Program-made: the position numbers and the translations under genes
Notes under the pieces: generated by a model
The model's database searches: none
The model's input: only the letters and a program-made list of their open reading frames with translations
Told to the model about the DNA's origin: nothing
Assembly: GCA_965219445.1 (NCBI GenBank)
Contig: CBDCNQ010000005.1
Coordinates: 1,376,001 to 1,440,000, forward strand
DNA: 64,000 bases
From: Longimicrobiales bacterium
GTDB lineage: Bacteria > Gemmatimonadota > Gemmatimonadetes > Longimicrobiales > Gaopeijiaceae
Direction: 5' to 3'
Shown here: one piece after another, positions 1-64,000 of the stretch
Position numbering within the stretch: position 1 is the stretch's first letter
Layout of the letters: every line of letters starts with the position of its first letter

Positions 1-350
1 GGGCGCTCGCGTCATGGTAGCGCCGGGTCATCCGATCGAGCACTTCCCGGATCGACTTGGCGAACTCTCCCTCCTCGTCGGGCGACCGAAACCGGATATG
101 GGCCTCGAGGCTGAGAGTTGGAAGACGTTCCGCCACACCCTGGTCCGGTTCTAGGAGTTCGGCCAAGTCACTCAGGGTTCGATTCGCTGCTGCGACCAAG
201 TCCTCAGTGGAGTATGAGAGTCTTGACTCTCCGGTGCCCGGCGCCCTTGACTCGGAATCACTTAGGATCGACGGATCGATGACGTACCGGCCGGCGGTAG
301 CCCGAACGACTCTCTCGACGCAGTTGCCCTTACGCCGATCCTCTACATGC
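1..350 (-). pseudogene. C-terminal part of an ArsR/HTH_20-like transcriptional regulator; N-terminal HTH apparently lost; runs off the window edge
   Basis: Manual minus-strand translation HVEDRRKGNCVERVVRATAGRYVIDP...LPTLSLEAHIRFRSPDEEGEFAKSIREVLDRMTRRYHDA resembles the wing and C-terminal domain of this family; the upstream sequence does not encode an HTH. Confidence 0.55.
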
Positions 351-514
351 CGCGAGCTAGGATCAAAGGCATCATAGGGGCATGGCGACCGCTACCGGTA
401 CCGATCAGCAGCGAAGCAGCCCGAAGACGAAGAGGCGTTCTCCTCCGGGAACGGGTGCGCGTTCATCATTGTTCGCGCAAGGAAGCAACCCACCTATCCA
501 AGAGGAGAACGCCG

Positions 515-1570
515 ATGGAGAGGTATATCGGACTCGACGCACACGCGTCGAGCTGCACGCTGGGGATTGTAGGCCCCAGCGGCAAGCGCTTGGGCTCGCA
601 GGTGGTGGAGACGAACGCGCGGGCGCTGATCGAGGTGCTGCGAGGGATTCCGAGGAACCGGCACTTATGCCTGGAAGAAGGGACGCTGTCGGGGTGGCTG
701 TACGAGGTGCTGAAGCCGCACGTGGAGGAGCTGACGGTGGCGGGGGTCGGCAAGAGCCGGGGCCCGAAGACCGACAAGCTGGACGCGTTTGCCCTGGCGG
801 AGAAGCTGCGGATCGGATCACTGGAGACGACGGTCTACAAGAACCGGGGCCAGTTCAGGCGGCTGGGGGAACGGGCGAAGAGCTACGACTTCTTGGTCGG
901 CGACACGGTGCGGGTGAAGAACCGGCTCAAGAGCGTGCTGCGCTCGAGAGGAGTGGCCTACGGCGCGGGGCGCTCGGTCTACTTAAAGCGCGACCGGGAG
1001 GAGTGGTTGGCCAAGCTGCCGGAAGCGAGCAGGACGACGGCCGGGTTGCTGTACGAGGAGCACGACGCACTCGTGGCATTGAGGGCGAAGGCCGAGAAGG
1101 CGTTGCTGGCGGAAGCACGCAAGCATCGAGAGTGGCATGTGCTGAAGACGTGCCCGGGTCTGGGTCCGATCCGGACGGCGGAGCTCCTGCCGGTGGTGGT
1201 GACGCCGTACCGGTTCCAGAGCCGGAGCAGGTTCTGGGCGTACTGCGGACTGGGCGTCGTGATGCGGAGCTCGTCGGACTGGGTGCGGGGTCCGGGTGGG
1301 CGGTGGGTAAGGGAACCGGTACAGCAGACGCGGGGGCTGAATCGGAACTTCAACCACACGCTGAAGCGTGTGTTCAAGGGCGCAGCGACGACGGTGATCG
1401 GTCGGGCCGAGGACGAGCCCTTGTACCGCCACTACGAGCGACTCCTGGAGGGGGGCACGAAGCCGAATCTGGCGAAGCTGACGATCGCGCGTCAGCTCGC
1501 CTCGATCGTGCTAGCGGTGTGGCGCACGGGCGAAGCGTACGACCCCAAGAGACTGGAAGCGACGGAGTAA
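515..1570 (+). CDS. IS110-family DEDD transposase/recombinase
   Basis: YIGLDAH, CLEEG and KTDKLDA (DEDD RuvC-like); CPGLGPI HhH; YCGL...RSSS catalytic serine region; GAGGAG RBS at 502-507. Confidence 0.93.
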   Translation: MERYIGLDAHASSCTLGIVGPSGKRLGSQVVETNARALIEVLRGIPRNRHLCLEEGTLSGWLYEVLKPHVEELTVAGVGKSRGPKTDKLDAFALAEKLRIGSLETTVYKNRGQFRRLGERAKSYDFLVGDTVRVKNRLKSVLRSRGVAYGAGRSVYLKRDREEWLAKLPEASRTTAGLLYEEHDALVALRAKAEKALLAEARKHREWHVLKTCPGLGPIRTAELLPVVVTPYRFQSRSRFWAYCGLGVVMRSSSDWVRGPGGRWVREPVQQTRGLNRNFNHTLKRVFKGAATTVIGRAEDEPLYRHYERLLEGGTKPNLAKLTIARQLASIVLAVWRTGEAYDPKRLEATE

Positions 1571-1599
1571 ACCGGCCTGGGATCGGCGAGCGTGGGGTC

Positions 1600-1810
1600 G
1601 AAAGCGGTCACAACATGGGGTCCGACGAAACGGAAGCGAACCGGTTACAGGGGACAGCATCCATACACACCGTGGGCCGGGGCAGAGAGCCCAAGCCCCC
1701 ACTCAAAGGCTATGCACCCCTGGAGAGCCGAACGAAGCGATGGGCCACAGAGTCCCAGATAGAAGGATGGTTCCCGCTCCAGAGCGGAGAACGCGACGGC
1801 TGTGAACGTC
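1600..1810 (+). ncRNA. Candidate bridge RNA/seekRNA of the IS110 element (boundaries approximate)
   Basis: Two similarly built internal-loop hairpins; TACACACC 1664-1671 is the reverse complement of right flank 1959-1966; ATAGAAGG 1759-1766 is identical to right end 1952-1959. Confidence 0.65.
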
Positions 1811-1963
1811 TTCCGGACTGCGATGCGGACCCTGCGAGCGCACCCCTCCCCACCCTGAGTCGTCGACCGGGCAATCCAAACCATGCGGACGCCGACGGTC
1901 AAAAAATGAGCCGACGGCGCGTGGGGAAGGTGCGTCTTGACCGCCAGCCCCATAGAAGGGTGT

Positions 1964-2250
1964 GTAAAAAGAGAGGATATCGTGGGACCCCAGGGTGCGT
2001 CCAGCAGGCCGATGTGGGAGACGCTCGAGGGGGATGGTTAGGGAGAAGGCGCAGGAGTTCATCCAACAGATCTTGGAGGAGGAAGTCACCGAGCTGTTAG
2101 GCCGGGAGAAGTCGAAGCGAAGAGAGGCGGTGGACGCGAGCCCGGGTTACCGCAACGGGTACGGCAAGGCGCGGCGGCTGTCGATGAGTTCGGGCACGAT
2201 CACGGTGCGACGCCCCCGGGTACGGGGTCTGGAGGAACGCTTCGAGAGTA
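1964..2250 (+). pseudogene. IS256-family transposase 5' fragment, frameshifted and truncated
   Basis: MWETLEG/MVREKAQEFIQQILEEEVTELLGR...GYRNGYGKARRL...ITVRRPRVRG; extra G in the G-run near 2029-2033; similarity ends at about 2250. Confidence 0.8.
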
Positions 2251-2293
2251 CGCCCCGTTCCTGTCAGGCTCGTCCCATCTGCCAGGTAGTTTC

Positions 2294-2680
2294 TCAGGAG
2301 AAACGAGAGCGGACCTGCCATACGTCGTAGACTTTTTTCAATTCTTCGACCCAACAACGATCTTCATCGGAAACGTCCCGCCCCAAACTCTTGGCCAGCT
2401 TAAAGAAACCACTCCCCGGTTTCCCGTCACCTCTGTGAACTACTACAGCTGTGAGCAACCCACGACTCCGTTCATCTTCATCGCTTGATATTTCGCCGAG
2501 CATCTGTGATAGGCGGGTGTCGTGAGGTTCAAAAGCGCAACTTGTAATCTGCTCCACGAGCTCCGAATACGACATGACGCCTCCGCGGGTCGCTACATCT
2601 ATCATGGCTCTGCGCGCTTGCTCCGTCGCAGCACCCCACACCTCATCGGTGAACCCGTGATCAAAGTTATCGCGTATCAT
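2294..2680 (-). CDS. Hypothetical protein, possibly winged-helix-like
   Basis: 128-aa ORF with YSEL...LGEIS...LLTAVVV...PGSGFF pattern seen in small accessory-island proteins. Confidence 0.6.
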   Translation of the reverse strand: MIRDNFDHGFTDEVWGAATEQARRAMIDVATRGGVMSYSELVEQITSCAFEPHDTRLSQMLGEISSDEDERSRGLLTAVVVHRGDGKPGSGFFKLAKSLGRDVSDEDRCWVEELKKVYDVWQVRSRFS

Positions 2681-3085
2681 TCCACTCGACGTCCTTCGTC
2701 GCTCATGATCCCAGGCTGCGCAAACCTAGGCCGCCCGAGGTGTCGTCGCGCGCCGTGGAGGACTACTCATTCACGGACGCAGCAGCAAGAAATCCCACCG
2801 TGATCGCGACCACATGACTTACGACCAAGCGCTCGATATTGCCAGAGCCACGCTACTAAAGCATTTGGAAAATGGGCACGTCCCCAATGACCAGGATTGG
2901 TCTCGAATAGTGATGGGTGCCGAGGATTCGAACAATCCATAGCCAGCATGGCCATTGCGAGCAGCTGGTGTTGCAAACGCAATCACCCAATGGGCGCGGC
3001 CACTTGCCGTTTTAGCTCCAGGGTATTTGCGTTGCACATTTTTTTTCGCTCATCCGGAAATCGCAAACGCATTCGCGGCATCCCT

Positions 3086-3709
3086 CTACCACCGCGCGGG
3101 CTTCCGAATGTTGGTGCCCGGAATCGGGTCCGGCAGTTGCGAGCGCCGCAGGGCATTGGGCCGAACATGCCGCGCAAAGTCCGCATGCGCCATGAGCTGG
3201 CGCGACGGCCTTCCGGTTCCCGGCGTCACCAGGCCGATCCGCTTGCCGTGATGCTGCTTGACCAGGCGCATGGCCTCGGCGATGTCGCTGTCGTTGCTGA
3301 CCACCACCGCGCAATCGTAGGCGTCAAGCCAACCGTCGTTAAGCAGGTGGACGGCGAGATTGACGTCCGAGCCCTTCTCCTCGGTCCGGATCACCTCCAC
3401 CGTGCGCTGGTCCCTGGCCGGCTGCGCGAGCGGCGCGCTCACCTTGTGGCTCAGGAAATGCCCGAAATATACCTCGACCTCGGGCCGGTAGCGCCGAAGG
3501 GCACGGAGATAGACGTCCTGGCGCTGGGGTTTCGACGGGTCGGCGGGGGTGCCCGACACCCGCGCCGTGAAATACTTGACCGTCAGGATGTCGTGGTGCG
3601 GTTGCAGGACCTTCGCGAACAGCGCCGGCAGGTCGAGCCATTTCCGTGGCGTTCCCTTGAGCGCTCCATAGTAGAGATTGAAGCCGTCCACATAGACGAA
3701 GGTGCGCAT
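3086..3709 (-). CDS. NYN domain (LabA/DUF88, PIN-like) ribonuclease
   Basis: VYVDGFNLYYG, EEKGSDVNLA and VVSNDSD acidic PIN/NYN motifs; 207 aa. Confidence 0.9.
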   Translation of the reverse strand: MRTFVYVDGFNLYYGALKGTPRKWLDLPALFAKVLQPHHDILTVKYFTARVSGTPADPSKPQRQDVYLRALRRYRPEVEVYFGHFLSHKVSAPLAQPARDQRTVEVIRTEEKGSDVNLAVHLLNDGWLDAYDCAVVVSNDSDIAEAMRLVKQHHGKRIGLVTPGTGRPSRQLMAHADFARHVRPNALRRSQLPDPIPGTNIRKPARW

Positions 3710-3721
3710 CGTTGCCCGCCG

Positions 3722-3781
3722 TAAAAAGCAAGGGCCTCCGAAGAGGCCCCGCGCCCTGCGGTCGAAACCGCAAGGGGTGTT
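3722..3781 (-). ncRNA. Short structured leader RNA with intrinsic terminator upstream of the NYN gene
   Basis: Minus strand: TGCGGT-TTCG-ACCGCA hairpin, then GGGCCTC-TTCG-GAGGCCC hairpin followed by TTGCTTTTT. Confidence 0.6.
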
Positions 3782-3787
3782 GCCCAC

Positions 3788-3816
3788 AGTCTAAGCGCTT
3801 GAACGATCGGGATCAA
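3788..3816 (-). promoter_or_regulatory. Sigma70-type promoter for the leader RNA/NYN unit
   Basis: TTGATC (3816-3811), 17-nt spacer, TAGACT (3793-3788). Confidence 0.6.
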
Positions 3817-3867
3817 GCCGGCCCGTTCGGGATCGGGTGGCCGCCGCCGGTGTTTCCGGAGACGCGC

Positions 3868-4094
3868 CCGCGCATTGGAAAGATGCCGGTGTCGGAGGTC
3901 ACGAGTGCCAACGTGCTGGAAATCCTTGCGCCCATCTGGCACGCGAAGGCGGAGACGGCCCGGCGGCTACGCCAGCGCATCCGCGCGGTCTTGGAATGGA
4001 CCGTGGCGATGGAGTTTCGGATCGACAACCCGTGCGACCGGATCGACCCGGTCCTGGGTCCCCAGCATGACGTCGTGCAGCACATGCGGGCCTT
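3868..4094 (+). pseudogene. P4-like tyrosine integrase fragment (core-binding domain only)
   Basis: PRIGKMPVSEVTSANVLEILAPIWHAKAETARRLRQRIRAVLEWTVAMEFRIDNPCD...QHMRA; no N-terminal or catalytic domain. Confidence 0.8.
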
Positions 4095-4393
4095 CCGGCG
4101 TTGGGGATCCTGCCGTCGCGCACGAGGCGGCCGAGATGGTCAGCGGAGTAGCCGCTCTCCCTGGCTGCCTCCGTCAGCGAGAGGGTGGTCTCGTCCCTCT
4201 CCCTGAGCGTGGCCTCGAGCTCGGCCGCGCAGCTTTCGAGCGCGACGGCCGGCGTCTCGCCCCCGTACCGGCGGAGCGCCTTGGCCTGCGTCCGCCAGGT
4301 GACTGGCAGGGTCTCGACGGACGCGCCGCGAGGTGTGCGCGCACGGTTGGGTCGATCTCGTCGGCCCGCCGCCCGCCCGGTCTCCGCTTTCAT
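4088..4393 (-). pseudogene. Excisionase-like HTH protein, 3' truncated
   Basis: LSLTEAARESGYSADHLGRLVRDGRIPN (HTH_17-like); ATGA-coupled to the upstream gene; runs head-on into the integrase fragment. Confidence 0.6.
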
Positions 4394-4704
4394 TCCCAGT
4401 CGCCCTCGGCGTCTCTGCGGAGCGCTTCGGTGAGGGCCGGGTCCCCCTCGCCGCGCCGAACGGAGCGCTCGGCGAGATCGACGCGGCGTCCCAGGTCGGA
4501 GAGTCCGGCGGCTCGGGCAATGGCGTAGATCGCGGCGGCGACTGCCGCGAGCCCCAGAGCCAGATGGAACGCAACGGCAAGGCCGCAGTCGGCGAGGATC
4601 AGTGGCCAGAACGGCGCGAGATACTCGAGGCGGGATCCGGCGAGGAGGAGGCCCGAGCCTGCGAGGGCAGCGGTCAGCCCCGCGCTGATCTTCCAGGGTT
4701 GCAT
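4390..4704 (-). CDS. Small membrane protein of mobile-element origin
   Basis: 104 aa with hydrophobic segments; in an operon-like row. Confidence 0.6.
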   Translation of the reverse strand: MQPWKISAGLTAALAGSGLLLAGSRLEYLAPFWPLILADCGLAVAFHLALGLAAVAAAIYAIARAAGLSDLGRRVDLAERSVRRGEGDPALTEALRRDAEGDWE

Positions 4705-4713
4705 GGGGGCGGG

Positions 4714-5595
4714 CTAGAGCTCGGGCGCGGCCGGATCCCGGTCGGCCGGACCCCGTAGGGAGGAGCCATGATCCTCGCAGCCGAGCGCCCTAAGCACCCG
4801 CGCGGCGGCCGGTCCGTTGGCGTGCAGCACGAACCCGGCGGCCACCTTGGCACGTATGGAGCGAGCCCGGTAGTTGCCCGAGGCGACCTCGATGTTGACG
4901 CGTCCGGTGCGCCCCTCGGAGTCGGTGTACTCGATCTGCGCATCCGGGTAGAGCACCCGGCCTTGGGCATCGATCGGCAAGCCGAGCTCCTCGGCCACGC
5001 GGTGCCGCTCGGCGTCGGCGGCCCGCCGGCCGTCTTTCGCCCGCGCGGACTCGCTCTTGCGTGCGACGGCGCTCTTGAACTCGCCGTCGAGCCGCACACG
5101 GCGGACGGTGGCCCCCTGCTCGATCAGGCGTTGGTGCTCCTGGCGGCAGGCCCGATAGATGGCGGTGTCGTGCGCGGCTTCGGCGGGCCGGGTACGTGCG
5201 AACCCGATCTCCTGGCCGGGATCGATTCCCCGCTCGGCGGCCAGCTTCCGGGTCTCGGCCACGCCTTTCCGCGTGAGGGTCAGCACCTTGAACGGGTTGC
5301 CGTTGGGTCCAGTGGCTCGGGTTTCTTGGGCGAGCCCTTCGCGTATCCAGGCGTTCACCGCCCGTCGCGTGGTGTAGGGATGGCCACCGAAGTGAGCCTC
5401 GGCGAGATCGCGGTACGAGACGGTGCCGTAGATGCCGATGTCGGCGAGCGCCCCACGGCACCGTTCGCGGAAGGAGGTGGACCCGCGGTCCCGGCTCGCG
5501 TCGTATTCTCGGCGATGGCCGTTCCGCATGCGTTGGTTCGCGCGGCTTTGTGGCGCGGCGGGACGCGGGTCCAATCCGATCGTGCGGTCGAACAT
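4714..5595 (-). CDS. wHTH plus PD-(D/E)XK-like protein resembling the replication-relaxation (Replic_Relax) family
   Basis: N-terminal wHTH (VSYRDLAEAHF...LTLTRKG), H in AAHDTAIY, YPDAQIEY...NIEV...Y...IRAK; GGAG RBS. Confidence 0.55.
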   Translation of the reverse strand: MFDRTIGLDPRPAAPQSRANQRMRNGHRREYDASRDRGSTSFRERCRGALADIGIYGTVSYRDLAEAHFGGHPYTTRRAVNAWIREGLAQETRATGPNGNPFKVLTLTRKGVAETRKLAAERGIDPGQEIGFARTRPAEAAHDTAIYRACRQEHQRLIEQGATVRRVRLDGEFKSAVARKSESARAKDGRRAADAERHRVAEELGLPIDAQGRVLYPDAQIEYTDSEGRTGRVNIEVASGNYRARSIRAKVAAGFVLHANGPAAARVLRALGCEDHGSSLRGPADRDPAAPEL

Positions 5596-5618
5596 CTCCT
5601 AGGGCTCTGTCCTTGGCC

Positions 5619-6122
5619 TCAGCGGCTGGGGCCGGAGCTCCGGTTCGGGACCGGCAGCGGAAGCTCCGGCCGGAGGGCGGGCTCTCGGGCGGGAGCGCGG
5701 GTAGCGGTCGCCGGCTCGCGCTCGGCCTGGCGATCGCGGCTCCGGGCCAGCACGAAGTCGGAGATCTTCTGCGCGTCGGCCGCGGCACGGCGGATCTCAC
5801 GGGGATCTTCTTCGAGCGCCGCGATCCAGCCCTCGTAACGTAGGCGATCCTTTGGGCGACGGAGGACCTGGCCCAGAGTGGTCCGCGCTTCACTTACTCG
5901 GGCAACGCCCGAGTCGCGATCCGAGGCGCCGTACAAGATGCCCCCGGCCTCGAACTGGTGGAGGTGGCTGTCCGTCCATCCCATCACGACTTGTAAGGAA
6001 TCGTGAAGCCGCTTCAGGGTGATCCCACTTGGTACGAGGAAGCGCCGCCAGATGGGTGGCCTCACACCACGAAGCGAAACCTTCAGCCGGAATACCGGTC
6101 CACCAGTGTCACGTATTCTCAT
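5619..6122 (-). pseudogene. Chimeric ORF: pRiA4b ORF-3-like N-terminus fused to an ArdC/zincin-like C-terminal tail
   Basis: LKVSLRGVRPPIWRRFLVP...LHDSLQVVMGWTDSHLHQF...LRYE lacks the following YDFGD motif and continues into GWIAALEEDPREIRRAAADAQKISDFVL. Confidence 0.7.
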
Positions 6123-6191
6123 GGCACTCCTGGATGCGCGTGACGCCTTGCCACTCCGTCGTCGGCGAAGCCGGTCGGCTGCAGCGTTTTC

Positions 6192-6503
6192 TTAGACCGC
6201 GCTGTCCTGCCAGTTACCGTCATCGTACGACTGCTGTACCTCACTGAGTCGGTCAAAAAAACCGTACAGTTCCTTCTGAAGCTTGCGATCTTCGCAGTGA
6301 TTGGCTTCCGCCGCAATGTAGCCCAGCATGTCCTCGAGGTCGTCCAGGGTATAACCACCCACGTATCCCATTTTGCCGGGTATTGCTCGGAGCTGCTCCG
6401 CGTAGTCGGGATCAGCGAACGTGTGATTCAAGAGAAGCTCGCGCTCGCGAGAACTCATTCTCACCTCAATTCGATCGCCCTCGTTGATCCTCTGTCGTTT
6501 CAT
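6192..6503 (-). CDS. Hypothetical protein
   Basis: 103-aa ORF with natural composition (TLDDLEDMLGYIAAEANH), upstream of the pRiA4b ORF-3-like gene. Confidence 0.6.
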   Translation of the reverse strand: MKRQRINEGDRIEVRMSSRERELLLNHTFADPDYAEQLRAIPGKMGYVGGYTLDDLEDMLGYIAAEANHCEDRKLQKELYGFFDRLSEVQQSYDDGNWQDSAV

Positions 6504-6667
6504 ACGACTTCCGTCCGTTTTAAGAGGTCCAGGAGTTGAGCGATCACGCGGCTCGCTGGTTCATGCGGCTGCACCGGCGCACAAGCTGCGGCCCTCGCCG
6601 GCACTCCTGCAAGAGACGGTCGAGGCTCGAACTCATTCACTCAAGGGATTGGGCCCATTGCTGAGAA

Positions 6668-6864
6668 TGACCTGCCCCCAAGAGCGGTACCACATCCTAT
6701 GTTAGTCCCAGCACCTGTGGAGGGCCGTGAAGGACGGGCATCCTCAGGAACCAGGGCGACGGCTTAATCGCCTCAGGGGCCTGGGGAAAGCCGCCGCAGG
6801 CGCTGTGGGGTCGGACGGTATTGTACTCGCGCCTCCATTGCCCGACCAGCACGGCCGCCTCGAG
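6668..6864 (-). mobile_element. IS3-family right-end remnant
   Basis: Minus translation LEAAVLVGQWRREYNTVRPHSACG...LT* (stop 6697-6699), followed by a terminus ending GGGGCAGGTCA at 6668. Confidence 0.75.
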
Positions 6865-7918
6865 TCAATCCCAAAGCTAGTTGAAACTCGAGTGACCTCG
6901 GGACGCTCAGGCTGCGGCATGAGTCTGGCTATCGGGATGGATGATCCCGAGTTCCTTCTGAATCGCGGCACGGAGCGACGGGAGGTGGCGATAGCCGAGT
7001 AGCCTCCTGAGCCGAGGCTCGATGTCGATGAGCGCGGCGGCGAGCCAGCGCTGCTTATGGTTCGAGTTTCTCCATCGGTCGACTCTCCCACAGCGCTGTT
7101 CGGCTTGAGCGTTCACGGATTCGAGAACGTTGGTCGTCTTCAGCGAACGGCCAACCAGCGGGAACACGCCGAGTCGATGCAGGGTCAACGTCTCCTCGAA
7201 CCCTTCGTCCAGGCTTGCAACCGCCGACTGGTTGAGCTCGTCCAGCTCAGCCCGCATCGCTTTCAGGTCCCGCTTCGCCTCCTCGTAGGTGGGCCGCTCG
7301 TAGGCTCGCTGCAGACGTCCACACCAGGCCTTCTGCTCGGTGCGTGGCAGGTACGAGACCACATTCTCTCGCTTGTGCCATTGGCAGCGCTGGATAAGCA
7401 CCTGGCCCCGGAACACCGTCGTCACTGCCGACTTCAGCCCCTTGGCGCCGTCGATCACGACCAGCGCTCCGGCCGACAGATCGAGTCCCCGATCCTTCAG
7501 GGAGCGCAGAAAGCTCGTGATCACCCGGGCGTTCTCCGTTTCCGTCTGCACGAATCCCGCAAACACCTTGTCTCCCCCCATCGTCACGGCTAACGCGACG
7601 ACGATTTCGTCATTGGCAAACGTCTTGCCATCCAGGAAGAGCGCCACGACGTCGAGCTCCGTAAGCTCACGTTCCTGAAACGCCTTCAGCTGCCTGGCGG
7701 TCGCCTTCTTGAACTCCCGCGACACCGTCGACTTAGACAGCCCGATCGCCCCCGGCACTGCCTCCACCGCGGCCTCATAGTCACGACACGAGATCCCAAG
7801 CAGGACCTTGCGGAACAACCCCTCGTCCACCTCGCCCGCCGCCCAGTGCAAGCGCTCGTACGACTCCAGACGCGCCTCTCCCTCCAGACCTCGCACCCGA
7901 GGGACCCGGACCCCTCTC
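6862..7918 (-). mobile_element. IS256-family element, 5' truncated (transposase 6907 to about 7918)
   Basis: LFLDGK, VIDGAKGL, IQRCQWHK and TTNVLESVN DDE motifs; terminus TTTCAACTAGCTTTGGGATTGACTC ending at 6862; N-terminus replaced by the adjacent IS3 element. Confidence 0.88.
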
Positions 7919-8005
7919 TGCCAACTTACGTGAGACACGGAGCAGCTAAGGAATTAGAGTAGGGCGAAGGCAGAGAAACCGAGGATGCTGAGACACCGAG
8001 AGAGA

Positions 8006-8434
8006 ATGAAAGAGAATGGAATAGCCCCACCAACCTGGGACGGTAAGCGAAGCGCGGCAGCTCCTGCGGACTCGGAGGTGGTAGATAGGCCGCTGCGCCG
8101 GCGGTTCGCTCCGTCGTACAAGCTGCGGATCGTCGAAGAAGCGGACCGGTGCACGGAGCCCGGAGAGGTTGGCCGACTCCTACGGCGGGAGGGCTTGTAC
8201 TCGTCGCACCTGACGACATGGCGCAAGGCGGCGCATAGCGGGTCCCTGAAAGCGCTGTCGAAGAAACGAGGCCGTAAGCGCGAGCGCAATCCGCTGGAGG
8301 AGAAGGTGCGCAAGCTGGAGCGCGAGAACACTCGCCTCGAGAAGGAGCTCCAGAAGGCGCACTTGATCATCGACGTCCAGGGAAAAGTTGCAGGGCTGCT
8401 GGGATTGAGCCTCGAGGACGGGACGAACTCATGA
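8006..8434 (+). CDS. IS3-family OrfA (HTH)
   Basis: RRRFAPSYKLRIVEEAD...LLRREGLYSSHLTTWR plus coiled coil; G-GGA-AAA slippery site at 8380-8386 with an open -1 frame into orfB. Confidence 0.88.
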   Translation: MKENGIAPPTWDGKRSAAAPADSEVVDRPLRRRFAPSYKLRIVEEADRCTEPGEVGRLLRREGLYSSHLTTWRKAAHSGSLKALSKKRGRKRERNPLEEKVRKLERENTRLEKELQKAHLIIDVQGKVAGLLGLSLEDGTNS

Positions 8435-9438
8435 AGGCGACCCAGGAGCTAGCCAAGCACGTAGGGGTGAAGCCCGCGTGCGATGCGCTCAGGGTGCCGC
8501 GAGCCACGTTCTACCGTCGTCGGAGTGCATCGACCGGGCATCAGCAGCCCCGCCCGACCCCCGCCCGGGCCTTAAGTGAGAGGGAGCGGGACAAGATTTT
8601 CGACACCCTGTGTTCGGAGCGGTTCGTGGACCGGTCCCCAGCCGAGGTGGTGGCGACGCTGCTCGACGAGGACGTCTACCTGTGCAGCGAGCGTACGATG
8701 TATCGCGTTCTGGCTTCCCAGGTGCCGGTTCAGGAGCGTCGAGCGCAGCGGAGTCATCCCAAATACCAGAAGCCCGAGTTGATGGCGAGGGGCCCGAACC
8801 AGGTCTGGTCCTGGGATATCACCCGGCTGCTGGGGCCGAAGAAGTGGAGTTACTTCTACCTCTACGTGATCCTGGACATCTTCAGCCGCTACGTCGTGGG
8901 ATGGATGGTGGCGGATCGGGAGAACTCTGCCCTGGCCAGCCGGCTGATCCAGCAGAGTTGCTTGAAGCATGGCGTCCAGCCCCACCTCCTGACCCTGCAT
9001 TCCGATCGAGGGGCTCCGATGACGAGCCAATGCACGGCTCAACTACTCGCCGATCTCGGCGTGACCCGCTCGTTGGGCCGACCCCAGGTCTCGGATGACA
9101 ATCCGTTCTCCGAGGCTCAGTTCAAGACCTTGAAGTACCATCCCTCGTTTCCCGGCCGGTTCGGGGATCAGGGGCAAGCCAAGACCTTCTGTCGCTCGTT
9201 CTTCCGTTGGTATAATGCCGAGCACCGCCATGGCGGCATCTCGATGCTGACCCCCGAACAGGTCCACTTCGGTCACGCCGATCGGATCATCGCCTGCAGG
9301 AAGGCCGTGCTCCGTGAGGCATGGGCCGCTCATCCCGAGCGCTTCGTCTCCGGTGAGCCGAAGCCTAAACCACTCCCGGAGGCCGTCTGGATCAATCCTC
9401 CCACCCCATCCCTCACGACACAGGAGATTGCTCTCTAA
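8431..9438 (+). CDS. IS3-family OrfB DDE transposase
   Basis: WSWDIT, LHSDRG and DNPFSEAQFKTLK integrase-core motifs. Confidence 0.92.
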   Translation: MKATQELAKHVGVKPACDALRVPRATFYRRRSASTGHQQPRPTPARALSERERDKIFDTLCSERFVDRSPAEVVATLLDEDVYLCSERTMYRVLASQVPVQERRAQRSHPKYQKPELMARGPNQVWSWDITRLLGPKKWSYFYLYVILDIFSRYVVGWMVADRENSALASRLIQQSCLKHGVQPHLLTLHSDRGAPMTSQCTAQLLADLGVTRSLGRPQVSDDNPFSEAQFKTLKYHPSFPGRFGDQGQAKTFCRSFFRWYNAEHRHGGISMLTPEQVHFGHADRIIACRKAVLREAWAAHPERFVSGEPKPKPLPEAVWINPPTPSLTTQEIAL

Positions 9439-9591
9439 TTGATTTCCAAGAGTGTCTCACTGGCGTTGACAGGTTCCGAAACGATGGGGGTGGCCTAAAT
9501 AGCGGGAACGTGGATGCGCGGTGCGATGGCTGGATGGGACTGCTGGAGTCTCTCGCCGCTCTTTTCCTGAGTGGATGCTACATCAGGGGGC

Positions 9592-9875
9592 CTAGATAAA
9601 CCTCAGGTACAGATTGAAATCGTCACGCATCCTGTTGATGATGGCGCTTTCTGCGTTGTTCCCAACCGAGTTCTTGATCTTCTTTCCCTTGCTCTCATCG
9701 TGAAAAAGGCAGTAGACGAAGTCGAGCTCGTCCGAGAGCGTGTGCACAATCGACTGACCAATGAGTTGTTTCACTAGCGAAGCATTTAGGCTTTTCTTGT
9801 ATTCGATGGCTATCAGGTACGGCGCTGTAATGATGAAGTCGGGGTAGTTCCGCGTCCCTAGGAAGAAGGTCACCA
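9592..9875 (-). pseudogene. C-terminal fragment of a PD-(D/E)XK nuclease-like protein
   Basis: YPDFII...IAIEYK...LIGQ motif; visibly lower GC; no credible N-terminus. Confidence 0.5.
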
Positions 9876-9939
9876 AAAAGAGTGGCGGCCGGGCCCTGTA
9901 GGACCCAGCCGCCATTCCGCAAAGCGGAAGCCGCCTAAG

Positions 9940-11598
9940 TCAGACCTCGCCGGCCTTCGCAGAACGAACCAGATGCTCCGCTGCACGGAACGCGAGCGCC
10001 TGGATTGTCATGGTGGGGTGATTCCGACCACCCGTGACTAGGTTGCTGCCGTCCACGATGAATAGGTTGGGCACATCGTGGGCGCGGTGGTACTTGTCGA
10101 CCACCGATGTCGATGGGTCGTCACCCATGCGGCACGTGCCACGGTTGTGCGCGCCACCACGGCTGTCACGGACCGGACCCGCCCACACCGACTGGGCACC
10201 GGCCGCCTCGAGGACCTCGATCGACTTCTGTCTGAAGAACTCCATGTTCTTGATGTCGTCGGGATGACTCGTGGACGTGATGCGCATCGCGGGCAACCCC
10301 CACTCGTCTTTCACGTTGGGATCCAGATCCACGCGGTTGGTCTCGAGCGGCAACTGCGTGGTGAAACAGGAGATCGTCATCCTGTGCCTGGATTGGTCCC
10401 TGAGCGCCTGCTTGTAGCCCGCCCCCCAGCGCGGGGCGTCGGGGCTCAGCCCCCCGAGACCATAACTGATCGGGGTTGCGTAGCCGCGGGACGTCATTCG
10501 ACCACCGCCATAGAAGCCCCGGTTGGGGTCGGTGGGGACGTAGTCCACAATTCCCGTCCCGGAGACGACGCCCTTGTAGTCATTGAGTGGATGCTCGAAG
10601 AGTCCGCTCGCGCCGGCGCCACCCCCGAGCATCAGGTACTTGCCGACGACACCGTTCGAGTTTGCGAGACCGTCAGGAAAGCGGGCCGACGCCGACATCA
10701 AGAGCAGACGAGCCGACTCCCCAGCATTCGCGGACAGCACCACCGCTTTGGCACTCTGGAATACTTCCTGTTTTTGGGCGTTGAAATAGGTAACCCCGGT
10801 CACTCGGCCACCGTTGTCCACCGATATTTCACGAACGTAGCTTCTGGCGCGGACCTCACAGTTACCGGTCTCGATAGCCAGCGGGATCACCGTGACCGCC
10901 GAGCTCGACCGAGCCTTTACGTGGCATCCGTAGCCGGAGCACATCCCACAATTGACGCACCCGGAGCGGCCCATGTACGGCTGGGTGATGATCGCTAGTG
11001 GGCCAGGCACCACGCTCAAGCCGAGCTTGGCAGCCGCCCTATAGAACAGGGCGCCCGAGGACTTCATCGGCACCGGCGGTACCGGGTACTCCTTGGACAT
11101 CGGCGCGACAAACGGGGAATCTACGCGCTGTCCCGAGATTCCCATCTCCCACTCGGCCTGAGTGTAGTAGGGCTCCAACTCCTCGTAGGAGACCGGCCAG
11201 TCCGCCATACCCGTTCCAGCAATCGTTCCGACGGTGCTGGCTTCGTTGAACTCCCACGGCAGATGGCGCCAGCTGCTACCCCCGTACGTGACGGTCCCAC
11301 CTCCGACGACGGATCCGTACCTGTGAGTGCCCCGAACGGCCTCTTCCCGGTCGTTTCTGCGGAAGGTGTTGCGCTGTCGCGCGGGGTCGCTCAACAGACG
11401 GTCTTCGTTGCTTATGTTCCGATTGAGCAACTCGTCCTTGGTGTAGTCCCGCTCATGCCCGTACTTCCCCCAGCCGCCCTGCTCGAGGATCACCACCGAA
11501 AAGCCGGCCATCGACAACTGCTTGGCCATGATGCCCCCAGCTGCCCCGGACCCGATGATGACGAAATCAACTTCTTCCTGTGGCCTGAACTGTCTCAT
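9940..11598 (-). CDS. GMC-family FAD oxidoreductase (gluconate 2-dehydrogenase/glycoside 3-dehydrogenase large-subunit type)
   Basis: IIGSGAAGG FAD motif, CVNCGMCSGYGC cluster motif, HNRGTCRMG, HPTMTIQALA. Confidence 0.92.
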   Translation of the reverse strand: MRQFRPQEEVDFVIIGSGAAGGIMAKQLSMAGFSVVILEQGGWGKYGHERDYTKDELLNRNISNEDRLLSDPARQRNTFRRNDREEAVRGTHRYGSVVGGGTVTYGGSSWRHLPWEFNEASTVGTIAGTGMADWPVSYEELEPYYTQAEWEMGISGQRVDSPFVAPMSKEYPVPPVPMKSSGALFYRAAAKLGLSVVPGPLAIITQPYMGRSGCVNCGMCSGYGCHVKARSSSAVTVIPLAIETGNCEVRARSYVREISVDNGGRVTGVTYFNAQKQEVFQSAKAVVLSANAGESARLLLMSASARFPDGLANSNGVVGKYLMLGGGAGASGLFEHPLNDYKGVVSGTGIVDYVPTDPNRGFYGGGRMTSRGYATPISYGLGGLSPDAPRWGAGYKQALRDQSRHRMTISCFTTQLPLETNRVDLDPNVKDEWGLPAMRITSTSHPDDIKNMEFFRQKSIEVLEAAGAQSVWAGPVRDSRGGAHNRGTCRMGDDPSTSVVDKYHRAHDVPNLFIVDGSNLVTGGRNHPTMTIQALAFRAAEHLVRSAKAGEV

Positions 11599-11619
11599 GT
11601 CGTTTCTCCGGTTCCGAAG

Positions 11620-12207
11620 CTATCCACGGTGCTGGGGGAGCGCGTCGTAGTAGCCGAACGGCGGCTCGTGGTTGAGAGAATCGTCGTAGCCTAGGAGCTG
11701 CCAGCCGACTTTGTCGTGATTGCCGCCGTGCACCGGGCTTGCGAAGAAGCCGGTGACCGTATGAGTCCGGACCAGGTTGAAGAACGGCGTGTCCTCGATC
11801 TCCGTGAGCACCTGGATCTGCTGGTCGAAGGTCAGGTCCGAGAATTTGCTGGCGTACGGGAAGCTCTGCCTCGTCTGCGCCGCGAGATCCTTGAGGCCCT
11901 GGGTATAGTCACCTTGGCGCTCCTGATCGAACGTCACGAGTGCCCTGTCGATGAAGGCAACCACTCGCGCCTCCCGCGCACCCGGCGTTTCGTCGGTGGG
12001 GATGATCTGGGCAGCCATTTCCTCGACCTCGAGGGCCTGCTCCGGCGTGAAAAATACGAACTTGTCCGCCTGCCCCAACTCGGCCGCCTTGAGCACATAT
12101 TCCTCAGCCGCCAGGATGCCGGGATAGTTAGCCGCGACCCAGACCCCGCCCAGGCCGGCAACCGAATCGATGAGAAATGAACGTCGTGACTTCCCTTGGG
12201 TGCTCAT
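11620..12207 (-). CDS. Gluconate 2-dehydrogenase subunit 3-family Tat partner
   Basis: SRRSFL twin-arginine signal; IIPTDETPGA; GFFASPVHGGN. Confidence 0.88.
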   Translation of the reverse strand: MSTQGKSRRSFLIDSVAGLGGVWVAANYPGILAAEEYVLKAAELGQADKFVFFTPEQALEVEEMAAQIIPTDETPGAREARVVAFIDRALVTFDQERQGDYTQGLKDLAAQTRQSFPYASKFSDLTFDQQIQVLTEIEDTPFFNLVRTHTVTGFFASPVHGGNHDKVGWQLLGYDDSLNHEPPFGYYDALPQHRG

Positions 12208-12329
12208 GCTGTCCCCCTTCGATACGTTCCTGGTTGGCTGGTTGCGTCTACGTGTCCACGCCCATTTTATCGTGTCGACGAGTTGCGTTCCGCATGATAG
12301 TAGGGACACGTGGATCTTGAGGCAAACCG

Positions 12330-13490
12330 TCAGGAGGCATGAGCAACGGCGTCGGCGATCTCCTGCCGCACCCAGTCGTTCACCTCCTCTTTCAGTAATT
12401 CCAGAAGCGACTCGCGGGCCTCTTTGGTGCCGACCCTCCCCAAGGCCCACGCCGCATGCCCGCGCACCAGTACCTCCCCATCAGTGAGGGCCCTGGCAAG
12501 AACCGGGACCGCCTCCGCAACGCCCCAGTTGCCCAACGCTACACAGACGTTGCGCAACAGCCCGGCCCGCTTCGCTCGCGTGATCGGCGATTCCTGGAAA
12601 AGTGCACGAAATTCCATCTCGTTTAGGCTCAGGAGCTGGTCGGCCAACTCCACAAGCGACGGCCCATCCAGCCCATCCCGCGCCCGATAGGCCTCTTCTT
12701 CCGCCGGCCGTACGAACCGCTCGTTCCACGGGCAGACCTCCTGGCAGATGTCGCACCCGTACACGCGGTTCCCCAGGAGCGACCGGAGCTCGACAGGTAT
12801 CGGGCCGCGGTGCTCGATGGTCAGGTAGGAGATACATCGCGGGGCGTCCATCACCGGTGCCCCCGACGCGTCACGCCCCAGCAACGCTCCCGTGGGGCAC
12901 GCATCCAGACAACTCCGGCACGTCCCGCAGTGGTCCTCCTGGAACGGAGCATCGGCATCGAGCTCCAGATCGAGCAGAAGCAGCCCCAGAAAGAAATAAG
13001 AACCCCGTTTCGGGTGGATCAGCATCGTGTTCTTCCCGAACCAGCCGACACCGGCACGCAGTGCCATCTCCCGCTCCAGAATGGGGCCGGTATCTACGTA
13101 GACGCGTCCCTCGACCGGGCCTTCCACCGATGCCTCGATCCACCGGAGGAGCTCGAGAAGCAACCTCTTGATGGCGCCGTGGTAGTCTTGGCCGCGCGCA
13201 TAGCGGGCAATCACTCCCCTCGCCGGATCGGCGGGTACGCCGGGGGGGTCCTCCTGGAAGTACTCATGACCGACCACGACCGCCGATCGGACCGAAGGCA
13301 TCGTCTGGCGGAGATCCGCGCGGCGAGCGACGGCGTCCTCGCGGGCGAGATACGCCATCTCCCCGTGCCTGCCGTCCGCCACCCATCTGCGATAGAGGTC
13401 CAGATGATCGCTCGGTTCGACCGTGGCGACCCCCACCAGACTGAAGCCCAGCCCTCGGGCCTGCTCCTTGAGACGGGTCGTCAGTGTCAC
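12330..13490 (-). CDS. queG: tRNA epoxyqueuosine(34) reductase
   Basis: IARYARGQDYH, VDTGPILER, CGTCRSCLDACPT, CISYLTIE, YGCDICQEVCPWN; GTG start overlapping the upstream stop. Confidence 0.95.
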   Translation of the reverse strand: MTLTTRLKEQARGLGFSLVGVATVEPSDHLDLYRRWVADGRHGEMAYLAREDAVARRADLRQTMPSVRSAVVVGHEYFQEDPPGVPADPARGVIARYARGQDYHGAIKRLLLELLRWIEASVEGPVEGRVYVDTGPILEREMALRAGVGWFGKNTMLIHPKRGSYFFLGLLLLDLELDADAPFQEDHCGTCRSCLDACPTGALLGRDASGAPVMDAPRCISYLTIEHRGPIPVELRSLLGNRVYGCDICQEVCPWNERFVRPAEEEAYRARDGLDGPSLVELADQLLSLNEMEFRALFQESPITRAKRAGLLRNVCVALGNWGVAEAVPVLARALTDGEVLVRGHAAWALGRVGTKEARESLLELLKEEVNDWVRQEIADAVAHAS

Positions 13491-14641
13491 ACCCTGTACT
13501 CCCTCCCTTTCCATTCGACGCGGCCTCCGCGGATCCAACTCCTCAGGAAGATGTAGTTCACTACCCCTGCCGCCAGTGGATAGAACAGGCCGGTCCAGAG
13601 CGGAGCTCGAAGACGCCAAGCGGCCAGACTCCACCCGAGGACGCTGAAACCCGTGATCGAGGTCGACCATATCCACCACGTGCTCGTTCCCCACCCCGCG
13701 AGGGACAGGAGCAAGACCACGGGAGGAACGATCCAGATCGCCACGCTGACCAAGATCGCGGTCGGCATCGTAATCGGACCGGCCCAGGTCGGAACCGCTT
13801 GGCGGGCCGCCAGAGACAGGTTCTTCGACCAGCCTTCGATCAACTCGTCGAGCGACCAGTACATACGCGTGGCGAAAACCGCCTCGCCCTCACGGACCGT
13901 GAGCCGCTTTCCGGATCTGCAGAGGATCTGCGCCAGCTGCTGGTCCTCGACGACTTCCCCCTTCACGGCTTCGTGGCCTCCAATTTCCTCGTAAACGCTC
14001 CGATCGAAGAGGATGAACTGTCCGTTGGCGATGGCGTCGCGCCAGCGCTTCGGAGGACGGGGCTTCCCCGGGTTTGGAAAGCGAAATACGAACGCGGCCA
14101 TCATGTGAGTCTGGACCAACCGCTCCCAGAACGTGTCCATGATTTGCCGCCCCAGCAGCGTGAGGGCATCGCCTCCGTCCTCCGCCAACCCGGCCACCGC
14201 ACGCCCCAGCAGTTCGGGAGCATGAACGGTGTCGGCGTCGGTGAAAAGCAGCAGATCACCCTCCGCCGCCCGGGCCCCCTGCGCGCACGCCCAGGGCTTG
14301 CCCATCCACCCTTCGGGAAGCGCCTGGCCTTCGACCACCATGACCCTCCGGGCGCGGTTCGGCAGGATCGCCCGCGCCAGGTCCAAGGTGGTGTCGTCGC
14401 TCCGGTCGTCGACCACGATCACCTCGAACTCCGGATAATCCGATGCACAGATCGACTCGACACAGGACCGGATACTTCTCTCTTCGTTCCTGGCTGGAAC
14501 GATAACGCTTACCAGTGGACCCGACCGTTCAGTCGCGCCCACCTCTGTGGCCACGTCGGGTAGCCGTCGTGGAAGCCTGACCTTGATCAGGAAATAGACT
14601 GCGAGGGCAATCCAGGGGGCGAATGCGACTGGCGGCGGCAT
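13487..14641 (-). CDS. Family 2 glycosyltransferase, membrane-anchored (CruC/CrtQ/HpnB-like)
   Basis: SVIVPARNEE, VVDDRSDD, LPEGWMGK, FTDAD, ED; C-terminal TM helices. Confidence 0.88.
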   Translation of the reverse strand: MPPPVAFAPWIALAVYFLIKVRLPRRLPDVATEVGATERSGPLVSVIVPARNEERSIRSCVESICASDYPEFEVIVVDDRSDDTTLDLARAILPNRARRVMVVEGQALPEGWMGKPWACAQGARAAEGDLLLFTDADTVHAPELLGRAVAGLAEDGGDALTLLGRQIMDTFWERLVQTHMMAAFVFRFPNPGKPRPPKRWRDAIANGQFILFDRSVYEEIGGHEAVKGEVVEDQQLAQILCRSGKRLTVREGEAVFATRMYWSLDELIEGWSKNLSLAARQAVPTWAGPITMPTAILVSVAIWIVPPVVLLLSLAGWGTSTWWIWSTSITGFSVLGWSLAAWRLRAPLWTGLFYPLAAGVVNYIFLRSWIRGGRVEWKGREYRV

Positions 14642-14692
14642 GGGGGTTGATCCACTTCCGGCTCTGGGCTCAGCGGCCGGAAATGGGCCCGC

Positions 14693-15667
14693 CTATAAAA
14701 TCGGGCGGCTGACCCGGATGGTCACCCGCTTGTCGGTGAAAAGTCCCCCGTCGTCGGCCCTGCCCTGGAGCACATACGTGCCGGGCTCGTGGAAGGTCAC
14801 CTCCGTGACCCAGCGTCCATCCTCCGGCAACTCGGGCGGCACCCAGAAAGAGGCCCACGGAGAGTTCGAGTAGGGGCGGGTGTCTTCCCAGGGCGCGATC
14901 TGCGGTGGAGTGAAGCTCACATCGCCACCCATAGGTCCGCGATAGACGAACCAGGTCAGGTGGAGTCCCAAGATCTTCTGCACGGTGATTCGTGAGGGAG
15001 TTCGCATAGCCCGGTCAAGATTCAGCGTCCCATCGTCGTTGAGGGGCAATCGCGACTCTGAACTCCACTCGGGGAGGCCGTCGTCGGTGACGTAGGCAGT
15101 CAGGGTAACGCGCTGACCCACTCGAGCCTCGATGAGGGAGTCCATCTCCAACTCGATAACTGGGGGGGTGTGTGCGCGGAGCTCCGGGTCACTGCTGCCC
15201 GCGCCGAGCGTCCCCGTCTCCGACATGATGACAATGTTGTCGACGAAGTAGTCGGACCTCAGCGAGCCGTACGCCCGCCGTTCTTCTCCGTTGGTCTTGA
15301 GCGTCCAGATCAACTCCCGTTCACCAAAGTCCGCCGGCACTCGGACTTCGAACACGAACCGGTTACGGCGGGGAAGGAAGTGTGTGGGTTGTCCCCGATC
15401 AGCAGCCCCTGGCGAAAAATTGTTGTCGGCGCCTACGGGAAGGTCCGGCTCGGCCTCCCAATTCCGGTTCATATAGCCGAAGATGAGGTTGAACGAGCCG
15501 TCAGGGTTCTGCCCCCAACCCTCGAAGGACGGGGAGATGGACTGGCCGCTCGCATAGGTGAGGCCCTGGGCTGCAGCGGGAGGGACACCTACCGCCAAGT
15601 CCAGGAACCCAAAGACGAAGCCTACTGCGGCGGCTCTCCGCAGCCGCCGAGACCAACGTCCAACCAT
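14693..15667 (-). CDS. Secreted hypothetical protein with Ig-like C-terminus
   Basis: Signal peptide; FGYMNRN, GQPTHFLPRR, TFHEPGTYVL. Confidence 0.75.
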   Translation of the reverse strand: MVGRWSRRLRRAAAVGFVFGFLDLAVGVPPAAAQGLTYASGQSISPSFEGWGQNPDGSFNLIFGYMNRNWEAEPDLPVGADNNFSPGAADRGQPTHFLPRRNRFVFEVRVPADFGERELIWTLKTNGEERRAYGSLRSDYFVDNIVIMSETGTLGAGSSDPELRAHTPPVIELEMDSLIEARVGQRVTLTAYVTDDGLPEWSSESRLPLNDDGTLNLDRAMRTPSRITVQKILGLHLTWFVYRGPMGGDVSFTPPQIAPWEDTRPYSNSPWASFWVPPELPEDGRWVTEVTFHEPGTYVLQGRADDGGLFTDKRVTIRVSRPIL

Positions 15668-15669
15668 GT

Positions 15670-17145
15670 TTATCTGTCGTCCCTCTGAGGCCTCACGTCA
15701 CTGGCCTTGGCGGGCGGCGTAGGCACGGTCGCCAAGCAAAGCGGGCATCCGATCACGTAGTCGTTCTTGGTCAGGTTGAACTTCTCCACCCGCTCGGCCA
15801 TCTCCTCCACGAACTGCTCGTCTGTGAGACCGACGCGCTCGCCCAGATCGATGAACATGTTGGACACCGACCGATTACCCGATCCCTGCCAGTTTCTTGG
15901 GTCCGGGACGTTTTGGTTGGTCTCGGTGTTGTTCATGTAACCGGTGATGTGGAGGATCGTGCCCTTGGGAAGCAGGGGCTGGTAGTCGTTTGCGAAGACG
16001 TAGGTGCGGACCCAGTTGTGGTCGTAGCCGACACAGGACAGCGTCTCGGCCTTGAACCCCCAGATGGCCTCCAGACACATCCGTTCGCCGGGAGCGTGCA
16101 GGTGTGGCTCGAAGCTGATGATCTTGGTGTGCTCCTTGGTCACCGTGTAGGCGTCGAGCCGCTGTCCGGATTGGTTGGCCTCGATATCGATGTCCGAGCC
16201 GTTGGCGAGAGAGGTGATGCCACCCTCGTACCTTGGCTCGTATCCGATCGGGTGCAGTTGGAAGGCGATCTCCAGGCGGGCCCTGGTGTCCCGACCGTTC
16301 GAGTGGAGGTGGATCGACTCGGATGCGACCTGCGAGCCCGCCTTCAACAGCCGGCCTGCATCTGGATCGAAAAGGTCCGGGTTGCGGCCGACCTCGTGCA
16401 CGGGCCAGGAAGTGCTCTCCCGCGCGTCCGGCACCTCCGTTCTCCAAATCATGTGGTGGACGATGTATCTCCTGCCCACCGTCTCTCGGCCGCCGTCTCG
16501 ATTACCTTTCACATCATTGATTTCGCGTATCTGCACGGCCGCGACGTACCGGTCCTCTTCCAAACCGAGCGGGATACTCTCGATCTCACCCCACCAGTCT
16601 GCATCCGAGCCCCTCACCAAGATCTCCTCGGAACTCACCACTAGGTCGGGCCGGATGGTCCATACACCACTGTCGTCGAATTCCCTGGCCGGGGGTAGGT
16701 CCGCCGGATCACCTTCGGGCGCGCCGTTGTCTGCCCAAGCGGCGACCATGGCAAGCTCCTCATCGCTGAGGGACGTGTCCTGCTTGTACTCCTGAATGCC
16801 GATGTTCTTCTCGACGTACCAGGGCGGCATGGCGCCAGCACGATCACGGATTGCGGTGCGCTCCTTGATCCTCCGGGAAAACCGCCGCGCCTCTTGGTAC
16901 GTGACGAGCGACATAGGGGCGACGCCCACCGGGTTGTGACAATTCTGGCAGCTCCGCTGCAGGATCGGCGCGATGTCCCTGCTGAACGTCACGTCTTCCG
17001 GATTGAAAACGAGATCGGATGTGGAGGCGAAGTCCTGAGCCCCGAGCGCAAATGGCACTATCAGGAGGAGGGCCGCCGGAAGCATCAGAAGCCGACCGAT
17101 CGTGTCCTTCCACCCGAAATTCTTTCCGTAACGCATCGCTTTCAC
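15670..17145 (-). CDS. Secreted c-type cytochrome fused to a copper type II (PHM-like) monooxygenase domain
   Basis: CQNCH heme motif; MPPW; IVHH, IHLH, PHLH and SNM candidate copper ligands. Confidence 0.75.
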   Translation of the reverse strand: MKAMRYGKNFGWKDTIGRLLMLPAALLLIVPFALGAQDFASTSDLVFNPEDVTFSRDIAPILQRSCQNCHNPVGVAPMSLVTYQEARRFSRRIKERTAIRDRAGAMPPWYVEKNIGIQEYKQDTSLSDEELAMVAAWADNGAPEGDPADLPPAREFDDSGVWTIRPDLVVSSEEILVRGSDADWWGEIESIPLGLEEDRYVAAVQIREINDVKGNRDGGRETVGRRYIVHHMIWRTEVPDARESTSWPVHEVGRNPDLFDPDAGRLLKAGSQVASESIHLHSNGRDTRARLEIAFQLHPIGYEPRYEGGITSLANGSDIDIEANQSGQRLDAYTVTKEHTKIISFEPHLHAPGERMCLEAIWGFKAETLSCVGYDHNWVRTYVFANDYQPLLPKGTILHITGYMNNTETNQNVPDPRNWQGSGNRSVSNMFIDLGERVGLTDEQFVEEMAERVEKFNLTKNDYVIGCPLCLATVPTPPAKASDVRPQRDDR

Positions 17146-17254
17146 TCCAATTGCGGAGAGACAACTCTGGGCGCAAAAAAAGAGATTCCGAGCCGGCTAT
17201 AAGAATAGTTAAGGGGCCACGAGTACGTCAAAAAGGACTGAGACCGGCCGAGCG

Positions 17255-17617
17255 CTACTGCCCCTTCCTCGCCCAGCGATCCCCGTCCCGGGTGCGGTAC
17301 TTCTCCATCACAGCGTCGAGCGCCTTGCCGAGGTCGATCCCCTGCTCGTTGGCCATACAAAGGATGACGAACAACACGTCGGCCAGCTCCTCCGCCATCT
17401 CCTGCTCACTCTCGTCGGGCCTCTTGGGCTTGGTGCCGAAGCGATGGTTCACCAGGCGTGCGAGTTCCCCCACTTCCTCCATGAGCCGGGCCAGGTTTGC
17501 CAACGGCGGCCAATAGCCCTCTTCGAATTGGGAGATCCACTCCTCCACTCGGTCCTGAGCGTCCAGCAATCCAGGATGCTGAGGCCGAACCTTCCCAGGA
17601 GTCCCGGGGTCCGTCAT
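17255..17617 (-). CDS. MazG-like nucleotide pyrophosphohydrolase (YpjD type)
   Basis: LMEEVGELAR...EELADVLF...RDGDRW. Confidence 0.9.
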   Translation of the reverse strand: MTDPGTPGKVRPQHPGLLDAQDRVEEWISQFEEGYWPPLANLARLMEEVGELARLVNHRFGTKPKRPDESEQEMAEELADVLFVILCMANEQGIDLGKALDAVMEKYRTRDGDRWARKGQ

Positions 17618-18651
17618 GGGACCAGAACCAGTTTGCCGAACACCTCACCCGCCTCTAAAAGCTCGTGCGCACGCCGGGCCTCCTCGAGCGGCAGAACCTC
17701 CTGGATGACGGGCACAAGACGTCCCTCGAACACGAGGTTCATGACCCGCCGGAAGTCCTCCGGAGGCCCCATGGTAGTCCCGAGGATGGAGAGTTGCTTC
17801 CAAAAGATTACACGAACGTCACTCGTGACCGCCGGCCCACCCGTACCGCCGTAGGAGACGAGTCGTCCCCCGACAGCGAGAGACCGAAGGCACCCCTCCC
17901 ACACGGGTTCGCCGACCGAGTCCACAATCAGATCGACTCCACGCTTCCCAGTTTCGCGCCACACTTCTCTCGAGAAATCCACCTCGAGACGATCATACGT
18001 GACGTCGGCACCGAGCGCCTCCACCCGCTCTACGTTGGCGGGACCGCTGGTCAGTGCATAAACGCGGGCCCCGGACAGCTTGGCGATCTGTATGGCCGCC
18101 GTGGATACGCCCCCGGACGCCCCCGTCACCAAGACCCTTTCACCAGGCTGCAGCCCACCCCGTCCCAACAGAGCATGCCACGCCGTCACAAACGTGAGCC
18201 CCGCCGCGGCCGCGGTCTCGAAGGATACGGCGTCCGGGATCTCGAGTAAGTTGGCAGCGGGGGCCACAAAGTACTCCGCAAAACCGCCCTGTGTGTGTTC
18301 GCCCAGGACGCTGAAGGTTTTGTCCTCCATCAGGAGACCACGGGGAGCGCCTTGGTACCACTCGTAGTTGAGGGACGGATCGACCACAACCCGGGTACCG
18401 ATCGCTACGCCTCCCACTCCCACTTCCACCCCCGTCCCCAAGGCGTCCACGACACCGGCGACGTCCGACCCCCCGATGTGTGGCATGGGGATTTCGAAGG
18501 GGAGGCCTCGGCGCGCCCAAAGATCCAGGTGATTGAGGGAGGCCGCTCGCACGGCGATCCGTACCTCGCCGAAACCCGGCTCCGGCACCTGGGCATCCGC
18601 GATGTGGATCACCTCGGGTCCACCGTGTTCAGAAAAGAGGGCCGCTCGCAT
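17614..18651 (-). CDS. Medium-chain (zinc-binding family) dehydrogenase/NADPH:quinone oxidoreductase
   Basis: ASLNHLD, PHIGGSDVAG, VLVTGASGGV, GKLVL. Confidence 0.9.
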   Translation of the reverse strand: MRAALFSEHGGPEVIHIADAQVPEPGFGEVRIAVRAASLNHLDLWARRGLPFEIPMPHIGGSDVAGVVDALGTGVEVGVGGVAIGTRVVVDPSLNYEWYQGAPRGLLMEDKTFSVLGEHTQGGFAEYFVAPAANLLEIPDAVSFETAAAAGLTFVTAWHALLGRGGLQPGERVLVTGASGGVSTAAIQIAKLSGARVYALTSGPANVERVEALGADVTYDRLEVDFSREVWRETGKRGVDLIVDSVGEPVWEGCLRSLAVGGRLVSYGGTGGPAVTSDVRVIFWKQLSILGTTMGPPEDFRRVMNLVFEGRLVPVIQEVLPLEEARRAHELLEAGEVFGKLVLVP

Positions 18652-18807
18652 TCTAGCTCCGTGGGAAGGGGGCGAGGAGGGAGGCGAAGAGTACCTTCCC
18701 GGCAGTCGACCCAGCAAGCGCCGAGGCTGTGCGGCCCCGCTCGTCTACCTTATCGTTCAAGACGACCTTCGACCCCCTCGGGGAACCAAGGAGCCTGTCC
18801 GAGTAGC

Positions 18808-19197
18808 ATGAAGGACCGAACGACCGCACCCAGAGCCTCTACGCCCAGGGGCGACGGCCCCGAGGGCTCCGATTCGCAGGACGCGCGCGACACGACGCTT
18901 GGGGGATATCTGGAAGTCCATGAACGCCCCCCGGGCTTTACAGGCTCGGACGGACAGCCGTATACCGCCTCTGTCGAGATCGAGTCTGTGGAGAACCTCG
19001 CCGCCCCGTACGTCGGTTTCCTGGTCTTCCCGCGATGGGCCGAAACGGGCCTCGGTATCGTGGGTCACCTGGAGACGCCCGTGTTGTGGGAGGGAAGGAG
19101 TCGGGGCGAAGTTCAGGACCGAATCCATGCGCTCCCTCTGGGCAACGTCAAGCGCCTGTTGGACGAGGCCATTCAGCGTAAGGAAGGGGACGACTGA
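18808..19197 (+). CDS. Hypothetical protein
   Basis: 129-aa ORF with AAGGAG upstream, co-oriented with queE. Confidence 0.7.
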   Translation: MKDRTTAPRASTPRGDGPEGSDSQDARDTTLGGYLEVHERPPGFTGSDGQPYTASVEIESVENLAAPYVGFLVFPRWAETGLGIVGHLETPVLWEGRSRGEVQDRIHALPLGNVKRLLDEAIQRKEGDD

Positions 19198-19200
19198 GCG

Positions 19201-19878
19201 ATGAGTACGGGCCAGGCTCCCTTCCTTCGAATCACCGAAATCTTTCACTCCATCCAGGGCGAATCAACGTGGTCGGGGTTGCCGTGCACATTCGTACGGC
19301 TGACCGGCTGCCCTCTCCGATGCGTGTGGTGCGACACGGAATACGCCTTCCATGGGGGCACGCCGCGAACCCTCGACGAAATCGTGGACGAAGTCCGCTC
19401 GATCGGGACATCACTGGTCGAGATCACCGGAGGAGAGCCCCTGTCGCACCCTAATGCCTTTGTACTCGCAAAGCGTCTGCTCGACGAGGGGTTCACGGTC
19501 CTCGTGGAGACGTCCGGAGCGTTCGACGTGGCCCCGCTCGACCCCCGGGCACACCGGATCATGGATCTCAAGTGCCCGGGAAGCGGAGAGAGCGACAAGA
19601 ACCTTTGGGAGAACCTGGACCACCTGACGGACCAGGACGAAGTGAAGTTCGTGGTGCTCGACCGGACGGACTACGAGTGGGCGAGGGACACAATCCGGGA
19701 GCGGGGCCTCGACCGCCGCCTGGAGGAAGGCACGCTCGGCGATCTCCTGATGTCACCGGTATGGGGCGCATGCGATCTCCTCGATCTGGCCGGCTGGATT
19801 CTCGAGGACCGACTTCCAGTCCGGCTCCAGACGCAGCTTCACAAACATATTTGGGAGCCGGACGCCCGGGGTGTTTGA
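19201..19878 (+). CDS. queE: 7-carboxy-7-deazaguanine synthase (radical SAM)
   Basis: EIFHSIQGE, FVRLTGCPLRCVWCDT, TGGEP, QLHK. Confidence 0.92.
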   Translation: MSTGQAPFLRITEIFHSIQGESTWSGLPCTFVRLTGCPLRCVWCDTEYAFHGGTPRTLDEIVDEVRSIGTSLVEITGGEPLSHPNAFVLAKRLLDEGFTVLVETSGAFDVAPLDPRAHRIMDLKCPGSGESDKNLWENLDHLTDQDEVKFVVLDRTDYEWARDTIRERGLDRRLEEGTLGDLLMSPVWGACDLLDLAGWILEDRLPVRLQTQLHKHIWEPDARGV

Positions 19879-20478
19879 ATGGAGATCCCAGACGCTCGGT
19901 TGCGTAGACTCGCTGACCGGCTCTCCGACCGGCCGGAGTGTGGGAGCGAGCCCGAACCGCTGGAGGGTCACACGGAGGCTGCCGTTTCACTGATCCTCCG
20001 GACGGGCGCCGACCTCGAGGTTCTCCTGATCAAGCGCGCCGAGTCGGAGCGAGATCCGTGGTCGGGGCATGTAGCGCTACCGGGTGGACGCAGAGACCCC
20101 GAAGACGCGAACCTCACACGGACCGCGATCCGGGAAGCCGCTGAGGAGACAGGGGTGGAGCTCTCCTCATCCGGATGGTCGCTCGGCCGCCTGGGGCAAG
20201 TCGTGCCGAGTCACCCGGCGCTGCCTCCCATCACCATCACGCCCTACGTGTTCGGCGTACCGGAAATGGTCGAGGCACACGCAAACTCGGCAGAGGTCGA
20301 TCGCGTACTCTGGGTAACAGTCCCCGTCCTGCTCAATCCGAAAACCCGCGGGATCACCACCATCGTCCTGCCGGAGGGCTCGGCGGACTTCCCCTGCTAC
20401 TGGGTGGACGGCCACGCGATCTGGGGCCTCACCTTCCGGATTCTATCAGAATTCGGTGAGCTCGCGGGTGCACTCTGA
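19879..20478 (+). CDS. Nudix hydrolase, CoA pyrophosphatase type
   Basis: WSGHVALPGG...AIREAAEETG Nudix box; IWGLT. Confidence 0.9.
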   Translation: MEIPDARLRRLADRLSDRPECGSEPEPLEGHTEAAVSLILRTGADLEVLLIKRAESERDPWSGHVALPGGRRDPEDANLTRTAIREAAEETGVELSSSGWSLGRLGQVVPSHPALPPITITPYVFGVPEMVEAHANSAEVDRVLWVTVPVLLNPKTRGITTIVLPEGSADFPCYWVDGHAIWGLTFRILSEFGELAGAL

Positions 20479-20504
20479 CGCGATTCGTCTAATGGGCCAG
20501 ATCG

Positions 20505-21587
20505 CTACTCGATCCATTCTGCGATGAACACGTTGGTCTCCCCCTCCTGAGCCTGACCCCGGTTCGAACCCCAGACCAGATAACGGCCATCCGGACTGAA
20601 CACAGGAAAGCCGTCGAATCCGGCCGTGAAGGTGATGCGCTCCTGCCCCGACCCATCCTCGTTGATCAAGTAGAGATCGAAGTCCCGCCCGGTCGGATCG
20701 TCCATGTTCGACGAGAAGATGATTTTCTCGCCCAAGGGGTGCCAAAACGGGCCGAAGTTCGCGGTACCGTTGTGCGTCACCTCCGTCTGATTCGACCCGT
20801 CAGCGTCCATCACGAAGATCTCGAGTTCACTCGGACGAATCAGCCCGTCAACCAGAAGAGAGGTGTAGTCCTCGATCTCTTCCGGAGTGGTGGGGCGATG
20901 GGCTCGGTACACGATCTTCGACCCGTCCGGAGAGTAGAACGGCCCCCCGTCGTAACCCACCGAGTCGGTGAGACGCAGTACATCGGAACCATCCGGCCTC
21001 ATCGAGTAGATATCGAGCTCCCCATCCCGCATCGACGTGAACACGATGCGATCGCCCACCGGAGAAAACGTCGCCTCCGCGTCGTAGCCGAACGAGTGCG
21101 TCAACTGCTGGAGGTTCGAGCCGTCGGCGTCGGCAACGAAGATGTCGAAGCTGGGGTATACTGCCCAAACGTATCCGCGTGAGAAATCAGGCACGGCCGG
21201 GCAGGCCGTATCGAAGTGGTGGGTCGAGGAGTAGAGTATCTTGTCGCCGGCTGGGTAATAATAGGAGCAAGTGGTTCGCCCCTGACCGGTGCTCAACAAC
21301 TCGACGTCGCTCCCGTCGAGCGACATAGTGTAGATTTGGTCGCATCCGCCGGCTCTGGGCGTGGACTGGAAGATCAGCTTGGTGCCGTCGAAGGAGAAAT
21401 ACGCTTCGGCGTTCTCACCCTCGAAGGTGAGTTGGCGTATGTTCCGGAGATGGACCTCCTGAACGGCAGCTGCGATCTGGACCGCAGGGGCGGTGCGGGC
21501 TTGATTCGTGGTGTCGGCCCCGGTGGTAGCGAACACGAGGAGTCCGGTGACGGTGACGGCCGCTCCCGGTTTCAAGAGTGAGGACAT
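20505..21587 (-). CDS. TolB-like PD40 beta-propeller protein
   Basis: GENAEAYFSFDG, repeated FSPDG/YDGG motifs; signal peptide. Confidence 0.88.
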   Translation of the reverse strand: MSSLLKPGAAVTVTGLLVFATTGADTTNQARTAPAVQIAAAVQEVHLRNIRQLTFEGENAEAYFSFDGTKLIFQSTPRAGGCDQIYTMSLDGSDVELLSTGQGRTTCSYYYPAGDKILYSSTHHFDTACPAVPDFSRGYVWAVYPSFDIFVADADGSNLQQLTHSFGYDAEATFSPVGDRIVFTSMRDGELDIYSMRPDGSDVLRLTDSVGYDGGPFYSPDGSKIVYRAHRPTTPEEIEDYTSLLVDGLIRPSELEIFVMDADGSNQTEVTHNGTANFGPFWHPLGEKIIFSSNMDDPTGRDFDLYLINEDGSGQERITFTAGFDGFPVFSPDGRYLVWGSNRGQAQEGETNVFIAEWIE

Positions 21588-21610
21588 GAAAAGTCTCCAG
21601 AGGATGATCG

Positions 21611-22089
21611 ATGTCTAGCGTATCGATGTCTAACGTACGGACCGTCTTCGCGGCGCTCGCAACCGGGCTCGCGCTCTCGAGCCCGGCAGGCCCTTCGTCC
21701 GCCCAGCAGATCCTCGACTGTCCAGACGTCGACGAGATCACGGAGGGCATGGACCCAACCCTCGCACACGTCCGCTACCTGGCTGACGACGCCCTCGAGG
21801 GCCGTGGAGCAGGAACGAGCGGTGCACGCTGCGCAGGACAGTACATCGCCGACCAGTTCGAGGCCATTGGCCTCGAAGGCGCCGGCCTGAGGGGAAGCTA
21901 CTTCCAGGGCTTTCCGATCCGCGCGGGCGCCGTCCTCGGCACAGGAAGCACACTCCGAACCCCGCAGACGACATTTACGCCTACACGTACGCGCTGCAAG
22001 ATCACGAGCCGGGCGATGCCGTCGAGATCGTCGTCCTGCGCGACGGGGAGCGGCTGACGTTAACGGCAGTGCTGGGGGACCGGCGGTAG
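21611..22089 (+). pseudogene. M28 peptidase-PA-PDZ gene with a large internal deletion
   Basis: N-terminus [17 protein letters not shown]...YFQGF, then after about 21965 in another frame the PDZ end [40 protein letters not shown]; catalytic domain absent. Confidence 0.85.
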
Positions 22090-22180
22090 TCGGGGGGGCC
22101 ATCCCGGATCCTAACCTATTGAATCCGTATCCCACGGTCGCCAGCTCGTTCTCCACTTTGTCCGAGTACAGGAGGATCCC

Positions 22181-23254
22181 GTGAAACATCTCACTCTCGT
22201 CGTCATGCTGACCGCGTTCGCCAACACTCCAGCGGTCGCGCAGCAATCCGCGCCGGAGATCCCTTTCGAGTCGGTTCCCCGCCCCCTTCGGTATTCGCCT
22301 GACATGAATCTCGGTGAGGTTCTCGGTGTGGCGGTGAACTCCGAGGGCCACATCGTGGTCTTGAACCACCCCGGTAGTGCAAACGCCGGCCCGATATGGA
22401 TGAACTCCACGACGCAGCTGCTCGAGTTCGACGAGGACGGCGACTTCGTGCGCGAGATCGGAAAGGGCGTCTATGGCATCGCATACGCTCACCAGGTTCG
22501 CTTCGACGAGGACGACAACCTGTGGGTCGTGGACAAGGCGGCGAATACCGTCATCAAGTTCGATCCGGACGGATACGTCACCATGAACCTGGGGCGCAGG
22601 GAAGAAGGCTATCACGGCATAGTGGAGCTCCCCACCCAGCAGGAGGCGAGGGCCTCCGGGGGTTTCTTCAACGGGCCGACGGACGTCGCGTGGGATCCGG
22701 ACGGCAACATCTTCGTGAGTGACGGCTACGTGAACTCCCGGATGGCGAAATTCGACAAGCACGGGAACTTCCTCATGGATTGGAGCTCTTTTGGTACGGA
22801 GATCGGCCAGCTGCGCCTACCCCACGCCATGGTGGTCGACAAGGCGGGCGACGTGTATGTGGCCGACCGATCCAACCGGCGTATTCAGGTCTTCGACTCC
22901 GACGGCAACTTCGAGCGTATGCTCCTGATGAACGTGCCTTATCCGGCCGACTACCAACCGCCCTTCAGCGCGATCAACCCGAACCGCCAACTTCCGGAGG
23001 CCACACAACCTTGGGCAATGTGCCTGACCGAGTCGTCCCCCCAGGAGCTCTGGGTGGCCGACCAGGAGCCTGGCCGTATCTACCGGATGACGCTCGAAGG
23101 TAAGATCCTCGGTTGGCTCGGCAGCGCAGGTCGGCAGCTGGGGCAGTTCAACTGGATTCACGGGTTGGACTGCTCACAGTTGGATGACGGCGTGCTTTGG
23201 GTTGCCGACATGAACAACTGGCGGGTGCAAAAGCTGCTCGTCGACCTGCACTGA
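22181..23254 (+). CDS. Secreted NHL-repeat protein, peptidyl-alpha-hydroxyglycine alpha-amidating lyase (PAL)-like
   Basis: YAHQVRFD, SDGYVNSR, LPHAMVVD, ADRSNRRIQVF, WIHGLDC. Confidence 0.85.
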   Translation: MKHLTLVVMLTAFANTPAVAQQSAPEIPFESVPRPLRYSPDMNLGEVLGVAVNSEGHIVVLNHPGSANAGPIWMNSTTQLLEFDEDGDFVREIGKGVYGIAYAHQVRFDEDDNLWVVDKAANTVIKFDPDGYVTMNLGRREEGYHGIVELPTQQEARASGGFFNGPTDVAWDPDGNIFVSDGYVNSRMAKFDKHGNFLMDWSSFGTEIGQLRLPHAMVVDKAGDVYVADRSNRRIQVFDSDGNFERMLLMNVPYPADYQPPFSAINPNRQLPEATQPWAMCLTESSPQELWVADQEPGRIYRMTLEGKILGWLGSAGRQLGQFNWIHGLDCSQLDDGVLWVADMNNWRVQKLLVDLH

Positions 23255-23281
23255 CTTCGGCTCTGGAGGTCGGTGGCTATG

Positions 23282-25801
23282 CTAGGCCAGCAGATCCAGC
23301 TGTCCGACCGATAGTGCTGCAGCTTCTTCCGTCTCGCTCTCGCTGCCCCCCGCCTCGGTCTCGCCGCCTCCCGTCTCGCCATACGCCCGCGTCACCTCCA
23401 GAACCCGGTCACCCGCGGCCGGATTGACCAGAGCACACCCCCGGGTTCGCCTTCCTCGGCACGGAATCTGATCGGCGTGAAGGCGCGTGACCGTCCCGCC
23501 CGCCATCACGACCATGACCTCGTCTCCCTCGAGCACCTCCAAGGCGGATACGAGGGGCGTCCCGTCTCCGGACGGGACCGCCCGCGTGCCTAGTCCACCA
23601 CGCTTCTGGAGCGGGAAGTCCCCCACCTCCGTGCGCTTTCCCTTCCCGTCCTCAGTGACGCTCAAGACCCAAGCGTCCCTACGGATGAGCAGCATCCCGA
23701 CAACGTAATCGTCGTCCTTGAGGTCGACGCCCTTCACCCCCTGTGCGGTACGTCCCAAAACAGAAAGATCGGATTCCGGAAATCGGATGGCCCTGCCGGC
23801 CTTGGTGATCAGCATGACCTCACCGTCACCCTCGGAGAGGCGCACGTCCACGATGCGGTCTCCATTCTTCAGGCTCGCCGCAATTACGCCCCCCGCACGT
23901 GGATGCGCGAACTCCGAGAGCTTGGTTCGTTTCATGAGGCCGTTTTTCGTGATAAATACGACGAACCGTTCCGCGGTTAGATCGTCCGTCGGCAATATCG
24001 TGACGATCGCGTCGCTGCGGTCAGCCTGGGTCAGCCCATAGATCGACTGTCCCCGGGACGCCCTTCCCCCCTCGGGTACATCCAGAACCGGAAGGAAGTG
24101 CAGATGCCCATTCTCGGTGAAGGCGAGTAACCAGCCCTGTGTGCGGGCCACCAGGACCCGTTCCAGATAGTCGGTCTCGAACCGCTCCATCCCCGCTAGC
24201 GCCTTCCCGGATGAGACCCGACGCCGGTAGAGGTGCATCGGAATTCGCTTCAAGAACCCCTCGTGGCTGAGGGTGATCACGGCGTCTTCATCGGCAACCG
24301 TGTTTTCCACCTTCATCTCTTCCGACCCGTCGCCTTCCAGAATGACCGTCCGTCGCGCATCCCCATACTTCTCAACGATCTCGTCCAGCTCCTCGAGCAT
24401 GACCTCCAGCTTTCGGGCCTCGCTCTTGAGGATGCCCTTCAGGTCCTTGATGATGGCCTTGAGCTCCTTGAGCCGCCCCCTGAGTTCGTTCTGCTCGAGC
24501 GCGGTCAGCTTGGCGAGCCGCATGTTGAGAATGGCGTCCGCTTGGATCTCGGAGAGTCCGAGCAGGTCTTGAAGCCTCTCGGAAGCCTCGGAACGATTCG
24601 CCGAACCTCGGATGATTCGGATGACCTCATCGATAGCGCCAAGTGCAGCCACCAAACCCTCCGCAACGTGCTTCTCCGCTTGCGCTTTTTCGAGGTCATG
24701 CTGCGACCGGCGCCGAATGACCTCGACGCGGTGATCCCTGAAACGCTCGAGAAGTTGAACCAGGGTGAACTCCTGCGGCTCGCCGTCGTCCAGGGCGATC
24801 ATGATGGCTCCGAACGTGCTTTGGAGGCTGGTCTTCTTCTGCAGCAACTTGATGACTTTGCCGGCCTTCGCGCCCCGTTTCAGCTCCACGACCAGCCGGA
24901 GCCCGTCCCGGTCCGATTCGTCCCTCATGTCAGCGATGTCCGGAGCTCCGCCTCGCCTCGCGAGGTCGGCGATCTGCCGGATGATCCGCGTCTTCGAAAC
25001 TGCGTATGGGAGCTCGGTAACGACGAGCTGGTCCTTCCCGGCCCGGAGCGCCTCCTTGACGATGCGGGCGCGCATGACGATCCGGCCCCGTCCGCTCTCA
25101 TACATTTGGCGAATCCCGTCACGCCCGACGACGAATCCACCCGTCGGGAAATCGGGGCCCGGAAGGTGCTTCATCAAGATGTCGAGAGTCGGATCGGGCT
25201 CCTCGATCATGGCTCTCAGAGCGCCGGCGACCTCCCTCAGGTTGTGGGGCGGCACGTTCGTGCTCAGCCCGACTGCGATCCCCGAGGACCCGTTGATCAG
25301 AAGGTTGGGCACCCGAGAGGGCAGAACGCTGGGCTCGCTACGTTGGCCATCGAAGTTCTCGACGAGATCCACCGTTTCCTTCTCGATGTCCGCGAGAATG
25401 TCCTCGGCAATCGGTGCTAGCTTGGCTTCCGTGTACCGGTATGCCGCTGCGGAGTCGCCGTCGATCGAGCCGAAGTTCCCTTGACCGTCCACAAGCGGAT
25501 AGCGAAGGGAAAAGTCTTGGACCATTCGGACGAGCGCGTCGTACACGGCCGTGTCGCCATGGGGGTGATACTTGCCCAGGACGTCACCCACCACGGTCGC
25601 ACTCTTCTTGTAAGGCCTGTCCGGCCTCAGTCCCGCGTCATGCATGGCGAAGAGGATGCGCCGGTGGACCGGTTTCAGCCCGTCCCGGACATCGGGAAGG
25701 GCTCTTTGGACAATCACGCTCATCGAGTAGTCGAGGAAGGATTCTCGCATCTCCTGCTCGATGAGCCTCGGCAGAATGCGCTCTCGCGTCTGGGCCGTCA
25801 T
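23282..25801 (-). CDS. Type IIA topoisomerase subunit A (GyrA/ParC family; probably ParC-like)
   Basis: [30 protein letters not shown] catalytic Tyr, C-terminal pinwheel repeats; no canonical GyrA-box. Confidence 0.93.
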
Positions 25802-25901
25802 TCCATCTCCCGGTGAACCGAATATATACCGAAAATCAGGGCATCTCGGCACGATGCTTCGCCTACGATCTCAGGATAGGTGGAGCAAAGCAAGCCGGGG
25901 C

Positions 25902-25942
25902 AAAAAAAGAGGAGCCGCCGTCCAAAAGAGACCCGCGGCTCC
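25902..25942 (-). terminator. Probable intrinsic terminator after the sigma/anti-sigma operon
   Basis: GGAGCCGC/GCGGCTCC stem followed on the minus strand by TCTTTTTTT. Confidence 0.55.
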
Positions 25943-25989
25943 CCGACTTCAAGTGATCCAGCGTTGGGATACCACACTAAAGTGTGGCG

Positions 25990-26346
25990 TCAGTCCAGCC
26001 CCCCATCCTCCGCAAGCGCCTTGCGCACCCGTTCCTTCAGGCTTTCCGACACTCGACCACCGTTCTGGGCCCGCCTCAGGGCCTCCAGGAAGTGCTTCTC
26101 GAACTGGACGCGAGGATAGCAGGCCTTGCAGATCTCCAAATGCGTGCGGACCTCCTCCTCCGACACAGCCTCGAGCTCACCGTCCAAGAACTCAAAGAGT
26201 CGGGCGCTGGCCTCCTCGCAGGAGATCATCGCGACGGCCGTTTCACCGGGCGGGCCGCTGCTCCCCGACGCATCCGTACCACCGGACCGGCCATCATCCT
26301 GGTTGGCGCCGCCCAACAACTGTTTCAACGATTCGAAGAATGACAC
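25990..26346 (-). CDS. Zinc-binding anti-sigma factor (ZAS, RsrA/RshA-like)
   Basis: CEEA...FLDGEL...HLEICKAC (HxxxCxxC). Confidence 0.9.
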   Translation of the reverse strand: MSFFESLKQLLGGANQDDGRSGGTDASGSSGPPGETAVAMISCEEASARLFEFLDGELEAVSEEEVRTHLEICKACYPRVQFEKHFLEALRRAQNGGRVSESLKERVRKALAEDGGLD

Positions 26347-26967
26347 CTAATCTTCTCCCGAGTCCAAAATGTATCCCATCTCGAGCGCATATTCATAGAG
26401 CCGGCGTTGAAGCTGACGGCGTCCACGAAAGAGCCGACTCTTTACCGTTCCGACCGGAATCCCCATGACCTCCGCAATCTCTCCATACGAGAGGTCCTCC
26501 AGGTCCGAAAGCACGACGACCATCCGATACTCCTCCGCCAACTCCTCTATCGCCTCCAAAACCTGATCATCGACGATGGACTGAAAGAACTCACCTTCGG
26601 GGTCGTCATCCCTGGATGCCGCGAACACCGGAGCCTCGCGGCTGATCGCTCGTGGATCGTCCTCCGCTGTCTCCCGGAGGATCGCGTCATGGCGCTGATC
26701 GCGTTCCCGCCTCCTCAGAAACACGTTCCTACAGATTGTAAATAACCAACTCTTACAGCGGGTTCCCGGTGCGTACTGCTCCCACGCACGGAAGGCGCGA
26801 AGGTAAGTGTCCTGCACGAGATCCTCTGCTTCGTCTCGAGCCCCGGATAGGCGCAAGGCGAATCTGTAGATCGCGTCCATGTGTGGGATCGCCTCTTGCG
26901 AAAAACTCGCCCCCTGTGAGTTGCGGTCGCCGGGCTGACCCTCACGCAATTCCGGCGGATCGGACAA
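26347..26967 (-). CDS. ECF RNA polymerase sigma factor (SigH/SigR-like)
   Basis: AEDLVQDTYLRA, SWLFTI, SYGEIAEVMGIPVGTVKSRLFRGR. Confidence 0.93.
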   Translation of the reverse strand: MSDPPELREGQPGDRNSQGASFSQEAIPHMDAIYRFALRLSGARDEAEDLVQDTYLRAFRAWEQYAPGTRCKSWLFTICRNVFLRRRERDQRHDAILRETAEDDPRAISREAPVFAASRDDDPEGEFFQSIVDDQVLEAIEELAEEYRMVVVLSDLEDLSYGEIAEVMGIPVGTVKSRLFRGRRQLQRRLYEYALEMGYILDSGED

Positions 26968-26969
26968 GA

Positions 26970-27392
26970 TCAGTCCGGAAAGGCGAAATCTCTTGCGAGC
27001 TCGTCCGTGGCAGGACCACCGGTGACCAATTCGACGAGCGCCTCCATCTCGAGGCCGACTTCGTACAGCCGAGCCTGAACAGAGAAGGCATGAGCGAAAT
27101 CGAAGTAAGCGGACACGGCAACTTCGTGTGCCGGATGATTCGTCGCCACCATGGACTCCATCTCGACTCGAAGCATCTCGACGATGATCGCCACGGCGTG
27201 GAGCGACGATCTTTGCTCGGCGAGAGTCTTCACCGAGAAGTCGCCGTCGAGCCGTGGCATGAGAGCCGCCACTCGTTCGCGCTCCTCCGGAGGCGCGGCG
27301 ATCACTCCGTGCTCGTGGGCATACGCCTCGAGAATCTGGCGCGCACCGGCCTTAAGGGCGGTCAGTTCTTCGAAGTTGCAGTGCACGATCAC
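26970..27392 (-). CDS. Hypothetical protein
   Basis: 140-aa ORF with GAGGAG RBS, in an operon with the ECF sigma. Confidence 0.75.
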   Translation of the reverse strand: MIVHCNFEELTALKAGARQILEAYAHEHGVIAAPPEERERVAALMPRLDGDFSVKTLAEQRSSLHAVAIIVEMLRVEMESMVATNHPAHEVAVSAYFDFAHAFSVQARLYEVGLEMEALVELVTGGPATDELARDFAFPD

Positions 27393-27493
27393 GCGATTCT
27401 CCTCGTGGCACGAAGTCCTACTGCTCTTCTACTTATTCGCTCCCACGTTTGTTTCTGCAAGTATGGCGTCTCTGGAAGGCTGTCAACAGCCTT

Positions 27494-27907
27494 CTAGGCG
27501 GCGGCTCCAGGCCCCTGCGGTCCTTCCACGGTCAACGGTAATGACACATGATGCTCCCCATCCACCTTCACGTCGAAGCTATATATACCGGGGCCTTTGA
27601 AGATCAGCCCGTCGAGATTGAGAATATGGGGAACACGGATGCCGTCTTGAGCGGCCAGTCCCCCGACCAACTGCATTTCTCCGTTCAGCGATAGTACTTC
27701 TGCGCCGCCCGGATCCGACATCCGAATGTGTACTTCATGAGAACCGATCTCCGAGGTCCCGGCAGTGAACCGCAAGACGAGTGTAATCCGTCCGTGCTGA
27801 GCAGGAAACTGCGACACGTCAATGCGATCAAGAATTCCGAGGATGCTCAGTTTCCCCGACGCATCAATGGTGGCCGCATCGGCCAGAAAAGCCACATCGA
27901 TCTCCAT
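27494..27907 (-). CDS. DUF6941-like beta-sandwich hypothetical protein
   Basis: FLADAA...GKLSILGI...FP...PGIYSF pattern. Confidence 0.7.
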   Translation of the reverse strand: MEIDVAFLADAATIDASGKLSILGILDRIDVSQFPAQHGRITLVLRFTAGTSEIGSHEVHIRMSDPGGAEVLSLNGEMQLVGGLAAQDGIRVPHILNLDGLIFKGPGIYSFDVKVDGEHHVSLPLTVEGPQGPGAAA

Positions 27908-27944
27908 CCTACCTCTCACGTTTTCGACACGAATCTGTATGCGT

Positions 27945-28679
27945 CTACGACAGCAGGTGCTCCGCCAAGACAAAGCCTACGCTCAGGTCGATCAGAACGT
28001 GGGCGACAATCGGCGGCCACACGCTACCGGTATGTAGGAAGACCGCACCCATTATTACGCCGACCACTCCAGTTCGCACGACTCCCAAAACACCCTGGTA
28101 CGAATGCAGAACCGCGAACGCCGCCGACGTGAGCGCAAGGGCCGCCGCAGCGGACCCGCCCGCCACCATCACCGCGGGAATGGCATACGCCCGATAGGCC
28201 AGCTCCTCCCCGAATCCGGCACAGATCGACAACCCCGCGTACAACGCCCTTTCTCGCCGAGTGACCGGCATCAGTTCGTGTACGAGATGGCTCTCGCCCC
28301 ACCCGCCCCTCTTCCGAAGCACCAGGAAGAACCAGAGCGTTCCTATGCCAAGGGCGAACGTACCTATACCCCAGGACACCGCATACGCGACCCGTCCCGA
28401 CTCGATCCGAACGCCCATCCCCCCCAGGCCCACCAGACTCGATCCAAGCGCGAGGCTCAAAACACCCAGAAAAACAATCGTCACCGCGGACGCTACGTAC
28501 GCCCGAGCCCGCTCCACAGCCAGATCACGAGCCAGATCGACCTGGAAAACAGCAAAGACTGGTAGAAGTTCAATGAGCGCCCCTAGGAACAGCGCGTCCA
28601 GCCACCGGAGCGGCGTACTCGAGAAGAGGACGTACACAACCGCCGCGTATCCGGTCAGCCCAGCGATAGCAACCTTCAC
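27945..28679 (-). CDS. CPBP-family intramembrane glutamic endopeptidase
   Basis: GEELAYR, FAVLHSYQG, AHVLID. Confidence 0.88.
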   Translation of the reverse strand: MKVAIAGLTGYAAVVYVLFSSTPLRWLDALFLGALIELLPVFAVFQVDLARDLAVERARAYVASAVTIVFLGVLSLALGSSLVGLGGMGVRIESGRVAYAVSWGIGTFALGIGTLWFFLVLRKRGGWGESHLVHELMPVTRRERALYAGLSICAGFGEELAYRAYAIPAVMVAGGSAAAALALTSAAFAVLHSYQGVLGVVRTGVVGVIMGAVFLHTGSVWPPIVAHVLIDLSVGFVLAEHLLS

Positions 28680-28810
28680 TCCACGATCTCCCGCCTCGTT
28701 TCATCAGCCATCAGCCGGGTCAAGCTTCACAACCGGCCCGGTCGTCTCTAGGATTGTTGGAAGACCCATCAGGTGTCCCGATCCGAAGACCGACACACCC
28801 GACAGTGCAT

Positions 28811-29137
28811 ATGAAATCCATTGCGAGAAACCACAAGGCGATCTTCCGCGTCCTGGACTCATTAGAGGCCCCGTACGGCGGTTGGTTTCTGAAGTTGCGC
28901 TTTGAAGCGGGGGATGCCCCTACCATCCGGGAACTAAAGCGTGCCAGCCTGAGGGTATCCTCTCCTGACGGAGCGACCTCATTCGAGGTCAAAGTGCAAG
29001 GGTTCCCGGTTTTCGGAGGACACCCCTCCGACGATCGGCTTCACCGGACCGGTCGCGTGGACATCCATGTAGCACCGCTAGACGAAAGCGGAGGCACGAT
29101 CGGTCCCAACTGGAAGGTGTCGGGGCCGGCTCGATAG
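28811..29137 (+). CDS. Hypothetical protein
   Basis: 108-aa ORF with natural composition. Confidence 0.6.
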   Translation: MKSIARNHKAIFRVLDSLEAPYGGWFLKLRFEAGDAPTIRELKRASLRVSSPDGATSFEVKVQGFPVFGGHPSDDRLHRTGRVDIHVAPLDESGGTIGPNWKVSGPAR

Positions 29138-29185
29138 CAGCCTCGCTCCCCTAACGAAACCAGAGCCGGGTACCTGTGGTACGGC

Positions 29186-29905
29186 TCAGCTACGGTCAGG
29201 GTCCCTGAGGCCGGGCGGGTCCACCTCGAAGGTCTCCAGGAACCATCGGCGATACTCCTCCACGCGCCCCGGATTCTCCTGGAGCCACGCACCGCGCTCC
29301 TCCTCGAATTCATCGGGCCGCGCGGTAAGGATAAAGGCATCCAAATACCCGTTCTCACGCGAAAACAGAAGCTCGTCGAGCGGTCCGTACGGAGGCATAT
29401 CGAACGCAGAACGCCCGTACAGCCAGGCGTCGGAGATGCGGGCAAGAATCGCCCGCTCGAGCTCGTATCCCTCCGCAGCGGCCGCCTCGGGTAGGACTTC
29501 ATCGAGTCGATCCAAGTTGTCCATCAGATGGAAGTGGCCATAGAAGGACACGATGGACCCTGACTCGGGAGCCGAACCGTATACCTGAACTACGGCGGTG
29601 TCACCACGGATAGTCAATGCTTCCCAAGGGTACATCTCCACCGCAGTCCTATCCTCGATGATCAAGAACTCGGGGTCGACGATGATGTTCTCCTGTTGCT
29701 CTCGAACCCAGATGTCGATTTCGGACAAGCGGGCCTCGTCGGCAACGAGTCGGGCGCCGGAGCGAACGACGAGCGGACGTGGTGCCGGCAGAGAATACGA
29801 AGGGGTACAGGCTCCGACAGCGAGCGCACCGGTGATAAGCACCGTTCCCGAAATCTGCAGACGGCGGCGTTTTGTGGCGCCGAACACTGATGATCCGAAG
29901 CTCAT
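29186..29905 (-). CDS. Hypothetical lipoprotein (start uncertain)
   Basis: Basic and hydrophobic N-terminus with LAVGAC lipobox-like motif. Confidence 0.7.
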   Translation of the reverse strand: MSFGSSVFGATKRRRLQISGTVLITGALAVGACTPSYSLPAPRPLVVRSGARLVADEARLSEIDIWVREQQENIIVDPEFLIIEDRTAVEMYPWEALTIRGDTAVVQVYGSAPESGSIVSFYGHFHLMDNLDRLDEVLPEAAAAEGYELERAILARISDAWLYGRSAFDMPPYGPLDELLFSRENGYLDAFILTARPDEFEEERGAWLQENPGRVEEYRRWFLETFEVDPPGLRDPDRS

Positions 29906-30017
29906 GAATGAACAACTCCTCGAGCGGTCCTCAAAAATCCTTGACACTCCAACCTCGTGGGGCGGAATTGGGAGACCGTTGCAGAATGGATGTCACGTGA
30001 GAACCGATGGTTAAGAA

Positions 30018-30569
30018 ATGACCGAGGACGAACAGGGGTTCCAAGCCCCCCAAACGATAACGCCTGAGGGCCTGGCTGACGACCTGACTGTCCTGGTTTG
30101 GGAGAGCTTCACCGACTTCATTTCGGAATGGGACGGCTCCTCCACCCTTGCAGAGGGGGGCCTTATCGACGACGAGGGGCAGCCCGACCAGAGGGCTGTG
30201 GAAGAAGCACTCATCTTCTTGATGTGGGCCCATACGCGGGGCGCCCAGCAAGCGTTCGTCGGGCGTGCACCAGCGGACCTCCTCAAGATGGCGCTCGACG
30301 GACTCCACGACGCCGTCCTCGAAGACATGGTGGATAATGGAACGCCGCGGGAGCAATTACCCTATTTCGAAAAGCGTGTTAGCACCCGCTACGCGCAGTA
30401 TCATGCGGTAGCGGCAGTGTCCGACGTCGCACTCGGGGAGGCCGTGGTCCATCATCTGACCGGATCCGCGAGTTCTCCCGAGCCGTTCACCAAGGCCGTG
30501 ACGGAACGCGCCGTGGAAGTAACGGGACCGTTAAGGGATTACCTCGAAGACGTCCAGCTCGTACCGTAG
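30018..30569 (+). CDS. Hypothetical protein
   Basis: 183-aa acidic, helical ORF. Confidence 0.7.
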   Translation: MTEDEQGFQAPQTITPEGLADDLTVLVWESFTDFISEWDGSSTLAEGGLIDDEGQPDQRAVEEALIFLMWAHTRGAQQAFVGRAPADLLKMALDGLHDAVLEDMVDNGTPREQLPYFEKRVSTRYAQYHAVAAVSDVALGEAVVHHLTGSASSPEPFTKAVTERAVEVTGPLRDYLEDVQLVP

Positions 30570-30603
30570 CGTGGCGTCAACAGCGTAATGTCAACTCTGG
30601 GGT

Positions 30604-30903
30604 CTACAACCCCAGGGATGACCGAATCAGCGGAGCAATTCTGTCGGGTGTCCACGGCGGATCGAACGTGAGGTCCACCTCGCAACTGTCCACTCCCTCG
30701 ATCTCGGATATGGCCTCGCGGGCGTCCAACACGATCTGTTCTGCGACCGGACACATCGGTGACGTCAACGACATCACTACGTGCACATCGCCTTCGTCTA
30801 TTTCGATATCGTACACCAATCCGAGCACCACGAGATCCAGGTTCAACTCTGGATCCTTCACGGTTTTCAGGGCGCTCCGAACGTCCCTCTCAGTGACAGG
30901 CAT
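30604..30903 (-). CDS. DUF59/SufT-like metal-sulfur cluster assembly factor
   Basis: VKDPELNLDLVVLGLVY...LTSPMCP...FDPPW. Confidence 0.92.
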   Translation of the reverse strand: MPVTERDVRSALKTVKDPELNLDLVVLGLVYDIEIDEGDVHVVMSLTSPMCPVAEQIVLDAREAISEIEGVDSCEVDLTFDPPWTPDRIAPLIRSSLGL

Positions 30904-30940
30904 ATCACACGATCCTGGGGTGTAAGGCACTGCATCGGCA

Positions 30941-31578
30941 CTATATTATCTTGTTAACGCCGACGCAGGAAGAGAACCGTTGGCTCATCCGAGTTCGACT
31001 CCTGGGCCCCGCCTCCCATGTACTCAAGTCGACTCCGGATGAGCCGGGGGCCTGGCCGATGCTGATGTCGAAGCCATCCACCCTGGGGGGCGTCCGCTGA
31101 ACACGGGCCGTCCGCCCTTTTTCATGAGGCGAGGTGGCGACACCGTGATCCCCACGCTCGACGTTCACGAATCGAATCCCGAGGGCCCTCAGCGCCTGCG
31201 AGAGGATTTTCAGCAGGCGAGGGGCAAGACTGTCGCCGCCCATGAGCCTCTCGAAGTCATCCCTCGACAGGGTCAGCATTCACACTCCCCAACCGCCCTC
31301 GCAGTCGCAGACCGCGGAGCATCGTTCAGGAGAGCCATCTCCCCGAACACGTCCCCGGCCCGGCGCACCGCCAATTTTTCCTCTCCACCTCCGGGAACGG
31401 CCTTCACGATTTCAACCGCTCCCTCCGTCACGAAGAAGAACTTGTCCTCCTCATCCCCTTCGTTGAACAGATGATCACCTGGACCTGCCTTAAGTCCCTT
31501 CATGACCTCCACAAGTGCGTGAAGCTCTTCGTCTGGAAGGCCCTTGAGTAGATTCACCCGGTGCAGGCTCTCGATCAC
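30941..31578 (-). pseudogene. Cyclic-nucleotide-binding protein, frameshifted and 3' truncated
   Basis: LFNEGD...FGEMALL...PRSATARA, then a frameshift near 31280 into LTLSRDDF; the tail PPRVDGFDISI resembles the start of a PP2C/SpoIIE domain. Confidence 0.75.
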
Positions 31579-31795
31579 CTCGTTTCTCCTCCATTTTCGG
31601 TGGATCCAAAGTACGCCTCGGTGGAAGTCATGGGAAAGGACGCCGGAAGTGACGGCCTCGCCCAAATGGGTGGGATGTCCATAAATTTCAGAAACGTCGC
31701 CAATCGCCAACCATGTGCCGAGGACAGCACTCGGGAGACGGGACTGCGGAGAACGCGATGAACCAGGTCTCACCAGCCATCACGATCGACACGGG

Positions 31796-32674
31796 ATGAT
31801 CGACGCCGGAGGAGAGCGCTCGGTAATCGAGGCTACCTGTTGGGGTACTCGGGGCTCCATCGCCACTCCCGGCCCACACACGGTCAGATACGGCGGAAAT
31901 ACTCCGTGCCTGGAGGTGCGGATTGGGGACGGGCGCCGCTTCGTCTTCGACGCCGGCACCGGGATCCGCCCCCTTGGCGTGAGCATGATGGGTGAGCCCG
32001 ACACTCTCGACGCTGTGGTCTTTCTCACGCATTTCCACTGGGACCACATCCAGGGGTTCCCGTTCTTTCTGCCGCTTTACGAATCGGATGCTTCGCTCCG
32101 CATCGTCGGCCCAGACCAAGCTGAGGCCGACATCGAAGAGCTTTTTGCCACACAGATGGCGTCGATCAATTTCCCGGTCCCCTACGCCGCGCTGTCGGCC
32201 AAGAAGGAGTTCTCGAGGCTCAACGGGGGAGCCTGGGAGGAGGACGGCTTCCACGTCCGTGCCATGCGCTTGAGGCATCCGTCGTTCACCGTCGGACACC
32301 GAATCGAATATGGTGACGTTTCGTTGGCGTACCTGCCGGACAACGAACTAGCCGGTCAGGGCTACGATGTGGGAGAGGGATGGCGGAGGCGCCTCGTGGA
32401 CTTCCTCGGCGACGTGGACGTGCTGATCCACGACGCCATGTACACCGAGGAGGAGTACGCGTCGAGAAAGGACTGGGGACACTCGACGTTCAGCCAGACC
32501 GTGGAGCTCGCCCACGAGGCGGGCGCGAAGAGGGTCCTGTTCTTTCACCACGACCCCTGCCGAAGTGACCAGGAGCTGTCAGAGATCGTCGACCATCATA
32601 GATCCGAGGCCGCAGCACGGGGCTACACTGTCGACATCGGAGCGGCGGCGGAGCGCGATGAGATCATCCGCTGA
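31796..32674 (+). CDS. MBL-fold metallohydrolase (RNase Z/phosphodiesterase-like)
   Basis: WGTRGSI, YGGNTPC, THFHWDHIQG, HDAMY, WGHS, FHHDP. Confidence 0.9.
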   Translation: MIDAGGERSVIEATCWGTRGSIATPGPHTVRYGGNTPCLEVRIGDGRRFVFDAGTGIRPLGVSMMGEPDTLDAVVFLTHFHWDHIQGFPFFLPLYESDASLRIVGPDQAEADIEELFATQMASINFPVPYAALSAKKEFSRLNGGAWEEDGFHVRAMRLRHPSFTVGHRIEYGDVSLAYLPDNELAGQGYDVGEGWRRRLVDFLGDVDVLIHDAMYTEEEYASRKDWGHSTFSQTVELAHEAGAKRVLFFHHDPCRSDQELSEIVDHHRSEAAARGYTVDIGAAAERDEIIR

Positions 32675-32686
32675 GAATCACGTCGA

Positions 32687-34618
32687 GTGAAACCGATCAT
32701 CGTATTCTCTCCTCCGGACCAAGTCCTGGAGGCTCTCCACACGATGGGCGACGGAGTCGACATCGTCCGAATCTCGGACCTGACCGCACTGGAAGCGAAG
32801 GATCAACCTGCAGTGCTCGTCCTCACTGCTGAGCTGGCGGAGGGCGACCTGCTCGAGTCGGTGCCGCGGCATGTGATCGTTCTGGCGAAGGGCCCCGAGG
32901 CTCGCGCCGCCGCCGATAGCATCGATCGTCTCTTCCTCGACCTCGATGACCTGAGCGGGGCCGAAGCACAACTCCGCACGATCCGCTCAGCAGCGCGCGT
33001 TTCCGCAAGCGAGCTCGCGCGATCTAACGCGGCCTCTCAGCTCGACGAACTCCGAGGAGACCTCCGGGGGCTAAACGAGATCGGCATGGCGCTCATGAGC
33101 GAGCGCGACCCGGACACCGTCCTTGAAATGATTCTCACCGAAGCGAGACGCCTCACGATCAGTGACGCCGGCAGCCTCTACCTCGTCGACGGCAAGGGGG
33201 ACGGGACTCGGACGCTGCACTTTCTGCGTGCCCAGAACCACTCACTCCCGGATCTGCCAAGGCCGAACTTGTCTTTGCCGTTCGACGACACCAGCCTGGC
33301 CGGGTACGTGGCGTTTCACGGGCGGCCCTTGGTCATCGAGGATGTCTATCATATCCCGCAGTCGGAACCGTACTCCCACAATCGCTCGTTCGACCGGGAG
33401 CAGGGATATCGAGCCCGATCCATGCTGATCGTCCCCATGAAGGATCATCTGGACACCGTGGTTGGAGTGCTGCAGCTCATCAATAAGAAGGCTGATCCGG
33501 GAGCGATGATCCGAGACGAGTCCTCTTGCCAGCAGCACGTCCTGAGTTACGAAAAGAGGGACGTGGACCTGGTGCAGTCTCTTGCGGGACAGGCGGCTGT
33601 TTCTATTGAGAACGCGCGGCTCTATGAGGACATCGAGAACCTATTCGAGGGTTTCATCAAAGCGTCAGTGATCGCGATCGACCAACGGGACCCAACGACT
33701 TCCGGTCACTCGGTGCGGGTGGCGACGCTAACGTGTGACATCGCCGAGGTCGCGGACCGGGCGAACGATGGCCCCTTCCGGGACACCAAGTTCTCCCGTG
33801 ACCAGATGAGAGAGCTGCGTTACGCGGGACTTCTTCACGACTTCGGAAAGGTCGGCGTACGAGAGGACGTGCTGGTGAAGTCCAAGAAGCTGCCCCCAGT
33901 CCTCCTGGAGCGAATCGAGGCCCGATTCGACTTGATTCGCCGAACTCTCGAGTCGGATTTCCACCAGAAGCGGGCGGAGCAGCTGCTCAAACATGGCAAA
34001 GACGACTTCGACACATTTCTACAGAGCCTCGAGGAGGAGTACGAAAGGTCCCAGAGCCAGATAGACCGCTTCCAGGAGGCCATTCGCGAGTCCAACGTGC
34101 CTAAAGTGCTGCCAGAAGCCAGCGCGGAGATCCTCGAGAAGATCGCGGCCACGACGTTCCGAAATTTCGCGGATCAGCAGGTTCCGTACGTCACGCCCGA
34201 AGAGCTCCATTTCCTCAGCATTCCCAAGGGCTCCCTGGATCCCGACGAGCGACTTCAGATCGAATCACACGTCACACACACGTACAACTTCCTCATGCAG
34301 ATCCCGTGGACTGCCAACCTGGCCCAGGTAGCCAACATCGCCCACGGACACCACGAGAAACTCGATGGCACTGGGTACCCACGTGGCATCCAGGCGAGTC
34401 AGATCGCCATCCAAACTCGTATGATGACTGTTTCGGACATTTTCGACGCGCTGACGGCCTCGGACCGCCCGTACAAGAAGGCCCTCCCGGCCCAAAGAGC
34501 CATCGAGATCTTGGACATGGAGGCCAAGGCCGGTATGCTTGATCGCTCCGTGGTGGAGCTCGTCCTCGCTTCCGACGTACACCAAAAAATCGTCGATACG
34601 GACTGGCGGGAGCTCTAA
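32687..34618 (+). CDS. GAF plus HD-GYP cyclic-dinucleotide phosphodiesterase
   Basis: GAF (GVLQLINK), GHSVRV, LLHDFGK, HHEKLDGTGYP, DIFDALTASDRPYK. Confidence 0.9.
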   Translation: MKPIIVFSPPDQVLEALHTMGDGVDIVRISDLTALEAKDQPAVLVLTAELAEGDLLESVPRHVIVLAKGPEARAAADSIDRLFLDLDDLSGAEAQLRTIRSAARVSASELARSNAASQLDELRGDLRGLNEIGMALMSERDPDTVLEMILTEARRLTISDAGSLYLVDGKGDGTRTLHFLRAQNHSLPDLPRPNLSLPFDDTSLAGYVAFHGRPLVIEDVYHIPQSEPYSHNRSFDREQGYRARSMLIVPMKDHLDTVVGVLQLINKKADPGAMIRDESSCQQHVLSYEKRDVDLVQSLAGQAAVSIENARLYEDIENLFEGFIKASVIAIDQRDPTTSGHSVRVATLTCDIAEVADRANDGPFRDTKFSRDQMRELRYAGLLHDFGKVGVREDVLVKSKKLPPVLLERIEARFDLIRRTLESDFHQKRAEQLLKHGKDDFDTFLQSLEEEYERSQSQIDRFQEAIRESNVPKVLPEASAEILEKIAATTFRNFADQQVPYVTPEELHFLSIPKGSLDPDERLQIESHVTHTYNFLMQIPWTANLAQVANIAHGHHEKLDGTGYPRGIQASQIAIQTRMMTVSDIFDALTASDRPYKKALPAQRAIEILDMEAKAGMLDRSVVELVLASDVHQKIVDTDWREL

Positions 34619-34643
34619 CGGGACCTTCGGTGGACCCACCCTT

Positions 34644-35726
34644 ATGAAGATCGCCATCAACACCGGTGGGGGAGACGCACCCGGACTCAACGCCGTGATT
34701 CGAGCGGTGGTTCTCTCGGCCACAAACCTCGGTTGGGCCGTGTGCGGAATTCGGCGAGGGTATCGAGGGCTCTTAGAGGAAGATGGAGTGATCGAGCTGA
34801 CCCCGGACTCCGTTCGGGGTATCGCCCACCTCGGGGGGTCGATCCTAGGGACGACCAGCCGCGGCAATGCACTCAGTTGGCCGGTTGAGCACGACGACGG
34901 CACGGTCGAACTCGTGGACCGGTCCGACGACGTCCTTGAAGGATTTCGGCGACGGAACCTGGATGCGCTCGTCGCCATCGGGGGCGACGGCTCCCTCAAG
35001 ATCGCCTCGGCACTGTCCGAGAGGGGTCTCCCGGTGGTCGGTGTGCCAAAGACGATCGACAATGATCTCGCGTCCACCCAGGTCACGTTCGGTTTCCACA
35101 CGGCAGTCAATACCGCGACCGACGCCATCGGACGACTCCACTCGACCGCCGAGGCCCATAGTCGGGTCATGGTTGTGGAGCTCATGGGCCGCACGGCGGG
35201 GTGGATCGCCCTGTACGCCGGAGTGGCGGCCACCGCAGACGTCATTTTGATCCCCGAAATCCCGTACGACCTGAACACACTCTGTGCGAAGATCGAGGAG
35301 CGATACGAGACGGGCCCGGGATTCGCAATCGTCGTGGCAGCCGAGGGCGCTTTCGCGGAGGGCGAATCGGCCACCTTCCAGGTGCAAGCACCGGGCGGTA
35401 CCTCGGCCCGGCTAGGCGGCATTGCGGAAAAGTTGGCTCAGCAGATCGAAGATCGCACCGGACACGAGACACGTTCGCTCGTCCTCGGTCACCTCCAGCG
35501 CGGCGGCGAGCCCATCGCCTACGATCGTCTTCTCGCGCTCCGGTTCGGATCTGCCGCCGTGGAATTGGTTAGGGACGGCTGCTTCGGCTGCATGGTGGCC
35601 CTCGATCCGCCAGAGGTTCTCGCCGTGCCCCTGAAGAAGGCCGTCGCCAAGCTCAAGCTGGTTCCGACCGACGGCGATCTGGTGAGGGCAGCGAGAAACA
35701 TGGGGGTCTCATTCGGCAACAGGTGA
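34644..35726 (+). CDS. pfkA: 6-phosphofructokinase, likely ATP-dependent
   Basis: TGGGDAPGLN, GGDGS, PKTIDND, MGR, LGHLQRGG. Confidence 0.93.
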   Translation: MKIAINTGGGDAPGLNAVIRAVVLSATNLGWAVCGIRRGYRGLLEEDGVIELTPDSVRGIAHLGGSILGTTSRGNALSWPVEHDDGTVELVDRSDDVLEGFRRRNLDALVAIGGDGSLKIASALSERGLPVVGVPKTIDNDLASTQVTFGFHTAVNTATDAIGRLHSTAEAHSRVMVVELMGRTAGWIALYAGVAATADVILIPEIPYDLNTLCAKIEERYETGPGFAIVVAAEGAFAEGESATFQVQAPGGTSARLGGIAEKLAQQIEDRTGHETRSLVLGHLQRGGEPIAYDRLLALRFGSAAVELVRDGCFGCMVALDPPEVLAVPLKKAVAKLKLVPTDGDLVRAARNMGVSFGNR

Positions 35727-35865
35727 GCCCAATTATTCCGAAGACTGCCAGTCCGTACCGTGTGGCAGCGCAAATCGTTGAAAAATCACGTTTCCGGCCG
35801 TAACGTCAAAATACGGTCTGAGTACGGTGATTCCCGCCGCCAGATCGCGCTCAGCCACTGATGAT

Positions 35866-37599
35866 ATGACGAAAAAGTCGATAGCCAATGCACGGGCCTC
35901 GCAGAGCCTGCCGCAACCCGCCCAGGCCATGCTCGACACCATGCAGCTCGGCGTGACGCAAGCCAACGCCGACGGAGAGATTCTCTACGCGAATCCGGCG
36001 GTGGGGAAAATGCATGGGTATACCGTCGACGAGTTGCTGGGCAGCAATGTGAGTCTCTTCCCGGCATCGGAGGGCGGCGAGCCGACGATCGACGGTGGGT
36101 CCGACGAGTGGACCAGCTGGGCGAGTGAGCTGGTCCACAAGCGAAAAGATGGCAGTACGCTCGCGGTGCGGGTGACGTCTGATGTGGTCAGCGGATCGGC
36201 AGGCGGGACGATCGTCACCAGCTATGTGGACATCACCGAGCGCCGACAGGAGGAAGAGGCCCTTCACGAACGGCACGAGCGGGAGTCTCTCCACGCTACA
36301 TTGCACGATCCGCTCACCGGTTTACCCAATAAACTCCTGCTACTGGACCTGGTCGAGCACGCGCTGGGCCGCAGCAAACGCCGTGACGATTACTTGTTCG
36401 CGGTGGTGGTTTTCAACCTAGATCGTTTCCACCTGGTCAACGATGGCCTCGGGCACGAGATCGGGGATCAGCTCCTGAATGCGGTGTCGGAGCGGTTAAA
36501 ACCATGTTTCCGCTCCGTCGACACGTTGGCCCGGGTGAGCGGTGACGAGTTTGGAATCTTGCTGGACGATATCAGTGACGTCAGCGACGCAATTCGGGTA
36601 GCGGACCGCATCGAGGAACAGCTCGCTTCGCCGTTTCAGTGTGGGAGCGAGGAGATTTTCACCTCAGGGCGCGTTGGTGTAGCCCTGAGCACGACCGGGT
36701 ACGAGCGAGCGGAGGATGCACTTCGCGACGCGACCCTCGCGCTTCACCGGGTGACAAGCGGCACGGCCGTCCGCCACGCAGTGTTCGACCCGGTAATGCA
36801 ACACCGTGCTCACGCCCGCCTGGAGCTGGAGACAGACCTTCGATGGGCGATGGAGCGCGAGGAATTTTGCGTCTTCTACCAACCGATCGTGTCGTTGAAG
36901 GACGGTGCGATTACTGGCGTGGAGGCACTGTTACGGTGGGAGCATCCCCGTCGCGGGTTGCTCGAACCATCCGCGTTCCTCTCGGTCGCGGAGGAAACCG
37001 GTCTGATCATCCCGCTCGGCTCATGGGTGCTCGAGCGCTCCTGCGGTCACCTGCGAGCGTGGCAGGAGCAGATCTCGCAGGGGTCACCCGTGTCCCTGAG
37101 CGTCAATCTGTCGGGGAAGCAAGTCTTGTGGCAGGACATGGCCCAGCACGTGGAGCGTGTCCTCGCGGAGACGGGTCTCGACGGGCGATTGCTGAAATTG
37201 GAGATGACTGAGACCGTGATGATGGACGACGCCGACCCGATGCTCAGCGTACTCACGGCCCTCAAGAAGTTGAACGTCGGCGTGGATATAGATGCCTTCG
37301 GAATCGGGTACTCCTCGCTACGCTACCTCCACCAGTTCCCGATCGATTCCCTCAAGATCGACCGGTCGTTCATAGAGGATCTCCACACGCGCAGCGAATC
37401 CCAAGAAATTGTGCGTACGATGCTGGCGCTCGCGAAGAACATCGGCGTGCGTGTTGTCGCCGAAGGCGTCGAAACCCCCGACGAACTGGACCTCTTGAAG
37501 CAACTGAACTGCGAGCTCGCCCAGGGGCACCTCTTTTCGAAGCCGGTCCGGCACGACGAAATTACCCCGTTGATCGGAAGCCACCATTACACGGTGTAA
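35866..37599 (+). CDS. PAS-GGDEF-EAL protein
   Basis: PAS; HDPLTGLPN, SGDEF; YQP, EALLRW, DAFGIGYSS, AEGVE. Confidence 0.92.
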   Translation: MTKKSIANARASQSLPQPAQAMLDTMQLGVTQANADGEILYANPAVGKMHGYTVDELLGSNVSLFPASEGGEPTIDGGSDEWTSWASELVHKRKDGSTLAVRVTSDVVSGSAGGTIVTSYVDITERRQEEEALHERHERESLHATLHDPLTGLPNKLLLLDLVEHALGRSKRRDDYLFAVVVFNLDRFHLVNDGLGHEIGDQLLNAVSERLKPCFRSVDTLARVSGDEFGILLDDISDVSDAIRVADRIEEQLASPFQCGSEEIFTSGRVGVALSTTGYERAEDALRDATLALHRVTSGTAVRHAVFDPVMQHRAHARLELETDLRWAMEREEFCVFYQPIVSLKDGAITGVEALLRWEHPRRGLLEPSAFLSVAEETGLIIPLGSWVLERSCGHLRAWQEQISQGSPVSLSVNLSGKQVLWQDMAQHVERVLAETGLDGRLLKLEMTETVMMDDADPMLSVLTALKKLNVGVDIDAFGIGYSSLRYLHQFPIDSLKIDRSFIEDLHTRSESQEIVRTMLALAKNIGVRVVAEGVETPDELDLLKQLNCELAQGHLFSKPVRHDEITPLIGSHHYTV

Positions 37600-37705
37600 C
37601 GGCGATCGCTTGGGCGCTGGGACGTCACACTAGGGTGGTGTCCCGGAAGTTCGGGAGCCACCGAGAGTGCCGAGGAACGCATCGGGCCGGACTCATCGTT
37701 GCTCA

Positions 37706-37884
37706 GCCATGTTCGCATCACCCACATTGCTGTTCTCTTCGGGCCAGCTGGCCGACGGTACCTGGAACCTGTTTGCCATCGACAAGCGGACCGGCGAGCG
37801 GGTCGGAGCCGTGGAGATTAAGGCGGATCCCATCGAGAGGATCAGACAGAAGCCCCGGGGGACTGGATCCTCCGGGGCTTCTGT
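37706..37884 (+). pseudogene. Remnant 3' end and terminator of a paralogous PQQ dehydrogenase gene
   Basis: [38 protein letters not shown] closely matches the 39900-40014 translation; hairpin 37846-37884 is near-identical to 40149-40185. Confidence 0.85.
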
Positions 37885-38047
37885 GTTCTTACGGACCCGG
37901 CGTTGATTGCCGCCGAGCGCTCGTACCCGTAATCTCGATGGTTGGAGCAAGGCTCTTGGCTTGTGGACACTATCAGGCTTCCTGTGGTCGAGCGTGGAAG
38001 AGATACCCCTCTTCCCACTAGGTCTTAACTCAGCAAAGGAGATAACG

Positions 38048-40117
38048 ATGGAACGCGACAACTCTTCGCGATCTCGCCGTCCCTTCCCCTTCTTCTTGCT
38101 CACCATAGCCTTCGGCATGATTCTCTCGGCACCGATCCCGAGTATGGCCCAGGGGCCGGGAACGGCGAACGGTGAGTGGACCTTCCTCGGCGGGGATTCA
38201 TGGCACACGCGCTACGCGCCCGCGGCCGAGATCAACGCCTCCAATTTCGAGGACCTCGAAGTCGTGTGGAGGTGGGACGCGTCCAGCTTCGGGCCTAGCA
38301 CCCCACGTGCGACCCCGTCTTACATCGACGGGAAGCTCATTACGGTCACGGGTGACCGTCGCCACGTGGTTGCCCTCGATCCTTCCACTGGCGAGCTCCT
38401 TTGGAGCTTCACCGAGCCAAACACGCCCCGCTTCGAGTACTCCATGCGGGCGGGCTACGGCAAGGGGATAGCTTACGGTGAGATCGACGGGAGAGGCGTC
38501 GTGTACATCTCGACCCCTGCCTTCTTCCTTCATGCGCTGGACGCAGAGACTGGTGAGCCGCTCGCCAACTGGGGCGAGGCCGTGCCGATCGAGGGGTTCC
38601 CGCCCTCGGGCAGCGTGGACCTCGTCGCGGACCTGATCGAGGACTGGGGCCCGTGGGAGAATTTGAACCAACCCTACGATCCCGAGCAGGGGATTCCGTT
38701 GGAGATCGGCTACATCACGAGCTCGTCACCCCCGATCGTGGTCAACGATGTGGTGATTGTCGGTAACTCGGCCGAGCAGGGCTACACCCAGACACGTGTG
38801 GAGATGGTCCCGGGCGACATCATGGCGTACGACGCTCGCACTGGAGCGTTCAAGTGGAAGTTCCACGTCGTCCCGCGCCCGGGCGAGTTCGGGCACGAGA
38901 CGTGGGAGAACGACGCGTGGGAATGGACGGGCGACATCTCGTCTTGGGCGCCGATGTCGGCCGATCCAGAGCTGGGCATCGTCTACATCCCGACGAACAC
39001 GGTCACTATCGACTACTACGGTGGCCATCACCCCGGGGACAACCTCTACAGCACCAGCCTCATCGCCCTCGACGTGGAGACGGGCGAACGAAAGTGGCAC
39101 TTTCAGCTGGTCCATCACGACATCTGGAACTACGACACGTCCGCGGCGCCGATTTTGATGGATGTCACCGTTGATGGCGAGCAGATCCCGGGGGTGTTCC
39201 AGGCCACCAAGCAGGGCATCCTCTACCCGTTCAACAGGGAAACGGGCGAGCCGATCTGGCCAATCGAGGAGCTCCCGGTGCCGATGTCGACGGTGCCCGG
39301 TGAGCAGGTGGCGACCACCCAGCCGTTCCCGACCAGGCCGGCGCCGTTCGAGTTCCTGGGCCGCACCGAGGACCACCTCATCGACTATACACCCGAAGTT
39401 CGACGAAGGGCGCTGGAGGTCGCGCTGGACGGCGACCTGTTCGTGCCCATGTTCAACCCGCCCACATATGTGGGCGATCCGGAGGGGTCTGGACGGATCT
39501 GTCCCTCGGCTGGCGGTGGCGTGAACATCAGCGGCGCGCCGGTGGGGGATCCGGTGGCGGGCGTGATGTTCATCTCGTCAGTCAACTCGTGCGGCAACCT
39601 TTTGGTCGCCCCCGCAATCAACTCACCGCTCGACGGCCCCGATCAGACGGGGGTCACCCACTCCGCCTTCTCGGCAGCCCAGGGCGTAGGGGGTCGACCA
39701 CCCGTAGAGGACATCGATGGTCTTCCGATCTGGAAGGGCGCCGCGGGCAAAATCAGCGCGGTCGACCTGAACACCGGTGAGTACCTGTGGGTGATCCCGA
39801 ACGGGGATGCACCACAAGAGCAACAGGATTTGATCCGGAATCACCCGCTGCTTCAGGGTGTCGATGACGTGATGACGAACCACGGCCGGCGCGGCCGCGC
39901 GGCTATGGTTGCGACGTCAACGCTACTCTTGGCTTCCGGCCAAACTGCGGACGGCACCTGGAACCTTTTTGCCATCGACAAGAGGACCGGCGAGCGGGTC
40001 GGGGCGGTGGAGATCCCTGGACCCACCCGGTACGGCATGTCCAGCTGGGTGCACGAAGGTAAGCAGTATGTGATCATCCAGTTGGGGGACGGGCTGGCGG
40101 CGATGGCGCTGCCCTAA
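38048..40117 (+). CDS. PQQ-dependent dehydrogenase (quinoprotein glucose dehydrogenase-like)
   Basis: AAGGAG RBS, signal peptide, PQQ propeller repeats, [14 protein letters not shown]. Confidence 0.9.
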
Positions 40118-40148
40118 CACACTAGGCAGATCTCTCTACACGGATCTA

Positions 40149-40186
40149 CAGAGGCCCCGGGGGACTGGATTCCTCCGGGGCTTCTT
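40149..40186. terminator. Hairpin terminator between convergent genes
   Basis: AGAGGCCCCGG...CCGGGGCTTCT stem. Confidence 0.6.
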
Positions 40187-40189
40187 TGC

Positions 40190-41518
40190 CTACCTCCGGC
40201 CCGGGAACCGGTTGTTCACGACGTTGTTGAAGATCGAACCAAACTGGTACGAGATTCTAAAATCCAACGACAGCTCGAAGTCGGTCTGCTGCGTTTGCAG
40301 TTCCAGCAGCCTCTCTTCGTCGGTCAAGTCCTCCCCGGACAAGAAAATCTGGTCGGCTACCTTCGAGTACCGAGCACCCACCTCCAGGTCGAACCCACGT
40401 GTGATCCGGAACTCCACGTCCCCACGCAGAGACACGTTGTACAGCTCCGCATCGTGAAGGTAGGTCGATCCCAACAGTCGGATGGATGCCTCACCCCAGG
40501 CTTGTCGTTGCGAGAGGGCCAGCGTAAGCGCCTGTTGGCCGCGGAGCTCCTCGTTTCTTCCAAGAAGGGTTTCCTCGAGGTAATCTCGGTACACTGGACC
40601 GATTTCGTAGAATGCAGTCAGTGAGCGACGGGTGGCCTCCTCGTACGGGAAAAAGCTGTACTCGATCGCCGGGTTCACCTGCCACCAGAACCTCTGGTTA
40701 CGGCTCGTGTTGCGGCCGACATTGGACCGGACTCCGATCGACATATGTTGGGCGAGGGCGTAGACCACCCGCGTGTTGAAGCCCCAGTCGTACCGGTCGT
40801 CGACGAACCGAGAGCCGTCACTGAGTTCGAACTCTTGCCTTCTGTTGTCGAAGCGTCCGCTGTAGCTTTGCATCCAGGTGGGCGACACCCGAGAGGCGTT
40901 GAATCCGACTCCGAGCTCCCGGCTCTCCTGTTTCGACTCCGCGTCGAATTCCCCGCTCGCGTTTGCACGGAAGACCCAGAGGTCCCAGGGGTCCTGCACC
41001 TGGTCGGCCGAGACGACCCCCAGTTGTGCGGCAGTATCCGCTGCGTCCCCTCCGCCGGCCGGGCCAATACCGCCGACCTGAACGATGTTCCGGAATCCGG
41101 ACTCCGTCGCGAACGCTGCAAGGCCGAGACCCAACGTGAGCGCCACACCGTCGAGCTGCTCCCTCTCCGTGTCGGTGGGGAGCGACTGGAAAATGCTCCG
41201 GGCCTCATAGTCCTGATACGCCCCCCGTCCCGTGAAGTCGAGCAGGTACTCCCGCCCGCCCGCTCCGGTCTGTTGGCTTGTCATGATCACATGGACGTGA
41301 GCGTCCTCCTGATCTCGGACCCACGTCACCCAGGTGATCTCGGTACGGTAGTAAGTGAAATTGCATTGGCGACCACGGCAGTCGAAAAACACCCGAGGAA
41401 CCGTGGCAGCGGCCGCAGGGGGCGCCTCCTGCGCCTCCGCTGGAGCAGCCGAAAGCGTTAGGCCTGTAGTCAGGACCGCCAACGAGAAGAGCGACCGGCA
41501 TCCATCTTTGCGCTGCAT
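40190..41518 (-). CDS. Secreted or outer-membrane beta-barrel-like hypothetical protein
   Basis: Signal peptide; VFFDC..C N-domain; DPWDLWVF; C-terminal FGSIFNNVVNNRF. Confidence 0.75.
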   Translation of the reverse strand: MQRKDGCRSLFSLAVLTTGLTLSAAPAEAQEAPPAAAATVPRVFFDCRGRQCNFTYYRTEITWVTWVRDQEDAHVHVIMTSQQTGAGGREYLLDFTGRGAYQDYEARSIFQSLPTDTEREQLDGVALTLGLGLAAFATESGFRNIVQVGGIGPAGGGDAADTAAQLGVVSADQVQDPWDLWVFRANASGEFDAESKQESRELGVGFNASRVSPTWMQSYSGRFDNRRQEFELSDGSRFVDDRYDWGFNTRVVYALAQHMSIGVRSNVGRNTSRNQRFWWQVNPAIEYSFFPYEEATRRSLTAFYEIGPVYRDYLEETLLGRNEELRGQQALTLALSQRQAWGEASIRLLGSTYLHDAELYNVSLRGDVEFRITRGFDLEVGARYSKVADQIFLSGEDLTDEERLLELQTQQTDFELSLDFRISYQFGSIFNNVVNNRFPGRR

Positions 41519-41646
41519 CCACTATCCTTCGCTTGCGGGAGCCTTGGAAGCCGCGCGACTCCATGTATACTGTTTGACACTGAGGAGAAGAGGGTCGCTG
41601 AGAATCCCTCAGTGGGTACGCTGGAACCGCGCCGCCGGACGGCCCC

Positions 41647-42741
41647 TCATACCACGAGCAGGGCCTCCACGACCAGCCCGGGCCCAAAAGCCAGCGCCAC
41701 GCAGGGTAGCGCGGCGCCTCCCTTCCTAAGCCGCTCCAGAACGAAGAGTACAGTGGGGGACGACATGTTCCCATGGGCCCGAAGAACATCCCGGGACACA
41801 TCCAGCGTGCCGTTCTCCAGGGCCACCGCGTCCTCCACCGCCTCCAAGACCCGCGGCCCACCGGGATGCACGGCCCAACTCCCCACGTCCTCCACACGGA
41901 GACCCTGCTGATGGAGCCAGCCCCCGAGCCAGTCGCCGAGATTCTTCCGGATCAGCTCAGGGACCTCAGCCGAGAGCGTCATGCGGAAGCCGTGGTCGCT
42001 GATGCGCCAGGACATGGCGTCGCCGGAATTGGGCATGAGGAAGGTCCCCTGGGCCTGCACGCTCCACCCGGAGATCTCGCCATTCTGCGCCGGCACCCCA
42101 ACCACGGCCGCCGCCCCGTCCGCGAACAGGGTGTTGGACACCAACATCTCCGAGTTCCACCCGTATGCGAAGTGAAGGCTGCACAACTCGACCGCGCAGA
42201 GGAGGATCCGTGCCTCCGCTTCCCCCGCCTGCGACGCCGCAACCCGCAACCCGTTGAGCGCCCCGTGGCACCCCATGAAACCGACGTGGGTGCGATGCAC
42301 CGTGCGCGGTAGGGCCAAAGCGTCGATGAGGGCGGCGTCGAGCCCGGGCGAGAAGAAGCCCGTGCACGACACAGTAACGAGATGGGTGATCGTATCCACG
42401 GGGGTGGACGCGTCCTCCAGGGCTCGCCGCGCGGCCGCCTCGGCCAGTGGCGGTGCTTCAGCTTCGTACCGGGCCATGCGCTGACCCGTGGTGGGGCCCC
42501 GATCTTCCGGCCCGCTGGCGGCTGGATAGAACGGAACCCGCTCCTGGAGCGTTCCGCCGTCAGCCCGCACCACTACGGTGTTGCGGGTCTCCACTCCGGA
42601 CCGGCCGTAGAGCATGCCGAGCGCGCGGGCCTGCCTGGCATTGGCTCCACAGAAGGCGCCGCTGAACTCGGCGGCGTCGGTCTGCTTCAGTACCCAGGGC
42701 GGGACGGCTGTGCCCAGGCCTGCCAGGTGGAGCTTCACCAT
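41647..42741 (-). CDS. Type III polyketide synthase
   Basis: Cys-His-Asn triad: GFMGCHG, AVHPGG, HGNMSS; AFGPGL. Confidence 0.95.
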   Translation of the reverse strand: MVKLHLAGLGTAVPPWVLKQTDAAEFSGAFCGANARQARALGMLYGRSGVETRNTVVVRADGGTLQERVPFYPAASGPEDRGPTTGQRMARYEAEAPPLAEAAARRALEDASTPVDTITHLVTVSCTGFFSPGLDAALIDALALPRTVHRTHVGFMGCHGALNGLRVAASQAGEAEARILLCAVELCSLHFAYGWNSEMLVSNTLFADGAAAVVGVPAQNGEISGWSVQAQGTFLMPNSGDAMSWRISDHGFRMTLSAEVPELIRKNLGDWLGGWLHQQGLRVEDVGSWAVHPGGPRVLEAVEDAVALENGTLDVSRDVLRAHGNMSSPTVLFVLERLRKGGAALPCVALAFGPGLVVEALLVV

Positions 42742-43919
42742 GGACTACCTCCTCGAAGGGACGGTACCGCCGACGTGTGGTTCACCAGGGGACGGGCCAT
42801 ACCAGGCACCGCGCCCAACGCGCGTAGCGCCATCTGTGCCATCCAGGGTCGCCGAAGGCCCCAGGCCACCATGCCGCAGACCCGCTGGCCCCGTCGAACT
42901 CGGCGGCGGTACACGTGACACCAGCGGAGCACCAATGCCGGGTCCCAGCGTGCCACTCCGTCGCACACCAGGGGCACAAGTGCCAGCGCTCCCCACAGCG
43001 CCCATGCCATGCCCTCGCCGGTGAATGGCTCTACGTATCCAGCCGCGTCGCCCACCAGAAGGAGACGCTCCGCTCCCAGCGAAGAGACCCGTCGCGTGAG
43101 GGGTGGCGTGCCCTTCCATCCGCGGTGGACACTCTCCGGGAGGCCCGGCATACCGGCCGACTTCAGGTGGGCTCGCACGGCATGCTCCGGTGATCCGTGG
43201 TGACGCATCCATTCGGCGTCGAAGGCGGCGGCTACGTTGAGGCGATGATCCTCCTGGCGCACCAGTCCCACGTATCCCGCGGGCCCGACTACCATGTGGA
43301 CTGCTCCGGGACCGTAGCCGGCGCCACCGTCCTCCAGCACCGCACCCACTCCCACACGGGAGCCCGCTCGAACCGTGGCCACCGGCGCGGGACCGGCCGC
43401 TGCCGCCGCGCGCAGGCCGTGAAGCCCGGCTGCGGCGACCACCATGCGGGCTCGAACGCTGTGCTCCTCGCCGTCACCCCGGACCGTGAGGCTCCGTTCG
43501 CCATCGCTGACCGGCCCCAATTCCGCGGAGACTCCGGCCGCGAAATCGACACCCTCCTCCACGGCGGCCCGGACCAGCGCGTGGTCTAGCGTCTCTCTGG
43601 ACAACGCCACAGAGCCGTGGAGGGCTACGGACGCGGTCCTCCCCCAGCCTGTCATCCGGAGCTCCCTTAGCCGTGGTGCCCGCACGTGCGCCACGAGCCC
43701 GTCCAGACCCGCTTGGGCCAGTGCCCCTTGCGCAGCCCCGTTCATGCAGGCCCCGCAGACCTTCCAGCGGGGGAAGGGCTGGCGCTCCAGAAGTAGAACC
43801 GCACACCCCTTCCGGGCGAGCTCCAGCGCTACCATGGCACCGGATGGCCCCGCGCCCACCACGGCCACGTCCCAGAGCCGCCCGTCCAGGCCGCTCACCG
43901 CTCGCAGGCCGTCGCTCAT
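42735..43919 (-). CDS. FAD-dependent oxidoreductase/monooxygenase
   Basis: VVGAGPSG, FPRWKVCG, VGDAAGYVEPFTGEGM. Confidence 0.9.
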   Translation of the reverse strand: MSDGLRAVSGLDGRLWDVAVVGAGPSGAMVALELARKGCAVLLLERQPFPRWKVCGACMNGAAQGALAQAGLDGLVAHVRAPRLRELRMTGWGRTASVALHGSVALSRETLDHALVRAAVEEGVDFAAGVSAELGPVSDGERSLTVRGDGEEHSVRARMVVAAAGLHGLRAAAAAGPAPVATVRAGSRVGVGAVLEDGGAGYGPGAVHMVVGPAGYVGLVRQEDHRLNVAAAFDAEWMRHHGSPEHAVRAHLKSAGMPGLPESVHRGWKGTPPLTRRVSSLGAERLLLVGDAAGYVEPFTGEGMAWALWGALALVPLVCDGVARWDPALVLRWCHVYRRRVRRGQRVCGMVAWGLRRPWMAQMALRALGAVPGMARPLVNHTSAVPSLRGGSPW

Positions 43920-44638
43920 GCCGCCCTCCATCTGAGGATGAACCGCTCGGGCCAGCCACGGCGGATGACCGCCCCCGTGAGCCCGGCCTCCTCGGCCATG
44001 GTCCGGACCTCCGGTAGGCTGAAGGCGGCTCGAACCGAAAGTGGGCCATCCACGCGGGCGACCTCCGACCGGGATAGCAACCGGAGTGCCGACCACGCGA
44101 GCGCGTATCCCCGGGTGCCCCGCAACAGATCCTGCACCAAGACGCAGTCGCCCGCCTCGGCCATGCCCCTCAGAACGTCCACGGCGTCTTCATCGGAAAG
44201 GTGGTGTTGGAAGAGAGACGAGCACACGAGGTCATACCCCCCTGGAAGGCCCTCCGAGAGAACATCCCTCTCGAGGAAGTTCGCGGCCAAGCCCCAACGC
44301 GCCACCCCACGGCGCGCATGTTCCAACGCAACGGGGCTCACGTCGCACCCGTGGACCTCAAGGGGAACGTCCGCTGACCGCGCCCGGCGGGCCACGTCCA
44401 ACATCACGTCTCCACCGCCACAGGCCACGTCCAGGAGCCGCAGCGGCTCGTCCCTCCCTCGAACGTCGCGCTCCCGGCTCAGGTGGAGGACGTCTTTCCA
44501 GACCCGTGCCGCTACCCCAGAGACGCGGTTCACCCGCGCCAGCGCCCGGAGTGCCTGGACGTGTAGCGCCGGATCCAGGTCCGGCGCGTCCATGAGCTCA
44601 GGCTCGCGATGGCGGTCGTGCAGGCTGGGCAATTTCAC
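43916..44638 (-). CDS. SAM-dependent methyltransferase
   Basis: ELMD, LLDVACGGGD, SLFQHHL, DGPLSVRAAF. Confidence 0.9.
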   Translation of the reverse strand: MKLPSLHDRHREPELMDAPDLDPALHVQALRALARVNRVSGVAARVWKDVLHLSRERDVRGRDEPLRLLDVACGGGDVMLDVARRARSADVPLEVHGCDVSPVALEHARRGVARWGLAANFLERDVLSEGLPGGYDLVCSSLFQHHLSDEDAVDVLRGMAEAGDCVLVQDLLRGTRGYALAWSALRLLSRSEVARVDGPLSVRAAFSLPEVRTMAEEAGLTGAVIRRGWPERFILRWRAA

Positions 44639-44816
44639 CAGGGCTGGGCGGATCGCCTTTTCGGGTGCGATCCATCGGCTCTCTCGGTCCCGAAAAACGT
44701 CAGCAGCGCGCGCTAGCTCAGCGTGGGGAGGGCGTCGGGGTGGAAGACGTCTCGATCAAAACTCCCGCTCGCCCCCCAGCTGAAGAGGGCGAGCGAGAGC
44801 CGATCAATGGTGCCGA

Positions 44817-45479
44817 TCAAAGGGCGAAGCAGTAGAACAGTCCATTCCCTCCCGTTCCGACGAGGTCCTGCTGGCTGCAGGCGCGGCTGAGGTGCACCGC
44901 ATTCCAAGACGAGTTCGCGCCACCGAGACGGTCGTGATGTCCGACCATCGCCCTGCCTTCCCCGTTACTCGTCCAGTTGTTGCACGTGGTAGTGTCTGCA
45001 CCGCCGAGGATCACACGACCGTGTGAATCCGAGCCCGTCAGGATGTCGTGCTGGTTGGGCTGATCACCCGCACCATTTACCTGATCGCCACGCTCATCGA
45101 CTGCGGTCGGCTTCCTGATGTTATTCCGGTCGCGCTCGAAGTCTCCGTGGAGGTCGGCGACGCTCGCAGCGATGATCTGACCATTTGCGTTGTACCAGGG
45201 TCCTTCACCAATTCGATCCCGTGCGTTCACCCCCAGCTGGCCCCCTCCCGACACTGTGCTGAGGTAGGCGCGCCAGGTTCGGTTCCCCGCACCCACCGCC
45301 ACCGCCAGGCTCTGACAGTGCTGGTCGGCCCCCTGGAGACCTCCCAGGTTCGCTCCGTCTCCTGGACCGACACTGGTGATGAAGAAGCCCATCGGCTGGT
45401 TCTGCCCGCTTACGGCAGAGGGAACCAGCAAGAACGTTGCCAAGGCCACTGCAGCGAGTACTTCGATCGATCGTTTCAT
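44817..45479 (-). CDS. Secreted endostatin/collagenase NC10-like (C-type lectin fold) protein
   Basis: GANLGGLQGADQHCQSLA, WRAYLS, HDILTGS, CNNWTS, FYCFA. Confidence 0.8.
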   Translation of the reverse strand: MKRSIEVLAAVALATFLLVPSAVSGQNQPMGFFITSVGPGDGANLGGLQGADQHCQSLAVAVGAGNRTWRAYLSTVSGGGQLGVNARDRIGEGPWYNANGQIIAASVADLHGDFERDRNNIRKPTAVDERGDQVNGAGDQPNQHDILTGSDSHGRVILGGADTTTCNNWTSNGEGRAMVGHHDRLGGANSSWNAVHLSRACSQQDLVGTGGNGLFYCFAL

Positions 45480-45685
45480 CTTCGTTCCTCTCTTCGGTGC
45501 GCGGGCATCCGTTGTTGACGCACGGACTAGGGACTCCATCGAGTTCGTGGTTCGTGAGCCGGAAATGATAGAGGGCGCCTGGCCGCCTTGGCAACTCTCA
45601 GTTCGTGAAGTGGTGACGTGCCGGTAGCGTACATGTTGTTCTCGGCATACTGTCGATCGCGAATTCTAAGGCTTGAGGAGGGGGT

Positions 45686-46340
45686 ATGACCGAGAGGCGG
45701 GTAGCCGGAGTGGTCCTGGCCGGGCGCCGCTTCCTTGCACAGCGGCCCGTCGTCGTCGTGGTCGTGCTGTTCTTCGCTGCCGTTGCCGCGACCCTCGCCC
45801 ATGTCCAGGGGCTTCAGTCCCACCTCGTGAGTACGCAAGCGTTACAGAACGCCGAGCTACTGACACAGGCCGTGGCCGAGTTCCGAACGGTCTACACCTC
45901 GGAGGTGGTGGAGCGCATCCGGCCCAGCGGCATCGAGATAACGCACGACTATCTCCTTCGGGAAGGTGCCGCCCCGCTTCCGGTGACGCTGAGCATGATC
46001 CTTGGGAACAGGATGGGGGCGCCCGGGTCCGGTGTGGAGGCGTCCGGCCTGTGTCGATTGTCATAACACGCACCCCGACAGCCCGAAGGTCGACTGGAGC
46101 GTAGGAGATGTCCGCGGTGTCCTCGAGGTGATCACCCCTCTCGACGCCCCTCTCGAGGCCACACGCTCGGGCCTCGTCGATACGGCGGTCTTGATGTTGG
46201 TCCTGGCTGGGATCGGTGTGGCGGTCTTCGGCCTGTTGCTGAGCGACCTTCAGGAGGCAACACAGGAAGCCGCCTCCTTGAAAGAGGAGAGCCGTCGAGC
46301 GCACGAGCAAGAGGCGGAGGAGAAGAGCGAGCACCCCTGA
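45686..46340 (+). pseudogene. DUF3365/Tll0287-like heme c sensor domain protein with internal deletion and frameshift
   Basis: EFRTVYTSEVV...PLPVTL in one frame; CVDCHNTHPDSPKVDWSVGDVRGVLEV in another after about 46042; middle of the domain missing. Confidence 0.8.
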
Positions 46341-46440
46341 GCCTAGATCTTCATGTTGACCGCTCTGGTCGTGCGCCTCACGTTATGCCGACCCGTCAAC
46401 AGGCCTTTTGTTTTACCTATTCTTTGAACCCCACGACGCG

Positions 46441-46569
46441 ATGCCGGAAGAGATCCCCAGCGATGGCTCCGACAGCTCCCGATTCCGCACGACGCTCATC
46501 CGGGTGATCATCGTTCAGCTCGTCGCGCTCGGCCTGTTACTGCTGCTGCAGCTCCGCTACCAACCATGA
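46441..46569 (+). CDS. Small single-TM protein upstream of the symporter
   Basis: MPEEIPSDGSDSSRFRTTLIRVIIVQLVALGLLLLLQLRYQP (42 aa, below the ORF-track cutoff). Confidence 0.55.
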   Translation: MPEEIPSDGSDSSRFRTTLIRVIIVQLVALGLLLLLQLRYQP

Positions 46570-46651
46570 CCGGTGCTCCACCGGGTCTCCGCTGGGCGAT
46601 CTTCGCTCAGGCGAGCTACCAACAATACCCGAAACCCGGGTATTGAGCTGA

Positions 46652-48313
46652 ATGCACTGGATCAACTGGCTGATCGTCGTCGTCTACGTGGTTTGGGTAG
46701 TCGTCGACGGCATCCGGAGGTCGAAGGATACCGACACGGTCTCGGGCTACTTCCTCGCCAACAAGAGCCTGTCGTGGTGGGTCGTGGGCCTCTCGGTGAT
46801 GGCGACACAGCTCTCGGCAGTCACGATGATCGGCACGCCGGGTCAGGGCGCCACGGACGGCATGCGCTTCATCCAGCTGTACCTGGGGCTCCCGCTTGCG
46901 ATGGTGATCCTCGGCGTGACGATCGTCCCGCTGCTGCACGGGTCGGGCGTCTATACCGCCTACGAGTATCTGGAGCGCCGCTTCGACGCGAGGACGCGCG
47001 CGCTGACCTCGTTCCTCTTTCTGATCTCTCGGGGGCTCTCGGCCGGGGTCATCATGGCGGCTCCGGGGGTCGTCTTCAGCGCGGTCTTCGGGATCCCCCT
47101 CGTGTGGGCGGTGGCCCTCATCGGCGTCCCCACGGTGATCTACACGGTGATCGGCGGGGTTCAGGCCGTCGCGTGGGCCGACGTGAAGCAGATGCTCCTG
47201 ATCGTCATCGCGCTCGTCGCGATCATGATCGTGCTGATCGTCCAGATGCCCGTCAATCCCGACGAAGCGCTCAGGATCGCCGGGGCGACCGGCCGGCTGA
47301 GAGTGTTCGACTTCTCGTTCGACCTGAGCGAGCGGTACACATTCTGGTCGGGCGTGATCGGCGGGACGTTCCTGATGTTGTCGTACTTCGGGACCGACCA
47401 GAGCCAGGTGCAGCGCTATCTCGCGGCCAAGTCCGTCGGTGAGGCGAGGAGCTCGCTGCTCATGAGCGCCTACTGGAAGATCCCGCTACAGGCGCTCGTG
47501 CTCATGGTGGGGGTCGGGGTCTTCGTCTACTACCAGTTCGTGCGTCCGCCCCTACTCTACAACCCTGCGCAGGAGGCCGCGGTGGTCGCCGAGCGAGGCG
47601 CCGCGTACGACGCGCTTCAGAGTGATTACGCCGAGGCGTTCACGCTTCGGGAGACGGCGGCGCAGGCGGTCGCGGATGCGCAAGGCGACGATGACACCAC
47701 GGCGATGGAGGCGTTCGTCGCCCGGGAGGCCGACATCCAGACGATCCGCGGCGAGGCGCTCGCGATGGTCGAAGACGTCACCGGCGAGGCCTCGGGGGAC
47801 ACCAACTACATCTTCCCACGTTTCGTGTTGTCCGAGCTTCCGATCGGGCTCGCGGGGCTCTTCATCGCGGGCGTCTTCGCCGCGGCGATGTCGAGCATCG
47901 CCGCCGAGCTCAACGCGCTCTCGACCGCATCAGTCATCGACTTCTATAGGCGGTGGATGAATCCCGACGCCGACGACGCACACTACCTCTCGGTGTCGAA
48001 GGGCGCGACCGCGTTTTGGGGGGTGTTCGCGTGTGTGGTCGCCACGTACGCGGCGACGCTTGGCTCGCTGATCGAGGTCGTGAACCGCTTCGGATCGTTC
48101 TTCTACGGCTCGATCTTGGGTGTCTTCCTTCTGGCGATGGTGCCCAGAGCCAAGGCGCGCGGGGCGTTTTACGGGCTGATCATCGGGATGGCGACCGTGG
48201 GCTTCGTCGCCTTCGGCACCACGATCGAGTACCTCTGGCAGAACGTCATCGGTGCGGTGGTGGTGCTACTTGTCGGTGTGCCGCTGAGCGGGAGCGGGAG
48301 TGTGGAGGCCTAG
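46652..48313 (+). CDS. Sodium:solute symporter (SSS family)
   Basis: YFLA, SVMATQLSA, YEYLERRF, GTDQSQVQRYL, AAMSS. Confidence 0.93.
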   Translation: MHWINWLIVVVYVVWVVVDGIRRSKDTDTVSGYFLANKSLSWWVVGLSVMATQLSAVTMIGTPGQGATDGMRFIQLYLGLPLAMVILGVTIVPLLHGSGVYTAYEYLERRFDARTRALTSFLFLISRGLSAGVIMAAPGVVFSAVFGIPLVWAVALIGVPTVIYTVIGGVQAVAWADVKQMLLIVIALVAIMIVLIVQMPVNPDEALRIAGATGRLRVFDFSFDLSERYTFWSGVIGGTFLMLSYFGTDQSQVQRYLAAKSVGEARSSLLMSAYWKIPLQALVLMVGVGVFVYYQFVRPPLLYNPAQEAAVVAERGAAYDALQSDYAEAFTLRETAAQAVADAQGDDDTTAMEAFVAREADIQTIRGEALAMVEDVTGEASGDTNYIFPRFVLSELPIGLAGLFIAGVFAAAMSSIAAELNALSTASVIDFYRRWMNPDADDAHYLSVSKGATAFWGVFACVVATYAATLGSLIEVVNRFGSFFYGSILGVFLLAMVPRAKARGAFYGLIIGMATVGFVAFGTTIEYLWQNVIGAVVVLLVGVPLSGSGSVEA

Positions 48314-48336
48314 CCGACCTCCGTGCCACTCATCCG

Positions 48337-51021
48337 TCAACGGGGCGAGTGATAGGCGTTCCACTCCTCGGCGGTCAGCGACACGAGATTGGCGAACAGG
48401 CGATGTGGACCTGGCACCCCGGCCGGGAACTGGCGAAAGAAGGCAAGCGCGACGTACGCGTACAACCCTTGGCCTACCGGTGCCACCAACAGCGACCCCC
48501 GCGCAGGCTCTTCATCCGGATCACTGAATTCCAGCAGGGGCGTGAAGCGGTCGTCCCACTCGGCCAAGAAATAGAGCCCCCGCTCTTGAACCCACCCCTC
48601 GAAGTCCGTTTCGACGATCCGATTGGGCGAAGTGAACACGGGAGAGTCACGGTCCAATAATTCGAACGGAGAGCTCTCATCGGTGACTCGTGGCGCAGAG
48701 CGCCCGCTCCCCATGCTGACCCGGTATGGAGCAAAGCCACCCTCCGGGTACCCGTTTCTGTTGTATTGGACGATCACCGTGCCACCGGCCTCGGCGAACG
48801 CGAGGATCCGATCGTTCACCGCCGCAACGTCCGGACGGGTTTCGTAGACACGGATGCCCAGCACAAGTACATCGTACCCGGAAAAGTCCCCCTCACGGAT
48901 CCGATCGGGGCCCACCTCCTCCACGTTCGCACCAAGCTGCCGCAGCGCCTCGAGGCCGTCGTCCCCTGACCCCATCACATAGCCGACCCGAATATCCTCC
49001 CGCATCCGGACCGGGAATACTGCGGCACGCACCTCGGCAAGACGTAGGTACAGCGTCCGCTCCACATGGGGGTAGTCGATGACGTCGACCTGCTCATCGA
49101 AGCGCACCCCGTCGTCCCGCGTGGCCACCGCGCGGAATACGTGCTCTCCCACGTCCACCGCACCGACGGGGCGCACCTCGAAGTTGAACCCACGGCTCGC
49201 CCCCTCCACCTGAAAGTCGAATGGGATACTCGCAGGCGTGACCTCCCACCCATCAGGAACCTCGAGTGCGACATCGCCCGACGACCCGGACGCGGACTCG
49301 TTCTTCAGAAGAACCGTCACCAGACGAGACTCACCCGACCCTTCCGGCCAAACCATCGCAGCGGGCTCGATCGCGACCGCGACCGCAGGCGTGGCGAGAA
49401 TCGGCTCCCGAAATTCGCCGAGCGCCGTGTTCACACCCACGAACTCGGCGTCGTCACCCCACACCACGTGAACGGGTTCGCCCAGCTCCGGAATGTGGAT
49501 GTCGATCTCCCCAACCGCCCGCAGCAATGGGCGCGCGTTTCTCGGAAGCCCCTCCGAGCCCGGGTCGCCCGTCCACCGGTACATGTCCCCATCTCGGGGC
49601 ACTCGTAGGTAGTACAGACGTGAAGATGCAAGACTCTCCCTGAGCCGAACGCGGTAGCTCCATCGAGCGACCTCACCAGGATCTAGAGATTGAGGTTCCT
49701 CTGTCTGGCCTCCGGTGCCGACGAACTCGGCAGGAAGACCTACGTCCTGCTCACCCCCCGCACTCCGGAGCACCGCCCCATCGATGCGGAACGGCCCACC
49801 GTTCCAGAGCTGTACGTCGAGACTCACGTCTTCGCCTGCCACTACGAAGTCGTCCCCGGCTCGCACGTCGATTACGATGGACGCCGCATCGAGAAGCGCG
49901 GACCGAACCAATCCGGCGCGAACCGCGAGCGCCTCCGCGAGAGCCACGGCGGAGTCCCCGAGCCCGCGAATCAGCCCGAACGTAAACTCCAGATTCAGGT
50001 AAGCCCGTCCCAGGGGAGCGGCGACCCGGCTGGGCTGGACGGCGTCGAGAGACTCGCTCGCCTCCTGGATCGCCGCCCGATACGCCGCGATGGACCGCCC
50101 TACTGCCGGCGCGGCTTCCGCCGGAAGCCTGTCCACGAGGCCAGCCAACGTGGTATCGACCCGAGCGAAGAGACCCGTGTCAGAGTTGATCCCCCCCACA
50201 CGGCTCTGAACCAACCGAAGGCCCGACGTGCGATTCCCAAGGGCCTGTGCGGCGCCCATCTCCTGCGAACGGTGCTTGCTTCGGCTCTCCATGGCGAGTT
50301 GGTGGTATGAACGACCAAGCAATGGGTCGAACGTACCGGTCTGAATGGTCAACGGCGCCTCGACGGATCCGGCGCCTCGAGACCGGACCGAGTGATAGAG
50401 CTTGTCCGTACTCCACGGCTCCGCTGCGATCCCCTGTAAATCGGGGAAACGCGCCGGATCGGCGGCAGCCTCGAACGCCTCATTGGCCAGCATCCCGCTC
50501 GCCTGGTGTTGCCCGTGCCCGTCTCGAGGCGTACCGGCCCACACCGAGATGATCACCTGCGGACGGTACATGCGGATCACCGAGACGACGTCCTTGAGAA
50601 CCTCCTCCCTCGGCCAATGTGCGAACGCCTCATCGGCGCTCTTCGAGAAGCCGTAGTCGAAAGCGCGAGTGAAGAACTGGCGCCCACCGTCCAGAGCACG
50701 GGCTGCCTCTAGCTCTCCGGTGCGAATGATGCCGAGACCCTCACCCAGCTCGGGCCCGATGATGTTCTGACCACCGTCTCCCCGAGTGAGCGAGAGATAG
50801 GCCGTCTCGGCGCCCATCCCCCGGGCGAGGGTCGCAAGAAGGCTGGAGTCTTCGTCATCCGGGTGCGCTCCGATCATCAAGACTCGCCTGACGCCATCGA
50901 GTTGACGAAGCGCGAGTCCCACGTCCACGACGCTACTTCCCTGTGGTCCGACCTGGGCCGAGAGGGGCGCGGCCACAAGCAAACCGACCAAGCAAACGAA
51001 CCTCCTACCTGTCATCCTCAT
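48337..51021 (-). CDS. PIG-L/LmbE-family deacetylase with Ig-like and GATase-like C-terminal domains
   Basis: GAHPDDED, TRGDGGQN, HGQH, WVQERGLYF; signal peptide. Confidence 0.9.
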   Translation of the reverse strand: MRMTGRRFVCLVGLLVAAPLSAQVGPQGSSVVDVGLALRQLDGVRRVLMIGAHPDDEDSSLLATLARGMGAETAYLSLTRGDGGQNIIGPELGEGLGIIRTGELEAARALDGGRQFFTRAFDYGFSKSADEAFAHWPREEVLKDVVSVIRMYRPQVIISVWAGTPRDGHGQHQASGMLANEAFEAAADPARFPDLQGIAAEPWSTDKLYHSVRSRGAGSVEAPLTIQTGTFDPLLGRSYHQLAMESRSKHRSQEMGAAQALGNRTSGLRLVQSRVGGINSDTGLFARVDTTLAGLVDRLPAEAAPAVGRSIAAYRAAIQEASESLDAVQPSRVAAPLGRAYLNLEFTFGLIRGLGDSAVALAEALAVRAGLVRSALLDAASIVIDVRAGDDFVVAGEDVSLDVQLWNGGPFRIDGAVLRSAGGEQDVGLPAEFVGTGGQTEEPQSLDPGEVARWSYRVRLRESLASSRLYYLRVPRDGDMYRWTGDPGSEGLPRNARPLLRAVGEIDIHIPELGEPVHVVWGDDAEFVGVNTALGEFREPILATPAVAVAIEPAAMVWPEGSGESRLVTVLLKNESASGSSGDVALEVPDGWEVTPASIPFDFQVEGASRGFNFEVRPVGAVDVGEHVFRAVATRDDGVRFDEQVDVIDYPHVERTLYLRLAEVRAAVFPVRMREDIRVGYVMGSGDDGLEALRQLGANVEEVGPDRIREGDFSGYDVLVLGIRVYETRPDVAAVNDRILAFAEAGGTVIVQYNRNGYPEGGFAPYRVSMGSGRSAPRVTDESSPFELLDRDSPVFTSPNRIVETDFEGWVQERGLYFLAEWDDRFTPLLEFSDPDEEPARGSLLVAPVGQGLYAYVALAFFRQFPAGVPGPHRLFANLVSLTAEEWNAYHSPR

Positions 51022-51200
51022 GGATCGAACCTACCTCCAGCACCGAAGACCGGAAAACTCCCGCACACTCGCGAGCGTGCACGAAGTCTACTCGTTCGCT
51101 TGTCCGAAGTTCAAAGCCGCGGATATGTTGGGGCCGAAATTGGGATCATACCAGACCCGCAGTTCTTCCTGGGTCCGCCTCTTGACAACGGAGCGAATCG

Positions 51201-52589
51201 ATGAGCCAACCCCGCGAACACTGGGGTTCCAACTTGGGCTTCATCCTGGCGGCGACCGGTAGTGCCATCGGGCTGGGTAACCTGTGGAAATTCCCGTTCA
51301 TCACGTGGGAGAACAACGGCGGCGCATTCGTACTGCTCTATCTCATGTGCATCGCGGGGGTGGGCCTGCCCATCATGATGGCCGAGCTCCTGATCGGCCG
51401 GAAAACGCAGAAGAGCCCGGTGGGTGCACTGAAAGAGGCGATCGGCCCCTGGTGGGGTTGGGTCGGCGCCTGGGGCGTCATGGCGGGCTTCATCATCCTC
51501 AGCTACTACGCCGTGGTGGCAGGATGGTCACTCTTCTACTTTGTGAAGACCATTGGGTGGAGTCTCGGTGGCTTCCCGGCGGGCATGCAGACTGGGGACC
51601 TCTTTACGGAGGTGATCGGAAACGGAGGCCTCCAGTTCCTCCTTGCGGGGCTCTTCATGGCAGCCACGGTGGGGATCGTTTACTTCGGGGTGCACAGCGG
51701 AATCGAGCGGGTGGCCCGTATTTCCCTTCCGGTCCTGTTCATTATCCTGGTCCTACTCCTCGTCAGCGCGCTCACTATGGAGGGCTCCGGCGAGGCGCTC
51801 GCCTTCATCTTCCGCCCGAACTTCAGTGAGTTGGAGCCCCGGGGCATCCTAGAGGCACTCGGCCACTCGTTCTTTACCCTGTCGCTCGGGATGGGGGCGA
51901 TGATCACCTACGGCTCGTACGTGGCCAAGGACCGGTCAATCGTGAACGCGGCAGGCACGATCGTTCTCCTCGATACGCTGATCGCGCTCTTCGCCACGGT
52001 CATCATGTTCTCGGTGATCTTCACCGTTCCGGGGATGAGCGAGCAGGTGAATCGGGGTGCGGCCGGGATGCTCTTCATCTCGCTGCCCGAGCTCTTCTAT
52101 AACGTCGTGCCCTTCGGGACGGTTCTGGGGCCCCTGTTCTATGTCCTGGTGGCGGTGGCTGCGCTCACATCCACGATCTCGCTACTCGAGGTCGTCGTGA
52201 GCTACTTCATCGACGAGCGGAACATGCCCCGGCCCAAGGCAACGCTGGTGAGCGGCGGCGCGATCTTCGTCTTCACCGTGCTCTCGGCGCTCTCCTTCGG
52301 CGCGCTGCCGGCCCTGTCGACCTTCGAGATCTTCGGGGGGAAAGCGGGTGTCTTCTTAACGCTCGACCACTTCGCCTCGAACTGGGCGCTGCCGCTCGGC
52401 GGGCTGTTGATCACGCTGGGAGCGGGCTGGTTCATGACCCGTGAGGCGACCGAGGGAGAGCTGGTGGACGAAACTACGCCTGGATGGTTCCGCTACGGCG
52501 CCTGGCGGTTCTTCATGCGTTATGTGGCGCCGGTCGCGGTGACGGCGATCCTGATCGCCGTGATCTTCTTCGGGGTGGACTTCTCCTAA
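51201..52589 (+). CDS. Sodium-dependent transporter (NSS/SNF family)
   Basis: GSAIGLGNLWKFP, NGGAF, FFTLSLG. Confidence 0.93.
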   Translation: MSQPREHWGSNLGFILAATGSAIGLGNLWKFPFITWENNGGAFVLLYLMCIAGVGLPIMMAELLIGRKTQKSPVGALKEAIGPWWGWVGAWGVMAGFIILSYYAVVAGWSLFYFVKTIGWSLGGFPAGMQTGDLFTEVIGNGGLQFLLAGLFMAATVGIVYFGVHSGIERVARISLPVLFIILVLLLVSALTMEGSGEALAFIFRPNFSELEPRGILEALGHSFFTLSLGMGAMITYGSYVAKDRSIVNAAGTIVLLDTLIALFATVIMFSVIFTVPGMSEQVNRGAAGMLFISLPELFYNVVPFGTVLGPLFYVLVAVAALTSTISLLEVVVSYFIDERNMPRPKATLVSGGAIFVFTVLSALSFGALPALSTFEIFGGKAGVFLTLDHFASNWALPLGGLLITLGAGWFMTREATEGELVDETTPGWFRYGAWRFFMRYVAPVAVTAILIAVIFFGVDFS

Positions 52590-52664
52590 GAGGGCTCCGA
52601 CTCGCGTGCTACCTCCGACGCTGTTCGTGGACGCCATGATGGTACGTGTATTGATCCTCGAGCC

Positions 52665-53540
52665 GTGAAAGCTCTAGCCACTCGCCTGAAGAAGCTGGCC
52701 CTCCGTCCCCTCTGGACGGAATCCGCCGTTTATCGGACCCGCCGCCGCGGTCAGCTTCTCCTGACCATGCCTTTCGTACTCCTGGCCGGTCTGACCTGGG
52801 GCTTCTTCTCCGCTCCCGCTATGGGCGAGGGCTCCACGCTCTTTTGGAGTGTCATGGGAACTATGGGCTTCGGGCTCTTCTTCTACCTGGAGCAGAGGCT
52901 GCTCCCGGTCGTGGCGGCGATGGCCGACCGCACCGGGCTGGGTGCCCTGGCAGTGCTGGCGTGGGAAGTAGGCGTGGTGGGGGGTCTCATCTTCCTCTTC
53001 ACCACTGTCCTGGGTGCCCCAACCGTCCCGGCCGTTGCCCTCGCCATCGGCTTCGGAGTGATCTACAGCCTTGGGATGGAATACCTCGTCTTTGGTCCAG
53101 CAGCGGACCATGTGGCTAACCTTTGGGGCATGGGCCGGGGCTGGTCGGGGCCAAGGGGCCCGGACTACTCCCACGCCGAGGCGCTGGAGAAACGAGGAGA
53201 CCTCGAGGGTGCGATGGAAATCTACAAAGATGCCATCTGGATGAACCGGAAAGATCCCGAGGCCTACGTTCGGCTGGCGGCTCTCCGGAACCGTGCGGGC
53301 CTCTACGAAGAGGCCATCGATATCCTACGCAGAGCCTTGGTTGTGGCACAGTTCAGCGCCCTGGGAAAGGCTCTGGTCGTCCGGGAGATCCATGAGATCT
53401 CCTCGACGCGTCTCGGAGATCCAGCGAGGGCCGCTCCCGATCTCGCCCGATATCTAGAGGGCCAGTCGGAGGGGGAGCACGCGGAGTGGGCCCGCCGTGA
53501 GCTCGCCTACATCAAGGAGCACATGGGCGAAGACGGCTGA
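52665..53540 (+). CDS. Membrane protein with C-terminal TPR repeats
   Basis: About four TM segments, then AEALEKRGDLEGA...AYVRLA TPR-like helices. Confidence 0.75.
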   Translation: MKALATRLKKLALRPLWTESAVYRTRRRGQLLLTMPFVLLAGLTWGFFSAPAMGEGSTLFWSVMGTMGFGLFFYLEQRLLPVVAAMADRTGLGALAVLAWEVGVVGGLIFLFTTVLGAPTVPAVALAIGFGVIYSLGMEYLVFGPAADHVANLWGMGRGWSGPRGPDYSHAEALEKRGDLEGAMEIYKDAIWMNRKDPEAYVRLAALRNRAGLYEEAIDILRRALVVAQFSALGKALVVREIHEISSTRLGDPARAAPDLARYLEGQSEGEHAEWARRELAYIKEHMGEDG

Positions 53541-53621
53541 CGTGGACGTCTGGCCATACTACCATGACAACAGGTCCAACCCCCATCAGGTCATACGTGG
53601 TGGTGATCCAACCCGGCGCAG

Positions 53622-55025
53622 ATGGACATGACTGAACTTCAGCGAAAGCTCACGGCCATCCTCAGTGCAGACGTCAAAGGGTATAGCCGCTTGATGAGCG
53701 AGGATGAAGCAGACACGATCCTCACCTTGACCGCCTACCGTGAAGTCATCGCAGAGAGTGTCTATAACCATGGCGGCCGGGTCATAGACTCGCCTGGGGA
53801 CAACCTATTAGCCGAGTTTGAGAGCATAGTGCAGGCCGTCGAGTCGGCGGTGGAGATACAGCGAACGCTCCGGGAGAAAAACCAAGAGCGTCCCGAGATT
53901 CGCAAGATGGAGTTCCGTATCGGGATCAATATCGGGGACGTCGTGATTGAAGGTGACCGGCTCTACGGCGACGGGGTCAACGTCGCTGCTCGGCTGGAGG
54001 CACTCGCCGAAGGCGGCGGGATCTGCATCTCGAGCGACGCATATCGCCAGGTCGAGGGAAAGCTGTCCCTCGCATTTGAGGACTTGGGTGAGCAGCGGCT
54101 CAAGAACATCGCCAGGCCTGTCCGCGCGTACAGGATTCGGATGGAGGGCGGTGGTGGCACCCCGCCGGCGTCCGCAAGTGAGCCACCAACAACGCAACCG
54201 GAGATCCGCTTCTGTACGGCATCCGATGGAGTCCGAATCGCCTTCGCCACTGCCGGCCAAGGCCCGCCGCTGGTCAAGGCAGCCAACTGGCTGAACCACC
54301 TCGAGTATGATTGGCAGAGCCCCGTTTGGCGTCATCTGCTGCACGAGCTTCCGAAGGATCACTTGCTGATCCGGTATGACGAGCGGGGTAATGGGCTCTC
54401 CGACCGGGAGGTCGACGATATTTCCTTCGAGGCATTCATAAAAGATCTGGAGATCGTCGTCGATTCCGTCGGACTGGAGCGTTTCGCGCTCTTCGGAATC
54501 TCACAAGGATGCGCAGTTTCCGCCGTCTACGCAGTGAGGCATCCCGAACGCGTCACGCACCTGGTGCTGTACGGTGGATACGCCAGAGGTGCGCGGAAGC
54601 GTGGCTCGCCAGAGGCGATTGAGGCGGCGGACGCCATGCTGACCCTCATGAGACACGGATGGGGCTCGGAAAACGCTGCGTTTCGACAGATGTTCACGTC
54701 GCGTTTCGTCCCCGATGGGACGGCGGCACAGATGCAGTGGTTCAACGATCTTCAGCGTGTAACTGTCTCGCCGGAGAACGCGGTCCGGATTCGTCGGGTG
54801 CTCGATGAGATAGACGTAGACTCCTTCCTTTCCGAGATCACGGCTCCGACGCTGGTCCTGCATTGCCGCGATGACGGGGCCGTACCGTTCGAAGAGGGAC
54901 GAAGAATGGCCGCTATGATCCCTGGGGCTCGCTTCGTTGCTCTAGAAGGAAGGAACCACCTCATCCTCGAAGACGAGCCCGCCTGGCCTCGATTCTTGCA
55001 CGAGGTGAGGGCTTTTCTCGCCTAG
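53622..55025 (+). CDS. Class III nucleotide cyclase domain fused to an alpha/beta hydrolase
   Basis: AILSADVKGYS, GD, RIGINIGDV, GDGVNVAARLE; YDERGNGLS, GISQG, GRNH. Confidence 0.9.
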   Translation: MDMTELQRKLTAILSADVKGYSRLMSEDEADTILTLTAYREVIAESVYNHGGRVIDSPGDNLLAEFESIVQAVESAVEIQRTLREKNQERPEIRKMEFRIGINIGDVVIEGDRLYGDGVNVAARLEALAEGGGICISSDAYRQVEGKLSLAFEDLGEQRLKNIARPVRAYRIRMEGGGGTPPASASEPPTTQPEIRFCTASDGVRIAFATAGQGPPLVKAANWLNHLEYDWQSPVWRHLLHELPKDHLLIRYDERGNGLSDREVDDISFEAFIKDLEIVVDSVGLERFALFGISQGCAVSAVYAVRHPERVTHLVLYGGYARGARKRGSPEAIEAADAMLTLMRHGWGSENAAFRQMFTSRFVPDGTAAQMQWFNDLQRVTVSPENAVRIRRVLDEIDVDSFLSEITAPTLVLHCRDDGAVPFEEGRRMAAMIPGARFVALEGRNHLILEDEPAWPRFLHEVRAFLA

Positions 55026-55068
55026 GAAAACTCTCAGCGTCCCGGAGTCGAAAGGAGCCTGGTTCGAG

Positions 55069-55536
55069 ATGTCCGTCAAACGGCCCGTCATCCTCTTCGA
55101 TGGCGTCTGCAACCTCTGCAATTCTACGGTCCAGTGGGTGATCGAGCGTGACAAGGAGGGGCGATTCGATTTCGCCACCCTCCAGTCAGACGCAGCTCGC
55201 CGAGAGCTGGGAAAAGTCATGGGCGAGAAAGCGATCAACGCGCTCCCCGATAGCATCGTCCTCCTCGACTCGGACGGCGTACATATCCGTTCGGCGGCGG
55301 CCCTGCGGATCGCGCGCAGGCTGGGCTCTCGGTTCACTCTGCTCCGCCTGGGAATTCTGCTCCCCCGACCAATCCGGGACGCGGTCTACAACCTGATCGC
55401 GCGTAACCGCTACCGCTGGTTCGGTCGACGAGACACGTGCATGACGCCAACCCCTGATCTCGCGGCACGCTTCCTCGACGCAGACGAGCCCCGTCCTCCC
55501 ACTACACTTCGATCGCAGGGGCATGGCCCCAACTGA
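55069..55536 (+). CDS. DCC1-like thiol-disulfide oxidoreductase family protein
   Basis: FDGVCNLC; YNLIARNRYRWFG. Confidence 0.92.
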   Translation: MSVKRPVILFDGVCNLCNSTVQWVIERDKEGRFDFATLQSDAARRELGKVMGEKAINALPDSIVLLDSDGVHIRSAAALRIARRLGSRFTLLRLGILLPRPIRDAVYNLIARNRYRWFGRRDTCMTPTPDLAARFLDADEPRPPTTLRSQGHGPN

Positions 55537-55590
55537 CGTGACCGTCTAGGGCATTACGCTCGCGTACAGGATCGAGAATTTCCTTTAAGT

Positions 55591-56019
55591 CTACCTCGTG
55601 CTTGAAGCATCGTGAGCCCGGTTGCCGACCCACAGACCCAACGAGACCCCAGCGACCGAAGCCAGGACGTCCACGACCGAGCCGGAAGCATAAGCCCAGG
55701 TCAGGGGTTGGTAGAGGGCGATGATCATCAGGTCGACGGCCTCCTTGGTCAAAATCAGGATCCCTAGGAGGACCCCCGCCGCCTTGGGGCGCCACAACCA
55801 GGCAAGTGCACCGGCGAGGGAAGCCGAGACGATGACGTGGGCCGGCAGCGCCGCCGGGATGCCCAGCCAAATCCGATCGCTCAAGTCGAAAGGCCTTTGC
55901 ACGGCCTCGAGGAACGAGATTATCCTGGACCGTGAGACCACTCCCACGCACGAAGCCAGAGCGGGAAGACTAGCCCAAACAGCCGCTCTCGCCGTCCGAT
56001 GTGCGAGCCTCAAGTTCAA
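55591..56019 (-). CDS. Hypothetical membrane protein
   Basis: Hydrophobic ORF with H...KEAVD...D pattern (VanZ-like). Confidence 0.5.
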   Translation of the reverse strand: MNLRLAHRTARAAVWASLPALASCVGVVSRSRIISFLEAVQRPFDLSDRIWLGIPAALPAHVIVSASLAGALAWLWRPKAAGVLLGILILTKEAVDLMIIALYQPLTWAYASGSVVDVLASVAGVSLGLWVGNRAHDASSTR

Positions 56020-56088
56020 CCACCTCCCGATCGGTACAGAATGACTCGGGCTTTCTCCAACTGTACTCCTTCAACAGCCTTCATCGGA

Positions 56089-56161
56089 TGGTCGCTACTG
56101 GACTCGAACCAGTGACCCCTACGATGTGAACGTAGTGCTCTACCAACTGAGCTAAGCGACC
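56089..56161 (-). tRNA. tRNA-Val(CAC)
   Basis: Cloverleaf with GGTCGCT/AGCGACC acceptor, CTACG-TTCACAT-CGTAG anticodon arm, TTCGAGT T-loop; CCA not encoded. Confidence 0.97.
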
Positions 56162-56168
56162 CGCACCA

Positions 56169-56241
56169 TACCCCCACGGGGAATCGAACCCCGGTTTCCT
56201 GGCTGAGAACCAGGTGTCCTAGGCCACTAGACGATGGGGGC
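56169..56241 (-). tRNA. tRNA-Glu(CTC)
   Basis: GCCCCCA/TGGGGGT acceptor, CCTGG-TTCTCAG-CCAGG anticodon arm, TTCGATT T-loop; CCA not encoded. Confidence 0.97.
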
Positions 56242-56384
56242 AAACGCGCGACTCCTCGCGACGAGGGCCGAAAGAATATACACCATCGAAGGCCGATTCA
56301 AGCCCCGGAACGGTCTGGTGTCTCTGGGTTAACTCAACACCCCTCAACCGGTTCCCGCCGCATTGGGAGAACACTTGGAAATAA

Positions 56385-56675
56385 ATGACCGATAAGCTGA
56401 ACGACGAGTCCATCGACGGATGGCTGAAGGGCCGAAAGGGGTGGAAACGCTCGGGAAACGCCCTTACCAAGGACTTCGATTTCCCCTCTTTTCGTGACGC
56501 CATCGTATTTGTAAATCGTGTCGCCAGTCTCGCAGACGACTTCGATCACCACCCGGACATCGACATACGTTACACGACCGTAAGTCTATCGCTTACGACC
56601 CACAGCGCCGACGGCCTTACGGAGAGGGACCTGAAACTGGCCGAGGGGGTCGACTTCGCGACCTCGGCGCCCTGA
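56385..56675 (+). CDS. phhB: Pterin-4-alpha-carbinolamine dehydratase
   Basis: FVNRVA...DHHPDI...LTTHSADGLTERD. Confidence 0.92.
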   Translation: MTDKLNDESIDGWLKGRKGWKRSGNALTKDFDFPSFRDAIVFVNRVASLADDFDHHPDIDIRYTTVSLSLTTHSADGLTERDLKLAEGVDFATSAP

Positions 56676-56701
56676 CCGGTCCATGGACCGATCGACCCAG
56701 A

Positions 56702-58078
56702 CTAGAGGCCGTTGGCGATGGTCTCGACGAGACAGGTGATGCCGAACTCGACCTGCGCATCGCTCGATACCGCCGGCGGGGCGATCTCGACGACCTCACC
56801 CTGACCGCCGGCCGGCAACACCAATAGCCCCTGAGCCAGAGCGGCTTCAGCCACCCGGGCGCCAGCACCCGCCGCGGGCCCACCGTCCTCAGAGCAAAGC
56901 TCGATCCCGATCAGCAGCCCGAGACCGCGGACCTGCTTCACACCAGGCAGAGTCGAGAGGGATTCGTCTAAACGATTCACGATGCGCTCCCCGATGTCGA
57001 GACTCCGATGGACCAGTCTCTCCTCCTCCAGAACGTCGAGGAAAGCCAGCCCCGTTGCACAGGACAACGGATGACCGAGAAAGGTGCTGGTGTGAAGCGC
57101 CTCGCCTCCCGACTCGGGCCACGCGTCCATGACCTCACGGGATCCTAGGCAGGCGCTCAGCGGAAGCCCTCCACCCAGGGCCTTCCCGAGGCACACTAGA
57201 TCTGGGAGCACCCCCTCGCGTTCGTGCTCGAAGACGACACCGGTGCGGCCCAAACCGGTGAAGATTTCATCGAAGATGAGGAGCGAGCCGTCCGCACGCG
57301 TCAACTCTGCGAGTCCGGCGAGGAATCCGGGAGGTGGAATGAGGACACCCGCCCGGCCCTGCACGGGCTCCACGACGATGGCCCCGACGGGTCGGCGGGG
57401 CTGACCCGCTTCCCGGTGAACACCCTCCGACAACATCCGTTGGACCTCGGCGAGCGCTTCCTCTGCCTCCTCTTTCACCCGAGGGTACGGTGCGAAAGAC
57501 ACCCCCTGGTGAACGCGGGCGCGAAACGGCTCCCTGAAGTCGGGCCGTGCCGTCACGGCAAGGCTTCCGAGGGTGAGCCCATGGTACGCACCTTCGAACG
57601 CGATGATTCCAGAGCGGCCGGTGTGTAGCTCTGCCGTTTTCAGCGCCGCCTCCATCGCCTCCGACCCCGAGGAAGCGAGCACGGTCCTCGTCTCCTCCCA
57701 GGGAGCGAGGGCACTCAGTCGTTCCAGGAGTGCAACCTTGAGTGCAGGGGGATGCACGTCTCCCATGCCGTGGACGAGGCGCTCGGATTGCTCCACCAGC
57801 GCGGTTTGAATCCGGGGATGGGCGTGACCCGCGAACGAGACGCCGAAGCCCCCCGTAAAGTCGACGTAGACGTTTCCGTCCACATCACGGACGTTGGCAC
57901 CCCGGGCTTCCTCCCAAAAGACCGGAAAGTCCTCGGATAGATAGGTGACGTTACGGGACTCGACCGAGCGCAAGCGCTCCGCGAGCGCCCGCGATCCCGG
58001 CCCGGGCGGGGACGCCACCAGCGACGGTAGGATTGAGCCGAACTCAGACGCTGGGTCGGGCACACCGTACTCCTTCAA
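56702..58078 (-). CDS. Class III PLP aminotransferase (GabT-like)
   Basis: DVDGNVYVD, SGSEA, YHG, EPVQG, FDEIFTGLGRTG, GKALGGG. Confidence 0.9.
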   Translation of the reverse strand: MKEYGVPDPASEFGSILPSLVASPPGPGSRALAERLRSVESRNVTYLSEDFPVFWEEARGANVRDVDGNVYVDFTGGFGVSFAGHAHPRIQTALVEQSERLVHGMGDVHPPALKVALLERLSALAPWEETRTVLASSGSEAMEAALKTAELHTGRSGIIAFEGAYHGLTLGSLAVTARPDFREPFRARVHQGVSFAPYPRVKEEAEEALAEVQRMLSEGVHREAGQPRRPVGAIVVEPVQGRAGVLIPPPGFLAGLAELTRADGSLLIFDEIFTGLGRTGVVFEHEREGVLPDLVCLGKALGGGLPLSACLGSREVMDAWPESGGEALHTSTFLGHPLSCATGLAFLDVLEEERLVHRSLDIGERIVNRLDESLSTLPGVKQVRGLGLLIGIELCSEDGGPAAGAGARVAEAALAQGLLVLPAGGQGEVVEIAPPAVSSDAQVEFGITCLVETIANGL

Positions 58079-58084
58079 CCGCCT

Positions 58085-58984
58085 TCAGTCCCCTCCGAGC
58101 TGGCCCTCTGCGGGCATGCCCATGGCGTGGAAGCCCATGTCCACGTGCAGAGTCTCGCCCGTGACCGCCCTTCCCAAGGGGGAGCAAAGGAACGCGGCCA
58201 CGTTGCCGACGTCCTCCGCCGTGTTCACGTCGGCAAGCGCTGCATTCGCCCGGTAGTAATCGACCATTCGGTCAATCGTACCGATCGCCTTGGCCGCACG
58301 ACTCGCCAGTGGGCCGGCCGAAATCGTGTTCACCCGGATACCCCAGCGACGCCCGGCCTCGAATGCAAGCGTTCGCGTATCGCTTTCCAGCGCAGCCTTC
58401 GCCGAACTCATGCCTCCGCCATAGCCCGGAACGACGCGCTCGCCCGCGAGATACGTCAGGGAGACCACCGAGCCTCCCTGCTTCATGAGAGGACCGAAGC
58501 GCTGGACCAGGCTGACCATGGAATATGCGCTGGCGCTCACGGCGGCCAGATATCCAGCGCGGCTGGTGTCGACGAGCGGCTTCTGCACCTCTGGGCCGTT
58601 CGCCAACGCATGGACCAGGACGTCCAAGCACCCCTCGCCCAGTTCGTCCCTGAGGCTGTCGGCAACCTCCTGGACCGTATAACCCGAGAGATCCCGGTAT
58701 CTCTTGTCCTCTCGAATCTCCTCCGGGACATCGGCGGGCGTGTCGAACGCCGCGTCAAGCGGATGGATCTTTTCGAACTCGATCTCACCTCCTCCCGGAA
58801 GACTGAGATCGAACTTCCCGCGCTCCATACTCTTGAAGAAGATGTTGAGGACGGGAGGCCACGTGCCCACACGCACCAACGCGCCAGCCTGCACGAGCGC
58901 GCGCACGATGGCCCAGCCGTACCCCCTGTCGTCGCCGACGCCTGCGACGAACGCCCTCTTTCCGGTCAGGTCGAGGGATAGCAT
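58085..58984 (-). CDS. fabI: Enoyl-ACP reductase (chlamydial/plastid-type)
   Basis: [52 protein letters not shown]. Confidence 0.93.
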
Positions 58985-59044
58985 GACATCCAGCTCCTTC
59001 CGCTGTCGTTTCATTCTTGGTCGGCTCGAACCAGCACGTCCATC

Positions 59045-59715
59045 CTACGATAAGACCCAAGCGCCCAGGGCAAGGTAGGAGCCGAACAGTACGACCCCCT
59101 CCCTGCGCCGAATCACCAACCGCATACGTCACGTATGGCGAACGCCCCGAGCACCAGCCCCACCATGCCCAGGATGATAAAAACTACGTCCCTCGCAATC
59201 GTCCGGGGAGATAGACCGACCGCCGTCCTGGTGGATTCATCATACTCGCCCAGCGTTTTCGTGTCCTCCTCCTTGGCCGTGCGAAGAACGTAGGAGAGAT
59301 AGGCAAACAGTATCGCCACGAGCACGACGCCCTCGAGGCGCCCGACGTACTGGTTCCAGATCAGTGGCAGGAGCAGTACGGTGACGAGGACCATCACCGT
59401 AACCTCTCTCGTCACAACGCGCGCGGAGACATGCAGAGGCTGCAGGATCGCGCTGATCCCCAGGACGAGGCCGACGTTCGCCAGATTCGACCCCATCACG
59501 TTGCCGATGGCGAGATCGGGACTGCCGCTCAGCGACGCCACCACCGAGATCATGAGTTCAGGAGCCGACGTGCCCATGGAGACGACCGTAAGACCTACGA
59601 CGATCGGGCTCACACCGAGCGAGGTTGCTAGCTTCGCACTGCCACGGACGAGCCACTCGGCGCCGAAATACAAGACGCCGAGGCCACCGACGAAGAGCAG
59701 AATCTCACGCGTCAT
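59045..59715 (-). pseudogene. Calcium/sodium antiporter (YrbG-like) with the second repeat deleted
   Basis: GTSAPEL and GSNLAN first alpha-repeat; the frame breaks near 59130 and the last helix (VIRRREGVVLFGSYLALGAWVLS*) follows in another frame. Confidence 0.8.
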
Positions 59716-61484
59716 GTGCTCGTTCGCTGACGCCGGCTGAGCCACTCCTGGATTTCCTCCAGCGTCATCGTGTTCAGTACATCTCCCTTGTTCAGCCAGG
59801 CCCGCCGCGCCTGATCCACTCCGTAGGACATGTGGTCCAGCTGCTGGACCGAATGAGCATCGGTATTGATGCCGATCTTCACCCCCAACTCCTTCGCTCG
59901 GTGGGCGTGCACGTCGTTCAAATCAAGCCGATTCGGGTTCGCGTTGATTTCAACAGCCACGTCCAGATCGCGTGCCGCCTGCAGCACCTCTTCCATTTCG
60001 ATCTGAATGGGCTCCCGGCGGGCGAGAAGTCGTCCGGTGGGGTGACCGAGGATGTCCACCTGCGGATGCTGTATCGCCGTGATGACCCGATCCGTCATCA
60101 CGACCCGGTCCATATCCATGAGCGAGTGAACGGAGACCACCACGAGATCCAATGTCTCGAGGACCTCGTCGCTCATGTCGAGACTTCCGTCCCGGAGAAT
60201 ATCCACCTCCAGGCCCTTGAAGATCGTGATCCCGTCCAGCCCATCCTGAATGCGAGCAATTTCTTCCCACTGGTCCACGGCCCTTTCGGGCGTGATCCCC
60301 CCAACCATGGCCAAGGCCGGACTGTGGTCGCTCATGGCCAGATACCGGTACCCTCGGCCCTCACACGCCAGAGCCATCTCCTTTATGGAAGCCTTCCCAT
60401 CGCTCCACGTCGAATGCATGTGTAGATCACCCTGAATGTCATCCATCTCCAGCAGATCGGGGAGAGAGCCGTCGCCTGCCGCCTCCACCTCGCCACGGTT
60501 CTCACGCAATACGCAGGGCACCCAGGCCATACCGACCGCTTCGAATATGGATGCCTCGGTCTCGCCTGCGACGCGTTCACCCTCCTCCTTGCCCACCTCC
60601 TCCGGATCCACTCCCTCCGGCAATCGAAATACACCCCACTCGTTCACACGGAGGCCCTGCCGCTGGGCCATCTGACGAACGGCGACGTTGTGCTCCTTGG
60701 ATCCCGTGAAGTAATGCAGCGCCGCCCCGAAGGAACGTCGCGGAACGATTCGGAGGTCGACCTCCAGCCCGGATCGGAGCACGACGGCTCCACGCGTGTC
60801 CCCCGCCAACACGACCCGCTCCACCGACTCGAAAGCGGTGAAGTGCTCCATGACGGCGGGAGCCGGTAACTCTGCCTGCACGAGCAAGTCCACGTCCCCG
60901 ATGGTCTCATTGCGGCGCCGGTAGCTTCCCGCAACCTCCACGCGCTCCACGCACGATGCATCTCGCATGTGGTTCAAGAGGGGCTCGATCAGCTCGTCCA
61001 CCTTGGAGATGAGAAACCGACCGGAGTAACGCCGGAAATCTTCGATAGCCGTGAGGATCTTCTTCACGCTGGTCGCGCCGAACCCCTCAAGGCTTTCGAC
61101 GCGTCCCGCCTCCAAGGCCGCCTCGAGCTCATCAACCGTCGTAACCCCCAAGGACTCCCATAATTTCTTGGCCTTCTTGGGCCCCACACCATCGAGCTTC
61201 ACAAGCTGTACGAGAGATCTCGGAACTTCGGCAGCAACCTCCTCCAAACGAGCGAGTTCACCGGTCTCGACGAGCTCGACGATATGGGCGGACAGGTCCT
61301 TGCCGATTGCGGGCAAGGCTGTCAGATCCTCGCCGGCCTCCACCATGACCGAAAGAGGCCGTGTGAGCCCGCGTACGGTGCGGACCGCGTTGCGATAAGC
61401 CCGAATACGAAAAGGATTCGACCCGCTGATCTCCAACAGATCCCCGAGTTCCTCGAGGACACCCGCAATCTCGACATTCTCCAC
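59712..61484 (-). CDS. polX: DNA polymerase X/PHP 3'-5' exonuclease
   Basis: NPFRIRAY, AGSYRR, GDVD, VDLR, YFTGSK; PHP motifs HMHSTWSDG, HPTGR, TDAH. Confidence 0.95.
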   Translation of the reverse strand: MENVEIAGVLEELGDLLEISGSNPFRIRAYRNAVRTVRGLTRPLSVMVEAGEDLTALPAIGKDLSAHIVELVETGELARLEEVAAEVPRSLVQLVKLDGVGPKKAKKLWESLGVTTVDELEAALEAGRVESLEGFGATSVKKILTAIEDFRRYSGRFLISKVDELIEPLLNHMRDASCVERVEVAGSYRRRNETIGDVDLLVQAELPAPAVMEHFTAFESVERVVLAGDTRGAVVLRSGLEVDLRIVPRRSFGAALHYFTGSKEHNVAVRQMAQRQGLRVNEWGVFRLPEGVDPEEVGKEEGERVAGETEASIFEAVGMAWVPCVLRENRGEVEAAGDGSLPDLLEMDDIQGDLHMHSTWSDGKASIKEMALACEGRGYRYLAMSDHSPALAMVGGITPERAVDQWEEIARIQDGLDGITIFKGLEVDILRDGSLDMSDEVLETLDLVVVSVHSLMDMDRVVMTDRVITAIQHPQVDILGHPTGRLLARREPIQIEMEEVLQAARDLDVAVEINANPNRLDLNDVHAHRAKELGVKIGINTDAHSVQQLDHMSYGVDQARRAWLNKGDVLNTMTLEEIQEWLSRRQRTST

Positions 61485-61489
61485 GGCGG

Positions 61490-63559
61490 CTACAGCGCCC
61501 CCGCGGCCCGGAGAAGTTCGACGAAGCCCTCCTCGCTCAGAATCACTACGCCGAGGTCGAGCCCCTTCTGGAGCTTGGACCCGGGGTTCTCCCCTACGAC
61601 CACATGGGTCGTCTCACTGCTCACCGAGCCGACGACCCGGCCGCCGTTTTCCTCGATCAAGCGCTTCGCGTCCGAGCGAGAGAACCGCTCGAGCCCCCCG
61701 GTGAATACGAACCTCATGCCCGTCAGCCCATCACCGCCTGCCCGCTCCGGGGCCACGAGAGCGTTCATGTGACCGATGACCGCTGCAATGCGTTCACGAT
61801 TTCGTTCGTCGTCGAGGAAGGCCCTGATCTGCTCCGACATGATCGGTCCGATCCCGTCCACCGCCTCAAGCTGCTCGACCGTGGCCCCTTGGAGGTCGTC
61901 GAAGGTCAGGAACTCCGCGGCGAGCGCCGCCGCAACCGTCGATCCCACCTCGGGGATTCCGAGACCGTACAGAAAGCGGGCGAGCCCCACCGTCTTCTTC
62001 TCCTCGATTGCCGAGGCGAGGTTTGCCGCGGACTTCTCGGCGAATCCTTCCAGTGGCTCCAGGTCCGCCGCCGTGAGCTTGAAGAGATCAGCAAGCTCTT
62101 TCACGAGCCCTCGTTCCACGAGAAGCGTGGCCGTCTCCTCTCCCAAACCCTCGATGTCGAGACCCGCCCTGGACCCAAAGTGGGTGAGCCCTCTCTTGAG
62201 CTGGGCCGTACACCCGAACCGGTTCGGGCAATAGCTGAACGGGCCGCTCTCTTGAACGGGCGTATCACAGGCGGGACAATTCGCCGGCATCCGGAAGGCC
62301 GCGCCCCGCTTCCTTCCGTCCTCCGCAACGCGCTCCACGACCTGCGGGATCACGTCGCCGGCACGCTGGATCCTGACGAGGTCCCCCTGGCGGATGTCCT
62401 TGCGGGCCACTTCCTCTCGATTATGCAGCGACGCGCGCGCGACGGTGACGCCACCGACCTCGACGGACCTCAAGAGGGCCACGGGTGTCAGCTTCCCGGT
62501 ACGACCCACCGAGACCGCAATCTTCTCGATGCGCGTAATTTCTCTCCGCGGCTCGAATTTATAGGCGAGGGCCCAACGAGGGTGGTGTGAAGTGGTTCCC
62601 AAATCCGCACGTGAGTCCAGGTCGTCGACCTTGATGACCACACCGTCGATCTCATAGTCGAGACCGTCCCGATCCGCCGCATACGTTTCGTGATATCCAA
62701 AAATGTCTTCGACCGTGGTAACCAGCGTCACTCGCTCCGGCGTCCTGAACCCCCATTCCCGTAGTGCCTGCAGGGCCTCGTGATCCGAAGCCAACTGGGT
62801 ACCGCGCACCATGAGAATGTCGTAGGCCAAAAGATCGAGGGGCCTCTCGGCGGTAAGGCGAGAGTCGAGTTGCCGAAGGGAGCCCGACGCCGAGTTGCGT
62901 GGATTCACATAGGGCTCCGAGCCCTGCTCGACCATACGCTCGTTGAGGGCCTCGAACGCCGAGAGATACATCATGACTTCCCCGCGAACGGCAAGCAGCG
63001 CCGGCACGGGCCGATCGGCTTCACGGAGTCGTAGGGGAAGGCTCGGAATGGTTCTCAAATTTTCTGTGACGAGTTCTCCGACGCGGCCGTTCCCGCGTGT
63101 CACCGCCCGTACGAACAGTCCCTCCTCATACACGAGCTCGATGGATGCCCCATCCAGCTTCGGCTCGAGGATGTATTGGGGCTCGTCCTCGAGTCCCCTT
63201 CGCACACGCTCATCGAAGCGTCGCACCTCGGCGGGATCCTGGGTCGAATCCAACGACAGCATCGCGACGCTGTGCTCCGCGTTGGGAAACGCACTTTGCG
63301 GCTCCGCACCCACCCGTTGGGTCGGCGAGTCCACGGTGATCAAGTGAGGATGGGAGGCCTCCAACGCCTGAAGCTCGACGAAGATCCGATCGTACTCCGT
63401 GTCGTCGATCTCCGGGCGGGATTCCACATGGTACAGGTAGGAATGTCGTCGAAGCTCGTCACGCATCTGCTCGAGGCGTTCAGCCACATCCGCGTCACTT
63501 GAATCGCCGTCCCCATCACGGCGAGACACGGCGTCGGCGCGCGGTGCATCGTCGGGCAT
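61490..63559 (-). CDS. ligA: NAD-dependent DNA ligase
   Basis: EPKLDG, VRGE, DGVVIK, Cys4 zinc finger, HhH repeats, BRCT. Confidence 0.96.
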   Translation of the reverse strand: MPDDAPRADAVSRRDGDGDSSDADVAERLEQMRDELRRHSYLYHVESRPEIDDTEYDRIFVELQALEASHPHLITVDSPTQRVGAEPQSAFPNAEHSVAMLSLDSTQDPAEVRRFDERVRRGLEDEPQYILEPKLDGASIELVYEEGLFVRAVTRGNGRVGELVTENLRTIPSLPLRLREADRPVPALLAVRGEVMMYLSAFEALNERMVEQGSEPYVNPRNSASGSLRQLDSRLTAERPLDLLAYDILMVRGTQLASDHEALQALREWGFRTPERVTLVTTVEDIFGYHETYAADRDGLDYEIDGVVIKVDDLDSRADLGTTSHHPRWALAYKFEPRREITRIEKIAVSVGRTGKLTPVALLRSVEVGGVTVARASLHNREEVARKDIRQGDLVRIQRAGDVIPQVVERVAEDGRKRGAAFRMPANCPACDTPVQESGPFSYCPNRFGCTAQLKRGLTHFGSRAGLDIEGLGEETATLLVERGLVKELADLFKLTAADLEPLEGFAEKSAANLASAIEEKKTVGLARFLYGLGIPEVGSTVAAALAAEFLTFDDLQGATVEQLEAVDGIGPIMSEQIRAFLDDERNRERIAAVIGHMNALVAPERAGGDGLTGMRFVFTGGLERFSRSDAKRLIEENGGRVVGSVSSETTHVVVGENPGSKLQKGLDLGVVILSEEGFVELLRAAGAL

Positions 63560-63738
63560 CTCTGACCGCTTTGTGCTCAAAGAAGCTCCATTTCTTGGCG
63601 TGACGGCGAGGAATAGCACCGCTTTTCGAGGAGGAGCAGGGCGGTAGACACTTCTGGGACACGACACTAGTAACGTGGCGAATAGCAAGGGACCGGGACA
63701 GCCCTAGCGAGGGCCGATGTGGAGTCCTATAACTGGAC

Positions 63739-64000
63739 ATGACGCCCCTCGATATCGATCGGCTCCGGGCCGAGACCCCGGGCACGCGAAACGTCAATCA
63801 CCTCAACAACGCCGGGGCGGGCCTCATGCCGGATCCGGTGCGAGAAGTCGTCGTCGAGCACCTGGATCTGGAGGCGCGAATCGGGGGCTACGAGGCCGAG
63901 GCGGCTCGCCACTCCGAGGTCCAGTCCGTTTATGACTCGGTCGGCACGCTCATCGGAGCCGATCCCCAAAACGTGGCGATCACCGACAACGCTACGGGTG
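63739..64000 (+). CDS. Class V PLP aminotransferase/C-S lyase (partial, runs off the window)
   Basis: Manual translation MTPLDIDRLRAETPG...HLNNAGAGLMP...GGYEA...NAT. Confidence 0.85.
   Translation, partial: MTPLDIDRLRAETPGTRNVNHLNNAGAGLMPDPVREVVVEHLDLEARIGGYEAEAARHSEVQSVYDSVGTLIGADPQNVAITDNATG

Follow-up and report, generated by a model that had tools for sequence, protein, structure and literature searches.

IS4321 and IS5075 reportedly target the terminal repeats of Tn21-family elements, and IS1383 is said to target the inverted repeats of IS1384. The element analysed here, found in a 64,000-nucleotide stretch of DNA that we call the window, resembles these in that, as a member of the IS110 family, it enters the terminal inverted repeat of a different element at one set position, but its host belongs to the IS256 family and only the left repeat is used. 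It is clearly a new example of a known RNA-guided mechanism, the targeting of other elements' inverted repeats being already known from IS4321 and IS1383. We put at about 0.9 the probability that it is a bridge-RNA element whose specialised target is the left terminal inverted repeat of IS256-family DNA. A literature search, with ISfinder and paper supplements (which may contain the branch) outside its scope, returned no paper on IS256 ends as IS110 targets.

The IS621 bridge recombinase (Durrant 2024, PMC11208160; Hiraizumi 2024, PMC11208158; PMC13626964; PDB 8wt6) resembles the window element in several features: a DEDD recombinase with a serine (a candidate catalytic residue in the window protein), a simple internal loop each for target and donor, a target of about 14 bp, a junction promoter (PMC11208158; predicted for the window element) and a crossover predicted just 3' of a two-base core. 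Unlike in IS621, the RNA here lies 3' of the gene, the right guide precedes the left guide, the core is AG rather than CT, and the protein is only remotely related (profile E 7.8e-6 to the window recombinase). The IS1111-group seekRNA elements such as ISEc11 (Siddiquee 2024, PMC11187229) likewise have a 3' RNA with the top-strand complement first. The same paper gives guide order, 3' RNA position, sub-terminal repeats of 11-13 bp and an S(T)G motif as marks of that group. Here the long non-coding region 3' of tnp is present and the top-strand complement (1664-1671) precedes the bottom-strand match (1703-1709), but near-perfect sub-terminal repeats of 11-13 bp with extensions of 7 bp and 3 bp are absent, as is the GL-P----S(T)G motif, the C-terminal region reading GLGVVMRSSSDW (RSSSDW). 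The best sub-terminal match is a bulged 10-bp repeat, GGGGC(A)TGGCG, set in by 8 bp at one end and 7 bp at the other, while relatives, read by eye, have repeats of 8-10 bp with 4 + 4 extensions. Because the repeat and motif tests both failed, we do not file the element under IS1111; it is a member of the broad IS110 family. Its donor loop is a simple internal loop as in IS621, unlike the multi-loop form described for many IS1111 RNAs (PMC11208160). Like ISPpu9 (PMC8450116), it has a 5'-UTR structure over the transposase ribosome-binding site and a small RNA downstream of tnp, but ISPpu9 is described there as targeting REP sequences.

Element boundaries, recombinase and predicted promoter

The element and its immediate surroundings in the window are as follows.

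354..368, + strand: outer 15 bp of an IS256-family left terminal inverted repeat, ending in the left target half ATCAAAG (362-368)
369..1958, + strand: IS110-family element, 1590 bp (filled versus empty sites; homologue junctions)
515..1570, + strand: IS110-family recombinase, 351 aa (PF01548 and PF02371 above cut-off; alignment)
1952..1958, + strand: left donor half ATAGAAG, the right end of the element (24/24 right ends in this genome)
1959..2250, + strand: inner IS256 left repeat, whose positions 1959-1966 form the right target half, then an IS256 remnant shortened by deletion and truncation (PF00872 match)

The initial annotation of this DNA had set the left end at 435. The assembly of this genome (G000, 4.56 Mb) holds 24 left ends and 24 right ends of the element, and all 24 left ends extend to 369, 66 bases upstream of 435. 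The predicted target TCAAAGGGTGTGTA (TCAAAGG-GTGTGTA) held, being exactly the empty site in related genomes. What had been overlooked is that this target is the IS256 left terminal inverted repeat, whose left half (363-368) lies inside the window. A GAGCTAGGATCAAAG-type IS256 tip directly precedes 23 of the 24 left ends, and GGTGTGTA directly follows 21 of the 24 right ends; the three other right ends comprise one off-target copy, one split by a group II intron and one internal duplication. A few of the 23 copies carry a single substitution in the outer tip of 354-368, with unique DNA beyond, and in empty copies this 15-bp sequence runs straight into GGTGTGTAAA. The uninterrupted IS256 left repeat is present 44 times as perfect empty sites in a related genome (G003/G134), from which it follows that the insert is 1590 bp and that a target duplication is absent. 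Filled and empty sites differ by exactly this 1590-bp element, at a fixed site and in a fixed orientation, without terminal inverted repeats; since a G is shared, 370-1959 is an equivalent placement in the window copy.

The crossover is placed by homologues in which the junction bases are informative. Among 20 elements with both ends, seven have A before the crossover at the left junction but G at the right. In two of the 20, the base after the crossover is G on the left side and A or C on the right; of 30 right flanks, 5 begin with T or C. These bases put the net crossover at AG|G, so that the (A)GG core initially proposed was near the mark but imprecise, and they predict the circle junction ATAGAAG|GCATCAT (CATAGAAG|GCATCATAGG) in place of the earlier CATAGAAGGCGTTCTCC. 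The circle itself would form by analogy with IS621 and ISEc11; its joint was not found among the contigs (as distinct from raw reads) of four sequencing runs.

The host is a Mutator-type transposase element (NF033543, 303 bits against a cut-off of 150) with related left and right 25-bp ends and target duplications of 8-9 bp. Its remnant beside the element (2031-2249) matches the intact IS256 transposase at 79%, and similarity stops near 2250. The window also holds a second, unrelated IS256-family transposase (6907-7938, minus strand), 28% identical to the targeted one, and at 3086-3787 (minus strand) a frame that we take to resemble an NYN-domain protein, beside phage-integrase-like fragments.

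The recombinase gene is flanked by 146 bp of non-coding sequence at the left end and 388 bp at the right, the latter being the long region downstream of tnp. Its product scores 39.7 bits with PF01548 (cut-off 29) and 32.4 with PF02371 (cut-off 21.3); with NF033542 it reaches 112 bits (cut-off 140), against 143.5 for a 40% relative. Residues D8, E55, D87, D90 and S253 are invariant in 14 aligned homologues. S251 and S253 are invariant and S252 nearly so, just past the GL motif, and the IS621 alignment ends before that region. By analogy with the described recombinases of IS621 and ISEc11, the protein would be a DEDD plus Ser enzyme with S253 as the candidate catalytic serine. The branch is large and divergent, with 3119 proteins at E <= 1e-30 among 8000 scored, and plasmid-borne IS110 proteins reach 27% identity to the window recombinase at best. 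The 351-aa reading frame is intact in 16/22 IS110 copies in G000 and altered in length in 6/22.

Four short features around the gene bear on its expression.

370..375, + strand: predicted -10 box CATCAT of a circle-junction promoter, 17 bp from the -35 box after end joining
434..445, + strand: upstream arm of a hairpin in the 5' UTR, matching 502-513 as a perfect 12-bp inverted repeat
502..513, + strand: ribosome-binding site region and 3' hairpin arm (GAGGAG just ahead of the ATG at 515)
1937..1942, + strand: predicted -35 box TTGACC of the circle-junction promoter

The segment GGAGAACGC (1786-1794) is complementary to 435-443, as annotated, and together with GAACG it had been taken for a pair of guides for the left end. 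That assignment does not hold, since 434-445 pairs with 502-513 over the ribosome-binding site; as a left-end guide, the GGAGAACGC motif also does not track the 5' arm in a clade at ~50% identity (4-7 base complement). The hairpin forms in the fold, with an arm of at least 7 bp in 38/53 homologues and at least three sequence versions, and it would be expected to damp translation of the recombinase. Joining the ends as ATAGAAG|GCATCAT places TTGACC 17 bases from CATCAT, which would build a sigma70-type promoter, TTGACC-17-CATCAT; activity of such a junction promoter is suggested by the precedents of IS621 and ISEc11. This layout is kept in homologues: the left end begins with G in 76/77 (found by a GCATCAT-type motif search), and a TTG-hexamer stands at a constant distance from the end in 31/31 parsed right ends (TTG was in the search anchor, the distance was not).

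Bridge RNA and guide covariation

The region 3' of the gene carries the following features.

1648..1722, + strand: target-binding loop (RNAalifold and pair counts, 45 sequences)
1664..1671, + strand: right target guide TACACACC, pairing with the top strand of GGTGTGTA (covariation with right flanks)
1703..1709, + strand: left target guide TCAAAGG, pairing with the bottom strand (covariation with left flanks)
1725..1773, + strand: donor-binding loop (RNAalifold and pair counts, 45 sequences)
1734..1738, + strand: candidate right donor guide GAAGC, which would pair with left-end GCATC with one A-A mismatch
1759..1766, + strand: left donor guide ATAGAAGG (tracks the right end)
1770..1792, + strand: alternative 3' hairpin with GGAGAAC, competing with the donor-loop closing stem (minimum-energy folds)

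The initial annotation had read an IS110-family recombinase with a 3' bridge or seek RNA here, loop 1 being target-binding and loop 2 donor-binding, and homologue structure and covariation bear this out. The strings on which it relied are in place: CAGGGG (1648-1653) closes the first loop with CCCCTG (1717-1722), the stretch at 1664-1671 is the reverse complement of 1959-1966, TCAAAGG lies at 1703-1709, the stretch at 1759-1766 equals 1952-1959, and the donor-loop stem GAGCC/GGTTC pairs with one G-U. Single-sequence folding was no better than shuffles (z -1.30 and -1.03). Given 45 sequences, RNAalifold returned the two-loop structure unaided, with 22 pairs, 9 of them with double changes; in a 27-pair structure 91% of cells were paired, with 120 double changes against 52+/-7 in shuffled alignments, and slid controls were at most 53% paired. 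On this comparative evidence the two-loop bridge RNA at 1648-1773 is real, and it may be expressed as are those of IS621 and ISEc11; RNA-run contigs, which are no measure of expression, cover 598-883 and 1970-2000, not 1648-1773. An extra A in the linker between the loops is present in 8/22 IS110 copies in G000 and a 5-base target-loop deletion in one; separately, one contig of run X8 has an extra A after 364.

Alone, the loop matches would be weak, as the quoted 8-mers have 102-123 occurrences each in the 4.56 Mb genome (counting those in IS copies); it is the comparison of homologues that makes them more than chance. We examined 158 loci (the window, 77 from genomes and 80 from metagenomes) and parsed the two-loop RNA from 57, the others lacking the region or falling outside the search pattern; the guide tests used the window and loci below 90% identity. 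The guide/flank covariation that the initial annotation had named as a check was found. The left target guide matched the left flank at 142/161 positions in 23 elements (permuted 90.1+/-5.3), the right target guide matched the right flank at 153/216 in 27 elements, taking the best of two registers (permuted 108.1+/-5.9), and the left donor guide matched the right end at 217/217 in 31 elements (permuted 197.8+/-3.0). These values were reached in 0/20000 permutations, which take no account of relatedness; behind the donor-guide signal stand two or three independent changes, and the right-end search pattern fixed part of the donor motif. The right ends tracked by the left donor guide are ATAGAAG in 16, ATGGAAG in 13 and CTGGAAG in 2 of the 31 elements. 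For the right target guide at least two pairing registers occur across homologues, and 8/27 score 4 or less of 8. GAAGC is a conserved 4/5 match to GCATC, and because both are conserved there is no covariation to read; we infer its role as a right donor guide as a candidate only.

It could be argued that the recombinase protein itself recognises the IS256 end and that the RNA matches are incidental, the target being a conserved protein-binding repeat, although nothing specific speaks for this. Homologues at 47-82% identity have different flanks, each tracking its own guides, and below 90% identity a single homologue locus (L065) has an IS256-type gene nearby, ~1 kb off. We consider protein-directed targeting very improbable indeed. 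Several variant copies are of note in this context. At L009/L192 (G005) a 95%-identical copy with altered guides, TCACTAGG and TACGCACC, sits in the IS256 right repeat, where its changed left guide TCACTAGG faces TCAATAG; on its right side the repeat is not continued. Two off-target copies, C2:336716 and L209, keep the left-guide match; the off-target copy in G000 sits where nine bases match the left guide region. In a 40%-identity clade (L035, L039, L043, L045, L051) the RNA layout is kept with guides ending in C (ATAGAACC), and the right end ATAGAAC, the left end GCATTAT and a perfect 10-bp sub-terminal repeat were read by eye.

In more distant homologues the targets are short and scattered. 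That the family as a whole targets IS256 is not supported; among the loci examined the habit is confined to the lineage at 95% identity or above. Insertion after stop codons as a family-wide habit, suggested by the 66/77 left flanks that end in TAA or TAG, was rejected by an open-frame test: open frames of at least 100 codons end at the insertion in 7/49 cases, against 62/371 for control triplets and 15/98 for other frames.

We propose that the element would excise as a circle with joined ends ATAGAAG|GCATCAT, where the junction promoter TTGACC-17-CATCAT would drive the recombinase mRNA and the downstream RNA, the 5'-UTR hairpin damping translation from the ribosome-binding site. Pairing of the target loop would then involve both strands of ATCAAAG|GGTGTGTA, the donor loop would pair with the circle junction, and the DEDD/Ser recombinase would exchange strands without duplicating the target, the net crossover falling at AG|G. 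Insertion would interrupt the left repeat of the IS256 at 15 bp inside the tip, which, to judge from the described systems, would probably immobilise that copy until the guest excises.

Occupancy of the IS256 host and altered empty sites

In G000, 23 of 28 IS256 left tips are filled and 5 are empty, while 0/29 right repeats, which differ from the target at two bases, are filled. No perfect empty target remains in this genome, and perfect and altered sites differ in being filled or empty (Fisher p 1e-5, for copies that are not independent). The same filled junction occurs in 7/151 family genomes, in 4 genera. Saturation as a general rule is not supported: G108 has 6 filled and 5 perfect empty sites, G134 has 1 filled site with an intact gene and 44 empty, and G061 has 1 filled and 1 perfect empty site. 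In G004/G113, 5 left tips are filled and 10 are empty, all 10 with other alleles.

Filled copies might alternatively descend from one or few insertions, with the IS256 multiplying as a composite together with its IS110 guest. Most filled IS256 bodies are indeed identical (12 of 18 compared show zero differences from the reference, itself among the 12), 9/28 left tips have their own 8-9 bp target duplication, and one unit stands at the same flank in G000, L006 and run X1. However, IS110 alleles with up to 23 differences between them are found in identical IS256 bodies, identical IS110 alleles lie in IS256 bodies 144 differences apart, and across several genera different IS256 subtypes share one and the same insertion base. 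The alleles of the two elements show no congruence (Mantel rho 0.003, p 0.42, 19 copies), which favours repeated invasion over composite spread in a test of low power that recombination between copies may blur. Spread as a composite is in our view quite improbable.

Some structural observations on the copies should be recorded. At 11/28 left tips in G000 (C2-C5) the flank matches the right flank of another copy, reflecting either rearrangements between IS256 copies or misjoins. A group II intron of ~1.9 kb (G000 C4:1169763-1171670, minus strand), with a reverse-transcriptase-like frame containing YADD, interrupts one filled copy within its right target half, at GGTG|TGTA; the intron's 5' end has 13 copies in G000, several after hairpin-like or T-rich sequence. 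In tandem partial duplications (G000 C5:1611126-1613260; L191, L199, L203) the right end is joined inside the recombinase gene and the 3' part with the RNA is repeated, with one extra copy in G000 and two in G002; partial circles are reported for other IS110 elements in bioRxiv 10.64898/2026.08.14.744561. L002/L188 (G001) has three extra bases (AAG) before GGTGTGTA at the right junction, through imprecise insertion or duplication. Among the sequencing runs, one that matches well carries the label sponge metagenome.

Four of the five empty sites in G000 (C4:199262, C4:1221680, C5:267938 and C5:483712) change only within the four bases before the crossover, with one allele per copy: TCGAAG, TCAGAAG, TCAAG and TCAGAG. 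Elsewhere, over about 1360 bases, these four copies are identical to a filled sibling. In the four-base stretch the target has AAAG and the donor GAAG, so TCGAAG is an exact swap, provided that the AG core is correctly assigned. The allele at the fifth empty site, GTGAGTA, is common to G005/G063 and hence inherited.

IS621 offers a possible source for such changes: its top strand is cut between positions 9 and 10 and its bottom strand between 9* and 10* (PMC11208158), which, as we read the numbering, staggers the cuts by four bases, and a mismatch of two bases beside the core is expected (PMC13626964). The altered empty sites may accordingly be excision scars, kept because precise excisions get refilled; we hold this tentatively, with chances a little short of even. 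The reciprocal swap is absent from all 24 filled left-end junctions in G000, and our literature search, paper supplements outside its scope, returned no paper on donor-base scars. It is somewhat unlikely, in our estimation, that the sites are instead consensus artefacts, that is, partly filled loci assembled without the insert, with hybrid junctions arising from polishing. Donor and target left halves are 5/7 identical, so that reads from filled copies can align across; the three G-containing variants are confined to G000, occurring in 0/313 other family genomes; and the swapped flanks of 11/28 copies are perhaps misjoins. Yet the IS256 bodies in the assembly are error-free over about 1360 bases, G108 has both filled and empty copies and shows five perfect empties and no hybrids, and one variant is exactly the predicted 4-base swap. 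Ordinary point mutants of the IS256 repeat that escaped invasion would leave a similar pattern through survivor bias, and here one may point to other IS256 subtypes that vary at the same positions (TCAAAAG, TCAAATG, TCAGGGG), to the inherited GTGAGTA allele, and to G004/G113, where 10/10 empty left tips carry other alleles beside 5 filled copies. We nonetheless regard such escape as unlikely, given four otherwise unchanged copies, each with a single change of its own, and every change confined to four bases of the 14-base target, those just before the crossover; three of the changes add a G, and among the matches listed 0/26 GAGCTAGG-type tips, from seven genomes without a filled junction, have such a change.

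Building on the tentative reading of the sites as excision scars, we speculate on a wider cycle, which we hold as possible rather than probable. The element in G000 would have saturated its host IS256, and the remaining empty sites would record its own excisions, a four-base staggered exchange leaving donor bases behind (TCGAAG, +1, -1 and shifted repairs) and making that end resistant to re-invasion while precise excisions refill. This would amount to a self-limiting parasite-host cycle between two insertion sequences, in which guides shift from the left to the right repeat (G005) and escape alleles are present in several copies (G004). IS621 is described as tolerating one or two mismatches, and immunity of the altered sites is therefore not assured.

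The locus adds a fully mapped bridge system from a large divergent IS110 branch. Its combination of simple loops as in IS621, RNA position and guide order as in IS1111, and an AG|G crossover makes it a ready candidate ortholog for programmable recombination. An RNA-guided insertion sequence filling 23/28 IS256 left ends is possibly a brake on IS256 spread. If the altered empty sites are real, they bear on the repair of the mismatched bottom strand after excision, which is left as a possibility in PMC11208158, and if their reading as scars is true, they would document, in a natural setting, how the bottom strand is repaired after bridge recombination.

Follow-up and report, generated by a model that had tools for sequence, protein, structure and literature searches.

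An NYN-fold nuclease gene and a conserved two-hairpin RNA as a candidate type III-like toxin-antitoxin module

Toxins of the PIN/NYN fold are normally held by proteins; VapC, for example, is neutralised by the protein VapB. Toxin-binding RNA antitoxins are known for ToxN-like and HEPN (AbiF) nucleases; for the PIN/NYN fold we came across no such description. Type III loci, as set out in PMC5086642, consist of a promoter, an RNA, a Rho-independent terminator and an RNase gene, with no protein antitoxin. In AbiF/AbiD, according to PMC12373285, a short hairpin RNA (abiF motif RF03085, RCd22) lies upstream in one or two motif copies, is terminated before the toxin gene, and acts in cis and in trans through protein binding. 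An antitoxin RNA can also be carried without its toxin: pseudo-ToxI of phage PhiTE is such a phage-encoded copy, reported for one phage and for laboratory escape mutants (PMC3475682). HEC-09 has been listed as a single-gene candidate defence system with an NYN domain like that of MARF1 and conserved aspartates; E. coli given one member together with about 150 bp of the DNA upstream was protected against none of the phages tried, and the main text of that preprint does not use "RNA", "non-coding" or "toxic" as whole words (bioRxiv 10.1101/2024.01.29.577857).

The window analysed here is a 64,000-nt stretch of a Longimicrobiales genome, on the minus strand of which a 207-aa open reading frame for a predicted NYN (PIN-like) RNase of the PADLOC HEC-09 family (3086-3709) is preceded by a short RNA gene. 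The order of promoter, RNA, terminator and RNase gene, with no protein antitoxin, is shared with ToxIN/AbiQ, CptIN and TenpIN as published. The minus strand reads TTGATC-N17-TAGACT, two hairpins, a terminator and an ATG at 3709, just as a first-pass annotation of this DNA had reported. The predicted sigma-70-type promoter has its -35 hexamer, TTGATC, at 3811-3816 and its -10 hexamer, TAGACT, at 3788-3793, with a 17-nt spacer; taken alone it is an 8/12 match, and the promoter scanner makes no call there. The pattern TTG-N15-19-TAnnnT is nonetheless enriched upstream of homologues: 129 of 216 non-redundant loci have it, whereas shuffles average 22 and do not exceed 33. Of 63 relatives scored for the spacer, 31 likewise have 17 nt.

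The candidate antitoxin is a non-coding RNA of about 60 nt (3723-3781, its start placed at A3781 or A3780). It opens with a conserved unpaired strand, ACACC (3776-3780; consensus A-Y-Y-C-C), and continues with hairpin P1 (3754-3775; 9 bp, UUCG loop), a one-base linker (C3753), hairpin P2 (3728-3752; UUCG loop, bulged U3730, near-invariant 3' UGC), which doubles as the intrinsic terminator stem and is picked up by the terminator scanner, and a U5 tract (3723-3727). The first-pass annotation was right that there are two hairpins and a two-hairpin RNA, but two points need amending: P2 is longer and runs through the conserved bulge down to a G-C/C-G base, and the 5' unpaired strand is also a conserved part of the RNA. 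The region 3782-3720 folds at -33.3 kcal/mol (z -4.8), with 0 of 200 shuffles equally stable. The ATG lies 13 nt past the U5 tract, and no Shine-Dalgarno sequence is visible ahead of the ORF, as had been noted before; a GGAG, GAGG or AGGA word within 20 nt of the start occurs in just 24 of 98 relatives.

The locus is set in a decayed mobile region containing IS110, IS256 and IS3 transposases and a pRiA4b ORF3-like gene, and the module seems to lie within a decayed integrative element. Some further features of the window are recorded for completeness. A 128-aa ORF 3' of the NYN gene (2294-2680, minus strand) gives a weak PADLOC match to a type II restriction endonuclease (E 0.0012), and may possibly be another defence remnant. 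A 293-aa ORF in the mobile region (4714-5595, minus) has no Pfam, PADLOC or NCBIfam match, two neighbouring tRNA genes lie at 56089-56241 (minus), and a fragment of a phage integrase central domain (3865-4044, plus) stands immediately 5' of the promoter. The same genome has a second NYN gene, 29% identical (G000:C3, L003, about 1500-2115, minus strand), flanked by two inverted copies of a transposase-like element and with no R1 match (see below) nearby.

The upstream regions of homologues share the same RNA plan by eye, and we aligned 98 RNAs from the 216 non-redundant loci, selected for protein identity of at least 40%, a clean two-hairpin parse and low redundancy. As read from this alignment, the leader is a conserved, covarying RNA made up of the 5' AYYCC strand, P1, a one-base linker, the bulged P2 and a U-run. 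When the RNAs were aligned on sequence only, 91.4% of cells were paired against 71.1% in shuffles, and two-sided changes were found in 382 cells against 118, counts that are inflated because the 98 RNAs were chosen partly for two-hairpin folding; 0 of 500 shuffles matched either value, and slid controls paired at 37-56%. P1 shows two-sided changes in 9 of 9 pairs with 85% of cells paired, P2 has 96.6% of cells paired, and RNAalifold returns the same two helices. A conserved alternative antiterminator fold is not seen in this alignment. The two nested hairpins covary, their loops are UUCG-like or variable, and there is no evident pseudoknot.

Sequence conservation is concentrated in the 5' A and CC, the base of P1, the UUCG loop, the pyrimidine linker, the base of P2 and the 3' UGC, while the stem middles of P1 and P2 vary in sequence. 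In the 5' strand the A is kept in 85 and the last C in 83 of the 98 RNAs, and on the 3' side of P2 the bulged U is kept in 91, the G in 98 and the C in 95. Ten of the 98 have a weak U-tract (at most 3 U in 6) and retain P2. Among 43 close relatives, identity is 93% in the RNA, 76% in the first 150 coding bases, 55% at third codon positions, 33% in upstream DNA and 29% in the promoter spacer. No Rfam family matches the RNA, at gathering or E-value thresholds.

A covariance model built from the RNA alignment (R1) scores 69.3 bits in the window at 3785-3720, the next match having 18.2 bits; that second match (25901-25993, minus) is a hairpin and terminator after a gene and resembles an ordinary terminator. 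The first-pass annotation had proposed, as a check on its reading, to look for a conserved leader among homologues, and one is found: by R1, the conserved, covarying RNA adjoins NYN in 77 of 80 GTDB homologues, the remaining three lying at contig edges (in one, the RNA is present on an overlapping contig). The same holds for 99 of another 100 loci, where one match is weak and three are truncated; many loci in both sets are R1 training sequences. R1 scores distant homologues (below about 35% identity) poorly, and their one- or two-hairpin RNAs were judged by folding alone; four such members (L241, L242, L248 and L250) have two adjacent hairpins, no U-tract and about 5 nt to the start codon. A count of 210 of 216 loci from a generic two-hairpin parser was discarded as too permissive and lacking a control, since the parser also scored RNA-less loci such as L003. 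In three metatranscriptome runs, the summed contig depth in two RNA bins was 168/274, 233/245 and 171/49, with ORF depth mostly 10-50 and upstream depth about 2, and a fourth run was flat; these depths are not counted as evidence, because the relatives' contigs show no level, strand or ends.

The protein of the window matches Pfam NYN (E 2e-8) and, over residues 2-207, the full length of PADLOC HEC-09 (PDLC04163, E 2e-43); NCBIfam gave no match, and a Pfam profile search gave none to HEPN or Abi_2. Its AlphaFold model (pLDDT 97) is that of a basic protein with a long beta-hairpin, and the best Foldseek matches are VPA0982 (PDB 2qip; LabA/DUF88) and the NYN domain of MARF1 (6fdl, 5yaa), with which, as with VapBC and other PIN toxins, it has in common a PIN-like fold and an acidic active site. 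The retention of the acidic NYN motifs, claimed earlier for the one protein, extends across the family: the catalytic-type residues D8, N11, D115, D140 and D142 are invariant among 65 aligned relatives. In a set of 121 proteins that covers every gene layout, none lacks D8 or D115, and 120 have D140 and D142. Net charge is positive in 117 of the 121. The active-site residues are intact, and the protein is a predicted RNase.

The family is large, with 3,274 clusters at 50% identity (E up to 1e-10), and its members are found on 455 plasmids and many viral contigs, small plasmids and prophages included. Many of the plasmid homologues are labelled 6-hydroxy-3-succinoylpyridine 3-monooxygenase HspA, a name to which the fold gives no support and which is probably a propagated mis-annotation. 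In one Rhizobium plasmid (L280, NZ_CP054030.1) the record annotates NYN as fused to a C-terminal Xre/MbcA/ParS antitoxin-type domain, and the fusion gene nonetheless has a two-hairpin region upstream.

We looked among the neighbouring genes for a protein antitoxin, and in agreement with the first-pass annotation found no conserved partner, the largest neighbour family being present in 7 of 106 loci (heuristic ORFs of at least 60 aa). The locus differs in this from VapBC, as no adjacent co-transcribed or conserved partner protein is seen at NYN loci. PADLOC matched 9 of 108 neighbouring ORFs, 7 of them convincingly (Gabija, a CBASS-type effector, two HmaA, a methyltransferase, an AriA-like ATPase and PDC-S22); as these matches are few and have no background control, defence-island clustering is weak.

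Taking the RNA and protein together, we think it probable that the module is a type III-like toxin-antitoxin system in which a predicted PIN/NYN-fold RNase would be held inactive by the conserved two-hairpin RNA of about 60 nt, and to this extent sequence comparison supports the type III-like interpretation of the first-pass annotation.

Tandem copies of the RNA bear on how it might work. The window and most relatives have a single RNA unit, as the first-pass annotation had described, but the description of the RNA as non-repetitive does not extend to the whole family. Plasmids of about 4.6 kb from E. coli, Salmonella and Klebsiella (17 records) bear an array, and in the three that we read there are 4 or 5 units, then a plain terminator, then NYN. 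Each unit consists of an A-rich strand, CCC and a P1-like hairpin, with a period of 33. One such unit is found in L217, a sister of the plasmid-array members in the tree, and two complete RNA units are found in L193 and L273. An exact-repeat screen found upstream regions no richer in repeats than downstream regions (13 versus 11 of 226), repeats being confined to few members. The tandem arrays repeat the 5' strand and P1, and the arrangement points to these as the core of the RNA, and to RNA dose as what would matter. The E. coli plasmid members, with RNA repeats of about 33 nt in variable copy number, are in this respect like the ToxIN-type systems as described.

The most serious alternative, which we nevertheless regard as unlikely, is that the RNA belongs to an NYN ribonucleoprotein as a subunit with a structural, guiding or sensing role, the complex being the active or signal-gated form and the protein alone harmless. 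The tight linkage, the conservation at the junction and the basic protein with its long beta-hairpin would fit any binding partnership, and the published HEC-09 test gave no defence phenotype. However, no variable guide segment is evident, the unpaired parts being short and conserved; the longest perfect complement of the window RNA to its own start region and coding sequence is 9 nt. Tandem units, the survival of the RNA after gene loss and the lone copies in phages (below) also fit neutralisation better than activation.

To see the RNA from its own side, we searched two samples of 150 cellular genomes with R1, counting matches of at least 30 bits. Matches below this threshold (17 of 30, one of them NYN-linked, and 2 of 18) were omitted, and were mostly ordinary terminators. 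Of the 29 cellular matches retained, 20 adjoin NYN, 3 adjoin a stub and 6 are alone; 7 of the 20 are training sequences, and without training sequences 16 of 22 touch NYN or a remnant. On viral contigs, four pattern scans led to 28 real RNAs (44.8-71.8 bits), 21 of them distinct; the first pattern was unspecific, with 4 of 80 loci being real RNAs among the matches listed. One of the 21 distinct viral copies adjoins an intact NYN gene, one a deleted stub, and 19 are alone within 1-1.5 kb. The difference between 19/21 viral and 6/29 cellular lone copies gives a Fisher p of 1.6e-6, a rough value, since the two sets were detected in different ways and related copies do not count as independent. 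No NYN gene was found in 18 such viral records searched whole, five of them at least 95% complete, under a search in which the positive control record scored. A blastn search of the RNA against GenBank phages gave no match.

Several of the viral copies sit in late operons. In two distinct T7-like phages (L496 and L516) it comes immediately after the gene for the head scaffold; this placement is not universal, since a relative of the L496 scaffold gene, 36% identical, has no RNA. Further sites are after terminase (L384), after endolysin (L490), in tail regions (L494 and L508) and, as two copies, ahead of a tRNA cluster (L513). In L495 and L496, a second, separate terminator hairpin follows the lone RNA. 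Elsewhere the RNA remains after loss of the gene (L284, L403 and L492); in L403, where the RNA resembles that of L213 and the ORF is lost at its start codon, the lone copy reads plainly as a relic, and the same holds for some others. In L471/L484 (G404), a C-terminal NYN stub lies between a pair of RNA copies some 250 nt from each other. Four viral loci (L505, L507, L509 and L510) have an extra hairpin between promoter and core RNA, which suggests that such lone phage copies may be a longer, three-hairpin form, and a 95%-complete phage has a structured, UUCG-capped sequence, not a tRNA, after its lone RNA (L515:1250-1300, plus strand).

The excess of lone copies in viruses, their occurrence in cellular genomes too (6 of 29), and the position after the scaffold gene in the two T7-like phages, plausible for a terminator or processing site, raise the question of whether the RNA has a role of its own, as a decoy for a host factor or as a protein-dependent terminator or processing site in phages, with NYN as a passenger or maturation enzyme. 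We consider this quite unlikely, since linkage is near-complete when seen from the protein side, 23 of the 29 strong cellular matches touch NYN or a remnant, no gene family recurs next to the lone copies, and those of L495 and L496 have a separate terminator hairpin after them. The lone copies were absent from the first-pass account. As copies of a candidate antitoxin RNA without a toxin gene they are like pseudo-ToxI as reported, although here there are 19 distinct natural viral copies, known from sequence alone.

The position of the RNA gene relative to NYN is not fixed. In a Mycobacterium prophage and a Paenarthrobacter plasmid, the RNA gene follows NYN on the other strand and has a TTGACA promoter to itself (R1 53 and 60 bits, respectively); in L215 it is upstream and divergent (46.8 bits), and in L328 it lies past NYN in the same orientation, again under a promoter of its own (47.8 bits). 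In a sample of 351 actinobacterial genomes (the phylum of L167), 26 have the gene. Eleven of these have a downstream, convergent RNA, and L328 is the single case of a downstream RNA in the same orientation; the RNA precedes the gene on its strand in five genomes with strong and five with weak matches, is weakly divergent in two, and escapes R1 in the last two. On a quick tree, as opposed to a finished search, six changes are required to account for the convergent label, two or more of them forced by well-supported branches, and L328 and the convergent L329 are sister proteins (support 100) with opposite RNA orientation. P1 and the 5' strand are kept at every RNA position. In a distant clade (L229, L312 and L233), folding alone suggests that the stop codon is followed by a promoter and an RNA of just one hairpin, which is also the terminator and has ACC as its 5' strand. 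The four orientations set the module apart from ToxIN-type systems.

Because the RNA gene moves, it is not only a leader, and the plain attenuator that the first-pass annotation had kept as its alternative is contradicted by RNAs at downstream, convergent and divergent sites with promoters of their own. A purely cis-acting RNA, whether attenuator, autoregulatory leader or terminator limiting nuclease expression, would suit the upstream, same-strand arrangement of most loci; P2 with its U-run is a sound terminator, and the 11 convergent cases by themselves are no proof of action in trans, because a convergent RNA can double as the terminator of the gene, working in both directions. The divergent L215 and the downstream, same-strand L328, however, cannot attenuate the gene, and the lack of a conserved antiterminator fold, the conservation of P1 and the 5' strand wherever the RNA moves, and the retention of P2 despite weak U-tracts all make this reading very improbable. 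That the RNA is an antisense (type I-like) antitoxin pairing with the nuclease mRNA is hardly credible: convergent copies do abut the NYN stop codon on the opposite strand, but they barely overlap the ORF, most copies are sense and upstream, and the complementarity of the window RNA is limited to the 9 nt given above.

Returning to the type III-like reading, the RNA would likely act as a free molecule, because its gene is upstream, downstream, convergent or divergent to NYN. By analogy with ToxIN and AbiF, the sigma-70 promoter in the window would yield mostly a short terminated RNA, and rare read-through would yield a poorly translated nuclease mRNA, so that the RNA should exceed the enzyme. 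The basic NYN protein would bind the RNA at its 5' AYYCC strand and at the junction of P1 and P2, where sequence is conserved and the stem middles vary freely, and the single strand of the RNA may occlude the active site. A halt in host transcription, such as phage infection can bring, would let the RNA decay and so release the RNase, and growth would stop or the infection abort; a small plasmid could also be retained by means of the module. Phages with the lone RNA would keep the NYN enzyme off, as pseudo-ToxI does for ToxN. It is quite possible, and we advance it tentatively, that these loci represent a new, phylum-spanning group of PIN/NYN toxins neutralised by RNA, with a relocatable antitoxin, and that they restrict phages so often that diverse phages, T7-like ones among them, have captured the RNA alone as a natural anti-defence element, set in late operons, downstream of dedicated promoters or next to a tRNA cluster.

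Against the type III-like reading stand chiefly the HEC-09 test, which was negative, the weakness of the clustering with defence genes, and the viral excess, which may reflect another function; in addition, the RNA, unlike ToxI and CptI, has no evident pseudoknot and is mostly a single unit. The negative test might be explained if the cloned upstream region included the antidote.

Among described systems, AbiF/RCd22 is, by analogy, the closest working model for the NYN/RNA module. AbiF differs in being a HEPN dimer with a function reported in the source cited above, and our RNA has no match to RF03085 or any other Rfam family. The ToxIN-type systems differ in that the fold here is NYN/PIN and not ToxN-like by Pfam and Foldseek, and that the RNA has two hairpins without an evident pseudoknot, usually in one copy. 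Because toxin fold and RNA type both differ, the module falls outside both the ToxIN and AbiF families. With HEC-09 (PADLOC PDLC04163) it shares the protein family, and some neighbours are HmaA-like helicases, but HEC-09 was described as a single gene, with RNA unmentioned in the main text, and here an RNA accompanies the gene.

The first-pass annotation knew of no characterised example, and in the literature found HEC-09 is listed as a candidate but its RNA is absent. We found no NYN-associated RNA antitoxin in that literature, which takes in subscription journals and two RNA-motif supplements in part, or in a 2026 preprint on the mining of non-coding elements. In the part of the Fremin 2021 supplement covered, two motifs list NYN within 5 kb, and an earlier description in the Weinberg 2017 or Fremin 2021 supplements or in subscription journals is possible.

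The comparison supplies a structured RNA family absent from Rfam, together with candidate RNA anti-defence genes in phages, and on the natural 4.6-kb E. coli plasmids the module is a 0.7-kb cassette. If the reading is true, it would give a function to a large and often mis-annotated protein family. The RNA, which accompanies the enzyme in many bacterial groups, is likely its antidote; the module would then be a toxin under RNA control, so far undescribed, and phages may disarm it with an antidote copy of their own.
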